A DNA stretch of 64,000 bases, taken from the NCBI RefSeq assembly GCF_028368995.1, contig NZ_JAQNDL010000004.1:640001-704000 (forward strand), written 5' to 3'. Under the pieces are notes generated by a model. That model was not told the DNA's origin. It ran no database searches and saw only the letters and a list, made by a program, of their open reading frames with translations. This DNA is from Nannocystis bainbridge (GTDB lineage: Bacteria; Myxococcota_A; Polyangia; Nannocystales; Nannocystaceae). Positions 1 to 64,000 of the stretch are shown here, piece by piece (position 1 is the stretch's first letter; the number at the start of each line of letters is the position of its first letter). A program made the position numbers and the translations under genes.

Positions 1-388
1 CGAACACGAACTTCATGCGCGCGGCTTCGTCGCGCCACAGCGAGAGGGTGCGGGCGCTGCCGCAGCGGGCCGAGGTGGCGAAGGTGGCGCCGAGGAAGCC
101 GTCGTGGGTGAAGAGGTCCATCATCGGCGGCAAGGTCTCGGCCTCGAGCGCTTCGGCGTGCTCCGGGGTGTGCCAGCCGACGGTGGTGGCGACGACGTGC
201 GGTTGCGGTAGCGGGGCGACGAGGGCGCCCTTGTCGTCGAACGCCGGGCCCATGAAGGGCAGCACGTCGAGGTCGGATTCGTCGCAGGCCGACAGCTCGG
301 CGATGGTCGGCTCCTCGCGCGGCGGGTCGCCGTCGTCGCAGGCGGGCAGGAGCAGGGTGAGCGCATAAAGGGCGGTGCGGGGCTGCAT
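1..388 (-). CDS. Lipoprotein, possibly ABM/DUF3291-like fold; runs off the window edge
   Basis: Not in the ORF track because it is open at the edge. Manual translation from ATG 388: MQPRTALYALTLLLPAC-DDGDPP...ARTLSLWRDEAARMKFVF; lipobox LPAC, high GC3. Confidence 0.7.
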   Translation of the reverse strand, partial: MQPRTALYALTLLLPACDDGDPPREEPTIAELSACDESDLDVLPFMGPAFDDKGALVAPLPQPHVVATTVGWHTPEHAEALEAETLPPMMDLFTHDGFLGATFATSARCGSARTLSLWRDEAARMKFVF

Positions 389-637
389 GCCAGGCTGCAA
401 CACCGCGCGCGCCCGCGAGTGTCACCACGTCGTGCGCAGAAGGTCTGCGTCGCGTTCGCGCGCACGCGCGAGGAAGTCTCGGGGGGGGTCGTTCGCCGCG
501 GCTCGCGCGGGGTGCTTCGGGTTTCACCGGCGGCTGCGTGAGGGCGTGAGCTTGTCGCCGGCAAGGCGCAGCGGAACGGTGATCCGCGGGCCGGGGCGGG
601 CCGCTACAAGGCCCGTACTTTTTAGAAGGAGCACGAC

Positions 638-2050
638 TTGAAGAATTCGACTTCGACGACCTCGGCAGCGCTGGCCCTCTTCATCCTCAGCGGGTGCCCA
701 CCGGAAGAGGCGACCACCGATGCGCCCGACACCGACACCAGCACCGGGGCGCCGGCCACGGCGACCGATGCGCCGACGACCGACGGGACCGAAGCCTGTC
801 CGGCGCCGACGGCGGGCCCGACGATGCACGAGGGGCAGCTGGGGATGAACGAGGTGTGGACGGCCGACGGGAGCCCGCACATCGTGACCCGCTTCGTATC
901 GATCCCGGACGGGTCGACGCTCACGATCGAGCCGTGCGCGGAGGTGCGGATGCAGGCCGATGCGGCGCTGGTGTTCGGCGGCACGAGCTCGACCGAGGTG
1001 ACGACGCTCAAGGCGGAAGGCGAGGCCGAGCGGCCGATCCGGTTCGTGCGCGACGGCGAAGCGCCGTGGAGCGCGCTGGTGGCCTACACGCCGTCGCAGC
1101 TGTCCCTGGCGCACGTGACGCTCGAGGGCGGCGGCGCGGACCGGTTCCTCTATCACGCGTCGCTGGTGATGCGCGGCAACAGCGAGACGCCGACGAAGAA
1201 GCTGGTCCACGTCGACCACGTGACGATCAAGGACTCGGTCGGCGCGGGTGTGCTGGCGGAGTGGAGCTCGGGCTTCTTGCCGGGGTCGACGCAGCTGGTG
1301 GTGACCGGCAGCGGCACCGAGGACAGCCCGTACCCGGTGCGCCTCGGCGAGCACACGCTCGACTCGCTGCCCGACGGCGACTACACGGGCAACCTGATCG
1401 ACAAGATCCACATCGATGCCGAGGGCGCGAACAGCAGCGGCGGCCTGCAAGAAGACGGGACGATGCGCGACCGCGGGGTGCCGTACCACTTCGGCGAGTT
1501 CGGCGGTTCGCGCTTCAGCATCGGCGGGCCGGCGCAGCCGCTGACGACGCTGACGATCGAGCCGGGGGTGACGATCGAGTTCCTCGAGGGGACGGGGATG
1601 GAGATCGAGCACTGGACGAGCGAGGACGAGCCGGCGACAGGGGCGCTGGTGGCGGTCGGCACGGCGGACAAGCCGATCGTGTTCACGTCGGCCGCGGCGG
1701 CGCCGGCGGCCGGTGACTGGATCGGCTTGTGGTTCGGCAGCGTGCCGGCGGCGCACAACCGCCTCGAGCACGCGCGCATCGAGTACGCGGGCGGCGAGTG
1801 CGGCTGCGTCGGCTTCACCTGCACCGACGCCGACGAGGCGAGCGTGCTGTTCATCGAGGGCGTGCCGGCGAGCGCGTTCATCCAGAACACGACGATCGCC
1901 CACAGCGCGGGCCACGGGATCGCCCGCGGCTGGCTCGGCGGCGGACCTGACTTTTCGGTCAGCAACACCTTCGAGGACGTGCTCGGCTGCGATCAGACGC
2001 TGCCGCGCGACGAGAACAACGCCTGCTCCGAGGGCGACGGCTGCGGCTGA
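638..2050 (+). CDS. Lipoprotein with Thr-rich linker and two repeated beta-rich (beta-helix-like) modules
   Basis: TTG start after AGGAG; lipobox LSGC; duplicated motif TLTIEP...L.A.G....PI.F....W; strong GC3 bias. Confidence 0.8.
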   Translation: MKNSTSTTSAALALFILSGCPPEEATTDAPDTDTSTGAPATATDAPTTDGTEACPAPTAGPTMHEGQLGMNEVWTADGSPHIVTRFVSIPDGSTLTIEPCAEVRMQADAALVFGGTSSTEVTTLKAEGEAERPIRFVRDGEAPWSALVAYTPSQLSLAHVTLEGGGADRFLYHASLVMRGNSETPTKKLVHVDHVTIKDSVGAGVLAEWSSGFLPGSTQLVVTGSGTEDSPYPVRLGEHTLDSLPDGDYTGNLIDKIHIDAEGANSSGGLQEDGTMRDRGVPYHFGEFGGSRFSIGGPAQPLTTLTIEPGVTIEFLEGTGMEIEHWTSEDEPATGALVAVGTADKPIVFTSAAAAPAAGDWIGLWFGSVPAAHNRLEHARIEYAGGECGCVGFTCTDADEASVLFIEGVPASAFIQNTTIAHSAGHGIARGWLGGGPDFSVSNTFEDVLGCDQTLPRDENNACSEGDGCG

Positions 2051-2160
2051 GAGGCCCGCAGAGGCTCGGCGGGGCGCTTCCGCCCGGACGGTGAGCGGCC
2101 GCGCGAGGCGGCGGTCGCTTGCCGGGCGGTCGGAGCCGGAGGTACGGTGCTCACCTGCCG

Positions 2161-3762
2161 ATGGCCCGGGCCCCCGAGATCACGAACGTCGGCGACGCGC
2201 TCGAGGGCCTCGTCCACCAGTTCGCCGATCCGTGGGCGTTCCTCCGCGAGCTGGTGCAGAACTCGATCGACGCCGGCAGCCCGCAGCTCGAGGTGCGCAT
2301 CGAGCATGACGCGCAGCGCGGGGCGATGATCGTCGAGGTCGCCGACGCGGGCGAGGGGATGACGCGCGAGATCATCGACACGCGCCTCACTCGCCTGTTC
2401 TCGTCGGCCAAGGAGGGCGACTACACCAAGATCGGCCGGTTCGGCATCGGCTTCGTGTCGGTGTTTGCGATCGATCCGGAGGTGGTCTGCGTCGACACCG
2501 GCCGCGCCGGCGAGTGGTGGCGGGTGGTGTTCCGCCGCGACCGCTCGTTCGAGCGCATCCGCCTGCACGATCCGGTCGAGGGCACGACGGTGCGGCTCTA
2601 CAAGGCGGCGTCGGCGACCGAGGTCGAGACGGCGCGCGCGCGGGCCCGCGAGACGCTGGCGTATTGGTGCAAGCACGTGAAGATCGAGCTGCTCCTCGAC
2701 GGCGAGCGCGTCAGCGGGCCGCTCGAGCTCGCGGGGCTCTGTCAGGTGCGGCACGAGGAGGAGGGCACGGCGCTGGTGATGGCGATCGTGCCGGAGGCCG
2801 AGGCGCTGCGCGGCTACTACCACGGGGGGCTGACGCTGCACGAGGAGCGCGACGCGTCGCTGCCGTACGTGGCGTTCAAGATCGATTCGCGGTTCCTCGA
2901 GCACACGCTGACGCGCGACAACGTGATCCGCGACGAGAACTACGCCAAGGCGATGACGATCGTGCAGGCGGTGGCGCGAGGACAGCTGATGGACCAGGTG
3001 TTCGCGGCGCTCGAGCGGATCGCGGCCGGCGAGGTCGTGCCCGACGAGGAACGGGCGCTGCTGCTCCGTTGCGCGGAGGCGGCGCTCAAGGAGCGCCAGG
3101 CGCAGCGGGGCTGGTGGGCGGCGAAGGTGCTGCCGACGGTGGGCGGGCCGCCGCTGTCGATGCAGGCGCTGCGCGAGCAGGCGGTCCTGCGCGCGGTGAT
3201 GTGCGCGACGGCGATGTCGCCGGTGGTGGCGGCGCTGCAGGCCGACAGGCACGTGGTGATCGCGTGCACGCCGAGGGACGCGATCGCCACGCTGGTCCGC
3301 ACGGCGACGGGGGCGTGGGCGGCGCCGGTGACGCAATTGTGCACGGCGCTGCCGCTGGCGCCCGCGGAGGCGGAGGCGTGGGAGCCGCTGTGCGCGGGCC
3401 TGGCGGCGCTGCTCAAGGCGAGCGGGCGGAAGATCCGCGTGGTGACGGTGGGGCGCTTCGACTACGCCGAATCGGCGATCGCGGAGCGAGTGGCGATCAC
3501 ACAGGCGCGCTTCGGCGAGCTGACGAAGGTGGAGGACGTCGGGCTGATGGCGAGCGGCTGGCTGGCGAGCGGACGGGTAGTGGTGCTGTCGGCGCTGCAC
3601 CCGACGCTGCTGCACCTGCGCGCGGTGGCGACGCGAGAGCCGGAGCTGGCGGCGTACCTGGCGATCAAGTCGTTCTTCTTGCACGGCGAGCTGAGCGCGG
3701 CGGTCGACGCCGAGCTGGCGAGCAAGGCCGCGGAGGCGCGATGGCGAAGGATGGACGGCTGA
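2161..3762 (+). CDS. GHKL (HSP90/HtpG-like, HATPase_c_3) ATPase
   Basis: N-box FLRELVQNSIDA, G1 box DAGEGM, G2 box IGRFGIGFVSVF, G3 box EGTTV. Confidence 0.85.
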   Translation: MARAPEITNVGDALEGLVHQFADPWAFLRELVQNSIDAGSPQLEVRIEHDAQRGAMIVEVADAGEGMTREIIDTRLTRLFSSAKEGDYTKIGRFGIGFVSVFAIDPEVVCVDTGRAGEWWRVVFRRDRSFERIRLHDPVEGTTVRLYKAASATEVETARARARETLAYWCKHVKIELLLDGERVSGPLELAGLCQVRHEEEGTALVMAIVPEAEALRGYYHGGLTLHEERDASLPYVAFKIDSRFLEHTLTRDNVIRDENYAKAMTIVQAVARGQLMDQVFAALERIAAGEVVPDEERALLLRCAEAALKERQAQRGWWAAKVLPTVGGPPLSMQALREQAVLRAVMCATAMSPVVAALQADRHVVIACTPRDAIATLVRTATGAWAAPVTQLCTALPLAPAEAEAWEPLCAGLAALLKASGRKIRVVTVGRFDYAESAIAERVAITQARFGELTKVEDVGLMASGWLASGRVVVLSALHPTLLHLRAVATREPELAAYLAIKSFFLHGELSAAVDAELASKAAEARWRRMDG

Positions 3763-6700
3763 GCGACCTGGCCGACGAGCTGCGGGCCGGCGGGGAGGTC
3801 GACTCGCAGGGGCGCTTCACGCTCGACCGGGCGCAGGCGCGGGCGAAGATGCAGAAGTTTCAGCTCGACGACGCGCGCCGCTATGTGCTCGAGCTGGTGC
3901 AGGCGGCGGTGATCCGCGGGGCGACGAGGATCGGGTTCGACATCGACGCCGACGACATGCGGATGCGCTTCGACGGGCGGCCGTTCTCGCGGGCGGAGCT
4001 CGAGGAGCTGTGGGGCTCGATCTTCGCCGACGGCGACGAGGCCGACCTGCGCGGGCTCCGGCAGCTGGCGCTCGGCCTCAACGCGGCGCTGGGGCTGGTC
4101 CCGAAGCAGATCGTGGTGCGCAGCGGGACGACGCGGCTGCGGCTGGCGCCGGGCAAGGAGGACGCGCTGACGGAGGCCGAACCGGCGATCGCGGAGACGA
4201 CGATCCACGTCGAGAAGCGGCTGCGCCTCGGGCTGATGGTGGCGTTCTTCCACGACCTGCGCGGGAGCCTGGGCGAGGAGGTGTACCTGCGCGAGCGCTG
4301 CGTCTACGCGCGGGTGTCGATCACGCTCGACGGCCAGCCGATCGCGTCCGGGCCGCGGGTCCCGCACGCGATGCTGCGGCTCGAGCTGGCGGAGCCGGGG
4401 CTGACGGGGATGCTGGCGCTGCTGCCGGGCGAGGCGCCGGCGGAGGTGCGGCTGGTGAAGGACGGGGTGTGGATCGATACGCACCCGCTCGAGGGCGTGG
4501 GGCCGGGGATCCTGGCGATCGTCGAGGCGGAGGCGCTGCGCAAGGATGTGTCGATGGCGAAGATCGTCGCCGACGCGGGGTTCGAGCAGGTGGTGGGGCT
4601 GGTGCGCGCGGTTCGCTGGACGCTGCTGGCGCGCGCGGCCGCGGCGGTCCTGGCGGGGGAGATCCGGCCGGAGTCGGTGATGCCGCGGATCCGCGAGGAG
4701 GCGCTGCAGTTCATGAAGCTCCGCGACCTCCGCAAGCGGGCGGAGGTGGAGCCGCTGGCCCGGGCGATCACGTGGATGGACGCGAGGACATGTTCTACGG
4801 GACATGTCGAAACGGTCACGTTGGCGGGGCTGACCGAGGCGGTGACGGCCCACCCGGAGAGCGAGGGCCGCGTGCTGCGCTTCGCGACGAGGACGTACGC
4901 GGCGCTCAAGGCGGAGGGGCGGCCGATCCCGCGGCTGTCCCGCAAGGACGCGGACCGGCTGGCGCGGCTGCTGGGGTGCGAGGTGATCGCGGTCGACGAG
5001 GCGCTGGCGGCGGCGCAGCTGCGCGAGCAGGCGCGCGAGGCGTGGCTGCAACGGCGGTCGCCGGCGCGGCTGCGAGAGGGCGGTTATGTGGCCCGCGCGA
5101 CGCTGACGCCAGGGTCAGCGAGCCGCGGCGAGGTGGGGATCGCGGCGGAGGCGGTGACGGGCGGGGCGACGGGGGGGCGGCTGTCGCTGATCACCGAGGG
5201 CTGTCTGCTGCGCCGGGTCGAGGTCGAGTGGGGTGTGGCAGGGCTCGATCTGGTGATCGAGGCTCCGTTCACGCCGAGCGAGCTGTTCGACGACGCGGTC
5301 CGCGATGCGACGCTGGTCGAGGCGGTGCTGGCGGGGCTGGGGGCGTTGGCGGAGCCGCTGGCGGAGCTGGCCGAAAGGACAGGCGAGGCGAGGGGCGCGG
5401 GCGAGGTGCGCGGGCTGGTGAAGGGGTGGCTGCTGCTGGCGCTCGACGCGGAGACGCGAGCGGCGCTGTGGCAGCGGCTCGGGGTGCCGGAGGCGCTGTG
5501 GCCGGAGGCAGAGGCGGTGGCGAGGTGGTTGCCGTCGGCGGATCCGCTGCGCGCGAGCGAGGGGCGGCTGGCGTCGCTGATGCAGGTGCCGCTGTTCGAG
5601 GACTTCGACGGGGCGCGGCGATCGATCGAGGAGCTGGCGCGCCGCTTGGAGCGAGTGGGGCGGATCGAGGCGATCGAGCGCTCGGAGGCGCCGGAGCCGT
5701 CACTCGGCCGCGAGATCGCGTGGCTGGGCCGCGGCGACCGCAAGATCCTGGCAGGGCTGCTCGGCGGGGAGGCGATGCTGCAGTCGTGGGCGCCGACGCT
5801 GGCGGTGCGCCGACGCGAGCGCCAATTCTGGGCCCAGGAGGCGCGCTCGCAGGCGGAGTCGATGCGCGCGGCGGAGGAGGCGGCGCGGGTGGTGGGGCTC
5901 GATCCGGGCTTGTGGTGCCTGGCGTGGCGCGAGGAGGAATTGGAATTGGTGCTGACGCTGCACCCGCCGGCGACGCCGTTCCGGCTGGCGAGGGAGGTCG
6001 AGCCGGCGACGGTGGAGCTGCGGTTCGAGGGCCGCCCGTTGACGACGCGCACGCTGGCGGCGGGCTTCGGACCGATCACGGCGGTGGCGACGACGAGGTC
6101 GTTGCGCCCGAACGCGAGCTGGGACGAGGTGGCGGACGAGGCGGTGGTGGCGACGGTGACGGAGGGGCTGCGTCGGGCCGCGTGGGCGCTGGTGGCGGGG
6201 GTGATCGAGCGCTGGATGAGCGGCGCGGGGGTCGGCGATTCGACGTGGACATGGCTGCGTGAGCAGCTGCTGGCCCGCCTGACCGCTTCGACGCGAGCGG
6301 AGGTGATGGCAGCGGCGCCGCGGGTGCTGGAGGTGCCGCTGTTCGCGACGCTGGGCCCGCGGGTGCTGAGCCTGGCGGAGGTGGAGGCGGTGGTGGCGGC
6401 GGAGGGACAGATCGGCTGGGTGCCGCGGACGATGCCGGGGGCGTCGCTGCCGGAGCCGCCGATCGTGCGCGAGGATCCGCCGACGATCGCGGCGCTGCGG
6501 CGATGGTTGGGCGAGGCGCGCGTGGTCGACGGCGGGGAGCGGGTGCGGTCGCAACGACTGGCGCGACGCCTGGTGGATCTGCCGGCGATGACTTCGCTGA
6601 AGCTGGATCCGTCGCGGGTGTGGGCGACGACGTCGCTGGCGAACGAGAAGGGCGAGGTCGAGGGCGAGGTGGGGCTGCGCCGCGAGGACGGGGCACCGAC

Positions 6701-8315
6701 GCTGCAGATCGAGCTGGGGCTGGACGGGCGGAAGATCGGGGAGTTCGTGCACGAGGACGCACCGGCGCCGCTGCTGGCGATCGCGTGCGATCGATCGCTG
6801 CCGCTGACGACGGAGGGCGAGGTCGAGGTCGGCAGCAAGCGCTACCAACAATTGCTGCGGCGCTGCCGACGGGCGGCGACAGGGATGATCGTGGGGCTGT
6901 GCGATCGCTATGCGTCGCTGCCGAACGACGAGCGGTCGTCGGCGCGGGCGCTGCTGCTGGAATACGCAGGGCGACGGCTCCGGCGGGCGCGGCAGGACGG
7001 GTCGGAGCCGGGCCGCGGGGTGGAGGCGGTGAAGGGGCTGCCGCTGCTGATCGATGTGTGGGGGACGCCGTGCTCGCTGGCAGAGATCGAGGGGGCGGGG
7101 AATGGGGTGTTCGAGGCGGTGACGCGCGGGGTCGAGGCGCCGCCGCAGGAGGCCAGGGCGACGCGCAGGGTCGTGGTGGTCGACGCGGCGGCGCGTGGGT
7201 GCCTCGAGGCGATCGGGGAGGTGAAGCTGCTCGATGCGCGCTGGGAGGAGGTGCTGGCGGGGCTCCGGGCGCTGGTGGCAGCGCCGCAGTGCACGCTGCC
7301 GGATCTGCGCGAGGTGGCGTGGGTGGCTCGCAAGGCGATGATCGCAGGCGGGCTGGAGGCGTACCTGTGGATCCCTCGGGCGCCGCGGCGGGAAGACTCG
7401 GTGGCGCTGGCGGTCGGTGGACGCGAGGTGGGCCGCTTCACGCCGGTGCTGCCGTGCGCGGGGATCGTGAGCGGGGCGAGCCTGGCGGGAGAGCCGGGCG
7501 CGAGCCGGCTGGAGGCGCGGCAAGTCAGTAGCCTGGCGAAGCAGGTGTGCCGGCTGTACGAGGCGCTGGCGAAGCAGGTGAAGACGGGCGGACGCCTGAA
7601 GGCGAGCGAGCGCGATGCGGCCGCGCAGTGGCTGGCGCAGGTGGATGCGATGCTGGGGAGCGTGGAGGAGCCAGCGGAGGTGGGGAAGGCGCTGACGGAG
7701 CTGAAGGCGGCGCTTGCAGAGTGCGTGCCGCCGGGGCTGCGAGAGGCGCGGGCGCAGGCGGAGGCGTCGCGGCGACGCGAGGCGGAGGAGCGGAGAGAGA
7801 GCGAGGCGAGGGAGGCGGGGCTCGGCGAGGAGCGGGTGAGGGAGGCGGGGCTTCGGGAGCAGCAGGGGCGCGAGCAAGAGTTGCGCGAGGAGGCAGCGGC
7901 ACGGCAGGGTGGTGATGCGGCGAGGCCGGACAGCGGGATGAAGTCGAGGGGGGCGCCGAAGCCGACGCCGGAGCAACAACTGCTGGCGCTGGTCCGCGCG
8001 GAGCTGGAGTGGGCTCGCGCGCGCCACGGGTCGGCGCTCGAGCAGCTGCGGCTGGACCGCCTGGCCATCGGGACAGGTCGAGAGGCAGGCATCGCCCGCT
8101 TCGATGGCGGGATCGTGCTACAGCAGCGTCACTCGCTGATCGCCCGCGCGCTGACGCGACTGGCCATCGAGGAGGCGCCCGATCCGGTCGACATGGTGTT
8201 CGTGATGGCGCACGTGTATACGCTGATGAACGAGGTGGCGGAGGGGATCGAGGCGCACGACGAGCAAGCGTTCGTGGCGCGGCTGGCAGAAGGGCTGGCG
8301 GCAGGGCTGGGGTGA
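3741..8315 (+). CDS. Giant (~1520 aa) protein with degenerate N-terminal GHKL domain and internal repeats
   Basis: ATG 3741 overlaps the end of the upstream ATPase; N-terminus ...RYVLELVQAAV... resembles an N-box without the Asn; recurring (V/L)PL(F/L)...G...S(L/I).E motifs. Confidence 0.75.
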   Translation: MAKDGRLSDLADELRAGGEVDSQGRFTLDRAQARAKMQKFQLDDARRYVLELVQAAVIRGATRIGFDIDADDMRMRFDGRPFSRAELEELWGSIFADGDEADLRGLRQLALGLNAALGLVPKQIVVRSGTTRLRLAPGKEDALTEAEPAIAETTIHVEKRLRLGLMVAFFHDLRGSLGEEVYLRERCVYARVSITLDGQPIASGPRVPHAMLRLELAEPGLTGMLALLPGEAPAEVRLVKDGVWIDTHPLEGVGPGILAIVEAEALRKDVSMAKIVADAGFEQVVGLVRAVRWTLLARAAAAVLAGEIRPESVMPRIREEALQFMKLRDLRKRAEVEPLARAITWMDARTCSTGHVETVTLAGLTEAVTAHPESEGRVLRFATRTYAALKAEGRPIPRLSRKDADRLARLLGCEVIAVDEALAAAQLREQAREAWLQRRSPARLREGGYVARATLTPGSASRGEVGIAAEAVTGGATGGRLSLITEGCLLRRVEVEWGVAGLDLVIEAPFTPSELFDDAVRDATLVEAVLAGLGALAEPLAELAERTGEARGAGEVRGLVKGWLLLALDAETRAALWQRLGVPEALWPEAEAVARWLPSADPLRASEGRLASLMQVPLFEDFDGARRSIEELARRLERVGRIEAIERSEAPEPSLGREIAWLGRGDRKILAGLLGGEAMLQSWAPTLAVRRRERQFWAQEARSQAESMRAAEEAARVVGLDPGLWCLAWREEELELVLTLHPPATPFRLAREVEPATVELRFEGRPLTTRTLAAGFGPITAVATTRSLRPNASWDEVADEAVVATVTEGLRRAAWALVAGVIERWMSGAGVGDSTWTWLREQLLARLTASTRAEVMAAAPRVLEVPLFATLGPRVLSLAEVEAVVAAEGQIGWVPRTMPGASLPEPPIVREDPPTIAALRRWLGEARVVDGGERVRSQRLARRLVDLPAMTSLKLDPSRVWATTSLANEKGEVEGEVGLRREDGAPTLQIELGLDGRKIGEFVHEDAPAPLLAIACDRSLPLTTEGEVEVGSKRYQQLLRRCRRAATGMIVGLCDRYASLPNDERSSARALLLEYAGRRLRRARQDGSEPGRGVEAVKGLPLLIDVWGTPCSLAEIEGAGNGVFEAVTRGVEAPPQEARATRRVVVVDAAARGCLEAIGEVKLLDARWEEVLAGLRALVAAPQCTLPDLREVAWVARKAMIAGGLEAYLWIPRAPRREDSVALAVGGREVGRFTPVLPCAGIVSGASLAGEPGASRLEARQVSSLAKQVCRLYEALAKQVKTGGRLKASERDAAAQWLAQVDAMLGSVEEPAEVGKALTELKAALAECVPPGLREARAQAEASRRREAEERRESEAREAGLGEERVREAGLREQQGREQELREEAAARQGGDAARPDSGMKSRGAPKPTPEQQLLALVRAELEWARARHGSALEQLRLDRLAIGTGREAGIARFDGGIVLQQRHSLIARALTRLAIEEAPDPVDMVFVMAHVYTLMNEVAEGIEAHDEQAFVARLAEGLAAGLG

Positions 8316-8453
8316 GCGGGGTGAGAGAGGTGCGGGGTGCGGCGGGAGGTCTGGTCTCGTCGGGGTCGTGGATGAAGTTGGGTTGCACTGTCCGGGGCGG
8401 GAGCTCGGGCTCGTTTGGGCGGTGGACAGCACGAACGAGATAGTTGCAGTGCT

Positions 8454-10028
8454 TCACGGGTCCTCGATGCAGTAGAGGGAAGAAGCGCTGGAGCAGGGGA
8501 CTACACCTCCCGAGTTTGTCCAGGTCCCGTCTGTCGCGTTCGTCTTGCCGAAGGCCCCTGAGAAATCCAGTGTCAGGTTGTTCCAGCCGTCGCAGTGGTC
8601 ATCGCCAGCGCTGGTACCATCGGCCTTAGTGTTCGTCCAAGGGGCGCTGGAAGCCTGCATGTTCAGCTCGGTCAGATCGACGGGGTGCAGCAGCTCGCCG
8701 TCAGTTAGGTCGGCCCAACCATTCTCCGCCACCGGAGTGCCGTCGATCAACACGTACGCTCCCTGATACTGAGTGTCGAGCCGATTCGCGGGCGAGGTGC
8801 CCAGGGTCGACAGCCAGGCCTTAAAGCTGGCCGCATTCGGGAGCCCGGCAGAGGTCGCCGCTGCCACGCACTTCATGTCCGCACCGCCAATGGCGCCGAG
8901 GTTGCCTTTGAATCCGGCGCTGGTGACGAAGAGGATGCGGCGGGGTTTGAGGCAGGTATTGGAGCAGGCGTCGGTGTCGATGTCGTTGCCGTCGTCGCAC
9001 TCTTCTTCGTCGGTCCAGACGATGTTGTCGCCGCAGGTGGCGGGCTGGCAGGCGTTGGTGCAGGCGTCGGTGTCGACGTCGTTGCCGTCGTCGCACTGTT
9101 CTTCGCCGGTCCAGAGGATGTCGTCGCCGCAGGTGGCGGGTTGGCAGGCGTTGGTGCAGGCGTCGGTGTCGATGTCGTTGCCGTCGTCGCAGGTCTCGCC
9201 GGGGCCGAGCTGGCCGTCGCCGCAGGCGCTGGCTTCGCAGAGCTCGTTGCAGGGCTTGTCGGGGCCGTTGTCGGGGCCGTCGTCGCACTCCTCTTCGCCG
9301 GCCCAGAGGAGGCCGTCGCCGCAGGTGGCGAGGGCGCAGGTGTCGAGGCAGGCGTCGGTGTTGTCGTCGTTGCCGTCGTCGCAGACTTCGCCATCCTCCT
9401 GGACGCCGTTGCCGCAGGTGGGCTCGGAGCAGTCGTCGGGGCAGGTGAGCATGGACTCGCCGGGGCCGCAGAGCCCGTCGCCGCAGACGCAGGCGGCGCC
9501 TTCGCAGGGCTCGCAGTCGCGGGGGCAGGTGGTGTCCTCGCCGGCCTGGCAGAGGCCGTCGCCGCAGAGGTCGGTGCAGTCGTCGGGGCAGACGGCGGCG
9601 TTTTCGTGGCGGTCGCAGACGCTGTCGCCGCAGGTGCCGGGGTGGCAGTCGACGGGGCAGCGGGCGGGGTCCTCGGCGGGGGCGCAGAGGCCGTCGCCGC
9701 AGCCGAAGCCGGGGAAGTCGCGGGGGCAGGTGGCCTGGGTCTCGCCGGGGTCCTCCTGGCCGTTGCCGCAGGTCTGGAGGCAGGCGGCGACGAAGGTCCA
9801 GTTCTCCTGGGCGTCGCAAACGGCGGCAGCCGGGCCGGTGCCGGTGGCGTCGGTCCAGAGGCAGTCGTCAGGGCAGGAGGTCTGGTTCTCGTCGGAATCG
9901 CAGACGAAGTCGTGGTTGCATGCCCAGGGCGGGTGCTCGGGCTCGCTTGCGCAGGTGATGAGTGCGAGGGCGAAGGGCACGGCCGCGAGGCCGCCGAGCA
10001 TCGATGCGAGAGCGTGGTGCTGCGTCAC
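8454..10028 (-). CDS. Surface protein with Myxococcus Cys-rich repeats (DUF4215) and C-terminal DUF1554/C-type-lectin-like head
   Basis: GTG overlapping the upstream TGA; hydrophobic signal ending LITC; repeats CGD.....EECDDGN..DTDACTNAC; C-terminal LFVTS...GNLG...C...FKAW...WT.T...LYCIE. Confidence 0.85.
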   Translation of the reverse strand: MTQHHALASMLGGLAAVPFALALITCASEPEHPPWACNHDFVCDSDENQTSCPDDCLWTDATGTGPAAAVCDAQENWTFVAACLQTCGNGQEDPGETQATCPRDFPGFGCGDGLCAPAEDPARCPVDCHPGTCGDSVCDRHENAAVCPDDCTDLCGDGLCQAGEDTTCPRDCEPCEGAACVCGDGLCGPGESMLTCPDDCSEPTCGNGVQEDGEVCDDGNDDNTDACLDTCALATCGDGLLWAGEEECDDGPDNGPDKPCNELCEASACGDGQLGPGETCDDGNDIDTDACTNACQPATCGDDILWTGEEQCDDGNDVDTDACTNACQPATCGDNIVWTDEEECDDGNDIDTDACSNTCLKPRRILFVTSAGFKGNLGAIGGADMKCVAAATSAGLPNAASFKAWLSTLGTSPANRLDTQYQGAYVLIDGTPVAENGWADLTDGELLHPVDLTELNMQASSAPWTNTKADGTSAGDDHCDGWNNLTLDFSGAFGKTNATDGTWTNSGGVVPCSSASSLYCIEDP

Positions 10029-11590
10029 GGGTCCTCGATGCAGTAGAGGGGGAAGGCGCCCGAACACGAGTTCGTGTCCGTCGAGTCGGTCCAGCCGGAG
10101 TCGATGGCGAGGGTAGAGCCGTACAGCCCCTTGTTCTGCCCGGAGTTGCTCGTCCAGAAACTGCAGTGGCTGTTGCCTGCGGGAGTCCCGTCGGCCTTGG
10201 TGTTGGTCCACGGGTTACTGTCCAGGAAAGCTCCGCTTTCCGTTATGTCGATGGGCTGGGAGAGAGTCCCGTCTGTGAGGCCGACCCAGCCGTTTTCGGC
10301 GACGGGAGTGCCGTCGACGAGGACGTACATCCCGACGTAGGTCGTATCCATGCGCATAGCGGGCCAGACTTCGTTCGTGGAGATCCAAGCCTTGAAGGTC
10401 ATGGGGTTCGCCAGGCCGGCGGTCATAGCTGCGGTCTGGCACCTGGCGTCGATGGCGCTCAGGAGGCCGAGGTTGCCCTGGTACGCTGTGCTGGTGACGA
10501 AGAGGACGCGGCGGGGTTTGAGGCAGGTGTTGGAGCAGGCGTCGGTGTCGACTTGGTTGCCGTCGTCGCACTCTTCTTCGTCGGTCCAGACGATGCTGTC
10601 GCCGCAGTCGGCGGGCTCGCAGGCGTTGGTGCAGGCGTCGGTGTCGATGTCGTTGCCGTCGTCGCACTGTTCTTCGTCGGTCCACAGGATGTCGTCGCCG
10701 CAGGTGGCGGGTTGGCAGGCGTTGGTGCAGGCGTCGGTGTCGATGTCGTTGCCGTCGTCGCAGGTCTCGCCGGGGCCGAGCTGGCCGTCGCCGCAGGCGC
10801 TGGCTTCGCATAGCTCGTTGCAGGGCTTGCCGGGGCCGTTGTCGGGGCCGTCGTCGCATTCCTCTTCGCCGGCCCAGACGATATTGTCGCCGCAGGTGGC
10901 GGGCTGGCAGGTGTCGAGGCAGGCGTCGGTGTTGTCGTCGTTGCCGTCGTCGCAGGCTTCGCCGGGCTCCTGGACGCCGTTGCCGCAGGCGGGCCCGGTG
11001 CAGTCGTCGGGGCAGGTGAGCATGGACTCGCCGGGGCCGCAGAGCCCGTCGCCGCAGACGCAGGCGGCGCCCTCGCAAGGCTCGCAGTCGCGGGGGCAGG
11101 TGGTGTCTTCGCCGGCCTGGCAGAGGCCATCGCCGCAGAGGTCGGTGCAGTCGTCGGGGCAGACGGCGGCGTTTTCGTGGCGGTCGCAGACGCTGTCGCC
11201 GCAGGTGCCGGGGTGGCAGTCGACGGGGCAGCGGGCGGGGTCCTCGGCAGGGGCGCAGAGGCCGTCGCGGCAGCCGGGGCCGGGGAAATCGCGGGGGCAG
11301 GTGTCCTGGGTCTCGCCGGGGTCCTGCTGACCGTCGCCGCAGGTGTCGAGGCAGGCGGTGACGAAGGTCCAGTTCTCGCGGGCGTCACAGACGGCGGCGG
11401 CGTCGCCCTCGCCGGTGGCGTCGGTCCAGAGGCAGTCGTCGGGGCAGGAGGTCTGGTTCTCGTCAGGGTCGCAGACGAAGTCGTGGTTGCACTGCCAGGA
11501 CGGATCGGTGGCGGCCAGGAACTCGCCGCGGAGGCAGCTCGTGCCGACGAGAGCGAGCGAGAAGGCGAAAAGGAGGTGCTGGCGCGCCAT
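10025..11590 (-). CDS. Paralogous DUF4215 + DUF1554-like lipoprotein
   Basis: MARQHLLFAFSLALVGTSC lipoprotein signal; same architecture as 8454-10028. Confidence 0.85.
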   Translation of the reverse strand: MARQHLLFAFSLALVGTSCLRGEFLAATDPSWQCNHDFVCDPDENQTSCPDDCLWTDATGEGDAAAVCDARENWTFVTACLDTCGDGQQDPGETQDTCPRDFPGPGCRDGLCAPAEDPARCPVDCHPGTCGDSVCDRHENAAVCPDDCTDLCGDGLCQAGEDTTCPRDCEPCEGAACVCGDGLCGPGESMLTCPDDCTGPACGNGVQEPGEACDDGNDDNTDACLDTCQPATCGDNIVWAGEEECDDGPDNGPGKPCNELCEASACGDGQLGPGETCDDGNDIDTDACTNACQPATCGDDILWTDEEQCDDGNDIDTDACTNACEPADCGDSIVWTDEEECDDGNQVDTDACSNTCLKPRRVLFVTSTAYQGNLGLLSAIDARCQTAAMTAGLANPMTFKAWISTNEVWPAMRMDTTYVGMYVLVDGTPVAENGWVGLTDGTLSQPIDITESGAFLDSNPWTNTKADGTPAGNSHCSFWTSNSGQNKGLYGSTLAIDSGWTDSTDTNSCSGAFPLYCIEDP

Positions 11591-11727
11591 CGCTGGATCG
11601 TATGCGAGGGATCCGCGAGGAGCAACGGCGCAAGGCGGCTGGGGGGCCACCAACGCCCGTTGGGGAGGGGGCCAACTGCGGTTGGGTGCTCGCGTTCGTC
11701 GGCGGTTTTCCGTAGACTCGCGGGTCC

Positions 11728-12942
11728 ATGGTCTGCGTCCTCGTGGCCGCTCTCCTGCTGCTGGCGCCCGCCGCCCCGACCGTCGGGCCGCCGGCCGCCG
11801 GCTCGAACGCGCCGTCGAGCGGCGAGGAGCGCCGGGGTCGCGCGCAGGCGGCGTTCGAGCACGGCCGCTTCGCCGAGGCGGCCATCGAGTACGAGTCGCT
11901 CTGGCGCGAAGGACATGGCGCTTCGGACCTGTTCAATGCGGCAGCTTCAAGGTTCGCGCTGCGTCACTACGCGCACGCGGTGGCGCACCTCGAGTCGCTG
12001 CTGGCGCTGTCGTCGTTGACGCCGGCGCAGCGCGAGGAGGCGGCCAACCTGGCGCAGATCGCCCGCGGCAAGACGACGGCGGTGGCGCTGGTGCTGCGAT
12101 CGCCGCGTCCGCTGGCGACGCCGGTGACGGTGACGCTGGCGGTGGTGTCGGCGTTCGCTTCGGATCAACGGCCGGACATCACGAGGACGATCGGGCCCGG
12201 CGACCGCGCGACGCTGGCGCTCGACGCGGGGGTGTGGCGCATCAGCGTCGACGATCCGCGCTTCGAGCCGGTGACGCTCGAGGTGCGGGTGGAGCCGACG
12301 CCGTCGACGACGCCGCAGGTGCTCGATCTGCGGGCCCGGCCCGACGCGCGCGGGCTGCGGCGGTTCGCGCTCGGCTGGGGAACCGCGGGCGCGGTCGGGG
12401 TGGTGGCGGGCGCGGGGCTGCTGGGGGCAGGGCAAGGGCGCTGGTCGTCGCGGCTGGACACGCCGATCGAGGAGTGCACGCCAGGCAACCCGGTCTATCC
12501 GATCGCGGCGTGCCGCGACGCGCTGGCGGGCGCCGGCAACCTGCGCACGGCCGGCGGCGGGGTGCTCGGGGTCGGCGTGGGCGCGCTGGTGGGCGGCTTG
12601 GTGGCGCTGGCTCCGACGCCGCGCGGACGAAAGATCGGGTGGACGGCGACGGCGGTGGTGGGCGGGCTCTCGGCCATCGGTGGGGCGGTCGCGCTCGGGC
12701 TCGGGGTGCAGCAATTTTCGGAGCGCAACGATCGCTCGGCGTGGACAGCGGAGGATCACCGGGCGCTCGGCGGGGCTGCGGCGACGCACACGGTCGGGGC
12801 GGTGTTCGTCGGCCTCGGCGGCGGGCTGCTGGCGAGCTCGGCGACGGGGCTGGTGCTCGAGCGCTCGGGTAAGTTCTTGGTGTCGGCGAGCCCGCAGATG
12901 CGCGTGGGCGGGGCGGGGCTGACGATTCAGGGGCGGTTCTAG
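11728..12942 (+). CDS. Exported TPR-like/PEGA-like membrane protein (myxobacterial type)
   Basis: Signal peptide; TPR-like AQAAFEHGRFAEAAIEYE..LFNAA; beta-rich middle; Gly/Ala-rich hydrophobic hairpins; C-terminal GLTIQGRF. Confidence 0.7.
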   Translation: MVCVLVAALLLLAPAAPTVGPPAAGSNAPSSGEERRGRAQAAFEHGRFAEAAIEYESLWREGHGASDLFNAAASRFALRHYAHAVAHLESLLALSSLTPAQREEAANLAQIARGKTTAVALVLRSPRPLATPVTVTLAVVSAFASDQRPDITRTIGPGDRATLALDAGVWRISVDDPRFEPVTLEVRVEPTPSTTPQVLDLRARPDARGLRRFALGWGTAGAVGVVAGAGLLGAGQGRWSSRLDTPIEECTPGNPVYPIAACRDALAGAGNLRTAGGGVLGVGVGALVGGLVALAPTPRGRKIGWTATAVVGGLSAIGGAVALGLGVQQFSERNDRSAWTAEDHRALGGAAATHTVGAVFVGLGGGLLASSATGLVLERSGKFLVSASPQMRVGGAGLTIQGRF

Positions 12943-12994
12943 GCGTCGCGTCGTTCGCTCGAGTTCCGCGGTCGATCGAGGCAGTCGGCGTCAC

Positions 12995-13225
12995 GCATGG
13001 CGGCGCAGGGATCGAGGTCGATCGAACACAAGTGGATCGGCGCCGGCGACTCGATGAAGCGGTAGCATGCCTCGCGGCGCGGGGGTCGAGGTCGATCGAA
13101 CACGGGCGGAGCGGCGCCGACAACTCGATGAGGCGGCAGCACGCGTCGCGGCGCGGGGGTCGAGGTCGACGAACACGGGCGGAGCGGCGCCGACAACTCG
13201 GTGAACCGGCAGCACGCGTCGCGGG
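12995..13225. repeat. Degenerate ~74-bp tandem repeat, about 3 copies, between convergent genes
   Basis: TCGAGGTCGA(T)CGAACAC at 13012, 13086 and 13160; the sequence between them is also conserved (GGCGCCG.C.ACTCG.TGA..CGG.AGCA). Confidence 0.8.
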
Positions 13226-13290
13226 GAGCGTGGTGCTTCGAACAAGCTCGCGGCTCCGCGGCCAGCTCAGCCAGGATGGGTGGAGATGCG

Positions 13291-14520
13291 TCAGTGCGGC
13301 CAGATCTTCGCGGGCACGCAGACGTCGCGCTCGCCCTCACCGCGACGGCATTGCAGGCCCGGCTCGCAGGCGCAGTCGCGGCAACAGGTCTCGGTGGTTT
13401 CGTCCGGGTCGCAGCGGCCGTCGCCGCAGCGTGGATCCGGCGGAGCGACCGGGGTCTCGGTGCGCTGCCACAGGGTCAAGCAGCGGCCCTCGGCGTCGCA
13501 GCGCGAGCAGGAGGACGGGCACGGCGGAGGGCGTGCGGCCGGAGGTTTGCCTGCGGCCGTGAGGGGCGCGGCGACGTCGCTCGGACTGGCCACGGCGACT
13601 TCGGTGGGTCCGGTGACGGGGCGTTCGCTCGGGGTCGCGGCTTCGGCCGGAGTGCCGCAGTCGTCCTCGCAGCGGCCGACCTCGCCGTTCTCGCAGCGGC
13701 CGTTGCCGCACCACACCTGGCGGCAGCGCGGGTCACCGTCGTGGAGCTCGTCGCGGAAGGTGTCGAGCCACGCCTCGAGCTCCTTGAGCTCCGCGGGGCT
13801 GGGCACGCCGATCCGGGCCCAGCGGACGCGCCGGTTGCAGTCGAGCGCGAGGGTGACGGGCAGGGTGCCCTGGTAGAGGCGGCGCGAGTCGTCACGCAGA
13901 GCGGCGACGAAGCTGTCGGCGAGCGAGCGATCGGCCAGCTGGATGGCGCTGGAGGGCATGAGCGGGCCCCAGGTGCGGATGGCGTCCTCGGGGGCGGTGG
14001 GGTCGAGGACCTGGATCGGGAGGAAACGGACGGCGTCGCCCCAGCTGTCACCACGCTCGGCGAACAGCTGGCGCAGATCGGGGAGGACCTCCTTGCAGGC
14101 GGTGCACCAAGGGGCCCACAGGCTGAGGACGTGCACGGCCCGCGGCGACAGCACGTCGGCGGCGCCGAACCGCACGGTGCCGGCAGGAGCGCCGTGGCGG
14201 ACCCGCTCGAGCCGCAGACGCATCAACGGGGCGACGTCGACGCCGGCGGCCACGTAGGCGCCCGAACCGAGAGCGGCGCTCGGCGGGGGCGGGGCGGGCT
14301 CGATCTCGCGGAGAGGCTCGGAGGAGGTGGTGACGCGAGGCTTGCACGCGGCGGCTCGCTCGCGCAGCTCGGCCAGCGCCTCGGTCTGGGCGGCGAGGCG
14401 CCAGGTCAGCACCAGGGTGAGGCCGGACAGCAGCGCGACGGAGGCCAGGAGCACGAAGGCGGCCCCGATCCACGCGCGCGGGGCCTCCGGGTCGGGGGTC
14501 GGCAGCGGGGTGGTCTTCAC
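13291..14520 (-). CDS. Membrane-anchored TlpA/ResA-like thioredoxin with Cys-rich C-terminal region
   Basis: TM helix; WAPWCTAC active site; cis-Pro-like TLPVTL; C-terminal CGNGRCE/CGDGRCD repeats. Confidence 0.8.
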   Translation of the reverse strand: MKTTPLPTPDPEAPRAWIGAAFVLLASVALLSGLTLVLTWRLAAQTEALAELRERAAACKPRVTTSSEPLREIEPAPPPPSAALGSGAYVAAGVDVAPLMRLRLERVRHGAPAGTVRFGAADVLSPRAVHVLSLWAPWCTACKEVLPDLRQLFAERGDSWGDAVRFLPIQVLDPTAPEDAIRTWGPLMPSSAIQLADRSLADSFVAALRDDSRRLYQGTLPVTLALDCNRRVRWARIGVPSPAELKELEAWLDTFRDELHDGDPRCRQVWCGNGRCENGEVGRCEDDCGTPAEAATPSERPVTGPTEVAVASPSDVAAPLTAAGKPPAARPPPCPSSCSRCDAEGRCLTLWQRTETPVAPPDPRCGDGRCDPDETTETCCRDCACEPGLQCRRGEGERDVCVPAKIWPH

Positions 14521-14533
14521 GCCGGGCCTCGGT

Positions 14534-14692
14534 TCACTCCGGCGCCTCGCAGCAGGTGCAGGCGTCTAGCGTTTGGGACATGTCTCTTCGCACCTGTACG
14601 AAGCGCCAGATGCCGATCGCGGCCGCGGCGACCGCGACCGTCGCGGCCAGGCTGGCGGCGAGCAGCAGGCGGCGGGCGGTGGCGGGCTTCAT
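14534..14692 (-). CDS. Small membrane peptide (52 aa) ending ..DACTCCEAPE
   Basis: ATG overlaps the upstream TGA (ATGA); one hydrophobic helix; fills the gap between two co-oriented genes. Confidence 0.5.
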   Translation of the reverse strand: MKPATARRLLLAASLAATVAVAAAAIGIWRFVQVRRDMSQTLDACTCCEAPE

Positions 14693-15708
14693 CGGCCGGG
14701 GTCCTTCGCGCCGGTGCACGGGACCGGGATGACCAGGACCACGCGGTTGACGTCGCGCTCGAGCGTGCGGCGGGCGGGCACGGGTTCGCCGGCGCGCACG
14801 GCCGCGAAGGCGGCGGCGAGGCGCTCGCTGTCGGCGCGGGTGGCGGCGATCGGGGGCTGGGCGCCGGCGTAGTTGCGCACGAACGCCTCGAGCGCGACGG
14901 GCCGCTCGCTCGGGGCGCCCCAACCGATGAGCATCGGGCCCTGGCCGCGCTCGCTCGGCTTGTCGCGGCCGAGGGCCTGGTCGATGAGGCGCTCGACGGC
15001 GTTGATCCGCCGCAGCGCCAGCGCGTGGTCGTCGGTCGGGTTGCCGTCGGGGCTCGATCGGCCGATGACGAACAGCATCTTGGCGTCGCGCAGGGCCTTG
15101 GCGTGGCGCGCGAGCTCGCCGACGAGGTGGGCGCGGGCGGCAGGATCGGGCCAGGGCTGGCGCGCGCGCGGCTCGCCCGAGGGGAAGTAGACGGTGAGGC
15201 GATCGGGGAAGGCGGCGAGCAGGGCGTTCATCTCCTCGTCGTCGGCGAGCAGGGCCCGCCACTCGTCGGCGCTGCAGCCCCCGCCGCCCTCGACCTGGTC
15301 CTGCACGCTGGTGCGCCGCTGCAGGCACGCCTGCGTCAGCCGCGAGACGGCCGCCTCGACCGCGGGCGAGCCGCAGGTCGGGGCCGGGGCCTCGGGTTCG
15401 CCGCGCGGGCGGCAGCGCAGGTCGGCGCCGCACTGCAGGCCGACGTCGCACGGGCAGTCGCGGCACTGCTCGCCGCGCTGCGCGACCGGGGGCTCCTCGT
15501 GCGGGGTGCACTCGCCGTGCACGCACCAGTGGCCGTCAGGGCACTGCTCCTCGTCGGGCCGGCGCGGGTCGCAGCGCTGCTCGCTGGCGCCTTCGACGGC
15601 GGTGGACGGGATGGAGACCACCGCCCAGGCCACGAATACGACCATCGCCCAGACGCCGGTCGTCAGGGCGATCAAGGTCACGGTGAGCCGATCGAGCGTC
15701 ATCGCCAT
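14689..15708 (-). CDS. Membrane-anchored Cys-rich protein with OmpA-C-like (peptidoglycan-binding) domain
   Basis: N-terminal TM; Cys-rich segment; IGRSSPDGNPTDDHALALRRINAV and final NRVVLV resemble the OmpA C-terminal signature. Confidence 0.65.
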   Translation of the reverse strand: MAMTLDRLTVTLIALTTGVWAMVVFVAWAVVSIPSTAVEGASEQRCDPRRPDEEQCPDGHWCVHGECTPHEEPPVAQRGEQCRDCPCDVGLQCGADLRCRPRGEPEAPAPTCGSPAVEAAVSRLTQACLQRRTSVQDQVEGGGGCSADEWRALLADDEEMNALLAAFPDRLTVYFPSGEPRARQPWPDPAARAHLVGELARHAKALRDAKMLFVIGRSSPDGNPTDDHALALRRINAVERLIDQALGRDKPSERGQGPMLIGWGAPSERPVALEAFVRNYAGAQPPIAATRADSERLAAAFAAVRAGEPVPARRTLERDVNRVVLVIPVPCTGAKDPGR

Positions 15709-15798
15709 GAGAGTCTCACTCCGCGCCGCCGGGCTCGCAGACGACGCCGGCCGACCGGGCGATCGAGGTGATAAGGGATCGATGGATCGTCATCGACA

Positions 15799-17064
15799 TC
15801 ACTCGGCGGCCGGGGCTTCGACCAGCTTGAGGATCTTGCCGGCGCTGGTGGCCGGCATGGCCTCGCCCAGGCGCAGCTCGCCGGCCTCGATCGGGACCAC
15901 GAAGGCCTGCGGCACGCCGACCCGGCCGCCGCGCGCCTTGACCCACGCGAGCAAGTAGCGCTGCTGGGCGGCGAGGGTGGCCGCGGCGTCCTCGCCGTCG
16001 ATGCAGGTGCGCAGGCGGCCGCCGGGGCCGAGCACGTCGGCGACGTCGCCGAGCGCCCGCTCGACCTTGTCGGTGGTGAAGCGCGGGGCCTCGGTGTCCT
16101 GCAGGTCGAACAGCGCGGCCAGGCCGTCGAGCCCGCGCCCGGGGGCCAGCCGCTCGACGCACAGGGCCGCCAGGGCGGCGAGGCAGGCGTTGTTGCTGCG
16201 CGCGTCGCCGTGGGTCTGCGGCTTGCCGTCGCCGTCGACGAACTCGTGCGACGGCAGGTAGCGCTCGTCGCAGACGGCGCGCGGGAACATGTAGACCCAC
16301 AGCTCGGCCCCGTGGGCGCGCAGCCGCGGCAGCGACTGCTGCAGGAAGTGGAGCTCGCGCCGGCACAGCGGGCAGGTCGGATCGACGAACAACATCACCG
16401 CGAGGCGCGGGTCGTCGACGGTGGCGGCGAGCGTGACCGGCGGCGGATCGGGCGGCGGCGGCGGGCAGGTCACCGAGCGCGCGGCGAGTTGATAGGCGAG
16501 GGCGAGGCCGCCGGTGGTCAGCGCCCACACCAGCGCGGCCCGCACGGCGCCGACCTTGGCATGTCCCTCGGGACAGGTCGGCGCGGCGCCGCGGACCAGC
16601 AGCGCGCCGACGAGGGCGACGGTGTAGGTGGCGTAGAGGCCGACGCACAGCGGGCACATGTGCGCGAAGCTCGTGAACGCGTGCACGCCGAGCGCCAGCG
16701 ACACCGCGAACCCGAACACGCCGAGGCCGAGCAGCCCGCGCGCGGCGACCTCGGCCAGCGGCCCGCGCCGGCGCAGCACCGCGACCGCTAGCCACATGGT
16801 CGTGAAGACATGTCCGATCGACCAGATGGCGAGCGGCAGCCCGAGCACCTGCGACCAGCCGCTGGCCAGCGCCTCGGCGCAGGCCGGGCCGTCGTCGCCG
16901 CCGGGGCAGCCGCTGGCGTCGCACAGGTGGTCGGCGCCGAACTTGAGCCGCACCAGCCAGGCGCTGACGAACAGGCCGGCGAGCCCGGAGGCGAGCGTCA
17001 ACCACGCGCCGGCGCGGACCCGCGGCGCGAGCTCGGACGGGGTGGCGATCGTCGGCTCCGTCAC
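15799..17064 (-). CDS. VKOR-DsbA/thioredoxin fusion (disulfide bond formation)
   Basis: GTG overlapping the kinase stop; VKOR loop cysteines, S.WSQVLGLPLA and TM CPLC; C-terminal FVDPTCPLC and GVP cis-Pro loop. Confidence 0.85.
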   Translation of the reverse strand: MTEPTIATPSELAPRVRAGAWLTLASGLAGLFVSAWLVRLKFGADHLCDASGCPGGDDGPACAEALASGWSQVLGLPLAIWSIGHVFTTMWLAVAVLRRRGPLAEVAARGLLGLGVFGFAVSLALGVHAFTSFAHMCPLCVGLYATYTVALVGALLVRGAAPTCPEGHAKVGAVRAALVWALTTGGLALAYQLAARSVTCPPPPPDPPPVTLAATVDDPRLAVMLFVDPTCPLCRRELHFLQQSLPRLRAHGAELWVYMFPRAVCDERYLPSHEFVDGDGKPQTHGDARSNNACLAALAALCVERLAPGRGLDGLAALFDLQDTEAPRFTTDKVERALGDVADVLGPGGRLRTCIDGEDAAATLAAQQRYLLAWVKARGGRVGVPQAFVVPIEAGELRLGEAMPATSAGKILKLVEAPAAE

Positions 17065-18737
17065 TTGCCCCCCACGGGCAAGAGGTCGTCGTCCATCGCG
17101 TCCTTGCTCGCCTTCTTCTTGGCCGCCGGCTTGGCGGTCGGTTTGGCCGCGTCCCTGGCCCGGAACGCGTAATCGAGCTCGCCGCCGCCGTCGCTCGCGG
17201 GGAACACCACGCCGTCGAGCTGGGCGGCGATGCACTGGCGAAACGAAGCCGGGGTCGCCTGGACGTCGGCTACCGCACCGTCGGGGGCCACGTGCAGGGT
17301 GAAGCGCAGGCGGTCCGCGCCCGGAGCGGCGCACACGCGCAGGTCGGTCCGCAGGCCGTCGAGCTGGGCCTCGATCTTGCGGGCCGAGAACGGCCGCGGC
17401 GGCGTGGGTGCGGCGATCTCGGCCGGCAGCGGTGTAGCGACGGGCGGCGCCGCCTTCATGGGCGCCGCATCACTCGGTGGCGAATCACTCGGTGGCGGAT
17501 CACGCGGTGCTTCGACGGGGGCAGGCTTGTGCGCGGCCTTCGTCGTCGGCGCCGCGGCGGCAGCGGACCTGGCCTTCGGGTCATGCGACGCGTGGGTCGG
17601 CATCGGTCGCACCGTCACCAGCGGCACCCGGCCCGAGCCGCCGCGCGCGGGCCTGGTGACCGGGGCCAGCGACCACGCGCCGCCGAACAGCGCCGCGGCC
17701 AGGGCCGCCGTGATCGCGGCCTCGCGACGCCAGCTCGGCCCGCTCGTCGGCCCCGGCCGCACCGCCGCCTCGCGCAGCGCCGAGCCGCTCGGCGGGACCG
17801 CGCGCGGCTCCTCGAGCGCCAGCCGCAGCGCCGCGGTGACCTCCTCGACCGAGCGGAACCGCCGCGACGGGTCGCGCTCGAACGCCTGCATGACCGCGGC
17901 CTCGACCGTCACCGGCACCTGGCCGCGCACGTGATCGTGGAGCGGCCGCGGCGTCTCGTGCATCTGCGCGTAGGTGATGTCGCCGGCGCTGCCGGGCTGC
18001 CACGGCAGGCGCCCGGTCATGAGCTTGTAGAGCGTGACGCCGAGGCCGTACACGTCGGTCGTCGGCGACGCCCGCGACTCGCCGGCCAGCAGCTCGGGCG
18101 CGACGTAGCCGGGCGTGCCGAGCACCAGGCCGAGGCCGGTCTGCTCGCCGCTGGCGTCGAGGTCCTTGGCGATGCCGAAATCGATCAGCTTGACGAGATC
18201 GTCGCCGGCGTCGCCGCCCTCGACGAGGAAGCAGTTCGACGGCTTGACGTCGCGGTGGATGATGTTGCGGGCGTGGGCGGCGGCCAGCGCCTCGCACAGC
18301 TGCAGCCCGACCCCGGCCGCGCGGCGCCACGGCAGCGGGCCCTCGCGCGTGAGCAGCTGGTCGAGGTCGCGGCCGCGCAGGAACTCCATCACGAAGTAGA
18401 TCTCGTTCTCCGGCGTCGTGCCGACCAGGAAGGCCCGCGGCACGTGGCGACTCTCGATCTCCGCCATCGTCCGCGCCTCGCGTTGGCAGCGGCGGCCCAT
18501 GTCGGGGTCGGCCGTGAAGCGGCGGTCGAGGAACTTGATCGCGTACTCCATGCCCGACTGGCGATCGACGGCGCGGTAGACCGCCGCCATGCCGCCCTTG
18601 CCGAGGCGCTCCATGATCCGGTAGCGATCGGCGAGGAGGATGCCGACGCGCGTGTCGGCCGGCGGCGCGTGCATCGTCGAGGTCTCGTGCGTCTCGGCCC
18701 GCTCCGCCTCGCCGAGCTCCTCCTCGGTGAACTTCAC
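17061..18737 (-). CDS. Eukaryotic-like Ser/Thr protein kinase with TM and Pro-rich extracytoplasmic tail
   Basis: LGKGGMAAVY, AIK, HRDVKPSN, DFG, GTPGYVAPE and DVYGLG motifs. Confidence 0.95.
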   Translation of the reverse strand: MKFTEEELGEAERAETHETSTMHAPPADTRVGILLADRYRIMERLGKGGMAAVYRAVDRQSGMEYAIKFLDRRFTADPDMGRRCQREARTMAEIESRHVPRAFLVGTTPENEIYFVMEFLRGRDLDQLLTREGPLPWRRAAGVGLQLCEALAAAHARNIIHRDVKPSNCFLVEGGDAGDDLVKLIDFGIAKDLDASGEQTGLGLVLGTPGYVAPELLAGESRASPTTDVYGLGVTLYKLMTGRLPWQPGSAGDITYAQMHETPRPLHDHVRGQVPVTVEAAVMQAFERDPSRRFRSVEEVTAALRLALEEPRAVPPSGSALREAAVRPGPTSGPSWRREAAITAALAAALFGGAWSLAPVTRPARGGSGRVPLVTVRPMPTHASHDPKARSAAAAAPTTKAAHKPAPVEAPRDPPPSDSPPSDAAPMKAAPPVATPLPAEIAAPTPPRPFSARKIEAQLDGLRTDLRVCAAPGADRLRFTLHVAPDGAVADVQATPASFRQCIAAQLDGVVFPASDGGGELDYAFRARDAAKPTAKPAAKKKASKDAMDDDLLPVGGK

Positions 18738-19485
18738 GCCGCGAGGCTAGCCGCGGCGCAGGCCCCGGTAAAGTGGGCCGCGCGGCCGCGAGGGCACCCG
18801 GCGCCGACCGCGGGCACGGGCCCGGCCGGCCGCGCGGCGCCGACGGGGTGAGAGGACCGCGCAGAGCTGCGTGCCTCATCCGAGGCAGCCAGGCCCCGAC
18901 GGTCGCGCGCCTCCGCGCGACTTCCGCGGTGCCCGCGAGACGCGTGGGCGACCGCGGCTTCGGGGGTCGGTCGCGGACGTGGTCGATCGGACATGTCCGA
19001 AAGACCATGCGCGTCGAAGCCCCTCGCGCCCCGGCGAATCGCGCCGTCTTCGACGGTGATGCTGCCCGCCGTCGGCTGATACACGCTGACGATGGGCGAG
19101 CAACGAGGCGAGGACGAGGGCAGCGCGGGTCATGACGGCCAACCTACGCCTGCACACGGGTCCGGCCAGTTCGACTTCTTCGCCGCCTGCGGCTACTTCT
19201 GGCCCGAGAACGACAGCGGCTGCGATACGCCGGGGCTGGTGGCCGGGGCCGAGGCGGCGACCGGGCTGAGCCTCACCACGTTCGCGGGCTGCTACGAGGC
19301 CAGCAGCTTCTCGCTCGATTGATGAGCCGGCGGTGCTTGCGCGTGATGAATGCGAGCACCGCCGAGATCGATGAATTCGCGGCCTCCACCGCCGCTCGCG
19401 CGACGCGTCGCGGCGGCGCCCGGCACAGCCCGGTTGCGGCGCCGGCGTAATGGCGCATGCCTGGCCGCGAACCGGACGACGCATC

Positions 19486-20082
19486 ATGAACGAGAAGACG
19501 ACCGCGACCCTCACGACCTACATCACGGACATGCACGCGCTGGTGAACCACGGCCTGCGAGCGATCGACCGCCAGGCGCGCATGCTGACCGGATCGAATC
19601 ATTTGCAGGCGCTGGGCGCGGTGCAGGAGTTTCAGCGCACGCTCGAGAATCACCGCAAGCTGCTCGACGCGCGCGCCGAGGCGCTCGGCGGCAAGGTCAC
19701 CCAGCCGTTCAAGGACGCGGTCACCACGGTGACCGGCTTCCTCGCCGGGCTGACCAACCGGGTGCGTCCGCTGTCGGCCTGCAAGGCGATCCGCGACGAC
19801 TACACGTACCTCTCGCACGTGGCCGTCAGCTACCTCATGCTGTTCACCACGGCGAACGGCCTCGGCGACAGCGACACCGCGCTGCTGGCCGAGCAGGGCT
19901 ACCGCGACGCGGCCCGCATGGTGATGCACATCGACCGGATCTTGCCGAGCCTGGTGGCGCAGGAGCTCCGCGAGCACAACCTGCCGATCGCCGACCTCGA
20001 GCACCAGAGCCGGACGATGCTGGCCCGCGCGTGGAAGCGCGAGGAGTCCGAGCTCGGGCTCGAGTCCGGCGCGATCGCCTGA
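19486..20082 (+). CDS. Ferritin-like four-helix protein (YciE/YciF-DUF892-like)
   Basis: Helical pattern YITDMHAL..H...AI..Q; KAIRDDYTYLS....SY.ML.TTA..LGD. Confidence 0.65.
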   Translation: MNEKTTATLTTYITDMHALVNHGLRAIDRQARMLTGSNHLQALGAVQEFQRTLENHRKLLDARAEALGGKVTQPFKDAVTTVTGFLAGLTNRVRPLSACKAIRDDYTYLSHVAVSYLMLFTTANGLGDSDTALLAEQGYRDAARMVMHIDRILPSLVAQELREHNLPIADLEHQSRTMLARAWKREESELGLESGAIA

Positions 20083-20205
20083 GGCGAGGCCCGCGAATCA
20101 TCACACCCCGCATTCGCGCCCCGGCGCGAGCGCGGGCGTTCGCGTTGGGTCGCGGCGGCGATGATTCTTGCGCGCGAGTGCGATTCATGACACCGGGCGT
20201 CGGTT

Positions 20206-21156
20206 GTGAATGAGGGCAGTAGCGAGCAAACTCTCGGGGTGCGCCTCGGCCTCTGCTGTACGTTCCTCGACGAGCCGATCAAGTTCCGCCACACGACCGC
20301 GCGGTTCGTCGGCGGCAAGCCACGCGCGGCCCAGCGGCTGTTCCTCGGCGAGCTCGCGCTCGCCAACGCGGACGCGCTGGCGGCGGCGGTGGGCTGGTGC
20401 GCGGCGCGGGGGATCGGCGCCTTCCGCATCTCTTCGCAGTTGTTCCCGCTGGTGACCCACCCCGATGTCGGTTACGCGCTGGAGGAGTTGCCGACGTGGA
20501 GCGGGCTGGAGCGGCGGCTGACGGCGGTGCGCGAGCTGGCGCGGGCCAAGGACGTGCGCTTGAGCTTTCACCCCGATCAATTCGTGGTGCCCGGCTCGGC
20601 GTCGCCGGCGGTGGTCGAGAGCTCGCTGGCGGAGCTCGAGCACCATGGGCGGATGGCCGAGCTCGTCGGCGCCGAGCAGGTCACGTTGCACGGCGGCGGG
20701 GCCCAGCCGGACAAGGCGACGGCGCTGGCGCGGCTCGAGCGCGGGCTCGATCGCCTGTCGCCGCGGGCCCGCGCGGTCATCGCCCTCGAGAACGATGACC
20801 GCGTGTTCACCGTCGACGACCTGCTGCCGGTGTGCGCCCGCGCCGGGCTGCCGCTCATCCACGATGTCCATCACCACCGCTGCCTGCCCGGGGCGACCAG
20901 CGTGGAGGACGCCATCGAGCTGGCGGCCGCGACCTGGGGCGCGCGCGAGCCGTGGGCCCACGTGTCGAGCCCGAAGGGCGGGTGGGACGGCAACAAGCAG
21001 CCGCAGCACCACGACGACTTCGTGCGCCCGGCCGACGTGCCGCGCGCGTGGCTGGGGCGCCGGATCACCGTCGACGTCGAGGCCAAGGCCAAGGAGCAGG
21101 CGGTCCTGCGGCTGGCGAAGTGGGTGGCGACGCAAGAGCGCGAGCGCGCGGCGTGA
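20206..21156 (+). CDS. uvsE: UV DNA damage endonuclease
   Basis: RLGLCC, FRISSQLFPL.THP, RLSFHPDQFVV, LHGGG, LENDD, DVHHH, VEAKAKE. Confidence 0.93.
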   Translation: MNEGSSEQTLGVRLGLCCTFLDEPIKFRHTTARFVGGKPRAAQRLFLGELALANADALAAAVGWCAARGIGAFRISSQLFPLVTHPDVGYALEELPTWSGLERRLTAVRELARAKDVRLSFHPDQFVVPGSASPAVVESSLAELEHHGRMAELVGAEQVTLHGGGAQPDKATALARLERGLDRLSPRARAVIALENDDRVFTVDDLLPVCARAGLPLIHDVHHHRCLPGATSVEDAIELAAATWGAREPWAHVSSPKGGWDGNKQPQHHDDFVRPADVPRAWLGRRITVDVEAKAKEQAVLRLAKWVATQERERAA

Positions 21157-21165
21157 GGCGTCGAG

Positions 21166-21213
21166 GGTGCGCGAAAGGACATGTCCGAACGGGCATGTCG
21201 TGAAGGACATGCG
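21166..21213. repeat. TGTC-N6-GACA 14-bp-period array
   Basis: CATG junctions at 21180, 21194 and 21208. Confidence 0.8.
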
Positions 21214-21251
21214 ACGTCTCGGACCCGCCGTGACGCAGGATCGGGCGCGCC

Positions 21252-21869
21252 TCAGCCGACCGGCACGACCGGCAGCTTGGCGCCGTCGCGGGTCACGACG
21301 TGCTGGGGGACGATGACGGTGTCGCGTGGATCGAACCCCATCTCGATCCAGCTGCCGGGGGCGAGCGCGGTGGCGACGTGGGGCTCGAACGCGTGAGCCA
21401 CGGAGACGCGGGACTGCGGGCCGGGCTCGCGCGAGGTCCAGACGGTGAGCGCGAGGCTCACGCGGTAGCCGATCAAGGGGTCCGGACCCGAGTCGCTGCG
21501 GCCGAGGAGGCGCTCACCGAGCTCGCTGGCCTCGACTTGCCCCCACGCGGGGACGAGGCGGTCGAGCCGCTCCGCGTGCGCCTGCATGGCGGCTGCGTAC
21601 CGCCTGCGCGCGCGACTGCGGGCGACCGCCGCGGCCACCCCACCGGCCGTGCCGACCGCGACGCAGCCCCATCCGAACGGTCCGTGGTCTTCGAGCTCGC
21701 CGCCGAACTCGCGCATGTCGATCGGCTTCTGGTTGATCTGGAACACGCCGAACAGCACCAGCCCGAGCGCGCAGAAGACGTACGCGATCGTCGAGAGATC
21801 GGGCGGCGGGGTCGGCTCACGCACGATCGCGGGCGGCCACCAGGGCGGGGAAGGATGGGGCGTCGTCAT
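21252..21869 (-). CDS. Hypothetical membrane protein (2 TM)
   Basis: Two hydrophobic segments followed by a soluble beta-rich domain; GC3 bias. Confidence 0.6.
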   Translation of the reverse strand: MTTPHPSPPWWPPAIVREPTPPPDLSTIAYVFCALGLVLFGVFQINQKPIDMREFGGELEDHGPFGWGCVAVGTAGGVAAAVARSRARRRYAAAMQAHAERLDRLVPAWGQVEASELGERLLGRSDSGPDPLIGYRVSLALTVWTSREPGPQSRVSVAHAFEPHVATALAPGSWIEMGFDPRDTVIVPQHVVTRDGAKLPVVPVG

Positions 21870-22035
21870 GCGTGCGGCCGAGGTCCTCGGCCCCGAAGGT
21901 TACGCCACGGGGCCGAGGAAAGGGGCGCGCAGCAGCGCGAGCGTCCTCGTGGGCGGCGTGCGAGTCCTGCCGTTGGCTCGCGCAGGGACGACGGCGCGCG
22001 GCTGCGTGAACCGTCGGGAGCGAGGACGATCGCTA

Positions 22036-22713
22036 TCACGTCGGCGCTCGCGTGGCGGACGGATTGCCGTGCGTGAGCAGGCAGTGGCGCAGGCCCTCGC
22101 GCAGCGACGGCAGGCAGTGCAGGTCGCGGGCCGTGCGATCGAGGCCGGCGAGGGTCTGCGCGACGGGCGGGCTCACGCCGGTGATGATGGCGCGGCAGCC
22201 GACGAGCTTGACCGCGCGCACGAGCTGCAGGAGGTGATCGGCGGTGCCGGCGTCGACGCCCTCGACGCCGGTGAGGTCGACGAGCGCGGCGCGGGCCCGC
22301 GAGTCGACCACGCGCTGCAGCAGCGCGTCGGCGACCGCCAGGGCCCGCGCGCGATCGAGGGTGCCGACCAGCGGGACCGCGAGCACGCCGTCCCACACGT
22401 CGAGCACCGGCGTCGAGAGCTGGTGGATCTCGAGCCGCTGCGTCTCGATGAGCGCCAGCTTTTGCTCGATCTCCTGGTTGGCCTGCAGCAGCGCCGCGAG
22501 CACCCGGTCGCGCTCCTCGTGCGACGCCTTGAGCTCGGTGATGAACAGCCGCAGGCCCTCCTCGAGCATGCCGAAGGCGTCCTCGCGCGACTGCGAGAAG
22601 TGCTCGAGCGCGCCGTCGAACTCGCCGACCGAGGCCAGGCCGATGACGGCCATGATCCGGTCGAAGCGCTCCGAGTCGGTAGTCAGGGCCTCGTCGAGCT
22701 CACTGGTGGACAT
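22036..22713 (-). CDS. RsbR-like STAS domain protein
   Basis: LSTPVLDVWDGVLAVPLVGTLD..RA, VDLTGVEGVD, LVGCRAIITGVSP.VAQTL. Confidence 0.9.
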   Translation of the reverse strand: MSTSELDEALTTDSERFDRIMAVIGLASVGEFDGALEHFSQSREDAFGMLEEGLRLFITELKASHEERDRVLAALLQANQEIEQKLALIETQRLEIHQLSTPVLDVWDGVLAVPLVGTLDRARALAVADALLQRVVDSRARAALVDLTGVEGVDAGTADHLLQLVRAVKLVGCRAIITGVSPPVAQTLAGLDRTARDLHCLPSLREGLRHCLLTHGNPSATRAPT

Positions 22714-23128
22714 GGCGACCTCCTCGGGCGGCGGTTTGCGCGGCGCGCAGGGCCTCGATCCAGCGGCGCGCCTCGGCCTCGTCGCGCACGAACGCCATCT
22801 CCGTGGGCTTGCCGGTGACGAGCCGGATCGCCCGGAACATCAGTGTCGCCAGCGAGCGCATGGCGAAGCTGGCCCCGTAGACCCCGACGCCCGAGACGGA
22901 GTGTTGCTTGTGCCACTCGCCGACGTGCTTGCGCGCGTCGGTGGGGATGCCGTCCATGCGCGTCAAGTCGGCCAGCAAGTAGCAGCGACCCTTCTCGGCC
23001 ATGATGTCGGCCAGCATCCCGTGGACGGTGTGCGCGACCGCCAGGTCGAACGGGCCGCGGACCTTGATATGCGCGAGGTCCTGCTCGCGCATGATCTGCA
23101 GGTGCTCGCTCGCGCTCGTGGTCGCCAC
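22700..23128 (-). CDS. STAS/SEC14 (SpoIIAA-like) domain protein
   Basis: YLLADLTRMDGIPTDARK...GASFAMR...F..DEAEARRWI; overlaps the next gene. Confidence 0.75.
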   Translation of the reverse strand: MATTSASEHLQIMREQDLAHIKVRGPFDLAVAHTVHGMLADIMAEKGRCYLLADLTRMDGIPTDARKHVGEWHKQHSVSGVGVYGASFAMRSLATLMFRAIRLVTGKPTEMAFVRDEAEARRWIEALRAAQTAARGGRHVHQ

Positions 23129-23308
23129 CGCGAATAGCGTATCACGGGCCCGCCTTCGAGGGTCACGGGGCGCGCGGGCGCGCGGGCGCGCAGGGCCGCC
23201 GGGGGCCTCCGTGGGGCCGCGAGGATGGGGTCCGCCATGGTGCGCTCCCGCGGGTGGGCCGGCCCCGAGGCGGCCTCACGGGGAGGCGGTGATTGTGCCA
23301 GTCGAGGC

Positions 23309-24421
23309 TCAGGCCCGCGGGCGCGCGCCGGACTGCAGGCGTTCGAGGGCCTGCAGCAGCCCGGCGTCGCCGGGCGCGGGGAGCTGGACGCGGAACTCGA
23401 GGTACAGGTCGCCGACCTCACCGCGCGGCCCGGGCACGCCCTGGCGACGCAGCCGCAGCTTGTGGTCGGGGGCGCAGGCCGGCGGGATCCGGACGCGCAC
23501 CGTGCCGCGCGGCGTGACGACCTCGACGGCGTCGCCGCGGTAGAGCTCGAGCAGGGTGACGGCGACGGCGAGGTTCAGGTCGAGGCCGCGGCGGGTGAGG
23601 CCGGGCTCGGGGGCGACGCGAATGGTGACGCGCAGGTCGCCGGGCGGGCTGCCGGGTTCACCCTGGCCCGGCAGGCGGACCACCGCGCCGTCGCTCGTGC
23701 CGGCCGGCACCGCCACGTCGACGATCCGGCCGCCGACGCGCACCTGCGCGGTGCAGCCGACGACGGCGCGAGCCAGCGGGACCGTCACCTCGGCGCGGGC
23801 GTCTCGACCCATGCCTTCGTCGTCTTCGAGATCGTCGGACGCGTCGTCGTCGAGGTCGTCGTCGTCGTCATCGAGGTCGTCGTCGAGGTCGTCGTCGTCA
23901 TCATCGTCGAGGTCGTCGTCGTCGAGGTCGTCGTCGCCGGTCTCGTTGATTTTGTCGTCGATGTTCGCGTGTGCGTCGGCGCTGTCGTCGAGGCGGACCT
24001 CGCGGCCGCGCCAGATCCGCGCCAGGATGTCGTCGAAGACCGTGCGCCGGGCGTGCTTGAGGTCGTCGAACTCGAGGTCGCCGCCGCTCGCGGGCGGGGT
24101 GTGCTCGGCCGAGTCCCGGCGGGGGGCGGCCCACGGCGGGCCTGGCGGGCCGTCGTGGGGGCGCGAGCGGGCGGCGCGGGCTCGCTGCGGGTCGAAGCCG
24201 CGGGTCAGCGACAGCTCGCCGAACTCGTCGTAGAGGGCGCGCGTGCGGTCGTCGCCGAGGATCGTGTAGGCGTCGACGATCTCGCGGTAGAGCTCCTCGC
24301 TCCACGACCGGCCGCCGTTCACGTCGGGGTGGAAGCGGCGCGTCCGCTCGCGGTAGGCCCGCTTGATCGCGCGCGCATCGGCGTGGCGATCGATCCCGAG
24401 GACGACGTACAGGTCGCGCAT
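23309..24421 (-). CDS. DnaJ-class (CbpA-like) co-chaperone with poly-Asp insert
   Basis: J-domain DLYVVLG...IKRAYR...FHPDVN...YDEFG; DnaJ_C motifs V.VPAG..DG..VRL.GQG..G..PGDL and LRLRRQGVP....GDL. Confidence 0.88.
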   Translation of the reverse strand: MRDLYVVLGIDRHADARAIKRAYRERTRRFHPDVNGGRSWSEELYREIVDAYTILGDDRTRALYDEFGELSLTRGFDPQRARAARSRPHDGPPGPPWAAPRRDSAEHTPPASGGDLEFDDLKHARRTVFDDILARIWRGREVRLDDSADAHANIDDKINETGDDDLDDDDLDDDDDDDLDDDLDDDDDDLDDDASDDLEDDEGMGRDARAEVTVPLARAVVGCTAQVRVGGRIVDVAVPAGTSDGAVVRLPGQGEPGSPPGDLRVTIRVAPEPGLTRRGLDLNLAVAVTLLELYRGDAVEVVTPRGTVRVRIPPACAPDHKLRLRRQGVPGPRGEVGDLYLEFRVQLPAPGDAGLLQALERLQSGARPRA

Positions 24422-24472
24422 CCGATCATGATAGCGCGGCGGGCGACCCGAGGCGAGCCCCCGCGGGTGGTT

Positions 24473-24530
24473 TCGACATGTCCCCGGGGACATGTCGACA
24501 TGGCGGGAAGTGCATGTCCCGAGGGACAGG
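24473..24530. repeat. TGTC-N6-GACA array
   Basis: Junctions at 24477/24491 and 24499/24513/24527; perfect copies TGTCCCCGGGGACA and TGTCCCGAGGGACA. Confidence 0.8.
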
Positions 24531-24544
24531 CTATTCCCGCGACG

Positions 24545-25459
24545 TCACACCGGCGAGGCCAGGCCGCCGGTCTCCCGCAGGCGCCGCAGGTCGCGCGCCG
24601 GCGGGTCGCCGAACAGCCGGGTGTACTCGCGGCTGAACTGCGAGGCGCTCTCGTAGCCGACCCGGAAGGCCGCGCTGGTGGCGTCGAGCGCCTCGCTGAA
24701 CATCAACCGGCGGGCCTCCTGCAGCCGCAGCTGCTTCTGGTATTGCAGCGGGCTCATGGCGGTGACGGCCTTGAAGTGGTGGTGCAGCGAGGACGCGCTC
24801 ATGTGCAGCTCGCGGGCGAACTCGTCGATGCGCAGCGGCTCGGCGTAGTGCTGCTTGAGCCAGTCGATCGCGCGGGCGATCCGGCGCGCCTGGCCGTCGC
24901 CGGCGGCGATCTGGCGCAGCCGCCAGCCCTCGTCGCTCTTGAGCAGGCGGTAGGTCAGCTCGCGCACGGCCAGCGGCGCGAGCACGGCGATGTCCTCGGG
25001 CACGTCGAGCAGGCGCACCAGCCGGAGCACGGCGTCGAGCATCGCCGGGGTCATGGCGCTGAGGTAGAGGCCGCGACCCGGGCGCGGCTGGGCCGGCGGC
25101 GGCGGGCCGAGCTCGAGCAGCAGCTGCGCGAGCTCGGCGGGGTCGAGGTCGAGGCGCAGGCACAGGTACGGCGCGGCCGGGCTGGCCTCGACGACCTGGC
25201 CGGTGACCGGCAGATCGACCGTCACGACCAGGAAGCGCGAGGCGTCGTAGACGTGGACCTCGTCGGCCAGGTGCACGCGCTTGGTGCCCTGGGCGACCAC
25301 ACACAGCGCGGGCTCGTGCAGGAGGACCAGCGGCTCGCCGGGCCGCGCGGCGCGGATCAGCGACACGCGCGGGAGAGCGGTCGCGTGCACGCCGTCGCCA
25401 GGGGTGTGTCGCTGCAGATGAGCGGCCAGCTCGGCGGCCGCGGGCGCAGTCGTCGCCAT
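24545..25459 (-). CDS. AraC family regulator (AraC_N, YqhC-like)
   Basis: EPALCVVAQG.K; MSASSLHHHFKAVTAMSPLQYQKQLRL..AR; VGYESASQFSREY. Confidence 0.93.
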   Translation of the reverse strand: MATTAPAAAELAAHLQRHTPGDGVHATALPRVSLIRAARPGEPLVLLHEPALCVVAQGTKRVHLADEVHVYDASRFLVVTVDLPVTGQVVEASPAAPYLCLRLDLDPAELAQLLLELGPPPPAQPRPGRGLYLSAMTPAMLDAVLRLVRLLDVPEDIAVLAPLAVRELTYRLLKSDEGWRLRQIAAGDGQARRIARAIDWLKQHYAEPLRIDEFARELHMSASSLHHHFKAVTAMSPLQYQKQLRLQEARRLMFSEALDATSAAFRVGYESASQFSREYTRLFGDPPARDLRRLRETGGLASPV

Positions 25460-25634
25460 CGACCGAGCGTACTCGTGGGCCTCGTGGGCGGCAAGGAGAG
25501 GCCGCCGTGGCGCCGCGGAGGATCGGGCAAGAGCCGGCGAGGAACTGGCTAACGCGGCCGTGGGCCCGCGTTTACGGTGTCTGCGTACCCGGCTCGCCCG
25601 CGGTGGGCGGCCGACAGAACGCAGGAGAATCATC

Positions 25635-26372
25635 ATGTCCGGAGTCGAGAACAAGGTCGTACTGATCACGGGCGCCAGCAGCGGCATCGGCGAGGCGACG
25701 GCCCGCCTGCTGGCCAGGCAAGGGGCCCGCGTGGTGCTCGGGGCGCGCCGCACCGAGCGGCTGGCGGCGCTCGCCGACGAGATCGCGGGCGACGGCGGAC
25801 AGGTCCGCTACCGCCAGCTCGACGTGACGCGCCGCGAAGACGTGGCGGCGTTCGTGGCGTTCGCGGTGGCGACGTTCGGCGGGATCGACGTGGTCGTCAA
25901 CAACGCGGGGGTGATGCCGCTGTCGAACCTCGAGGCGCTGAAGGTCGACGAGTGGGACCGCATGATCGACGTCAACATCCGCGGGGTGCTGCACGGGATC
26001 GCGGCGGCGCTGCCGGTGATGCAGCAGCAGAAGCGCGGGCAGTTCATCAACATCTCGTCGATCGGCGGCCACTACGTGGTGCCGACGGCGGCGGTGTACT
26101 GCGCGACCAAATTCGCGGTGCGGGCGATCTCGGACGGGCTGCGGCAGGAGGTCGGGGATGGCATCCGCGTCACCGTCATCTCGCCGGGGGTCACCGAGTC
26201 GGAGCTGGCCGACACCATCTCCGACCCGGCCTCGCGCGAGGGGATGAAGCAATTCCGCAAGGTCGCCATCCCGGCGGCCGCCATCGCCCGCGCGATCCAG
26301 TTCGCCATCGAGCAGCCGCCGGAGGTCGACGTCAGCGAGATGATCGTGCGACCCACGGCGAGCCCGCACTGA
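25635..26372 (+). CDS. SDR oxidoreductase, divergent from the AraC gene
   Basis: TGASSGIG, NNAG, YCATK; RBS AGGAG. Confidence 0.95.
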   Translation: MSGVENKVVLITGASSGIGEATARLLARQGARVVLGARRTERLAALADEIAGDGGQVRYRQLDVTRREDVAAFVAFAVATFGGIDVVVNNAGVMPLSNLEALKVDEWDRMIDVNIRGVLHGIAAALPVMQQQKRGQFINISSIGGHYVVPTAAVYCATKFAVRAISDGLRQEVGDGIRVTVISPGVTESELADTISDPASREGMKQFRKVAIPAAAIARAIQFAIEQPPEVDVSEMIVRPTASPH

Positions 26373-26555
26373 GGGCGGTCGATCGTGGGGCGTGAACGTC
26401 CGCGCGCTCGCGTCGATGCTGCCGCGCGGCTGCGGGCGGGGCGGGGGCCGCGGCGTGGTGGCGTCGCGGGGCTCGCCGCGGCGTGGCGCAGGTCCGGCGC
26501 GGCTCGAAGGGCGGCGCCGGGCGGACGGGCCCCGCGGTGCCATGGAGGCCGCGCC

Positions 26556-26906
26556 ATGCCCTACGTCGTCCGCATGACCCCCCTGCGCCGATCGATCGGC
26601 GCGTTGCTCGAATTCGTGGCGGCGATCCGCGGGCCGCGGCGCGCCGAGACCACCGCGTTCTTCCGCCGCTACGGGGTGCGCCACGAATCGTGGCACCTGC
26701 AGGACACGGGGCGCGGTCTGGAGGTGCTGGTGGTGACGCTGATCGACGCGCCGGCCGCGGCGGCGGACGCCTACGCGGCCAGCACCGGCGACTTCGAGCT
26801 GTGGTTCAAGGCGCAGGTGCTCGATCTGTCGGGCAACGATCCCAACGAATCACCGCTCGGCCCGCCGACGCTCGAGGTGTTCGCCTGGGACGAGGACGAG
26901 GGCTGA
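26556..26906 (+). CDS. Hypothetical small protein (dimeric alpha/beta barrel-like)
   Basis: GGAGG RBS before ATG; GC3 bias; GV.HESW.LQ...F..WFK motif. Confidence 0.65.
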   Translation: MPYVVRMTPLRRSIGALLEFVAAIRGPRRAETTAFFRRYGVRHESWHLQDTGRGLEVLVVTLIDAPAAAADAYAASTGDFELWFKAQVLDLSGNDPNESPLGPPTLEVFAWDEDEG

Positions 26907-26931
26907 GCGGCGGCCGATGGGGCAATGATTA

Positions 26932-26978
26932 TAGATGTCTCGATGGACATGTCCCTTCGGACATTGATAGGACATGCC
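26932..26978. repeat. TGTC-N6-GACA array
   Basis: Junctions at 26934, 26948 and 26962, between convergent genes. Confidence 0.75.
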
Positions 26979-26998
26979 CGGAGCGGGAGGCGCGGGCC

Positions 26999-27607
26999 TC
27001 AGAACGCGAAGCCGAGGCTCGCCCCGTAGCTGCGAAGCTGCGGATCGTGGAGCGGCCCGATCCCTCGCCAGCGCAGGCGAGCCCCGGGTCGCAGGGCCAG
27101 GCCGGCCTGGATCTCGCGGAGGCGGCGCAATTGGGACCCGCGCACGCCCAGCAGCACCGCGCCGGTGACGATGGCCGCGCCACCGATCCCGGCCATCACC
27201 AGCGCCACGTCGCCGCCCTCGCCGAGGGTGAGGCCGATGTAGAGGCCGACGCCGAGCGGGGCGAAGCCGACGCCGAGCAGGGTGCCGCCGAGCTTGAGCC
27301 GGCGGCGATAGCGATCGTCGATGAACCGGGCGAAGCTCTGCACCCGGCTGTCGTCGTCGTCGTCCCCGTCGGCGCGGTCCTCGGCGCGGTCCTTCTCGTC
27401 GCCCTGATAATCGTCCCAGTACCGGCTCATGTCCTGGCCCAGTTCCACGCCGAGGCGGTCGGCGTATTGCCGCTCGGCCTCGAAATAGCGGGCGAGGGCG
27501 ACGCCGTCGTCGACGGGCGCGGGCGCGGGTGCGACGGCCGGCTGCGGCCCCTCGGGCGCGGGCGGGCCCTGGAGCTGCATCACGAGCAACAATAGGCGGT
27601 AATCCAT
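26999..27607 (-). CDS. Hypothetical membrane protein
   Basis: Signal-like N-terminus, two TM helices, C-terminal GASLGFAF. Confidence 0.6.
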   Translation of the reverse strand: MDYRLLLLVMQLQGPPAPEGPQPAVAPAPAPVDDGVALARYFEAERQYADRLGVELGQDMSRYWDDYQGDEKDRAEDRADGDDDDDSRVQSFARFIDDRYRRRLKLGGTLLGVGFAPLGVGLYIGLTLGEGGDVALVMAGIGGAAIVTGAVLLGVRGSQLRRLREIQAGLALRPGARLRWRGIGPLHDPQLRSYGASLGFAF

Positions 27608-27722
27608 GGCCGAGAGCATGCACGAGGTCGCGCCAGGGCGCGAGTGCGGGCTCGCCGCGACGCTGACCGCGTACCTGCTCGCGTGAGCCGGCGGCCGGCT
27701 CACGTATGCGTAGGCCCGCGCG

Positions 27723-29801
27723 TCAGTCCGGATCGCAGGCGCCGTCGCAGAAGGTCTCGACGATGCCCTCGCGGAAGAACTTGTCCATCGACGCGTTGGC
27801 GGCGGCGAGCTTGCGCGGGCCGCCGTGCGGGTCCTCGCCCTCGCGCATCGGCACGTTGAAGACCGGCTCCGGCGGCAGGCCGAAGTCGAACTCGACCATC
27901 GCCGAGCCGGCGTGGCTGCCCTCGACCTCCTCGAGGCCCCAGATCGAGCGATTGACGGGGCCCATGTTGGCGACGTCGCCGATGGCGCGGGCCATGAGGT
28001 GAGCGCCGAGCGTGGTGACCTGGTGGTCGGCGATGGCGACGTTGAGCAGGACGTCGTGGGCGGGGGTGTTCGGCAGCGGCTGGCGGATGTGGTGGCTGTA
28101 GCCGCTCGGCTCGGAGCGCTCCCACAGCATCTGCACCAGGCCGAGCACGACCTGGATGTCGATCGGGTCGGGGTAGGCGCCCTTGACGACGGCGAAGAAG
28201 TTGTCGAAGTCGACGCTGCGGTTGAGCAGGAGGTTGTACGGCTGGCCGGGCACGCCGAGCATGCCGCGGGTGACGTCGACCTGTACCGCCATCAGCGTGG
28301 CGCCGAAGATGCCGCCCTGGCTGTTGCCGAAGTAATAGGCGGACTCGGTGTCGAACATCGCCGGCTCGCCCTGGAAGGTCAGCGCCGGGTCGGTCGCGAA
28401 ATCGCCGAGCATCATGCGCGTGGCGAGCATGAAGTTGAGGATGCCCTGCTGGCCGCGGTCGGGCACCGCCGCGAATTGATGGAGGTTGCCGCCGAGCGCG
28501 CCGACGATGGTGACGAGGTCGTCCTCGGCCATGCCGACCCAATCGACGGCGAACAGGATGTAGTTGTAGTCCTCGGCGAACTGGCGGAAATGGCTGGCCT
28601 TGACCTGATCGCGGCTGCCGAGCAGGCCGTGGCCGTAGGCGACCGGGGCCGAGGGGGCCGTGAAGGCGCTGTACGGGATGAGGACGGTGAAGGGGTAGGT
28701 GGCGGTGCCGTTTTGCGTCGGCAGGCCGGCGTCGTCGAGGATCATGCGGCCGCCCGACTCGGGCTTGTCGAGGTAGAGCGGGACGGTCATCTCGCCCTCG
28801 ACGCACAGGGCGATGAGATCGTCGCAGTTCTCGACGACCGACGTGATCTCGTAGGCGGGCCCGGCAGCGCCGACCTGCGCCAGGGCGTCGTCGCGGATGT
28901 GCAGCAGGCGCTCGGTGGTGTTCTCGGTGCTGCTGACGGTGTAGTCCCACGCGACCTGCAGCTCGTCGCGGACCACGCCGACGGCCTCGAGGCGCGCGAA
29001 GATGTCGGCGTAGAGCGGGCGGCGGGCGTCGACCGAGGGGTCGTCGGCGAACGGGGTCAGGTCGCGCAGGGCGGCGAAGGCCGGCGAGGCGGGCAGCGGC
29101 TGGCCGCCGGCGTCGACGACGTTGCGCACGGCGTAGATCAGGCGGGCGCCGTCGCGCGGGCGCGTGACCGGGCGGATGAGCAGGGTGCGGCGCGCGTCGT
29201 CGCCGTGCGACATGTCGAGCTCGGTGAAGTGCGGCACGAGCTCGCCGGTGTCGACATCGAGGATGATGGTCGGGCTGTCGGGGGTGACGGAGATCTCGAT
29301 GCTCCACGGATCCGGCAGGCCGGTAATGGTGGCACCCGGCATGTGCACCATCCCGGGCAGGCCGCCCGAGAAGCCGTCGAGCTCGGCGAACACGTCGGTC
29401 TCGGGCCAGATCCCGCCGGTCGACTTGGGCAGCGATTGTTGCGGGAGGGCGACGCGGCGGCCGGTCGGGGTCGAATCATCGGCCTCGGTATAGACATTGC
29501 TCGGGAACGGGAACAGGCAATAATGGGGGTCGAGCGGGTCGCACTCGAGGGTCGGCCAGTCGACGACCGGGTCGGGCTCGGGCAACACGTTACCGGTGGT
29601 GTCGGTGGTGTCGCTGGTGTCGGTGCCCGAGGTGCTGGTGGTCGGGGCGGTGGAGCCGGTCGGCGTCTCGTCGGTGGTGGCGGCCGACCCCGTGGAGGTG
29701 CCGTCGGACGCGGACTCGCTGGCAGAATCGCCGCAGGCGCCGGTGAGGGCTGTGAGGGTCAGAGCGGCGAAGGTGGCTGCGAGCGGGCTTTTCCGGATCA
29801 C
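27723..29801 (-). CDS. Lipoprotein alpha/beta hydrolase (lipase-like, with N-terminal PFPS/DGFS domain)
   Basis: Lipobox TGAC; Thr linker; FPFPSN, DGFS, YGHGLLG, nucleophile elbow GNSQGG, C-terminal DPH. Confidence 0.85.
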   Translation of the reverse strand: MIRKSPLAATFAALTLTALTGACGDSASESASDGTSTGSAATTDETPTGSTAPTTSTSGTDTSDTTDTTGNVLPEPDPVVDWPTLECDPLDPHYCLFPFPSNVYTEADDSTPTGRRVALPQQSLPKSTGGIWPETDVFAELDGFSGGLPGMVHMPGATITGLPDPWSIEISVTPDSPTIILDVDTGELVPHFTELDMSHGDDARRTLLIRPVTRPRDGARLIYAVRNVVDAGGQPLPASPAFAALRDLTPFADDPSVDARRPLYADIFARLEAVGVVRDELQVAWDYTVSSTENTTERLLHIRDDALAQVGAAGPAYEITSVVENCDDLIALCVEGEMTVPLYLDKPESGGRMILDDAGLPTQNGTATYPFTVLIPYSAFTAPSAPVAYGHGLLGSRDQVKASHFRQFAEDYNYILFAVDWVGMAEDDLVTIVGALGGNLHQFAAVPDRGQQGILNFMLATRMMLGDFATDPALTFQGEPAMFDTESAYYFGNSQGGIFGATLMAVQVDVTRGMLGVPGQPYNLLLNRSVDFDNFFAVVKGAYPDPIDIQVVLGLVQMLWERSEPSGYSHHIRQPLPNTPAHDVLLNVAIADHQVTTLGAHLMARAIGDVANMGPVNRSIWGLEEVEGSHAGSAMVEFDFGLPPEPVFNVPMREGEDPHGGPRKLAAANASMDKFFREGIVETFCDGACDPD

Positions 29802-29957
29802 GCTTAAAGTCTCCCTCGTTCGGTCTTATCACAGCCCGCCGCAGGCCCCCGGGCGCGCCGGCGTGCGCTGACCCGGAGGCGTGACACCGCTGTGATTGCC
29901 GTGCGCTTCCGCGCGAGCCGGGCCGCGAGCCGCGAGCCGTGAATTGCGAGTCGGCGA

Positions 29958-31034
29958 TCAGGGGGCAGGCCGGCGCTGCCAGGGGGTCGTGACCGCGGCC
30001 AGCTCGGCGAACGAGATCCCCCAGGCTTTTGTGGCGTCGAGGGCGGCCGCGCGGCGCTGCAGGTCCTCGGGGGCCAGGGGCTCGTCCTGCGCCAATGCGA
30101 GGACGATCCATTCGTTGCTGCCGGGGCGGCGGACCACGTGGACCTGGGGGAACACCTCGGCGATGGCGTTCACGTGGACGTCGTAGCCGGTCAAATGGTG
30201 GATGTTGAAGGCCGCGGCGCCGCCGGGGCTGAGGCGCTGCTTGACGCGGCGGAGAAACCCGAGGCCGCGCAATTCCTCGGGCACGCCGGCGTTGTCGGTG
30301 CCAGGGGCGCCGGGGTCGAGGAAGGCGTCGAGCCAGATGATGTCGTAGGTGGGGCCCTCGCCGGCGATGAAGCGCACGGCGTCGTCGGTGAAGATGCCGA
30401 GGCGCGGGCCCGGGACCACGCCGAACCACTCGGCGGCCAGGCGCACGACCTCCGGGTCGATCTCGACGGCGTCGATGTGGGCCGCGGGCAGGCGCGAGTG
30501 GAACCAGCGGACCAGGGTGCCGCCGCCGAGGCCGACGACGAGCAGGCGCCGCGGAGCGTCGACGACCATGAAGGGCGCGGCCATGGCCTCGGCGTAGGCG
30601 TGGGCGGGCACGTCGGGGTCGGTGAGGTCGATGATGGTCTGCACCCACTCGTCGCCGCGCTTGCGCACGAACCCGAGGGTGCGCTTGGTGCCCTGCTGTT
30701 GCACGCGGATCTTCGAGAACGGCGAGGTCGCCTCGGCGAGCAGCTTGCGCCCGCGGACGCGCTCGGGCGCGACCGGGGCCGGCAAGGCGACGGCGGCGGG
30801 GGCGGCCACGGTCGGGGGGCTGGCGACCGGCGCCTCCTCGGCGGCGGGGCGATTGCATGCACCTGTCCCCGGGGACAGGGAGAGGACGGCGAGCAGGGAC
30901 GCGAGCGGGCCGCGGTGGACCGGCCGAGATGGACTTTGGTTGTCTGTCCCTCGGGACAGGTCGTGCCGATCACGAACGACGCGCGCGCCGGGGCGACGCG
31001 CGGGCGGAGAGGAGGGGTCGTCGAGGTCGCGCAC
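29958..31034 (-). CDS. Spermidine-synthase-like SAM-dependent methyltransferase (start uncertain)
   Basis: LVVGLGGG, VEIDPEVV, DDA..F, YDIIWLDAF. Confidence 0.8.
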   Translation of the reverse strand: MRDLDDPSSPPARRPGARVVRDRHDLSRGTDNQSPSRPVHRGPLASLLAVLSLSPGTGACNRPAAEEAPVASPPTVAAPAAVALPAPVAPERVRGRKLLAEATSPFSKIRVQQQGTKRTLGFVRKRGDEWVQTIIDLTDPDVPAHAYAEAMAAPFMVVDAPRRLLVVGLGGGTLVRWFHSRLPAAHIDAVEIDPEVVRLAAEWFGVVPGPRLGIFTDDAVRFIAGEGPTYDIIWLDAFLDPGAPGTDNAGVPEELRGLGFLRRVKQRLSPGGAAAFNIHHLTGYDVHVNAIAEVFPQVHVVRRPGSNEWIVLALAQDEPLAPEDLQRRAAALDATKAWGISFAELAAVTTPWQRRPAP

Positions 31035-31073
31035 GCGCGGATGGTAGCATCCGCGCGGGCCGGAGCGTCCGCT

Positions 31074-32513
31074 TCAGACGCGCAGCTCGGCGCTCGGGCG
31101 CGGCACGGCGAGGTCGTCGAGCAAGGCGCGGGCGCACGGGAGCACGACCGAGCGCATGCACTGGGCGGCCAGGGCGATGCGCTCGGCGGCGGGGAGGCGG
31201 CCGTGGCGGCGCAGGAGGGCCGGTTCGAGGCGGTCGGGCGGAGGCGCGGCGATCTGGACGGTGAGGGCCTCGGCGACGGCGCGGCGCAGGCCGGGGCCGC
31301 CGCGCGACAGGGCCCACTGGACGGTGCGCCAGGCCAGCGCGGCGTGGCGCCCCTCGTCGGCGGCGATCCGGCGCAGGGTGGCGGCGAGGGCCGGATCGTC
31401 ACATGTCCTCGCGGCCAGGTCGAGCTCGGCCGCGGCGAGGGTCTCGCCGACGCAGCCCTCGCGCACGACGGCGGCGACGAGGGCTGCCAGATCGCCGGGA
31501 CCTTCGAGGGCGCCGGCCACGGCCAGCGGCCCGGGGCCGAGCGGGGCGCCGGCGTAAGCACCGGCGATGGCGAAGGCGAGGCGAGCGTGCAGGACCTCGT
31601 CGAGCTGGGCGGCGCAGGCCTCGTGGACCAGGGCGGGCGGGGCGGCGTGGGCGAGCAGCTGCAGGCTGAAGCGCGCGAACGAGGCGACCGAGGCGTGTTC
31701 GGCGAGGGCGTCGGCGGTCCACAGCGCCGCGAGCTCGGCGCGAGCGGCCGCGTCGAGGCCGGCGACGAAGGCGGGGGCGGGGCCGCCGGCGTCGGCGTGC
31801 CAGTCGCGGCGATCGATCGCCGCGGCGGTGCGAGCTGTCCCTTCGACCAGGAAGGGGCGGCCGTCGGTGCAGTTCCAGCTGTACTCGATCACGTGGCAGC
31901 ACTGGCCCTCGATGGTGAACGGGCCGCACGCGAGCTTGAAGCCGAAGTCGGGGCACACTTCGGGGAGCGAGCCGAGGCAGTCGGGCGCGCACGCGTCACA
32001 GCTCTCCAGGCCGTCGGCCAGCGGCGCGCAGATCTGCATGTAATCGTAGCATTGGGACGTGTCGTAATCCTCGCAGCCGGGGATCTCGAGCAGGTCGGCG
32101 GGCATGACCTCGTCGCCGAGGTCCATGAGGTTGACGCAGGCGGGGCCGGTGGTGGTGTCGGCCGTGGTGCTCGAGGAGGTCGTGGTGGTGGTGTCGTCGG
32201 TGGTGCTGGTCGTGGTCGTGGTCGTGGTCGCCGGCTCGACGGGGCCGGTGCTGTCGCTGGTGGTGACGATCGTGGTGCTGGTGCCGGTGGTGGAGGTGGT
32301 CGTCAGCGGGCCGGTGGTCGGGTCGCCGGGGATGGTTGTGGTGCCCGGCGCGGTGGTGCTGCCGTTCGTGGTGGTGGTGGTGGTGGTGGTGCCCGTTCCG
32401 GTGGCGGTGCCGGCGTCGTCGAGCGGCGGCCGGGGGCACCCTGCCGCGACGGTGAGGCCGAGAGCGTGGAGGAGAGCGACCCGGAGACAGGAGAGCGAAG
32501 AGGCGGCCGACAT
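31074..32513 (-). CDS. Lipoprotein with Thr-rich stalk, Cys-rich module and C-terminal ferritin-like domain
   Basis: Lipobox AAGC; poly-Thr; CC....C..GRP; AEHASVASFARF, DEVLHA, REGCVGET, DEGRHA. Confidence 0.8.
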   Translation of the reverse strand: MSAASSLSCLRVALLHALGLTVAAGCPRPPLDDAGTATGTGTTTTTTTTNGSTTAPGTTTIPGDPTTGPLTTTSTTGTSTTIVTTSDSTGPVEPATTTTTTTSTTDDTTTTTSSSTTADTTTGPACVNLMDLGDEVMPADLLEIPGCEDYDTSQCYDYMQICAPLADGLESCDACAPDCLGSLPEVCPDFGFKLACGPFTIEGQCCHVIEYSWNCTDGRPFLVEGTARTAAAIDRRDWHADAGGPAPAFVAGLDAAARAELAALWTADALAEHASVASFARFSLQLLAHAAPPALVHEACAAQLDEVLHARLAFAIAGAYAGAPLGPGPLAVAGALEGPGDLAALVAAVVREGCVGETLAAAELDLAARTCDDPALAATLRRIAADEGRHAALAWRTVQWALSRGGPGLRRAVAEALTVQIAAPPPDRLEPALLRRHGRLPAAERIALAAQCMRSVVLPCARALLDDLAVPRPSAELRV

Positions 32514-32899
32514 CCTCGCCAGGCTACGCGGACGCCGGCGGCCGCGGAACCTGGCGCCGGGGCGGGACATCACGCGCACGGTCCCGGCGGCGGTGATGGA
32601 TCGCGGGCGCGCCGGCCACGGCGGGCGGTCGGCCGTCCGCGCTGCGCGGTGGCGACCGCGGATGTCCCAAGGGCCATGTCGGCCCGGTCGCTCGTCCGCC
32701 GCCGGCGACGGGCGACGCATTCGCCACGGTCGCGGTCGCCAGCCGCGCAGGTCGGGCGACGGCGCCGCGAATGGCCTGCTTCGATCGGGGGGACGCCGCA
32801 GCCAATCACCGCACCGCGGCGCGGCAGACGAGCGACGGCCGTCGGATCTGCGGCGGGCTCGCGTCGGCGCGCCCGCGGCACGGTGCTACACGGATCGCC

Positions 32900-33709
32900 G
32901 TGAACGGGTCTGCTCAGCTCTGCCTCGCAATCGCCAGCCGACGCGTGGAGGTCGAGTCCGCGTCGCAGGCCGTCCATGGGTTTCTGCGCCGGATCGGCGT
33001 CGACGACGAGGCCTGTTGGCGCACCGACGTCGCGGTCCGCGAGGCGGTCGCCAACGCGATCGTGCACGGCAACGGCGAGGACCCTGGCAAGCAGGTCGGC
33101 GTCGCGGTCGAACTCGGCGGCGGGCGGGTGACCGTGCGCGTCCACGACGAGGGCGCCGGGTGGGACGGGGCGCGATTGGCCGATCCGCGCGAGGAGTCGC
33201 GCCGGCTCGAGCCGCGCGGGCGCGGGGTGTTCTTGATGCGCCACTTCATGGACGAGGTGGTCCACGATCGCCGGGCCGGCGGCGGGACGACGGTGACGAT
33301 GTCGACGCGCCTGCACGACCGCGTGAAGCCGCCGAGCGTGAGCTACGAGCCGCTGGCGCGGGAGGCCAGGACCGTCGTGGCGCTGCGCCAGCGCGGCGAG
33401 GTCCGCGTGTTCGAGCCGATCGGCAAGCTCACGATCGGCGCCGGCGCGGTGGCCCTGCGCGAGGCGGTGTTCGCGGCGCTGGCCGGCGGGACGCGCAAGA
33501 TCGTCGTCGACCTCGGCAAGGTGACGACGGTCGACTCGTCGGGCATCGGCGCGCTGGTCAGCGCGTTCTCGTCGGCGCTGAACTGCGACGGGCAGCTGGC
33601 GCTGTGCCGGGTGCCGCCGAAGGTGCTCGAGCTCCTGCTGGTGACCCATCTCATCGGCGTGTTCGAGGTGTACGCCGGCGAGCTCGAGGCGGTCGTGGCG
33701 CTCGAGTAG
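32900..33709 (+). CDS. Anti-sigma factor kinase (RsbW-like) fused to anti-anti-sigma STAS (RsbV-like)
   Basis: EAVANAIVHG, V.DEG.G and GRG.FLM..FMDEV, then VDLGKVTTVDSSGIGAL. Confidence 0.85.
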   Translation: MNGSAQLCLAIASRRVEVESASQAVHGFLRRIGVDDEACWRTDVAVREAVANAIVHGNGEDPGKQVGVAVELGGGRVTVRVHDEGAGWDGARLADPREESRRLEPRGRGVFLMRHFMDEVVHDRRAGGGTTVTMSTRLHDRVKPPSVSYEPLAREARTVVALRQRGEVRVFEPIGKLTIGAGAVALREAVFAALAGGTRKIVVDLGKVTTVDSSGIGALVSAFSSALNCDGQLALCRVPPKVLELLLVTHLIGVFEVYAGELEAVVALE

Positions 33710-33710
33710 T

Positions 33711-33782
33711 AGTGTTCTTTAGGACATGTCTCGAAGGGCATGTCGTAAAGAACATGCGCTTCGAGACATGTCCCGAAGGGCT
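33711..33782. repeat. TGTC-N6-GACA array
   Basis: CATG at 33725, 33739, 33753 and 33767; fills the whole convergent intergenic gap. Confidence 0.85.
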
Positions 33783-34189
33783 CACAGGTCGTGGTCGCCC
33801 ATGGCCTCGGGCTGGTAGAGGATCTCGAGCACGCGGAGCTCGGCGACCCGACCGCCCGGCAGCGGCCACTCGATGGCCTGGCCGACGGTGAGGCCGAGCA
33901 GGGCGCTGCCGACCGGGGCGAGCACGGAGACGCGATCGGGGCCGGCGTCGCCGGGATAGACGAGGGTGAGCTCGAACTCCCGCTCGCTGTGCTGCTCGCG
34001 TAAGCGCACGCGTGAGTTCATCGACACCACGTCGGGCGGGAGCGCGGTCGAGTCGACGACGGCGGCGCGCTCGAGCTCGTCGTCGAGGGCCTCGGCGGCG
34101 TCGGTACCGCGGACCGGGGGGCTGGCGAGCAGGCGCTTGAGCCGGCCGAGGTCGTGGCGAGAGATCGTGATCGGGACGTCGGTTTGCAT
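33782..34189 (-). CDS. rnk: Regulator of nucleoside diphosphate kinase (GreA/B family)
   Basis: L..ELERA.VV....LP.DVVSMNSRV...LTLVYP....VSVLAPVGSALLGL.VG..I.W.LP.G...YQPEA.G. Confidence 0.92.
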   Translation of the reverse strand: MQTDVPITISRHDLGRLKRLLASPPVRGTDAAEALDDELERAAVVDSTALPPDVVSMNSRVRLREQHSEREFELTLVYPGDAGPDRVSVLAPVGSALLGLTVGQAIEWPLPGGRVAELRVLEILYQPEAMGDHDL

Positions 34190-34203
34190 GGCGTGGCCTC
34201 GGG

Positions 34204-34237
34204 AAAAAGACGAAGCCCGCCGGAGCGGCGGGCTTCG
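34204..34237 (-). terminator. Intrinsic terminator in the rnk 5' leader (putative attenuator)
   Basis: Perfect 11-bp stem CGAAGCCCGCC/GGCGGGCTTCG followed on the minus strand by TCTTTTT, ending about 15 nt before the rnk ATG. Confidence 0.75.
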
Positions 34238-34480
34238 GCCTAAGAATGCGCGACGGTCCGGACCTGTGCAACCGCGGCGGGCGGGCGGCGCGCGCGAGGG
34301 CCGAAACCTGGCCGTTGCGACAGGTGGAGCGCCGGCGCGGCCGGCGGTCGCGGCCGCGCGGGCGTCGTCCGCGCTGGACACGAATGCGACAGCAAGACCC
34401 GGAGTGCCGCGGGCCGCCGGACCGGCTAGCGTGGCGGAAGCGGCGGGGTGGTCCGCCGAACAACAGGAGCACGAGCGCCC

Positions 34481-35554
34481 ATGTCCACCAATTCCGCCGC
34501 GCGCGCGGCAGCCGTCACCTGCGATCCTCGCTGGCCGGCCCTGGTCGCGGCCGATCCGAACGCCGACGACAACTTCTTCTACTCGGTCATGACGACCGGC
34601 GTGTACTGCCGCCCGTCGTGTGCCTCGCGGACGCCGCGGCCGGAGAACGTCGCCTTCCACGCCACGGTGGCCGAGGCCGAGGCCGCGGGGTTCCGCGCGT
34701 GCAAGCGCTGCAAGCCGGGCGGGCCGTCGCAGGCCGAGCTGCACGCGGAGATGGTGGCGGCGCTGTGTCGCTACATCGAGGGCGCCGAGACTGCGCCGCG
34801 GCTGGAGGTGCTGGCGGCGCAGGCGGGCCTGAGCGCGTACCACGTGCACCGGATCTTCAAGGCGGTGACGGGCGTGACGCCGCGCGCCTACGCGGCCGCC
34901 CGTCGCGACGCGCGCCTGCGCGAGGAGCTGCGGCGCGGCAGCTCGGTCACCGAGGCCATCCACGGCGCGGGCTACGGCTCGGGCGGCCGCTTCTACGCGC
35001 GCGCCGAGCAGGTGCTGGGCATGACGCCGTCGGCCTACCGCGCCGGCGGAGCGGCCACGGCGATCCACTTCGCCGTCGGCGAGTGCTCGCTCGGATCGAT
35101 CCTGGTCGCCGCCAGCACGCGCGGGGTGTGTGCGATCCTGCTGGGCGACGATCCGGACCGGCTGGTGCGCGACCTGCAGGACCGGTTCCCGCGCGCCGAG
35201 CTGATCGGCGACGACCCGGCGTTCGAGCGCCAGGTGGCGACGGTGATCGCGTTCGTCGAGGCGCCCGGGCTCGGCCTCGACCTGCCGCTCGACGTCCGCG
35301 GCACCGCGTTCCAGCAGCGCGTGTGGCAGGCGCTGCGCGGCATCCCGCCCGGCGCGAAGGTCTGCTACGCCGACATCGCCGAGCGCATCGGGGCGCCGCG
35401 CTCGGTCCGGGCCGTGTCCCAGGCCTGCGCCGCGAACGCGCTGGCGGTGGCGATTCCGTGCCATCGCGTGGTCCAGCGCGACGGCGGGCTGTCGGGCTAC
35501 CGCTGGGGCGTCGAGCGCAAGCGCAAGCTGCTCGACCGCGAAGCCAGCGCGTGA
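34481..35554 (+). CDS. ada: Bifunctional transcriptional activator / O6-methylguanine-DNA methyltransferase
   Basis: TTGVYCRPSC, GFRACKRC, HTH region, GTAFQQRVW, IPCHRVV. Confidence 0.95.
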   Translation: MSTNSAARAAAVTCDPRWPALVAADPNADDNFFYSVMTTGVYCRPSCASRTPRPENVAFHATVAEAEAAGFRACKRCKPGGPSQAELHAEMVAALCRYIEGAETAPRLEVLAAQAGLSAYHVHRIFKAVTGVTPRAYAAARRDARLREELRRGSSVTEAIHGAGYGSGGRFYARAEQVLGMTPSAYRAGGAATAIHFAVGECSLGSILVAASTRGVCAILLGDDPDRLVRDLQDRFPRAELIGDDPAFERQVATVIAFVEAPGLGLDLPLDVRGTAFQQRVWQALRGIPPGAKVCYADIAERIGAPRSVRAVSQACAANALAVAIPCHRVVQRDGGLSGYRWGVERKRKLLDREASA

Positions 35555-35558
35555 CGGC

Positions 35559-35680
35559 TGCATGACCGAGGGGACATGTCCCTTCGGTCATGGCCGATGG
35601 TGTCGAGCGAAATGTCCGAGGGGACATGTCCGATGGGTCATCATCGTGTGACCGGCAGGACATGTCCGTTCGGTCATGGC
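35559..35680. repeat. Three TGTC-N6-GACA doublets
   Basis: Junction triplets 35561/35575/35589, 35611/35625/35639 and 35647/35661/35675. Confidence 0.85.
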
Positions 35681-36306
35681 GGAGGCGCCGCGCAGGCGCC
35701 CACCGCCGCGAACTTCGCGGCGCAGGCGAACCCCTTCTCGGTCAAGGCGCACAGCTCGCCCTCGATGCAGTCTTGGGCCAGCGGGTCGCAGGTGGCGAGG
35801 CACATGTAGTGATAGTCGCCGAAGCTCTTGGCGCACACCTGGCCCTCGGGACATTGCGGGGTGACGGCGGCGCCGTCGCAGAGCTCGACGCACACGCCCT
35901 GCTCGCTGGGGATCACGTTCCAGCACAACAGGCCGGCGGCGCAGTCGTCGAGGCCGGTGCCGTAGCCGCCCTCGGCGATGCAGAGCTCGGCGATCTGGGC
36001 CGGGCTGTCGTCCAGCGGCACGCAGCGGGCCCCGTCGAGGGTCTGGTCGCCGGCGGTGCTGTAGAGGTTGCACTTCTGGCCCTCGGGACAGTCCTGCAGC
36101 CACGGGTCGCACTCGAACACGGGGCCAGGGCCGAAATCCGCCGCGGGGCCGGTCGGGTCGCCGCCGGTGGGCTCGCTGCTCGACGCCGGCTCGCCGTCGT
36201 CGTTTTCGTCGACCGGCTGGTCGCTCGTGTCAGCGCCACCGGCGGCCTCGCACGCGAGCGCGAGGGCGAGCGGGGCGAGCCGAAGGATCGAGATCGTGCG
36301 CGACAT
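35674..36306 (-). CDS. Cys-rich lipoprotein of unknown function
   Basis: Lipobox ALAC; CDPWLQDCPEGQKC ... CDPLAQDC..G..C repeats. Confidence 0.75.
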   Translation of the reverse strand: MSRTISILRLAPLALALACEAAGGADTSDQPVDENDDGEPASSSEPTGGDPTGPAADFGPGPVFECDPWLQDCPEGQKCNLYSTAGDQTLDGARCVPLDDSPAQIAELCIAEGGYGTGLDDCAAGLLCWNVIPSEQGVCVELCDGAAVTPQCPEGQVCAKSFGDYHYMCLATCDPLAQDCIEGELCALTEKGFACAAKFAAVGACAAPPP

Positions 36307-36540
36307 GAGCGAGTTCCTCCATTCTCCACGCTAGCGGATCCGCCAGGCCCGCGCCGCGCGGGCGAGCGGAACCGCGACGGACGTCGCGCGGGTCGATTCG
36401 CCGTCAATGGTGGTACTCGGGGTGCGCCCATTGCGGGTCATCGCCATGTGCGACGATCGCGGGGCCGGACGCGAGCCCGCGGGCCGAGTTGAAGCCGGGC
36501 CTGCGGGCATCTACGCTGGTGAAATGAGCGGGGCAGGGTC

Positions 36541-37431
36541 GTGACGGTGCGCGCGGAGAGCCTCGATCTTTCGCTGCGCGAGGTGCTGTTGCTGCTCGAT
36601 CGCGGGATCCGGGCGGTCCAGGCCGAGCGCGGCCTGGTGGTCGACGGCGTCGTCGGCCCGAGGACGCGGGCCGCCCTCGACGACCTGCTGCGCGCGCCGA
36701 CCGGGGTGCCGCGCGGCAAGGGGATGTTCGTCCGCTCGGTGAAGCACGTCGGCTCGATCGAGGCGATGATGGCCCGAGTGGCGCAAGCCGGGCTGGGCTG
36801 GCTGGCGTTCCAGTGCATCTGGCAATACGCCGACAAGAAGAGCGCGGTGTGGACCGGCTTCTCGCGCCACGCCGCGGCGCTGCGCGCGGCCGGCCACGCG
36901 TGCTGGGTGTGGGGATTCCCGTACGCGGGGCGCGAGGCGGAATTCGTCGATGTCTTGCTCGGCACGGCGACCGGTTGCGGCGCGGCGGGCGTGCTCGTCG
37001 ACGCCGAATTGCCGTACGTCGAGGCGCCGGAGGCGGCGGCGCGATTGATGGCAGCGCTCTTGCCTGCCGCGCGCCGGGCCGGGCTGGCGGTCGGGCTGAC
37101 CTCGTACGGCGCGCCGTGGAACTTCCCGCGGTTCCCGTGGGCGGCGTTCACCGGGGTCGACTTCGCGGCGCCGCAGATCTACGACGCGAGCAACAATCAG
37201 GGCCCGGGCTACGCGCAGCGGTCGATCGCGGCCTATCGCACGCTCGGCTTCTCGCGCGTGGTCCCGGCCGGCCCGACGTTCGGCAAGACCGCCGCGCAAT
37301 GGTCGGCCCTTCACGCGTCGCTGCCGGTGCCCGACGGGGCGGTGGTGTGGTGGGATTGGTTCAACAGCACGCAGAATCCGTTCACCTGGAACGGCGTGCG
37401 AGATTTCGTGGTGCCGCCGCGGAATGTGTAG
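36541..37431 (+). CDS. Peptidoglycan-binding domain + putative glycoside hydrolase (TIM-barrel-like)
   Basis: PGBD motif Q...GL.VDGVVGP.T; then VWG, GVLVDAE and PQIY typical of GH-type barrels. The N-terminus may be truncated. Confidence 0.65.
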   Translation: MTVRAESLDLSLREVLLLLDRGIRAVQAERGLVVDGVVGPRTRAALDDLLRAPTGVPRGKGMFVRSVKHVGSIEAMMARVAQAGLGWLAFQCIWQYADKKSAVWTGFSRHAAALRAAGHACWVWGFPYAGREAEFVDVLLGTATGCGAAGVLVDAELPYVEAPEAAARLMAALLPAARRAGLAVGLTSYGAPWNFPRFPWAAFTGVDFAAPQIYDASNNQGPGYAQRSIAAYRTLGFSRVVPAGPTFGKTAAQWSALHASLPVPDGAVVWWDWFNSTQNPFTWNGVRDFVVPPRNV

Positions 37432-37714
37432 AGTCGGGGGCCGCGGCGCGGCGTGCAGGCGCTGCCGGGACCGGCGCGCGGGCGTCGACGGTTTTCGCAG
37501 CTCGTGGCCATCGCCCGTTGAGGGCGGGTCTCGAGGTCTCGCGCCGACAGGTCGACTGCGCCGGCTCGCTCGCACGCGCGCGGGCCGCATGATCACGCAG
37601 GGCGCCGGGGCCGGGGCCGGTCGCCACCGCGCCCGGCGCGTCCGAGGGCCGTCGCCGCCCTGCCTCCGGAGCCGCGACCGCCCGGCGCGCCGACGATCTG
37701 CGAGACTGCGGCCC

Positions 37715-38272
37715 ATGACCGACACGCAGGCAGGCGACCGAACATCCTTGCTCGGCGTGATCCTCGGGCTCAGCGTCGGCGTGCTGATCGGCGGAGGGGT
37801 CACCTACCTCGGCGTCGACGCCACCGCCGCGGAGCTGCGCCTGCGCAGCGGCGGCGACATCGTCGAGGCCGACGTGCTCGACACGCGGGTGATGAAGGCG
37901 CGCAACACCGGGACCACGTACGAGGTCCGGTACGCTTTCACGCTGGCGGGAGCGGCCGAGACGTACACCCTCAGCGACGGGACCGGCCGCGAGGGCCTGT
38001 GGACCGCGCTGCCCGTGGCCGACTGGGAGGCCGCGCGCGCGTCGGGGAAGGTGGCAGTGCGCTACCTGCCGGGCGACCCGTGGGTGAGCCGTCCGGTCAA
38101 CGCCGCCGCGCCGCCGCTCGGCGACTCGATCGCCGGGCTCGTCCTGGGTCTGCTGATCGCGCTGCCCTGCTTGCTGTTGCTCGTCCGGGTCCTGATTCGC
38201 CGCCCGCCGCCGCCGCTCGTGGCCGCGAGTGAAGAAGTGCGGGCGCGACCGGGCCGGCGGTCCGCGGACTGA
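37715..38272 (+). CDS. DUF3592-like membrane protein
   Basis: TM, Y.VRY.F, V.VRYLP.DP, second TM. Confidence 0.7.
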   Translation: MTDTQAGDRTSLLGVILGLSVGVLIGGGVTYLGVDATAAELRLRSGGDIVEADVLDTRVMKARNTGTTYEVRYAFTLAGAAETYTLSDGTGREGLWTALPVADWEAARASGKVAVRYLPGDPWVSRPVNAAAPPLGDSIAGLVLGLLIALPCLLLLVRVLIRRPPPPLVAASEEVRARPGRRSAD

Positions 38273-38904
38273 ACTTGGTCGGGGCGGGCGAGGCCGGCCG
38301 GTTCGACCTCGGTGCCTATCGTGGGAGCGTCGCGCTCGTCGGCCCTGGCCGGCGGACAATGGCATCACGCCAGAATGCAATGTGCCAGTGACCTCGAATC
38401 GCCCATGACAGGCGCTGCGCGCGCAAAATTCGCGCCGAACCATGTCCGCCACCGGCGTGGAGCGCCCCCAGGCCGAGGGGCAAGTTCGCCCATGGGTCGG
38501 GCCGCGGCAGGTGCGGAGCCCAGACCACAAACGGCGCTCGCCTGCGCCGAATTTGCGCCCCGAACCGGGCTCGAATGCGCGATGTCGCGCGACTGAGACG
38601 CGAAGGGGCGAAAATGACCTGAATTCGCCAGGAGAAGATCTCCCGCGAACGGTCCAGCTGGGTCTCGCTCTGGGTCCGAATCTGCGAAACCGCGAGCGGC
38701 CCGCGGTTGCGACGCGTACCTTGTTCCCCTCGAGGGCTGGGTAAAACGCGAACTTGGCGCCGCTGAATCGACCCATTCGATTGCGAGCGAGGCCGCGCAT
38801 TATCGGGGGATGCGGCCGCGGCTTCACGGTGCATTCCCTGGCTTCCATCGCCAATCCTTTTCGTGAAGATATCGCTGGGCGTCCCACAAACCCAGGAGAT
38901 TGCG

Positions 38905-41133
38905 ATGACTCGGAATCGAGTGCAGTATGTATCGTTGGCTACGATGATGATTGGTGCGGTCGGTGCATTTGGATTGGTCGGGTGTACCGAAAACGAGGTC
39001 GACGAGGCGGATCTCGGCGACGACGTCGAGTTCAAGAAAGACGGCGATCCGAAGGCGTTCCCGGGCGAGAGCTTCTCGGCGGACAAGCTGCCGTTCGTCG
39101 AGCCGCTCGAGACGGCCGAGGTGTTCGTCCAGAAGCTGCCCAAGGCGACCGAGGCCGGTGACAACGTCGCGGTGCACATCAAGCTGGACAAGCCGCACAA
39201 CAAGGACCTCCAGGACAGCCTGGTCCGCGTCGTCGGTGACCCCAAGAACCCGATGATGCTGGTGCGCAGCGACGCGCTGGTCGAGCTCGGCGTGCTCAAG
39301 GAGAGCCCCGGCAAGGAGTTCTTCACCGCCTTCGCCACGCTCAGCGCCGAGGAGCTCGAGCAGCGGGCGAAGACCGAGCAGAACCTCGCCAAGTTCGGCG
39401 AGACCACCAAGGACCGGATCGTGTTCGAGGGCCGCAACCCGATCGCGGTCACGACGGGCATCAAGTTCGACATCAGCGTGTTCGACACCGGCGTCCCGGT
39501 CGCGCTCGGGCCCTGTCCGCTCGCGCCGATCTCGACGCCGGCGCGCTGGGAGGAGGCGCTCCTCATCACCGACCTCTCGGTGGTCCGCGACAAGAACCGC
39601 ACCAACGACGTGTGTCACCCCGGGGCCGACAACCCGAACGGCGTGTGGACGTTCAAGCACCTGATGGAGGAGATGGCGATCGGCTCGGGCCTCAGCACCA
39701 ACGATTTCGTGGTCAAGTGGCTGTCGACCTGGCTGACCAATCAGGTCGTCAACAGCGACACGCTCCCGGCGCGCACGCAGATGTTCCAGCAGGTGATCCG
39801 GCCGTGGGCCAACGCCAGCGGCGTCACGTCGTCGCTGGTGGGCGGCAACCTGACCCTCGGCGGCCCGCTCAACCTCGACAAGGCGCCGTTCCGCCTGTCC
39901 GCGATCGTCAACCGCATCGACCTCGGCGAGACCAGCAGCGGCGGCATGTACGGCGGCGGCGGCATGCCGCTCACCGCGGGCGAGATGCGCTTCGTGTTCG
40001 GCGTGCAGAACCTGAACAGCTGCGCGCAGCTGCCCTTCTCGGTGATCTTCGAGTACGGCGTGCCGCGGGAGGACTGCGCCGCGATCAAGGACTGGGCGAA
40101 CCAGTGGATCCGGCTCAGCGACCCGCTGCTGCCCCGGTTCTCGTCCTCGTGGCGCGCCCACCTGGAGAGCATCACCGAGAACGTGGTGCTCAACGGCGCC
40201 GCGCCGGCCAAGGGCAACCAGAACGCGATCAACCAGATCCGGACCAACGAGAACGCGCTCAACTTCCAGTGGGAGCTCCGCGAGTTCACGCTGTCCACCG
40301 AGGACGCGCTCACGAATGTCGACACGCCGACCGACGGCCCGCTGCAGCCGCACACCGTCGCGCTGACCCCCAACGACAGCTTCTACAACGCGTCCGGCGA
40401 CGTCGACATCGACGACTGGACGCTGTTCACGCCGATGCCGCCGTCGGGCGCGCCCGGGGCGGTCCTGTCCGAGGTCTCGTTCGGCGCGGCCTTCACCACC
40501 GGCGCGAGCGGCAACACGATCGTCAGCGACTGCAGCCCGAGCTACTCGATGCCGCTCGTCGCCAGCGGCCTGCCGCTGCGCGGCGGCAACGCTTTCGTGT
40601 CGCCCGTGGATCACTGGCAGATCGCCGCCGCCGATCCGAGCGATCCGCGGGAGGTCTGCGCGCGCCAGCAGTTCTCGATCAACTCCTGCAGCGGCTGTCA
40701 CAAGGAGGACTCGGCCACGCCGTTCTTCCACGTCGATCCGACGAGCGCGCCCGCGAGCCTCTCCAACTTCCTGACCGGCGGCGGCGCCGGCAACGTGTGG
40801 GCGGTGCCCGACCAGCAGTGGGGCCCCGGCGTGGCGTGGATGGAGTTCGCCGACCTCGATCGCCGGCACAACCGGCTCTACGAGATCGCGTGCAACAGCT
40901 GCGGCCGCAGGTTCGTGTTCCCGCACCTCATCGACGTCATCATGGAGGTCAACGGCATGGTCCCCGTGGACACCGGCGTCGCCGAGGATTCGCCGATCAA
41001 GGTCGGTCCGGTGACCAAGCTCGACACGGTCAAGCACCTGCTCAACGCCGCCGCGAAGGTCGACAAGGACGCGGTCGCGCAGGACGTCGAGCTGAGCCGG
41101 TTCACCGGCACGAGCCAGGTGTTCGTGCACTGA
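38905..41133 (+). CDS. Large lipoprotein with a single c-type heme motif
   Basis: AGGAG RBS; lipobox LVGC; APFRLSAIVNRIDL, GEMRFVF, NQIRTNE, WELREF; CSGCH. Confidence 0.8.
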   Translation: MTRNRVQYVSLATMMIGAVGAFGLVGCTENEVDEADLGDDVEFKKDGDPKAFPGESFSADKLPFVEPLETAEVFVQKLPKATEAGDNVAVHIKLDKPHNKDLQDSLVRVVGDPKNPMMLVRSDALVELGVLKESPGKEFFTAFATLSAEELEQRAKTEQNLAKFGETTKDRIVFEGRNPIAVTTGIKFDISVFDTGVPVALGPCPLAPISTPARWEEALLITDLSVVRDKNRTNDVCHPGADNPNGVWTFKHLMEEMAIGSGLSTNDFVVKWLSTWLTNQVVNSDTLPARTQMFQQVIRPWANASGVTSSLVGGNLTLGGPLNLDKAPFRLSAIVNRIDLGETSSGGMYGGGGMPLTAGEMRFVFGVQNLNSCAQLPFSVIFEYGVPREDCAAIKDWANQWIRLSDPLLPRFSSSWRAHLESITENVVLNGAAPAKGNQNAINQIRTNENALNFQWELREFTLSTEDALTNVDTPTDGPLQPHTVALTPNDSFYNASGDVDIDDWTLFTPMPPSGAPGAVLSEVSFGAAFTTGASGNTIVSDCSPSYSMPLVASGLPLRGGNAFVSPVDHWQIAAADPSDPREVCARQQFSINSCSGCHKEDSATPFFHVDPTSAPASLSNFLTGGGAGNVWAVPDQQWGPGVAWMEFADLDRRHNRLYEIACNSCGRRFVFPHLIDVIMEVNGMVPVDTGVAEDSPIKVGPVTKLDTVKHLLNAAAKVDKDAVAQDVELSRFTGTSQVFVH

Positions 41134-41268
41134 GCCGCGCCGAGCAGCGCCCGCGGCCGACGAAGGCCGCGGGCGGCTGCCTCGATCCGATCGCAGCGAG
41201 ACCGCCGCACAATCGACCGCCCGGAAGCGCCGCTTAAGCGCGAATACGTCTGTATGCTTGGAGGCAAC

Positions 41269-41502
41269 ATGAGCACTCTCGACCGAGTCAAGAAGATCGT
41301 CGTCAAGCATCTTGAAGTCAAAGCCGCCAAAGTGACCAAGCAAGCGAACTTCGTCCGCGACCTTGGCGCCAATGCCAACGACATGCTTGAGCTGGTCATG
41401 GCGTTTGAGGAAGAATTCGGCATCGAGATTCCCGATGATGCGGAAGAGAAGATCTCCACCGTGAAGGATGCGATTGTTATCATCGAAAGCAGGCAGGGCT
41501 GA
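41269..41502 (+). CDS. Acyl carrier protein homologue lacking the conserved Ser (DSL replaced by NAN)
   Basis: GGAGG RBS; RVKKIVV.HL.V....V...[39 protein letters not shown]. Confidence 0.85.
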
Positions 41503-41702
41503 TCGGCTTTCCTGGCGTGGCCGATCTGTCGGGAGAACCCATGAGCGAAGCCTCGACGCAGAAGGTGTCTCTTTTGAGGGCAGCCGTAGGCGCGGCCGTG
41601 CTCGCGGCGTTACTCGTCGGAGTCATCCTCGACGAGCGAGATCCGGCGTCGGTCTTGGCGACATGTAGGATCGGCGAGACATGAGTGAACGGTCGTGGCA
41701 GC

Positions 41703-41923
41703 GCGCCACAGGTACGGGCGAGCTCCACGTCCTCGCGGGCGTAGATGTCCTCCTGGCGGTGCAACGGGAGGTGGTCTTGCCACCGGCGCACGATCGTGTC
41801 GGCGAGCAGGTCGGGGCCGGCGAGCCCACGCTCGATCGGTCGCTCGGGCGTCTCGGCGATCAGGACCAGGGTGTTCAGCGCCGTGGGATCGGTCACCCTC
41901 CGGACAAACTTCGGCCGCACGAC
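41703..41923 (-). mobile_element. IS66-family transposase (TnpC) internal fragment
   Basis: VVRPKFV...PERPIERGLAGPDLLADTIVRRWQDHLPLHRQEDIYARE.VELAR; no start codon and no IS ends seen. Confidence 0.75.
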
Positions 41924-41924
41924 G

Positions 41925-42818
41925 GACGGGCCCAACAACGCCAACACCAACGCGTGCAAGGCCGACTGCAGCAAGCAGGCGTGCGGCGATGGCTTCGTCG
42001 GCCCCGGTGAAGGCTGCGACGACGGCAACCAGAGCAACGCGGACGCGTGCACCAACGTCTGCAAGCCGGCCACCTGCGGCGACGGGTTCGTGCAGGCCGG
42101 CGAGCAGTGCGACCTCGGGCTGCTCAACAGCAACAGCGGGCTGTGCACGCTCGCCTGCAAGAACGCGGTGTGCGGCGACGGCTTCACCCAGCCGGGCGAG
42201 CAGTGCGACGACGCCAACATGAACAACAACGACGCCTGCACCAACACGTGCAAGAACGCGGCGTGCGGCGACGGGTTCGTCCAGCCGGGTGAGCAGTGCG
42301 ACGACGGCAACGCGAGCAACACCGACGGCTGCACCAACGCGTGCAAGCCGGCCACGTGCGGCGACGGGTTCGTCCAGCCCGGCATCGGCGAGACCTGCGA
42401 CGACGCCAACAACATCCCCAACGACGGCTGCAACCCCGGCTGCGGCACGTCCTGCAAGGCCGTCAACGGGCTCAACTGGTGCTACAACCCGACCGCCTGC
42501 GGGCAGCCGTGCGATGCCGTGTGCGCGCACTTCGGGCTCACGCCGCTGGCCGACAAGAACGCGTGGTTCCTGGCCCAGGACACCGAGCCCGAGTGCTAGG
42601 CGCTGGCGAGCGCGTTCGGGCTGAACGGCGTCGCGGTGAACGGCTGGACCTACGCGTGCCTCGAGGACACGTCCGGCGATCACACCAACATGCCGCTGAT
42701 CGGGCCGCTGTACTGCTCGACCTACGCCGGGTGCCCGAACGAGCACCTCATCAACATGGACCAGATCGGGAACGCCTGTAACAACAACGGCCGGCGCTCG
42801 ATCTGCCCGTGCCAGTGA
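41925..42818 (+). pseudogene. 5'-truncated DUF4215 Cys-rich repeat gene with an in-frame TAG
   Basis: Begins mid-repeat at the IS66 junction; CGDGFVQPGEQCDDGN repeats; TAG at 42597-42599, with the same high-GC3 frame continuing to TGA 42818. Confidence 0.75.
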
Positions 42819-42977
42819 GCGCGCTCGCCGGATGGCTCTCGGGACAGGTAGACCGAGAGCCGTCCGGTGCCTGGACCGCGTGACGCGCGGCCTGCTCGCG
42901 GCTCAGCCGGAGGTCCCATGGGTGCCTCCGGCTGAGCCGTCGACACGCATCATCCGTGGAGCCGCGCGGGCTCGGCG

Positions 42978-44582
42978 TCAGCGCGGGGCCGCGGTGTTCT
43001 GCAGCACGACCACGTGGCTGGCCTGCGGCGCGACGTCGGCGGCCGTGAAGGCGGTGAGCAGCTCGGCGCGCAGCAGCTCGCAGGTGGCGTCGTCGCGGCC
43101 GGGCTTGACGCGGGCGACGCAGCGGACGAGCACGCCGGTGTCTTGCAGGTCCTGGACCACGAATTCGGGGTCGTCGAGGAGGTCGGGGCAGCGCGGGCGG
43201 AGCTCGGCCAGGTGGGCCTTGAAGAGCGCGAGGACGCGGGTGAGGTCGGCGGCGTAGGGCAGGCGGAAGTCGACGATCGCGTTGACGTAGACGCGCGCGT
43301 GGTTGGCGATGCTGCGGACCTCGCCGTTGGGGATGCAGTGGAGCACGCCGGCCTCGTCGCGGAGCTTGAGCACGCGGACCCCGATCTCCTCGACGTTGCC
43401 GACCACGTCGCCGACGCGCACGCGGTCGCCGACGAGGAACAGGCCCTCGAACAGGATGAAGAAGCCGGACACGACGTCGCCGACGAACGCCTGCGCGCCG
43501 AGGCCGACGGCCAGCCCGAGCAGGCCGGCGCCGGCGAGGATCGGCGAGGTGTCGAGGCCGAGCTCCTGCAGCGCCATCACCGTCATGCAGAAGTAGATGG
43601 CGTAGCGGAGGATGCTGCTGGCGACCGGGACGAGGGTGAGGCGCTGCTGGTTCTCGGCCTCGCTGCGCTTGTCCGGATCGGCCAGCAGCAGCTCGCGCAC
43701 CAGCAGCTCGAACACCTCGATCAGCACCCGGCCGGCGTACACGAGGGCGATGATGCGGATGCCGACGAGGCCGAACTCCGACAGCCGGCCGCCGGGGTTG
43801 ATCTGATCGAAGATCCAGGTGGCGGCGCCGACGAAGAAGAAGTAGTCGAGCGTGCGCTTGGTGATGCCCGCGAGGTGCTCGAGCCGACCGACGTAGCGCA
43901 GGGTGCGGTGGCCCTCGCGGCCGCGCGCGAACTGAAACACGACGTCGACCGCCAGGTGGGCGATGACGATCATCGTCCGCGCGATCAGCACGCCGAGCGC
44001 GACCACCGTGACGACGTGCAGCGCTCGCACGATCAGCTCCGGCGGAGGTGCGAGCGCGACGCACAGGCCCGCGGCCGCCAGCGCGATGCCCCAGCGCAGG
44101 GCGATCAGCAGGCGCTCGAGCAGGACGGCGAGCTGGGCGTCGTGCTGCGCGAACGCGGGGTTGCGGCGCAGGCCGGCGATCAAGTAGTGGGCGACGACCT
44201 TGAAGAATCGATAGACGAGGTAGGCGGCGAGCGCGACGCCGACGACGCTCAGGGCCCGCTGCAGCGCCGCCATCGGATCGCGGAGGAGCGCGACCTGGGC
44301 CCACGCCCACAGCCGCGGCGCGCAGTCGATGTCGTACATCGTCAGCGCGACGCCCCCCACGATCAGCGCGATGGCGACCACGGTGGCGACGACGACGATC
44401 GCCCGCGACACGCGGCTCGCCAGCGAGGCGGCCAGGGTGTCGTGATTGGGAGCGCGGACCAGCCGCAGCGCGACCCGCAGCAGGCGACCGGACTGGCGCG
44501 ACACGATCAGGGCCGCGAGGACCACGAGCAGGAGCGCGGCGCCGAATACGAGCGCGTTATTCAACAGCGTTGCAGCGTCCAT
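42978..44582 (-). CDS. MscS family mechanosensitive channel
   Basis: Multiple TM helices; GAGLLGLAVGLGAQ..V.DVVSGFFILFE..F.VGD.V....G.VE.IG.R...IPNG. Confidence 0.92.
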   Translation of the reverse strand: MDAATLLNNALVFGAALLLVVLAALIVSRQSGRLLRVALRLVRAPNHDTLAASLASRVSRAIVVVATVVAIALIVGGVALTMYDIDCAPRLWAWAQVALLRDPMAALQRALSVVGVALAAYLVYRFFKVVAHYLIAGLRRNPAFAQHDAQLAVLLERLLIALRWGIALAAAGLCVALAPPPELIVRALHVVTVVALGVLIARTMIVIAHLAVDVVFQFARGREGHRTLRYVGRLEHLAGITKRTLDYFFFVGAATWIFDQINPGGRLSEFGLVGIRIIALVYAGRVLIEVFELLVRELLLADPDKRSEAENQQRLTLVPVASSILRYAIYFCMTVMALQELGLDTSPILAGAGLLGLAVGLGAQAFVGDVVSGFFILFEGLFLVGDRVRVGDVVGNVEEIGVRVLKLRDEAGVLHCIPNGEVRSIANHARVYVNAIVDFRLPYAADLTRVLALFKAHLAELRPRCPDLLDDPEFVVQDLQDTGVLVRCVARVKPGRDDATCELLRAELLTAFTAADVAPQASHVVVLQNTAAPR

Positions 44583-44824
44583 CGACGCGACATTGTGGAT
44601 CACGAGCGGCGGCCTCGTCGAGTCCTCGGGTGCGCCCAGTGTGCCATAGCGATCGGCGAGGAACACAAACGCCCATTGACAATCGTGACAGGTGTCGGCA
44701 GTGGGCGCCCGCTGGGCGCCCGCCCGGCCGGACCGGGCGCCCACGCCGATTGTGCCACGCAGACGGCCATTGCGTGAGGATATCTGGCGATCGGCCGCTC
44801 GCATCCGCGCCGCTTGTTTTTACG

Positions 44825-44854
44825 TTGACAGCGTATTTCTGACCCGGTAGAGCT
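44825..44854 (+). promoter_or_regulatory. Possible sigma70-type promoter for the encapsulin-geosmin operon
   Basis: Perfect TTGACA at 44825, 17-nt spacer, weak -10 TAGAGC, in an AT-enriched divergent gap. Confidence 0.4.
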
Positions 44855-45037
44855 CGCCGCGAAAATTCCAATCAACATACTCCGCGCGCGGTTACGGACG
44901 CGCCGGAAATGTCACGAGTCCGAACGGTTCTCGTGACCGACGAATGACGAGCCCCCGGGGGTCGAGCCCGGGAATGGCGCGTCTGTTCGGCGGTGCGGGC
45001 CAATCGTCACAATTGAGAAAGACCTCGAGGTTACGTC

Positions 45038-46435
45038 ATGTCGAATGCTCAGAAACCCGGTGATTTTGGCTCGCAGACCAGCCTGGCGACCGCAGCAGCG
45101 CGCAATTTGGCGACGACGACCAAGTCGGAGCCGCAGATGCAAGGCATCAGCTCGCGGTGGCTGCTCAAGCTGCTGCCGTGGGTGCGCGCCGCGGGCGGCG
45201 TCTACCGCGTCAACCGCCGCCTCAGCTACGCGATCGGCGACGGTCGCCTCAGCTTCACCAACGTCGGCGCCAAGGTGTCGGTGGTCCCGCAGGAGCTGAG
45301 CGAGCTGCCGCTGCTGCGCGGCTTCGACGACGTCGAGGTGCTCGCGGCCCTGGCCGGCAAGTTCGTCCAGCGCGAGTACAAGGCCGGCGAGTTGCTGGTC
45401 GAGGCCGGCAAGCCCGCCGACCAAGTGTTCCTGATCGCCCACGGTAAGGTCAACAAGCTCGGCACCGGCAAGTACGGCGACGAGACCGTGCTGGCGGTGC
45501 TGGCCGACGGCGCCCACTTCGGCGACCAGAACCTGGTCGAGGAGAACGACACGTGGGGCTTCACCGTCAAGGCGGTGACCCGCGTCATCGCCCTGACGCT
45601 GCCCGAGAAGGCGCTCGCCGACGCGGTCGAGCAGTCGCCGGCGCTGCGCGCCCAGGTCGAGAAGTTCAAGGCCAACCGCGGCAAGCCGCAGAGCGGCCAG
45701 GGCGAGGCCGAGATCGCGCTGGCCTCCGGCCACCGCGGCGAGGTGGCGCTGCCGGGCACGTTCGTCGACTACGAGCTGTCGCCGCGGGAGTACGAGCTCA
45801 GCGTGGCCCAGACGGTGCTGCAGGTGCACTCCCGCGTCGCCGATCTCTACAACGAGCCGATGAACCAGACGCAGCAGCAGCTGCGCCTGACCATCGAGGC
45901 GCTGCGCGAGCGGCAAGAGCACGAGATGATCAACAGCCCCGAGTTCGGCCTGCTCCACAACGCCGACCTCAAGCAGCGCATCCACACCCGTTCGGGCCCG
46001 CCGACCCCGGACGACCTCGACGAGCTGCTGGCGCTGGTGTGGAAGGAGCCGACGGCGTTCCTGGCCCACCCGCGCACCATCGCGGCGTTCGGCCAGGAGT
46101 GCAGCAAGCGCGGCATCTACCCGCACCCCGTCGAGTTCGCGGGGCATCACATCCCGGCGTGGCGCGGCGTGCCGATCCTGCCGTGCAACAAGATCCCGGT
46201 GACCGACACCCGCACCAGCTCGATCCTGCTGCTGCGCGCCGGCGAGAAGAACCAGGGCGTCATCGGCCTCCACCAGCCGGGCATCCCCGACGAGGTCGAG
46301 CCGAGCCTGTCGGTGCGGTTCATGGGCATCAACGAGAAGGCGATCATCTCGTACCTCGTCAGCGCCTACTACTCGGCCGCCGTGCTGGTGCCCGACGCGC
46401 TGGCGGTGCTCGAGGACGCGGAGATCGGTCGCTGA
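45038..46435 (+). CDS. Family 2B encapsulin shell protein with inserted cNMP-binding domain (copy 1)
   Basis: [30 protein letters not shown]...GG.YRVNRR; cNMP-like core; [27 protein letters not shown]; [12 protein letters not shown]. Confidence 0.92.
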
Positions 46436-46471
46436 GGCGGCCGCGGAGCTGAGTCGTAGAGGAGACCGGTC

Positions 46472-47869
46472 ATGTCGGACACGTCGAACCCGAGAGATGA
46501 TGCGCAGACGAGCCTCGCCACGGCGGCGGCTCGCAACCTGGCGACGACCACCAAGTCGGCGCCGCAGATGGCGGGCCAGAGCCCGCGCTGGCTGCTGCGC
46601 CTGCTCCCGTGGGTCGACGTGCCCGGCGGGACCTACCGCGTCAATCGTCGCCTGACCTACGCGGTCGGCGACGGGCGCGTCGGATTTACCAGCGTCGGGC
46701 CGCGCGTGCAGGTCATCCCGCGCGAGCTGACCGAGCTGCCGCTGCTGCGCGGCTTCGAGGACGACGAGGTGCTGTCGGCGCTCGCCGATCGCTTCGTCCA
46801 GCACGAGGTCGCCGCCGGCGAGGTCATCGTCGCCGCCGGCGCGCCCGCCGATCGCGTGGTGCTGCTGGCGCACGGCAAGGCGCGCAAGCTCGGCCCCGGC
46901 AAGTACGACGATTCGCTGGTGCTCGGGCAGCTCGTCGACGGCGATCACTTCGGCGACGAAGGCCTGGTCGCGCGCGGCGACGCGTGGCCGTACACGGTGC
47001 AGGCGGTCACGCGCTGCGTGGTCCTGACGCTGTCGGAGCAGGTGCTGACGCGGGCGATCGCCGACTCCCCGGCGCTCGCCGCACACGTCGAGGCCTACGC
47101 GCGCCGACGCGCGCAGCCGCAGGACAAGAGCGGGCAGCAGGCGATAGCGATGTCCGCCGGGCACAGCGGTGAAGCGACGCTGCCGATCAGCTACGTCGAT
47201 TACGAGCTGCGCCCGCGCGAGTACGAGCTCTCGCTCGTGCAGACGATCTTGCGCGTACACACCCGCGTGGCTGACCTCTATAGTGAGCCGATGGATCAGA
47301 CGCAGGAGCAGCTGCGCCTCACGATCGCGGCGGTGCGCGAGCAGCAGGAGCACGAGCTGCTGAACCACCGCGAGTTCGGGCTGCTGCACAACGTCGACCT
47401 CAAGCAGCGGATCCCGACCCGCAGCGGGCCGCCGACGCCCGAGGACCTCGACGAGCTGCTGTGCCGTCGGCGCTCGACCCGGTTCTTCCTGGCCCACCCG
47501 CGCACGATCGCCGCGTTCGCCCGCGAGTGCACGCGCCGCGGGATCTACCCGCAGACGCTGGCGCTCGAGGGCAGCGCGATGCTCGGCTGGCGCGGGGTCC
47601 CGATCGTGCCGAGCGACAAGATGCCGATCTCCCGCGAGGGCACCAGCGCGATCCTGGCGATGCGCGTCGGCGCCGAGTCGCAGGGCGTGATCGGGCTGCA
47701 CCAGACCGGCATCCCCGACGAGGTCGAGCCGAGCCTTTCGGTGCGCTCGATCGGGGTCGACGACCGCGCGGTCCACGAATACCTGATCACTGCGTACTTC
47801 TCGGCGGCGGTGCTGGTGCCCGACGCGCTGGGGATGCTCGAAGACGTGGCGATCGGTCGCCAGGAGTAG
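46472..47869 (+). CDS. Family 2B encapsulin shell protein (copy 2)
   Basis: Same length (465 aa) and motifs as copy 1; AGGAG RBS. Confidence 0.92.
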
Positions 47870-50224
<2,355 letters not shown>

Positions 50225-50297
50225 CCGGCCTCACTTCGGGCGCCAGAACGCCGGCGGCGCCGGCGTCTGGCCCTTCGCCTGCGGCAAGATTTCGTCG

Positions 50298-51392
50298 TCA
50301 GCGCGGCGCGGTGGCCTGCGCGGCCTCGATCTCGGCGTGGATCGCGGGCGCGTGGAGCCGGGTCCACTCGAGCACGGCGCGCAGCTGGACGCCGTAGTTC
50401 TCGGTGCGCACCGCGACGCCGTCGAGCTTGATCGTCGCGCCGGGGAGCTCGCGGTGGCCGCGGTGCAAGGCGACGACGCCCCACTCGTCGTCGCACACCG
50501 GCGAGCCGGAGGCGCCGCTGCGGGTGTCGGTGAGATAGCTGAGCCAGTGGCTGTCGCCGTGCACGACGAAGTTGTTGCGCAGGCCGATCCGCATCGGCTC
50601 GCCGTCGGGGTGCTGCAGGACGTTGACGCACTCCGCCAGCGGGGTGTCGCGGGTGCGCTCGAGCGGGCGCACTCGCAGGCGCAGCGGCGGACGGTCGACG
50701 GGCCCCAGCCGCAGCAGCGCGAAGTCGAGTTCGGCGTCGGCGGCGACGACCTCGAGCACACCGACCGATTCGAAGGGAGCGTCGGGGGCGAGGTAGTCGA
50801 ATTGCAGGACGGTCCCGCGGGCCTGCAGCGCGAAGTCAGTGGCGGTGATCGTCTCGCCGTCCTGGCGCGCGGCGATGACGTGATGGTTGGTGATGCCGAG
50901 GTTGGGCGCGATCAGCCAGCCGGTGCCGGTCGAAACCTCGGGGCTCTCGTCGGCCTGGTAGCGCGGCTTGTCGCCGAAGTGACGGTGGACCAAAACCTTG
51001 GCCACCGACTTGGCCGCCTCGGCGCCGCGGACGAGGAAGCGGGCGGAGATGGTGTGATCGCGCCGGGTCGACAGGGCCTCGAGGTGGAGGCGCGAGAGCT
51101 GCTCGGGCGAGGTCCAGGCGTAGGGCTTGGGCTGGGACCACTCGGCCGCGACGGCCTGGATCTCGGCGCTGCGGCGCGGTCGCTCGGCGCACAGAGCGGC
51201 GAAGAAGCGGGCGTCGACGAGCTGACGGCGCTCGAGCAGTTCGCACGCGGCCTCGACGAGCTGCACGGGCGGAACGTTGGCGCCGGGCAGGGCGAGGATC
51301 ACCTCGTCGCCGAAGCCGTAGCGCAGGAATCGCCGCAGCTCGTCGGCGCTGAACATGCTGAGCAAGAGGCGCTCCAACCGTTGTGTTCGCAT
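50298..51392 (-). CDS. EAD-like helical domain + trypsin-like (V8-type) serine peptidase
   Basis: N-terminal LLLSMFSADELRRFL...LPG...LLERR.L...FF.AL..ERP; TGTGWLI...TNHHV, LDFALL, QHP.G, TDTRSGASGSPV, ALH. Confidence 0.85.
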   Translation of the reverse strand: MRTQRLERLLLSMFSADELRRFLRYGFGDEVILALPGANVPPVQLVEAACELLERRQLVDARFFAALCAERPRRSAEIQAVAAEWSQPKPYAWTSPEQLSRLHLEALSTRRDHTISARFLVRGAEAAKSVAKVLVHRHFGDKPRYQADESPEVSTGTGWLIAPNLGITNHHVIAARQDGETITATDFALQARGTVLQFDYLAPDAPFESVGVLEVVAADAELDFALLRLGPVDRPPLRLRVRPLERTRDTPLAECVNVLQHPDGEPMRIGLRNNFVVHGDSHWLSYLTDTRSGASGSPVCDDEWGVVALHRGHRELPGATIKLDGVAVRTENYGVQLRAVLEWTRLHAPAIHAEIEAAQATAPR

Positions 51393-51445
51393 GGCGGTGT
51401 TCGGCTCGAAGGATCAAGGCGAGGATGGCGGGTTTCGGTCAGGCA

Positions 51446-53200
51446 TCACTCGGGTTCGGGCGCGCCGAGGCGGACCTCGAGGGTGATCGGGACGACGATG
51501 CGCAGGCTGTCGGTGGTGGTCGTTGCGGTGGTGGGGGCGAGCTGCACGCGACGTCGCGGTCGCGCGGGGGCGGCGGTCGTGTCGGCGATCCGCCGGCGCA
51601 GGGCCATGGAGGCGTGGCGCGGGACGGCCGGCAGCGGTGATTCGCCGAGGACCGCGTCGACCAAAGCGCGACGATAAACAGGGTCGACGACGAGCTGCTG
51701 CAAGACCTCGACGCCGAGGCCCGGGGCGGCGGTCGTGAGGTCCTCGCGGGCGCCGGCGCCGAGCAGGTGGGCGACGCCGAGGCGGACGCGCTGCTCGACG
51801 CTGCGGGTCTGCGCGTGCGCCGAGACGATGGCCTCGTGCGGGCCCGTGCGACCGCGTGCGCGCTCCAGGGCGAGGGGCAACAAGGCGTCGACGAGCATCG
51901 CTTCGGGGGCGGCCGGCGGCGTGGCGCCTGGGGCCTCCTCGCCGAGCGGCAGCGGGGCCTGCAGCAGGGCCGCGCAGTCGAGCAGGCCGGCGCCGAACCA
52001 CGCCCGCGGGAACGGGCCGGGATCGAGGGCGTCGCGGGTCGAGCCGGCGAGCGCGCGGCGAAACGCCTGCGGCAGCGCGGCGCCGGGGTAGCGCTGGCGC
52101 AGCGCGACGGGGTCGTGCCGGGCCAGCCACAGCGCGGCGGCCGAGGCGACCAGGGCGGTCGCGTAGGAGGTGCCGCTGCTGATCCGCGTCACGGCGTCGC
52201 CGTCGCGCCAGTCGGCGACGAGCATGCGGTGGCCAGGGGCCGTCAGGGCGACGCTCGGGCCCTTCGACGAGTCACTCCATACCTGTCCTTTAGGACCGGT
52301 GGCCGCGACGGCGAGCACCTCGGGATAGGCGGCCGGCCAGACCACGAACTGCACGTGGTTGCCGGCGGCGGCGACGACGATGACGCCGCGCGCGTGGGCC
52401 CGCTCGACCGCGCGGCGCAGGCGAGCGCCAGGCAGGCCGCCGAGGCTGAGCGAGACGACGTGACAGCCGCGCGCGACCGCGTGGTCGATGGCCTGGGCCA
52501 GGCGCGCGTGCCAGGTGAGGATGACGACCGAGTCGGTGACGCGGATCGGCACGAGCTCGGCGGCGGGCGCGAGGCCGACGACGCGGTGCGGCAGCCGTTC
52601 GCGGCCGACCATGAGGCTGCTGGTCGCGGTGCCGTGGCCGGGTTGGCCCACTGGCGCGAGCGGATCGATCGGCGGGCTGCCGGGCTCCATCAGGTTCAGG
52701 CCCTGGTCGTGCAAGACGGCCGCGCCGGCGAGGCTGGGGTGCTCGGTGGTGCCGCTGTCGGGGTGACCGATCCGCACACCGTGGCCGTGGCCGTGCTGCC
52801 AGGCGCGCTCGGCCCCGATCTCGGCCAGATGCCAGCGCGGCGGGGGGTTGATGGAGAGCTCGGTGCCGGGGGCCTCGCGCACTTCGGCGGCGATCCGGGC
52901 GTCGATCTCGGTCAACGCGTGATCGAGCTCGGCCTCGGCGATAGCGGCGAGCTCGGGGCGAGCGGCCAGCGCTTCGGTCAGCGCGTGGGCGGCGTTCCAG
53001 CCGCGGCGCAGGTCGGTGCCGGCGGGCGCGAGCACCTCGATCAGCCGCCGCGGCTCGCCGGGGTCGGCGGGGCCGCGGACGCGCCAGCCGCGAGCGGCGA
53101 GGCCCGCGGTCTGCACGGCGTGCTCGACGGCGGCGGCGGCGTGGGCGGCGGTGTCGGCGGTGAGCTCGACGACGACGCTGCGGGTGTTCGGCGGGTTCAT
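51446..53200 (-). CDS. S8 (subtilisin-like) serine peptidase, no signal peptide
   Basis: HPDSG (Asp), GHGT (His), AAAGN, SGTSYAT (Ser); ATG overlaps the upstream stop (ATGA). Confidence 0.9.
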   Translation of the reverse strand: MNPPNTRSVVVELTADTAAHAAAAVEHAVQTAGLAARGWRVRGPADPGEPRRLIEVLAPAGTDLRRGWNAAHALTEALAARPELAAIAEAELDHALTEIDARIAAEVREAPGTELSINPPPRWHLAEIGAERAWQHGHGHGVRIGHPDSGTTEHPSLAGAAVLHDQGLNLMEPGSPPIDPLAPVGQPGHGTATSSLMVGRERLPHRVVGLAPAAELVPIRVTDSVVILTWHARLAQAIDHAVARGCHVVSLSLGGLPGARLRRAVERAHARGVIVVAAAGNHVQFVVWPAAYPEVLAVAATGPKGQVWSDSSKGPSVALTAPGHRMLVADWRDGDAVTRISSGTSYATALVASAAALWLARHDPVALRQRYPGAALPQAFRRALAGSTRDALDPGPFPRAWFGAGLLDCAALLQAPLPLGEEAPGATPPAAPEAMLVDALLPLALERARGRTGPHEAIVSAHAQTRSVEQRVRLGVAHLLGAGAREDLTTAAPGLGVEVLQQLVVDPVYRRALVDAVLGESPLPAVPRHASMALRRRIADTTAAPARPRRRVQLAPTTATTTTDSLRIVVPITLEVRLGAPEPE

Positions 53201-55233
53201 GCGTCCTCCGGCGCGGGCGTGAACTCGACGAGGTCGACCCATTGTGGGTGATCGATGAACGGGTTGCGGTTGCCCTGCACGGCGAAGATGGCCTGATTGC
53301 GGTGACGCTCGTGGAGGCCGGGCGGATCGTCCGTGGACCAGCGCTTCAGCAGCTCGATCTGGGCCGGCGTGGGCGTGCGGGAGGGGTCGAGCTCGCTGGC
53401 GTAGCGGACCAGGAAATAGAGGGTCGCGCGGGCGACCGGGCCGTGGCCGTCGCCAGGCTCGAAGTACGGGCCCTCGCCCTCGCCGCAGGGCGGCATCGGG
53501 GTGTCGCGGTCGAACTCGTGGTAGGCGCGGTCGGCCCGCAGGGTGTTGCAGGGCGGGTCGCAGGCGAAAAGATGGTGGAGGTCGCCGCGCATCGGCTCGC
53601 GCTTGCCGAACCAGCTCTGCGGGACCACGTGCTCGCAGTTGTAGGGCAGCTCGGCCTCGACGGCGGCGTCGATGTCGGCGAGCGAGAGGGAGGTGCGGCG
53701 CGCCCGCAACTCCGATCGGCGGGCCCGGCGGGCGGCGTCGATGCGGGCGTCGTCGGCGATCAGGGCCTCGGGCGAGAAGGTCGCGCCGGAGTAGATCGAG
53801 GCCAGGCGGAGGTCGGGGCGGAGGTCGACCCAGGGGTAGAGCTGGTGGCTCGGATTGTATTTCGGCGCCTCGGCGTGGGTGGTCGTGAGCAGGGCCGAGA
53901 GCGATTCGTGGCAGATGTCGTGGAGGATGTCGGCGTAATAGCTCGCGCGATCGCTGGCGTCCTGGGCGGCGTCGTAATACGGGCGAGCGCGGGCGGCGGC
54001 GACGAGGCGGTGCAGGTCGGCGGCAATGGGGGCAGGCTGCTCGACCGCAGCAATGGTGGCACCCGCCGCGGTGCCGAGCCGCACGGTGATCTCGATCGGC
54101 ACGGTGATGCGCAGGGTCTGGCCCGGAACGGCGACTGTGGTGATTGACGGCGCCGGGGCGATCGGCGGCGCCTGCTCGAGGTCGTTCCAGGCGGCGCTCC
54201 ATTCGCCCGGCAATTCGCGGGGCGCGGCGGCGCCGGCGAACCGGACCCCGGCGTCGACGATCCGCGGATCCCAGGCGAGCTCGGCGGCGGGGACGGCGAA
54301 GTTGCGGTCGAGGTAGACGCCGCCGAAATGCAGCCCGAGCACGCGGCCGGTGGCGACGTCGAGGATCGCGGCGCCGGAGCAGCCGCCGAGGGTCGAGGAG
54401 TCGTGCAGCGCGGCCGAGACGGTGCGGCCGAAGCTGGCGACGCGGCGGCGGCCGCCGAAGTAACCGGGGGCGAGGCGTTTGAGGTTGTAGCGGCCGCGGA
54501 ACACGCGTTGCTGGATCGTCAGGTCGTTGCGCAGATCGAGGCCGGGATAACCGATCACTGCGACGCGCCGACGGGCGGCAGGATCGTCGACGGCGAGCGC
54601 GAGCGGGGTGACCTGCAGGCCGTCGACGCGCAGCAAGGCCAGGTCCCAGTAGGGGTGGATCAGGACGACCTCGGACACTGCGTAGGTGGGGCCGTCGGGC
54701 TCGTCCTGCTGCTCGCGGCGCGGATCGAAGCCGGCGGTCTGGCCGGGGAGGAAGCGCAGGTGGGTGCGCCCGAGGCCGCCGGCGAACAGCTGGGCGACGT
54801 GGCGATTGGTCATGATGAGGCCGTCGCCGACGACGAAGCCGGTGCCGCCGTAGGGCAGCGAGAGGTTGTCCGGCAGCTCGATGCGGCCGATCGCCGGCAG
54901 GCAGGCTTCGATGCGCGCGCGGAGGTCGGCGTCGGCGTGGAGGTCGAAGAACTCGCCGGGCGGCAGACCGAGCAGCTTGCCGTCAGCGATGTCGGCGACG
55001 GGCCGCTCCCTGGGCAGGATGATCGCCTCGAGGCACTCGAGGTCGCCCGGCGCGAGCGGGGCGCGATCGATCCACTTGCGGGCGGTGCTGCGGACCTGAT
55101 CGGTCTGGCGCGCGTCGAGGCCGAACCACTGGGCGGCGCCGGCGACGATGGGCTCGACGGAGGCGCTGGATTCGAGGTGGGACGGTGGCAGGATGGAGTC
55201 CGCGTAGGCGCGGACGCGGGCGGGCGAGGCCAT
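53197..55233 (-). CDS. Trypsin-like (V8-type) peptidase fused to Endonuclease I (His-Me finger) nuclease
   Basis: GTGFVVG...TNRHV, WDLALL, TLGGCSG, GLHFG; then NCEHVVPQSWF, DLHHLFAC...CN..R, G.VARA.LYF..RY, W...DPP...E..RN..I...QGNRNPFIDHP. Confidence 0.9.
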   Translation of the reverse strand: MASPARVRAYADSILPPSHLESSASVEPIVAGAAQWFGLDARQTDQVRSTARKWIDRAPLAPGDLECLEAIILPRERPVADIADGKLLGLPPGEFFDLHADADLRARIEACLPAIGRIELPDNLSLPYGGTGFVVGDGLIMTNRHVAQLFAGGLGRTHLRFLPGQTAGFDPRREQQDEPDGPTYAVSEVVLIHPYWDLALLRVDGLQVTPLALAVDDPAARRRVAVIGYPGLDLRNDLTIQQRVFRGRYNLKRLAPGYFGGRRRVASFGRTVSAALHDSSTLGGCSGAAILDVATGRVLGLHFGGVYLDRNFAVPAAELAWDPRIVDAGVRFAGAAAPRELPGEWSAAWNDLEQAPPIAPAPSITTVAVPGQTLRITVPIEITVRLGTAAGATIAAVEQPAPIAADLHRLVAAARARPYYDAAQDASDRASYYADILHDICHESLSALLTTTHAEAPKYNPSHQLYPWVDLRPDLRLASIYSGATFSPEALIADDARIDAARRARRSELRARRTSLSLADIDAAVEAELPYNCEHVVPQSWFGKREPMRGDLHHLFACDPPCNTLRADRAYHEFDRDTPMPPCGEGEGPYFEPGDGHGPVARATLYFLVRYASELDPSRTPTPAQIELLKRWSTDDPPGLHERHRNQAIFAVQGNRNPFIDHPQWVDLVEFTPAPEDA

Positions 55234-55610
55234 GGAGACGAACAGCAAAGCACGCGCGGACGGGCGAGAAAAGCCGGACGGCGCGGGGAAAGACGGGGTG
55301 CGCCGATCTGGCGAAATCGCGGACGATGAGCATTGCCCGGCGGTTGAACCGTGTTCGTCGGCGGCGCGGATGGAGGCCCGCGCGCGCGCCGGAGCGGCGG
55401 GCAGGCGTTCGCGGGGTGTGCGTTTTCCGGGGCACGCGACCAGGGACGGAAAGGCCGCCGACGAACACGTCGATGTCCATGCGCCATCCTGGGCGAGTGT
55501 CGCGCGCCGGCATCGCGCATGACTTCGAATCGAAGCACGCGCGAACGCGCCGCGCCGATCCTGCGTTCCCAGCCGGGCCTGTGGGCATTGCGCCGAGCCG
55601 GCGCCTGGGC

Positions 55611-56981
55611 TCAATCGACCTGCGGAATGCAGGGACAGTCGTCCCAGTCGCCGACGCACAGCTGCTCCGGCGGGGCGTTCAATTGTTGTTGCACCCATCC
55701 GTCGACCTGCGCGGGCGTCACCTGGGTGTCGATGAATTGCAGCGACTTGACGAGCTCCTGCACGCTGCCGAGGCCGTCGAGCGAGGTGAGGCCGGGGCTG
55801 TTGGTGACGACGAGGAACCGCGCGCTGGTCAGCGCGTCGAGGCCGGCCAGGCTGGTGAGGCCGTCCATGCGAAAGCCGGTCTGCGAGCAGTCGCCGATGG
55901 CGAGGTTCACGTCGACGAGCTTCAGCTGCTCGAGGCCGTGGAGGTCGGTGACCTGCGGCAGGCCCGAGACCTGCAACGTGTGGACTTGCTCGAGGGCGGC
56001 CAGCTGCGCCAGATCGGGGACCTGGGGCAGGTCGCGCAGCGACAGCAGGCCGGCGGCGGCGATCGTCTCGAGGCCGGCGAGCGACGCGAGCTCGGGCAAC
56101 GAGCGCAGCCGCAGCGTCATGTCGGGGCCAGCCTGGGCGAACAGGGCGGCGCTGGGCGACAGATCGGCGAGCGTCGCGTTGTCGGCGAGCAGCACTTCGA
56201 GCGCGGTGATGCCGGAGTACTTCAGCGTGGCGAGCGCGTCGACGTCGACGAGGGCAGGGTTGCCGACCACGTGGAGCTCCTCGATGCCCTCGTAGTCGGG
56301 CGCGAACGTCGGCAGGCTGGTGATCCCGGTGGCGAAGATGTCGAGCGTGACCAGCCGCTTCAGGTTGGCCAGCGCGGACATGTCGGTGAGCGCCGGCGTG
56401 TCCTCGATGCGCAGGCTGAACAGGTCCTCCACGCAGGCGAGCGGCGAGAGGTCGGTCAACACGGCGTTGCTGTCGAGCTGCAGCGCGCTGGCGGTGACGA
56501 GGTTGGCGAAGCCCGCGAGCTGCGCAACGGTGAGGTCGCCGGTGATGTGGATCGATCCGGTCACGCGCGTGACGCAGGCCATGAACTCGGTCGAGTCGCC
56601 GGGCCCGATCTCCACGTTGCCCTCGAACTCGAGCGCCTCGGGGCACGGCGGTCCGCAGTCGACGGCGGACTCGCCGGTGGTGGTGGTGTCGCCGGTGGTC
56701 GAATCGCTGGTGGTGGTGTCGCCGGTGGTCGAGCTCGTGAGGGTCGTCGTGCCGTCGCTCGTGTCCGTGGTGGTCGAGGCGGCGCTCGTGGTCGGTCCCG
56801 GCGGGTCGCCGGTGGTGCTGTCCGTGCTCGTCGACGACGGCGGCCCGTCATCGGTGGTCGGCGAGGTGTCCGAGGTCGTCCCGGGCCCGCTGACGCTCTC
56901 GCCGTCGGTCTCCGTGTCGGCGGGCTTGGGAGCGCAGGCGAGAGTCACGATGCACGCGAGCCACGAATGAGCACGAGCCAT
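55611..56981 (-). CDS. Lipoprotein with Thr-rich stalk and receptor-L/LRR-like repeats
   Basis: Lipobox TLAC; repeats L.I.DN..L.DL..L..L. Confidence 0.8.
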   Translation of the reverse strand: MARAHSWLACIVTLACAPKPADTETDGESVSGPGTTSDTSPTTDDGPPSSTSTDSTTGDPPGPTTSAASTTTDTSDGTTTLTSSTTGDTTTSDSTTGDTTTTGESAVDCGPPCPEALEFEGNVEIGPGDSTEFMACVTRVTGSIHITGDLTVAQLAGFANLVTASALQLDSNAVLTDLSPLACVEDLFSLRIEDTPALTDMSALANLKRLVTLDIFATGITSLPTFAPDYEGIEELHVVGNPALVDVDALATLKYSGITALEVLLADNATLADLSPSAALFAQAGPDMTLRLRSLPELASLAGLETIAAAGLLSLRDLPQVPDLAQLAALEQVHTLQVSGLPQVTDLHGLEQLKLVDVNLAIGDCSQTGFRMDGLTSLAGLDALTSARFLVVTNSPGLTSLDGLGSVQELVKSLQFIDTQVTPAQVDGWVQQQLNAPPEQLCVGDWDDCPCIPQVD

Positions 56982-57290
56982 CCGCGCAGCGTACATGCGC
57001 GTGGCGATCCGGCTCAAGGCGCGGACGAGCCCTCGCGTGGCGAGGAGATCGCCGTGGCTGCAGCGCGCGGCGACGCGGCCGGAGCTGCGCGATGTTCGGG
57101 CCTCGCAGGCCGAGGGACTCGGCGGCGCGAAGAGGCAGCGCGCACGCTCGCGGACGCGACGGACGGGTCAGCGCATGAACCCGGTGTCGGGAGACACGGG
57201 CCGACGGTCGGGGGCGCAGGTGGCCACCGGGCTTCGACGCAGGGCGAGCGGCCGGCGCCGAAGGGCGAGCGAGATCCGCCCGCGGCCCGC

Positions 57291-59648
57291 TCAGCCGATG
57301 GCCTTGCAGGCCGGGCCGAGGCTGGCGGTGTTGTTGTCGGTGCGGCACTCGTGCCACGGGTGCTCGGGCATGCCGTCGTCGACCACGAGCACGAGCGGCT
57401 TGCTGCCATCGATGAAGCTCGGCGGCAGCTCGGGCAGCTCGAGCAGCAGCTCCTGGGCCTCGGCGGGGTAGAGCACCTTGGTGGTGACGAGGGTGCCGAG
57501 CAGGGTGCCGCCCTGGTTCGGGTCGCCCTCGTAGAAGCCGACGGGCACGCCGGCGGGCACGGCGGCCTGGCCGAGGTTGCGCACGCGGGCGAACGCCTTG
57601 AAGCCGTCGAAGCACTGGGTGTGGCCGCTGACGACCAGGTCGGGCGCGGCGAACTCGCCCTCGGGCTGGACGTTCTGGCGGAAGTTGTTGAGGCCGGGCG
57701 TGGTCCAGTTGGTCGCCTCGACGGCGGGGATGGTGCCGTCCTCGGCGACGTTGGTGACGTGGTAGGCGTGCTGGTTCCAGATCCGGCGCGTGCGCACCCA
57801 CTGGTTGTTGGCGTCGCCGAAGATCCGCACGCCGCGGGTCTTCATCTGCTCTTTGGGACAGGTGAGGCTCGAGTAGTCGTTCGAGGTGACGACGATGTCG
57901 GCCTGGCCGTCGTTGTCGACGTCGGCGACCAGCGGGTACTCGTGGAGCGTGCCGGAGGTGTTGCAGATCTCGGTCAGGACCTCGCCGGTGGCGCCGTCGT
58001 AGATCCGCATGTACTGCTCGTCGGCGTAGACGACCTCGGCCGAGCCGGAGCCGTCGAAGTCGAACACCGAGCTGCCGGTGAACGCCGACGAGCAGTCCTG
58101 CGTCTGCTTGATCCACAGGAAGGTGTCGGCCGCCGCGACGGCGGGGTCGAGCAGCTTCTTGCCGTCGAACACGGCGTAGCCGATGCCGCCGGCGACGCCG
58201 ATGTCGGGGGTGCCGTCGCCGTTGAAGTCGGCGATGGTCGGCGGGCCGCCGCCGCCGATGTTGCCGGCGCTGTCGGGCGGGCACAGGTCGGGCGACAGCG
58301 GGCCGTTGATGTCGAGGTCCTGGCGGACGACGACGAACAGGCCGGGGGCGTTGGGGTCGTAGCGCCAGATGTTGAGGTCGTGGGTGCCGGTGCCGTGGGC
58401 GTTGTCGATGCCGACGATCTCGGGCACGCCGTCGAGGTCGAAGTCGGCGACGGCGGGGAAGGTGCCGCCGAGGCCGGTGTCGACGAGCACGGTGCCGTCG
58501 ATCTCGAGGACCCGGGTGGGGGTGACGATCTCGAGCTGGCCGTCGCCGTCGACGTCGGCGGCGATCGCCTTCTTGTTCCACCAGCTGCTGGTGATGGCGT
58601 CGATGGTGAGCTCGAGCGCGCCGGTCTTGCCGTCGAGCACGCTCGACTCGGTGAGGATCTCGACGTTGCCGTCGCCGTCGAAGTCGGCCAGCGAGATGTG
58701 GTCGCAGCCGACGACCTCGGCGGTGATCCACAGCTCGGCGCCGGCGGCGGTGTAGGCCCGCACCTTGCCCTCGGCGGTGCAGGCGACGACCTCGTTGCCG
58801 GCGACGCCGTCGATGTTGCCGGCGGCGAGCGAGCGCCCGCCGAACAGGGTGTCGACGGCCGGCTTCTGCGTCCACTTGGTGACCAGCGCGCCGTTGACGA
58901 TCGAGATCGCGTGCAGGGTGCCGTCGGAGCTGTAGTTGCCGTCGTCGAACGACATGAACACGATCTCGGGGATGTCGCGCTCGTCGACCTCGCCGTTGCA
59001 GTCGTCGTCGTCGAGCTGGATGACGATCGGCGGCATCATCACGCTGGCGTCGGTCCACGCGTACTTGAGCACCGGCTCGAAGCTGGTCTGCGGCTTGAAC
59101 TCGCAGCGGGGCAGGCAGTCGATGTCGTCGCCCTCGGGCACGACGCCGGGGTCGCACTCCGGCGGCTCGGGCAGGCACTTGCCGGTGGCCGGCACGAACC
59201 CGCCGCCGCACTGGTCGCCGCCCATGCTGCCGGGCTCGCCGAGGGTGTATTCACAATAGTTGCCCTCGGGGCATTCGGCGGCGTCGACGCATTCGGCGCC
59301 GGGGACCACGCATTGCTGGAACGAGCACACCTGGTCCGATTGACAGCAGACCTCGCCGCACGCGAGGTCGGCGGCGCAGCAGACGTCGCCGACGCAGGCG
59401 CCGTCGGGGCAGCTCTCGAGGTCGCAGGCGGCGCCGGTGGTGCCGTCGCTGTCGGTGAGGCCGCCGCTGCCCTCGGTCGGGACGACGTCGGTGGTGGCGT
59501 CGGTGGTGGCGCCGGTCAGGCCGTCGGTGACGGTGATCGAGGTGCCGGGGGTCGTCGGCGTCGCGGTGTCTTCGGCCGGGCGACCGTTGTCGCCGCAGGC
59601 GGCGACGATGGCGACGAGGAGGTTGGGGGCCAAGATCGCGCGACGCAT
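57291..59648 (-). CDS. FG-GAP/VCBS repeat beta-propeller lipoprotein with C-terminal CARDB-like domain
   Basis: Lipobox VAAC; ADFDGDG..EI repeats; RRIWNQHAYHVTNV; PDLVV...VRNLG...V.FY.G.P...EC..DNN. Confidence 0.88.
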   Translation of the reverse strand: MRRAILAPNLLVAIVAACGDNGRPAEDTATPTTPGTSITVTDGLTGATTDATTDVVPTEGSGGLTDSDGTTGAACDLESCPDGACVGDVCCAADLACGEVCCQSDQVCSFQQCVVPGAECVDAAECPEGNYCEYTLGEPGSMGGDQCGGGFVPATGKCLPEPPECDPGVVPEGDDIDCLPRCEFKPQTSFEPVLKYAWTDASVMMPPIVIQLDDDDCNGEVDERDIPEIVFMSFDDGNYSSDGTLHAISIVNGALVTKWTQKPAVDTLFGGRSLAAGNIDGVAGNEVVACTAEGKVRAYTAAGAELWITAEVVGCDHISLADFDGDGNVEILTESSVLDGKTGALELTIDAITSSWWNKKAIAADVDGDGQLEIVTPTRVLEIDGTVLVDTGLGGTFPAVADFDLDGVPEIVGIDNAHGTGTHDLNIWRYDPNAPGLFVVVRQDLDINGPLSPDLCPPDSAGNIGGGGPPTIADFNGDGTPDIGVAGGIGYAVFDGKKLLDPAVAAADTFLWIKQTQDCSSAFTGSSVFDFDGSGSAEVVYADEQYMRIYDGATGEVLTEICNTSGTLHEYPLVADVDNDGQADIVVTSNDYSSLTCPKEQMKTRGVRIFGDANNQWVRTRRIWNQHAYHVTNVAEDGTIPAVEATNWTTPGLNNFRQNVQPEGEFAAPDLVVSGHTQCFDGFKAFARVRNLGQAAVPAGVPVGFYEGDPNQGGTLLGTLVTTKVLYPAEAQELLLELPELPPSFIDGSKPLVLVVDDGMPEHPWHECRTDNNTASLGPACKAIG

Positions 59649-59916
59649 TGCGAGGATGGGACCACGTGGACCCCGACGATGACAAGTCGGCGCATGCGGA
59701 TCGGCGGCGGCGATGCGTCCGCGTGGTCTGCGATGCCGCTCGCCGGACCGCCGGCGCCCGGCGTCGCGGTGAATTCGCGGATTCACACGAGGGCCGCCCG
59801 GCCGGCGCGCGGCCGCCCGCGGGTGCGCGTTCGCCCGCGGCGCGCAATCGGCTTCATCGCGCGGGCCCCGAAACCCGCGCGGAATGGGGGCACTCGGCGG
59901 ACGAGGCGGCGGCGAA

Positions 59917-61020
59917 TCAGGTCACGACGTTCGGCGGTTCGCTCGCCAGCGTCAGCGGCGGGGCGGCCATCGCCGCGCGCGCGACCGGCCGCGCCGGGGT
60001 CGGGGCGGCCCGCCAGCGCTCCACGGCGGCGTCGAGGATGCCGCCGATGAGCGCGTCGTAGCTCCAGCCGTGACCGGCGGCGAGGTTGGCGAGGTCGCTG
60101 AAGCCGGGGCGCAGGCCCGGCAGCGGGTTGATCTCGATGAACTGGACCTCGCCGTGGCGATCGCAGCGCAGGTCGACGCGCGAGATGTCGCGGCACTCGA
60201 AGGCGCGGTGGGCTCCGAGCGCGAGCTCGTGGATCTGGCCGAGGCGCGCGGGGCTGAGGGCGCCGTGACGCAGCAATTCGTCGGTCATGGGATAGCGGAC
60301 CTCGGCCGAATAGTCGCGCTTGTACTCGAGCGAATAGACGAACTCGTCGAGCGGACCGGCGGGCACGATCTGCATGACGCCGAGGACGCGCGCGCCGTCG
60401 CCGTTGCCGATCACGCCGACGGTGTACTCCTCGCCGGGCAGGAACTCCTCGACGAGCACGGGCTGGCGGTAGGCGGCGTGGAGCGAGCGGACGAGGGCGT
60501 GCAATTGCTCGGGGTCGGTGCAGCGGGAGCGGCTGCGGATGCCCATCGAGGAGCCCTCGCCGACCGGCTTGAGGAACAGCGGATACTGCAGACCGTGATC
60601 GTCGCAGGTCTCGCCGGGCGGGACCAGGCGGAACGGCGGGGTGGGCAGGCCGTGGTCGCGGGCGACGAGCTTGGCGACCCGCTTGTCGAGGGTGAGGGTG
60701 AGCGCGGGGGCGTCGCTGGCGGTGAACGGGACGCCGAGCATTTCGAGCAGCGCGGGAACCTGCGATTCGCGGCCGCGGCCGCCGAAGCCCTCGGCGAGGT
60801 TGAACACGCCGTCGAGGCGCTCGGCCAGGCCGCCGCGCACGAGGCCGTCGAGCAGCGCCCGCCCGCCGCCGAGCCGCACGACATCGTGGCCGCGACGGCG
60901 CAGGACCTGCTCGATGGCGACAATGGTGTCGATCGCCTCGAGCTCCTCATATAGGTCGATCGGCTCCGACGCGCTCGGGACTTCCATCGGTTTGAGGTCG
61001 TAGGTGATTCCGATCCGCAT
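59917..61020 (-). CDS. D-Ala-D-Ala ligase-like ATP-grasp enzyme (non-canonical subgroup)
   Basis: MRIGITYDL; VFNLAEG..GR.RESQVPALLE; DK; KP..EGSSMGI; EEFLPG.E; RVDLR; EINPLPGL. Confidence 0.88.
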   Translation of the reverse strand: MRIGITYDLKPMEVPSASEPIDLYEELEAIDTIVAIEQVLRRRGHDVVRLGGGRALLDGLVRGGLAERLDGVFNLAEGFGGRGRESQVPALLEMLGVPFTASDAPALTLTLDKRVAKLVARDHGLPTPPFRLVPPGETCDDHGLQYPLFLKPVGEGSSMGIRSRSRCTDPEQLHALVRSLHAAYRQPVLVEEFLPGEEYTVGVIGNGDGARVLGVMQIVPAGPLDEFVYSLEYKRDYSAEVRYPMTDELLRHGALSPARLGQIHELALGAHRAFECRDISRVDLRCDRHGEVQFIEINPLPGLRPGFSDLANLAAGHGWSYDALIGGILDAAVERWRAAPTPARPVARAAMAAPPLTLASEPPNVVT

Positions 61021-61559
61021 CGCCGGGCGCGACCAGTAGCACGGGCCGCGAACGGGCACGAGGCGTTTCACAGCGGGACGCCACCCCGGAAAATTCCCTG
61101 AGCGGGGTGAGCGCCCGCGAGACGCCGCGGCGGGCCGGGTCGGTCGATGTCGGCGCCGGCCTCGATGCCGCGTCGCCTCGTCGAGGTTGCGATGGAGCGG
61201 CGCTGCATGGGAGAGGCTGCGGCGGGTCGCGGACGGCTCCGCCGACCTCGATCTCGTCATCCGGGGCGGCGATCGGGGCGGGCCATTGCAGGGTGACCGC
61301 AAGCACCGCGGCGTGGGAGCAGGTGCGCGAGGTGATGCTCGCGACCGGCGCAAGAAATTGGCGCATTCGCATGGGCTCGCGACTCGGGCCTGGCGCGGGC
61401 GGCGAGATCGCGGTCGCGGGTGAGGGCGTCCTCGACGGGCCGCGGCGGAGGCGGCATCGGTGCGCGGCCGAGAGCCGCGGGACTCGATCGCCCGAGCTTG
61501 ACGGCGTTCGGTTTTGCGATTGGGGGCGCGGGGGCCCCGGAGGGCGCGCAGGCGCATAA

Positions 61560-61576
61560 AGCATGATTCGCGCCAA
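61560..61576 (-). promoter_or_regulatory. Putative sigma54 (-24/-12) promoter
   Basis: Minus strand reads TTGGCGCG-AATC-ATGCT, with correct GG-N10-GC spacing. Confidence 0.45.
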
Positions 61577-61831
61577 ACGCCCGCGGCGCCCGGTTTCGAG
61601 CGGATCTGCGGGCCTGGGGGCGGAGACGAGATTTGACGCGATTGATGGGAGATGGTAAATGAGGTGATGTCGGCGGGGCGCTGCGACAGGTTCGCAGCAA
61701 TGCCTCCGCCGTTCGTCTTTGGGTCGACGCGAGGGCCGCCGGGCGGGTCGGGGCCTGCTGGCCGCAAGTCGCTTGTGGACGGTCCCGTGTGCGGCGTATC
61801 GTAACTGCAGTTCGCGCAATCGCTGGTGCGG

Positions 61832-61993
61832 ATGGCCAACGGGATGGAGATGGTCGGGGCGATCGGCGCTTCGATGCTGATCCCCGGCATCGTGCTCGCG
61901 GCGTTCGGCGGCCACGCGCTGCGCAAGGCCCGGGCCTCGCGCTTCAGCGCCTCGTTCGGGCCGCGCTCGGTGGGCCTGGCGCTGCGCTTCTGA
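61832..61993 (+). pseudogene. Probable C-terminal remnant of a membrane protein gene
   Basis: MANGMEMVGAIGASMLIPGIVLAAFGG...SVGLALRF resembles the C-termini of the 11728 and 26999 proteins; in-frame TAA just upstream. Confidence 0.35.
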
Positions 61994-62059
61994 GGCGCGG
62001 TCCGTGGCGTGACAGGTGGTCGCAGCGCCCGGCGGGGACGGTTCGGCTAGGCTCCGGGC

Positions 62060-62809
62060 ATGGCCGACGCCCCGTTCCTCACCGCCGAGTGGCGCGACCT
62101 CGTGATGCTGAACTTCGTCGTCGACCCGGCCGTGCTCGCGCCGCACGTCCCGCCGGGGACCGAGCTCGATCTGTTCGGCGGCGAGGCCTTCGTCAGCGTG
62201 GTCGGCTTCATGTTCCTGCGCACGCGCCTGATGGGCTGCCCCGTGCCGTGGCACCGCGATTTCGAGGAGCTCAACCTGCGCTTCTACGTCCGCCGGCGCG
62301 GGCAGGACGGCGAGCCGCACGTGGGCGCCGATGGCTACAAGCGCGGGGTCGCGTTCGTCAAGGAGATCGTGCCGCGCGCGGCGGTGGCGATGGTGGCGCG
62401 GCGGCTGTACGGCGAGCGCTACGAGGCCTGGCCCATGCGACATACGAAAGTGCCAGCCACGGCGGCGGCCAGCGGGGCGGTCGGCTACGCGGTGCGGATC
62501 GGCGGGCGCTGGCACGAGCTGGGGCTGGGGTTCCGCGGAGAGCCGGCCGCGCTCGTCCCCGGATCGGAGGCGGAGTTCATCGCCGAGCACTACTGGGGTT
62601 ACGTCGCCGGGCCGGGCCGGCCGACGATCGAGTACCGCGTCGAGCACCCGCCGTGGCGGGTCTGGCACGGCGAAGCGCCGCAGCTCCGGGCCGACGTGGC
62701 AGCGCTGTACGGTCGGGAGTGGGCTGCCGCCCTGGCGACGCCGCCGCGCTCGGCGTTCCTCGCCGACGGCTCGCCGGTCACGGTCTATCACGGCCGCAGG
62801 CTGACGTGA
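62060..62809 (+). CDS. DUF2071 (YqjF-like) protein
   Basis: FLTAEWRDLVMLNF.VDP..L...VP.G.ELD; FEELNLRFYV; FIAEHYWGY; YRVEHPPW. Confidence 0.88.
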   Translation: MADAPFLTAEWRDLVMLNFVVDPAVLAPHVPPGTELDLFGGEAFVSVVGFMFLRTRLMGCPVPWHRDFEELNLRFYVRRRGQDGEPHVGADGYKRGVAFVKEIVPRAAVAMVARRLYGERYEAWPMRHTKVPATAAASGAVGYAVRIGGRWHELGLGFRGEPAALVPGSEAEFIAEHYWGYVAGPGRPTIEYRVEHPPWRVWHGEAPQLRADVAALYGREWAAALATPPRSAFLADGSPVTVYHGRRLT

Positions 62810-62902
62810 GCGCTTGCGCCGGGGCGGCGAGTGGGCGACGCTCGGCGCCGAAGTGCCTCGCAGGAGCCGCATCGATCGGGGGACGGAGCGCCACGAGGCC
62901 GC

Positions 62903-62970
62903 TCGGTGTCTTCATGGACATGTCGTCATGGACATGTCGGATAGAACATGTTGGATGGGACATGTCCATG
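62903..62970. repeat. TGTC-N6-GACA array
   Basis: Junctions at 62905, 62919, 62933, 62947 and 62961. Confidence 0.85.
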
Positions 62971-63003
62971 AATTATAGCTCGTGAAGGGTTGGAGGTGAG
63001 CGC

Positions 63004-63786
63004 GTGGGTCTCTTTGATTTTCGCTGTCCGGTGTCCGGGCTGTCGCTGCGCGCCGCCGATGCGGTCCACGTGGCGCTGATCGAGCTCGATCCGGGCGAGT
63101 GGGCGCCGCTGTCGCTGCCGGTCGTCGGCTGCTACGACCGCGGCGGCTCGATCGACGGCTTCACCCCGGACTTCCGCACCGACCTGTTCGCGGCGGGGTT
63201 CGCCAGGTTCTACAAGTGCGGCCGCGCCGACGGCCCCGACGTCAGCCATGAGCTGCGCGAGTTCTCGCGTCAGCCCGACTTCGGGCGGCTGCTCCACGTG
63301 TTCGAGCGCGTCAACACGATGAGCCAGTGGCACGCGATGGAGTTCACGCTCGACGGCCTGCCGCTGCGGCAGGTCCTGATCCACGCGGAGGTGTTCTCGA
63401 CCGTGGCGCCGTCGGAGCCGCCGACCCGCGCCCCCGCGTTCGAGGCGATCGAGCAGCAGCTCGCGGCCGCGCCGGTGGCCCCGCAGGCGCGCGAGATGTT
63501 CGAGGCGCTGATCATCGCCGACGACCCGATCCGCTGCCAGACCGCCGCGGCGCTGTCGCAGCTGGCCGCGTTCTCGCGCTGGCTGGCGGAGCGCGGTAAG
63601 TCATGGTCACCGGCGCCGGAGAGCGGCCAGTACTTCGTTGAGACGGACCTCGAGTTCGCCCGCGAGGCGCGGACGACCTGGGCCGCCGACCCTCAGGTGC
63701 TGTCGGTCGTCGAGCTCGTGATCCAGGACCTCGAGGAGGAGCTCGCGGGCGGTCGGCGGCGTCGTCGACGTGCGCGCGCGCTGTGA
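63004..63786 (+). CDS. Hypothetical protein
   Basis: GGAGGTG RBS; MGLFDFRCPVSGLSL...PLSLPV.G.YDRGG.ID; GC3 bias. Confidence 0.7.
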   Translation: MGLFDFRCPVSGLSLRAADAVHVALIELDPGEWAPLSLPVVGCYDRGGSIDGFTPDFRTDLFAAGFARFYKCGRADGPDVSHELREFSRQPDFGRLLHVFERVNTMSQWHAMEFTLDGLPLRQVLIHAEVFSTVAPSEPPTRAPAFEAIEQQLAAAPVAPQAREMFEALIIADDPIRCQTAAALSQLAAFSRWLAERGKSWSPAPESGQYFVETDLEFAREARTTWAADPQVLSVVELVIQDLEEELAGGRRRRRRARAL

Positions 63787-63961
63787 AGCACGTGCGTCGC
63801 GGTCGGCCGATCGGATCGCCACGATCGGCGTGCCGAGCGTGCGGGGACGCTGTACTCGTCGGCGGGGATCCGGATCTCCGAGACGCTGGCCGAGTACATG
63901 ATGAACCTGCGCGCGACGTACCCGTGAGCGGGGACTTTGTATGAGTCCGGGTGTGAATGAT

Positions 63962-63984
63962 CAACATGTCTCGATGGACATGTA
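63962..63984. repeat. TGTC-N6-GACA copy
   Basis: CATG at 63965 and 63979 (TGTCTCGATGGACA). Confidence 0.7.
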
Positions 63985-64000
63985 GCGGCCGGTCTTGGAA

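Follow-up and report, generated by a model that had tools for sequence, protein, structure and literature searches.

A short strand-like motif common to a trypsin-endonuclease fusion and the adjacent S8 subtilase of Nannocystis bainbridge

What is the role of a short peptide that lies between the protease and the nuclease of one protein and recurs at the end of a subtilase encoded by the next gene? The question is raised by a locus of Nannocystis bainbridge (GCF_028368995.1, NZ_JAQNDL010000004.1, positions 640,001-704,000 of the forward strand), and this whole stretch of 64,000 nucleotides is referred to here as the window. An earlier reading of the DNA had proposed that the peptide is a docking or amyloid-like motif that couples the subtilase to the nuclease.

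The locus and its two motif copies

The operon encodes three proteins, and its features are as follows:

55233..53197, minus strand: gene 1 (the fusion), 678 aa, with a helical N-domain, Trypsin_2, a linker with the motif, and Endonuclease I (open reading frame, start, Pfam)
54022..54174, minus strand: flexible trypsin-nuclease linker of the fusion, residues 354-404 (AlphaFold2)
54073..54117, minus strand: motif copy 1, fusion residues 373-387 (sequence, genome-wide pattern search, HMM)
53200..51446, minus strand: gene 2, S8 subtilase, 584 aa, made up of a propeptide-like N-domain, a catalytic domain, a helical C-domain and a tail (Pfam, AlphaFold2)
51464..51508, minus strand: motif copy 2, S8 residues 565-579, 5 residues before the stop (sequence, genome-wide scan)
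50298..51392, minus strand: gene 3, 364 aa, with a helical N-domain and Trypsin_2, without the motif (Pfam)

In the fusion, Pfam places Trypsin_2 at residues 130-301 (4.6e-18) and Endonuclease_1 (PF04231) at residues 528-663 (6.7e-29). The stop of gene 1 overlaps the start of the S8 gene (ATGA), both on the minus strand. Peptidase_S8 spans residues 139-363 of gene 2 (6e-30), where D148, H189, N281 and S345 are kept by all of 61 sequences. The Trypsin_2 domain of gene 3 (residues 156-309, 3.2e-17) covers Pfam positions 1-144 of 144 and is of normal length. Gene 3 occupies the slot of the EAD1-trypsin genes in the related loci L012 and L025, and its N-domain aligns loosely with theirs. No EAD1 was detected in gene 3 at E <= 1 (Pfam) or in the genome of the window at E <= 0.01. 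The trypsin-co-occurring domains Trypco1 and Trypco2, for which Pfam models exist, were not among the Pfam matches of the three operon proteins at E <= 1. The operon is without an NLR or STAND gene and has no evident sensor. PADLOC-DB 2.0 gave no system-specific match; the trypsin domains matched generic models only (the nacht model, 3.3e-9, and RT-Protease_XI) and S8 matched none.

The operon, a predicted self-destruct (anti-invader) system, represents a variant form of the 'NucA-peptidase' conflict system that is System 3 in Kaur et al. 2020 (PMC7159879), differing by an exchanged nuclease and a split-off S8. In the part of that paper considered here, deployment of the nuclease via a proteolytic cascade is predicted by computation only. 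As described there, the trypsin-like peptidase and the endonuclease are joined, here in one 678-aa protein, and there are several peptidase paralogues per operon, here two Trypsin_2 proteins and one S8. However, the nuclease described is NucA (PF01223, HNH superfamily) and not Endonuclease I (PF04231), the S8 subtilase is in some cases part of that polypeptide whereas it has its own gene here, and one trypsin paralogue in a subset of the systems carries an N-terminal EAD1 adaptor that the window lacks. Related loci hold EAD1, bDLD2 and nSTAND1, as in the same part of Kaur et al. 2020, whose account of the NucA-peptidase system mentions neither the linker motif nor the S8 tail. In the literature, the motif strings were found in no paper and the system names only in two papers from the Aravind laboratory. 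The system is already known and the motif is undescribed.

As originally noted, the same motif is found in the S8 C-terminus and in the trypsin-nuclease linker of adjacent minus-strand genes. The 20-mer quoted from the fusion is encoded at 54120-54061 and the 21-mer from S8 at 51511-51449, with the stop directly after. The Ala/Pro/Thr-rich stretches said to precede both copies are seen in the sequence. A BLASTP comparison of the fusion with S8 gave 10/15 identities and E = 0.019, which is the value for a single comparison and marginal alone. Over all six reading frames of the genome (11.05 Mb), a strict motif pattern occurs exactly twice, at these two sites, and so does a degenerate [LIVM]-class pattern searched in the same frames. 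When the fusion 15-mer was scanned without gaps (BLOSUM62) over 18.0 million six-frame positions, it scored 71 against itself, 48 against the S8 tail, and 40 and 39 against the next best positions. Therefore, the best non-self match in the genome is in the neighbouring gene.

A motif HMM trained only on 45 distant trypsin-module homologues finds the fusion motif at E = 5.9e-6 in the whole genome (28.3 bits over the entire ORF and 27.2 over the stretch that matched), but the S8 tail is absent among its 12 best matches. Against the trypsin-module motif HMM, the S8 tail of the window reaches 8.0 bits, with an E of 0.035 that refers to a small set of 254 S8-family proteins. The tails of the S8 relatives P0126, P0132, P0124, P0125 and P0244 reach 13-21 bits with an HMM trained on trypsin-module motifs only. 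No Pfam, NCBIfam or PADLOC model spans the motif.

In the AlphaFold2 models, both copies are in segments that are not folded onto their own protein. The fusion (mean pLDDT 86.8) has a trypsin domain with a complete fold and pLDDT > 90, of which the motif is not part. Its residues 362-396 have pLDDT < 50, and no secondary structure is modelled between helices 343-353 and 405-416. The protease fold resembles those of MarP, V8 and HtrA proteases, and a PDB structure search with the fusion model returned ordinary MarP, V8, Spl and HtrA proteases alone, with nothing on the linker. In the S8 model (mean pLDDT 89.3), N-domain residues 5-93 form a beta-alpha-beta-beta-alpha-beta arrangement, and past residue 542 there is no secondary structure (pLDDT 52-66). 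A complex prediction of fusion residues 1-400 with S8 residues 535-584, made without controls, gave an ipSAE of 0.02 in both runs (mark 0.32), which under the rule of the tool speaks neither for nor against binding.

A constant element of the trypsin module

Far from being confined to these two proteins, the motif is the constant C-terminal element of a trypsin module in more than 100 homologues, most of them S8-less. It follows one trypsin-like module in 104 of the 120 homologues, whatever effector comes next, and in 67 of the 79 genomic loci. These effectors include Endonuclease_1, Endonuclease_NS, Lipase_3, an LCAT-like hydrolase, Metallophos, PLDc_2 and S8, and in most relatives tested the module is joined to PF01223 (NucA). 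The conserved island reads T-[IV]-P-[LI]-[EQ]-[IV]-T-[VI]-[RS]-[VLI]-G and corresponds to residues 377-387 of the fusion (2.1-4.3 bits, compared with about 1 bit in linker columns outside the motif). Its Pro379 is invariant in 67/67 sequences and is directly followed by an invariant aliphatic residue. The motif is strand-like, as had been claimed, with a hydrophobic residue at every second position, and is conserved across homologues. In the module, both strand faces are conserved, the polar one including T, P, E/Q and T, and binding in a cleft fits this as well as strand pairing.

Five stand-alone modules end within 6 residues past the motif, thus it cannot serve cargo release there. Most motif-bearing module homologues are without any S8, among them those of L002 and L003, the loci from Nannocystis exedens and N. 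punicea. The paired occurrence in adjacent genes that had been anticipated holds for the window and only 3 of the 80 fetched loci, namely two other Nannocystis loci and one planctomycete locus with a Pro-less form; most of the 80 have a single copy and no S8 or second motif-bearing gene in view. Since the motif is kept in loci without S8 or a second copy, tethering of S8 cannot be its primary role. For loci without a second motif gene, self-association of the module would need to be assumed. In a separate case, L020, the motif appeared to go with the nuclease after a split; the reading frames differ and a frameshift in this metagenome-assembled genome is equally likely, and the case was set aside.

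S8 tails in split and fused proteins

An alternating C-terminal strand (alternation score 5, last 40 residues) is present in none of the 9 S8 domains fused behind the module (6 loci plus P0195, P0229 and P0242), whereas it is present in all 4 separately encoded S8 genes that adjoin the module (those of the window, L001, L004 and L010), a contrast that covers few independent lineages, three Nannocystis species and one planctomycete versus two fusion groups. Among S8-subfamily representatives drawn from 1.84 billion proteins (the partial protein P0127 omitted), an alternating strand of 13 residues, at most 14 residues from the C-terminus, closes 15 of the 19 best and none of the next 5. The background for this score is 129/70,726 13-mers of the fusion homologues outside the linker. 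The S8 tail of the window was aligned with the tails of 10 S8 relatives. Across S8 tails, hydrophobic positions are kept and polar ones vary freely, the mark of a strand that packs and not of a sequence-specific site. Most tails are without Pro and retain the alternating pattern alone.

Fusions are found in both orders, as Trypsin-motif-S8, Trypsin-motif-NucA-S8 and S8-Trypsin, which shows that the three gene products act together. Single-chain Trypsin-NucA-S8 proteins occur in L058 and L065 (Pfam) and in L044, L048 and L070 (full-length alignment to those two). The motif is common to two proteins that are fused in other genomes, and for this reason a role in docking or assembly by which the subtilase would be coupled to the nuclease, as first proposed, is a reasonable reading; the unstructured segments agree with it.

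A metagenome scan for S8 relatives yielded mostly generic subtilases, and 0/80 loci had the motif among the matches listed. One of these listed matches, L082, has a weak trypsin neighbour. Against 401 Myxococcota genomes, the S8 of the window had 5 matches including its own, the other 4 without module or tail, and P0131 matched itself alone in 401 genomes of the phylum of L010.

Explanations for the motif and their implications

We tentatively suggest that the motif is an amphipathic beta-strand tag, possibly a non-covalent intermolecular tether that replaces a covalent link. Strand binding, its target and its role in proteolytic activation are what we infer. Each separately encoded polypeptide of a multi-protease system of the NucA-peptidase type would carry a single strand of this kind, placed in a flexible linker or tail. 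These strands would pair mutually or dock onto the trypsin module, and this could hold the S8 zymogen on the trypsin-Endonuclease I protein. The assembled proteases may then cleave in trans, by which the nuclease would be freed or unmasked. The S8 gene of Nannocystis would have been split from the long Trypsin-motif-nuclease-S8 polypeptide of other bacteria, with the C-terminal strand of the split S8 standing in for the lost covalent link. In favour of a tether are the tails seen on split but not on fused S8 proteins, the hydrophobic positions kept in these tails, the matches of S8 tails to the trypsin-module motif profile and of the window's tail to its neighbour's motif, the unfolded setting of both copies, the fusions in both orders and the stand-alone modules that end just past the motif. 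Against it count the weak match of the window's S8 tail to the family-wide motif profile, the loci that keep the motif without S8 or a second copy, the few lineages in the split-fused contrast, and the conservation of both strand faces in the module.

The main rival, which we consider somewhat less likely, is that the motif is a shared protease recognition or cleavage tag that would bind like a substrate in a serine-protease cleft and be cut there, freeing the nuclease. The cut could be made by the module's own trypsin in trans, by the third-gene trypsin or by S8, and the S8 tail would be trimmed or act as a decoy. The motif sits precisely within the exposed linker, with a protease that is constant on one side and effectors that vary on the other, and this position speaks for such a tag, as does the conservation of both strand faces. 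Many serine-protease substrates have Pro at P2, and here an invariant Pro precedes an invariant aliphatic residue. The proteolytic cascade predicted in the relevant part of Kaur et al. 2020 also agrees with it. In the portion of Evans et al. 2025 (10.1101/2025.11.14.688446) used here, defence-associated trypsin-like proteases activate latent effectors (MBL and alpha/beta-hydrolase as well as Pepco and EACC1) by cuts after Ile in linkers or tails. In those systems, a toxic effector linked to a trypsin- or subtilisin-like protease is silent until a site-specific cut with an aliphatic P1 (Ile). There, the protease carries a fused sensor and the effector is separate, whereas here protease and effector form one chain and cleavage is putative. 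The word 'NucA' does not occur in the text of Evans et al. Against a cleavage tag, the motif lies 2-6 residues from the C-terminus in the five stand-alone modules and in S8, so cutting would free almost nothing. Conservation over 11-15 residues exceeds typical cleft contacts, and the Pro-less S8 tails, in which alternation alone is retained, are unexpected for a specific cleavage site. The link between the split gene and the tail is also left unexplained.

It is improbable that the motif is a cofactor strand that inserts into a chymotrypsin-fold beta-barrel, for example that of the motif-less third-gene trypsin, and completes or activates it as the NS4A peptide does for the NS3 protease of hepatitis C virus. 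The amphipathic character, suitable length and flexible tether would allow this, and there are several trypsin paralogues in these operons. However, the module's own trypsin is modelled as complete without the motif, and the third-gene trypsin is a full-length domain.

The amyloid-like mechanism of the original prediction, in which one protein would template a cross-beta fold onto the other and activate it (BASS, RHIM or HET-s type), is very unlikely. It would be favoured by the long alternating polar/non-polar pattern, and amyloid signalling between adjacent defence genes has precedents in Bab/Agp (10.1101/2024.11.07.622273) and the BASS families (10.1101/2020.01.06.895854). In the parts of these papers considered, BASS1-10 and BASS11 resemble our case in that a short motif, in disordered terminal regions, is common to adjacent immune-type genes. 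Unlike those, the present motif has an invariant Pro, is shorter, is without a Gly/Asn/Gln signature and mostly occurs in single-copy loci. An Asn-to-Pro change abolishes the assembly of BASS11 of Bab/Agp, and the rigid core of Bab has about 25 residues (Ibarlosa et al., 10.1101/2024.11.07.622273, as far as considered), compared with 11-15 residues and a mid-motif Pro here. The G-phi-Q-phi-G core given for RHIM, PP and BASS3 in the corresponding part of Dyrka et al. (10.1101/2020.01.06.895854) is absent from the motif. There is no NLR or STAND partner with an N-terminal motif; the fusion copy is internal and the S8 copy is C-terminal.

Chance or compositional resemblance of two stretches that are hydrophobic and prone to form strands, without any shared function, is barely credible and already disfavoured: the single-pair BLASTP value, the weak profile match of the window's S8 tail and the purely binary pattern shared by S8 tails in general would allow it, but among 18.0 million positions no non-self match scores higher than the S8 tail, whose gene is adjacent and translationally coupled, the same pairing is retained in two other Nannocystis loci, and independent S8 tails reach 13-21 bits with the trypsin-motif profile.

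Besides the strand tether that we prefer, a broader and speculative proposal, doubtful at present, is that the motif represents a new class of minimal homotypic adaptor with one amphipathic strand per polypeptide, in which the invariant Pro would prevent runaway aggregation. Separately encoded proteases and effectors of bacterial cell-suicide systems would share an intermolecular beta-sheet hub, and the hub would set the threshold of the proteolytic cascade. As with EADs and bacterial Death-like domains (PMC7159879 and PMC8195603, in the parts considered), a small non-enzymatic element is repeated on components that have separate genes in one system and are directly fused in other genomes; an EAD is a folded domain of about 90 residues, whereas the motif is an 11-15-residue strand in a disordered segment. 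If this proposal is true, the motif would be a strand-sized counterpart of Death-like/EAD domains and amyloid signalling motifs.

NucA-peptidase systems have so far been described by computation alone. Because the motif of the trypsin module reappears on S8 when S8 is separately encoded, these 15 residues are a concrete and cheap experimental handle. The role of the motif would tell whether docking, cleavage or the two together wire such systems. If it is a portable tether or cleavage site, it would also be of use in the engineering of protease-gated effectors.

A protease operon with two copies of one motif

The genome is 11.05 Mb in size with a G+C content of about 72%, and the closest relatives in our searches are Nannocystis species. 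On the minus strand, from 55233 to 50298, three genes form a head-to-tail array. They encode a trypsin-nuclease fusion, a subtilase (S8) and a second trypsin, and the first two products each carry one copy of a 15-residue strand-like motif.

Genes of the operon and copies of the motif, in window positions
55233..53197, minus strand: gene 1, the fusion; 678 aa, with Pfam Trypsin_2 at residues 130-301 and Endonuclease_1 at residues 528-663
53200..51446, minus strand: gene 2, S8; 584 aa, with Pfam Peptidase_S8 at residues 139-363
51392..50298, minus strand: gene 3; 364 aa, with a helical N-terminal region and Pfam Trypsin_2 at residues 156-309
54073-54117, minus strand: motif copy 1, fusion residues 373-387
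51464-51508, minus strand: motif copy 2, S8 residues 565-579, with the stop five residues further on

The stop codon of gene 1 and the ATG of gene 2 share bases (ATGA). Alignments show that the catalytic residues are kept in the fusion (H145, D197, S286) and in S8 (D148, H189, N281, S345). Inspection by eye revealed no signal peptide in any of the three products.

Both peptides quoted in the original prediction are found in the sequence, one in the fusion and one in S8, and the low-complexity Ala/Pro/Thr-rich stretches that it described do precede both copies. The fusion motif and the S8 tail share 10 of 15 residues (single-pair BLASTP, E = 0.019). Taken by itself, the pair would be a marginal resemblance; in the context of the genome, it is not marginal. 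Strict and degenerate motif patterns each have exactly two matches when the whole genome is translated in six frames, namely these sites. When the fusion motif was scanned without gaps (BLOSUM62) along 18.0 million positions, no site other than the motif itself scored higher than the S8 tail, which reached 48 against 40 and 39 for the runners-up. A profile trained solely on 45 motifs from homologues no more than 49% identical to the fusion retrieves the fusion motif from the genome with E = 5.9e-6. The S8 tail is not among the 12 best genome matches of this profile, thus the window's tail is closer to the Nannocystis version of the motif than to the family consensus. Among 254 S8-family proteins, the same profile gives the window's tail (P0123) 8.0 bits, and it gives 20.7, 16.5, 16.3, 14.8 and 13.1 bits to the tails of homologues P0126, P0132, P0124, P0125 and P0244, respectively.

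On the plus strand, the segment 45038-50224 contains a tandem pair of SrpI-like encapsulin shell genes, whose 465-aa products have cNMP-binding domains, and behind them the gene for a two-domain terpene synthase of 782 aa. Together they make up an encapsulin-terpene cyclase cluster oriented convergently to the protease operon, and judged by ORF sizes the same genes adjoin the fusion in other Nannocystis loci too. Antisense to them, an Arg/Ala/Gly-rich open frame of 1739 aa (44912-50131, minus strand) is a spurious ORF, typical of a genome with 72% G+C. Upstream of the operon (55611-59786, minus strand) are genes for an LRR protein of 468 aa, rich in Thr and Ser, and for an 831-aa protein with FG-GAP repeats; the products are probably surface proteins unrelated to it.

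The motif across trypsin modules

At least 1017 relatives of the fusion were found at E <= 0.001 among 8000 candidates scored. A motif profile reaches 8 bits or more in 104 of the 120 relatives listed; since 51 of these were its seeds, taken as regex matches from the same set, 53 are new detections. In 102 of the 104, the motif lies directly behind the protease domain, at residues 329-444, the exceptions being P0023 and P0024 (176-197 and 484-496). We also surveyed one genome per species, with 422 relatives, and fetched 80 loci. A clear module is present in 79, and 67 of those have an in-frame motif of at least 9 bits. In six further loci, the expected position shows a match of lower score (7.3-8.9 bits). 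At locus L020 (7992-10153), the trypsin module ends ahead of the motif, and a NucA protein opening with the motif begins 3 bases on in the next reading frame; either the gene is truly split and the effector carries the motif, or the MAG contains a frameshift. The motif is common to the whole trypsin-module family and is not a link private to the subtilase-nuclease pair.

In an alignment of 67 sequences, Pro379 and Trp349 are invariant. Information content is 2.1-4.3 bits at fusion residues 377-387 and about 1 bit in the Ala/Pro/Gly-rich flanks, and the module consensus is T-[IV]-P-[LI]-[EQ]-[IV]-T-[VI]-[RS]-[VLI]-G. The AlphaFold2 model built from this alignment is confident (mean pLDDT 86.8), with residues 362-396 below 50 and devoid of secondary structure. 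The motif is therefore a linear element, conserved but outside both folds, within a flexible linker.

The domain behind the motif is variable. The kinds seen, with Pfam applied to a selected subset of the 80 loci, were Endonuclease_1, Endonuclease_NS, Lipase_3, LCAT-like hydrolase, Metallophos, PLDc_2 or S8, as well as NucA with S8, NucA with Metallophos, or nothing. Homologues shorter than 470 residues have the motif in 10 of 15 cases, and five of these 10 stop within 6 residues past it.

Split and fused subtilases

An S8 akin to that of the window accompanies the module in 9 of 80 loci, in addition to the window itself. It is fused behind the module in six (L044, L048, L057, L058, L065 and L070) and is a separate gene beside it in three (L001, L004 and L010). 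Fusions of reverse order, S8-Trypsin, also exist (P0167, P0147 and P0177), thus in other genomes the S8 gene has been joined to either neighbor. The orthologous fusions of N. exedens (L002) and N. punicea (L003), at 73-74% identity, keep the motif and have no adjoining S8, which is therefore variable within the genus. The N. exedens locus retains the third-gene trypsin, and N. punicea has a PG_binding_1 protein in its stead.

The 11 nearest S8 relatives compared (37-76% identity to the window's S8) have a common C-terminal layout, consisting of a conserved 'AS-x-x-L-R' helix, a variable low-complexity linker and a final strand-like stretch of 13-17 residues, hydrophobic at every second position. 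Ten of them end within about 14 residues past this stretch, while P0132 extends for 62 more. A Pro occupies the motif position in P0123, P0124, P0126 and P0132, and lies elsewhere in the tail of P0191. In the AlphaFold2 model of S8 (mean pLDDT 89.3), which has a propeptide-like beta-alpha-beta-beta-alpha-beta N-domain, residues 543-584 are without secondary structure (pLDDT 52-66).

Searching 1.84 billion representatives with a profile returned 2437 proteins at E <= 1e-30, of which the best 24, excluding the partial P0127, were examined. We scored hydrophobic alternation in 13-mers with a cut-off of 5, which 129 of 70,726 background 13-mers reach. A terminal strand no more than 14 residues from the end is found in 15 of the 19 top-ranked proteins and in none of the five ranked after them; P0132 has its motif 62 residues from the end, and P0245 is weak. 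Separately encoded S8 genes beside the module all have the strand, and none of the nine fused S8 domains scores above 4.

Most S8 relatives end at a conserved 'AS-x-x-L-R-x-x-L'-like helix, located at residues about 527-538 in the window's S8 (window about 51587-51622), whose subfamily has the strand tail added beyond it. Across 61 sequences, Ser531 is nearly invariant and Glu498 invariant. Two proteins from a metagenome and a Myxococcales MAG, P0126 and P0127, have the motif at each end of S8, and over their first ~20 residues they are similar to the trypsin module's N-terminus. Their sequences look like the product of a deletion that took out the trypsin and nuclease domains and left motif-S8-motif.

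System identity and the role of the motif

At related loci, neighboring genes encode EAD1-trypsin, bDLD2-trypsin, an nSTAND1-related NucA protein, TIR-SLOG, LRR-Roc-COR-TIR and AAA_16/TPR proteins. By the System 3 section of Kaur et al. 2020 (PMC7159879), these loci are the System 3 described there, which combines a trypsin-like peptidase with a NucA endonuclease, often in one polypeptide, at times with S8 in the same polypeptide or with an EAD1-trypsin paralogue. Its authors predict a proteolytic cascade as the route by which the nuclease is deployed. The window is a variant of this system, and differs from that account in having Endonuclease I rather than NucA, a separately encoded S8, and no detectable EAD1 (a profile search found none in gene 3 or elsewhere in the genome). 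For the operon proteins, PADLOC gave only generic protease-domain matches and NCBIfam nothing over its cut-offs. The system is already known from computation. Searches by system name returned only two papers, both from the Aravind laboratory. The main text of the System 3 section does not mention the motif, and motif strings were not found in the papers searched; the motif and the rule that a tail replaces fusion appear undescribed in that literature.

The third gene of Nannocystis sp. RBIL2 (L001:11913-13838) differs from that of the window, its product being a Trypsin_2 and Endonuclease_NS protein of 641 aa instead of the 364-aa trypsin with a helical domain, so that this locus has two nuclease-bearing proteases. 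In a Planctomycetota MAG (L010, 1835-12461), the module and S8 pair is flanked by TIR-SLOG and LRR-Roc-COR-TIR proteins, an immune-island-like context.

Any role for the motif must explain one strand-like element per polypeptide on flexible tethers, S8 tails that keep a binary hydrophobic/polar pattern, module motifs conserved on both faces, motifs at the extreme C-terminus of cargo-less modules and in loci without S8, and the invariant Pro. We tentatively favor an intermolecular docking strand, by which separate polypeptides would be linked non-covalently. The main rival, a doubtful but serious one, would make the motif a tag that is recognized or cleaved in the manner of a substrate. It accounts for the placement between protease and variable effector and for the conserved polar face and Pro-aliphatic pair, and it agrees with what experiments have shown for related protease-effector modules, which are cut after Ile (Evans et al. 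2025, 10.1101/2025.11.14.688446). It accounts poorly for motifs at the C-terminus of cargo-less modules and for Pro-less S8 tails. The two roles are compatible, because substrates enter serine-protease clefts as added strands. We give little weight to the motif being a cofactor strand. The proposed analogy to amyloid or RHIM signaling fits poorly and is highly unlikely, since the core is short, there is no NLR partner, and the Pro is invariant, where a Pro substitution destroys BASS11 assembly (10.1101/2024.11.07.622273). The RHIM/PP/BASS3 signature, as outlined in 10.1101/2020.01.06.895854, is also absent. Chance resemblance is the least probable reading.

A docking strand would explain the single element per polypeptide, its flexible setting, the C-terminal motifs of cargo-less modules and how split S8 genes differ from fused ones. 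For loci without S8, it needs modules that would self-associate. The docking role first proposed for coupling the subtilase to the nuclease is plausible, with comparative support from the tails of split versus fused S8 sequences, though not as a link private to this pair.
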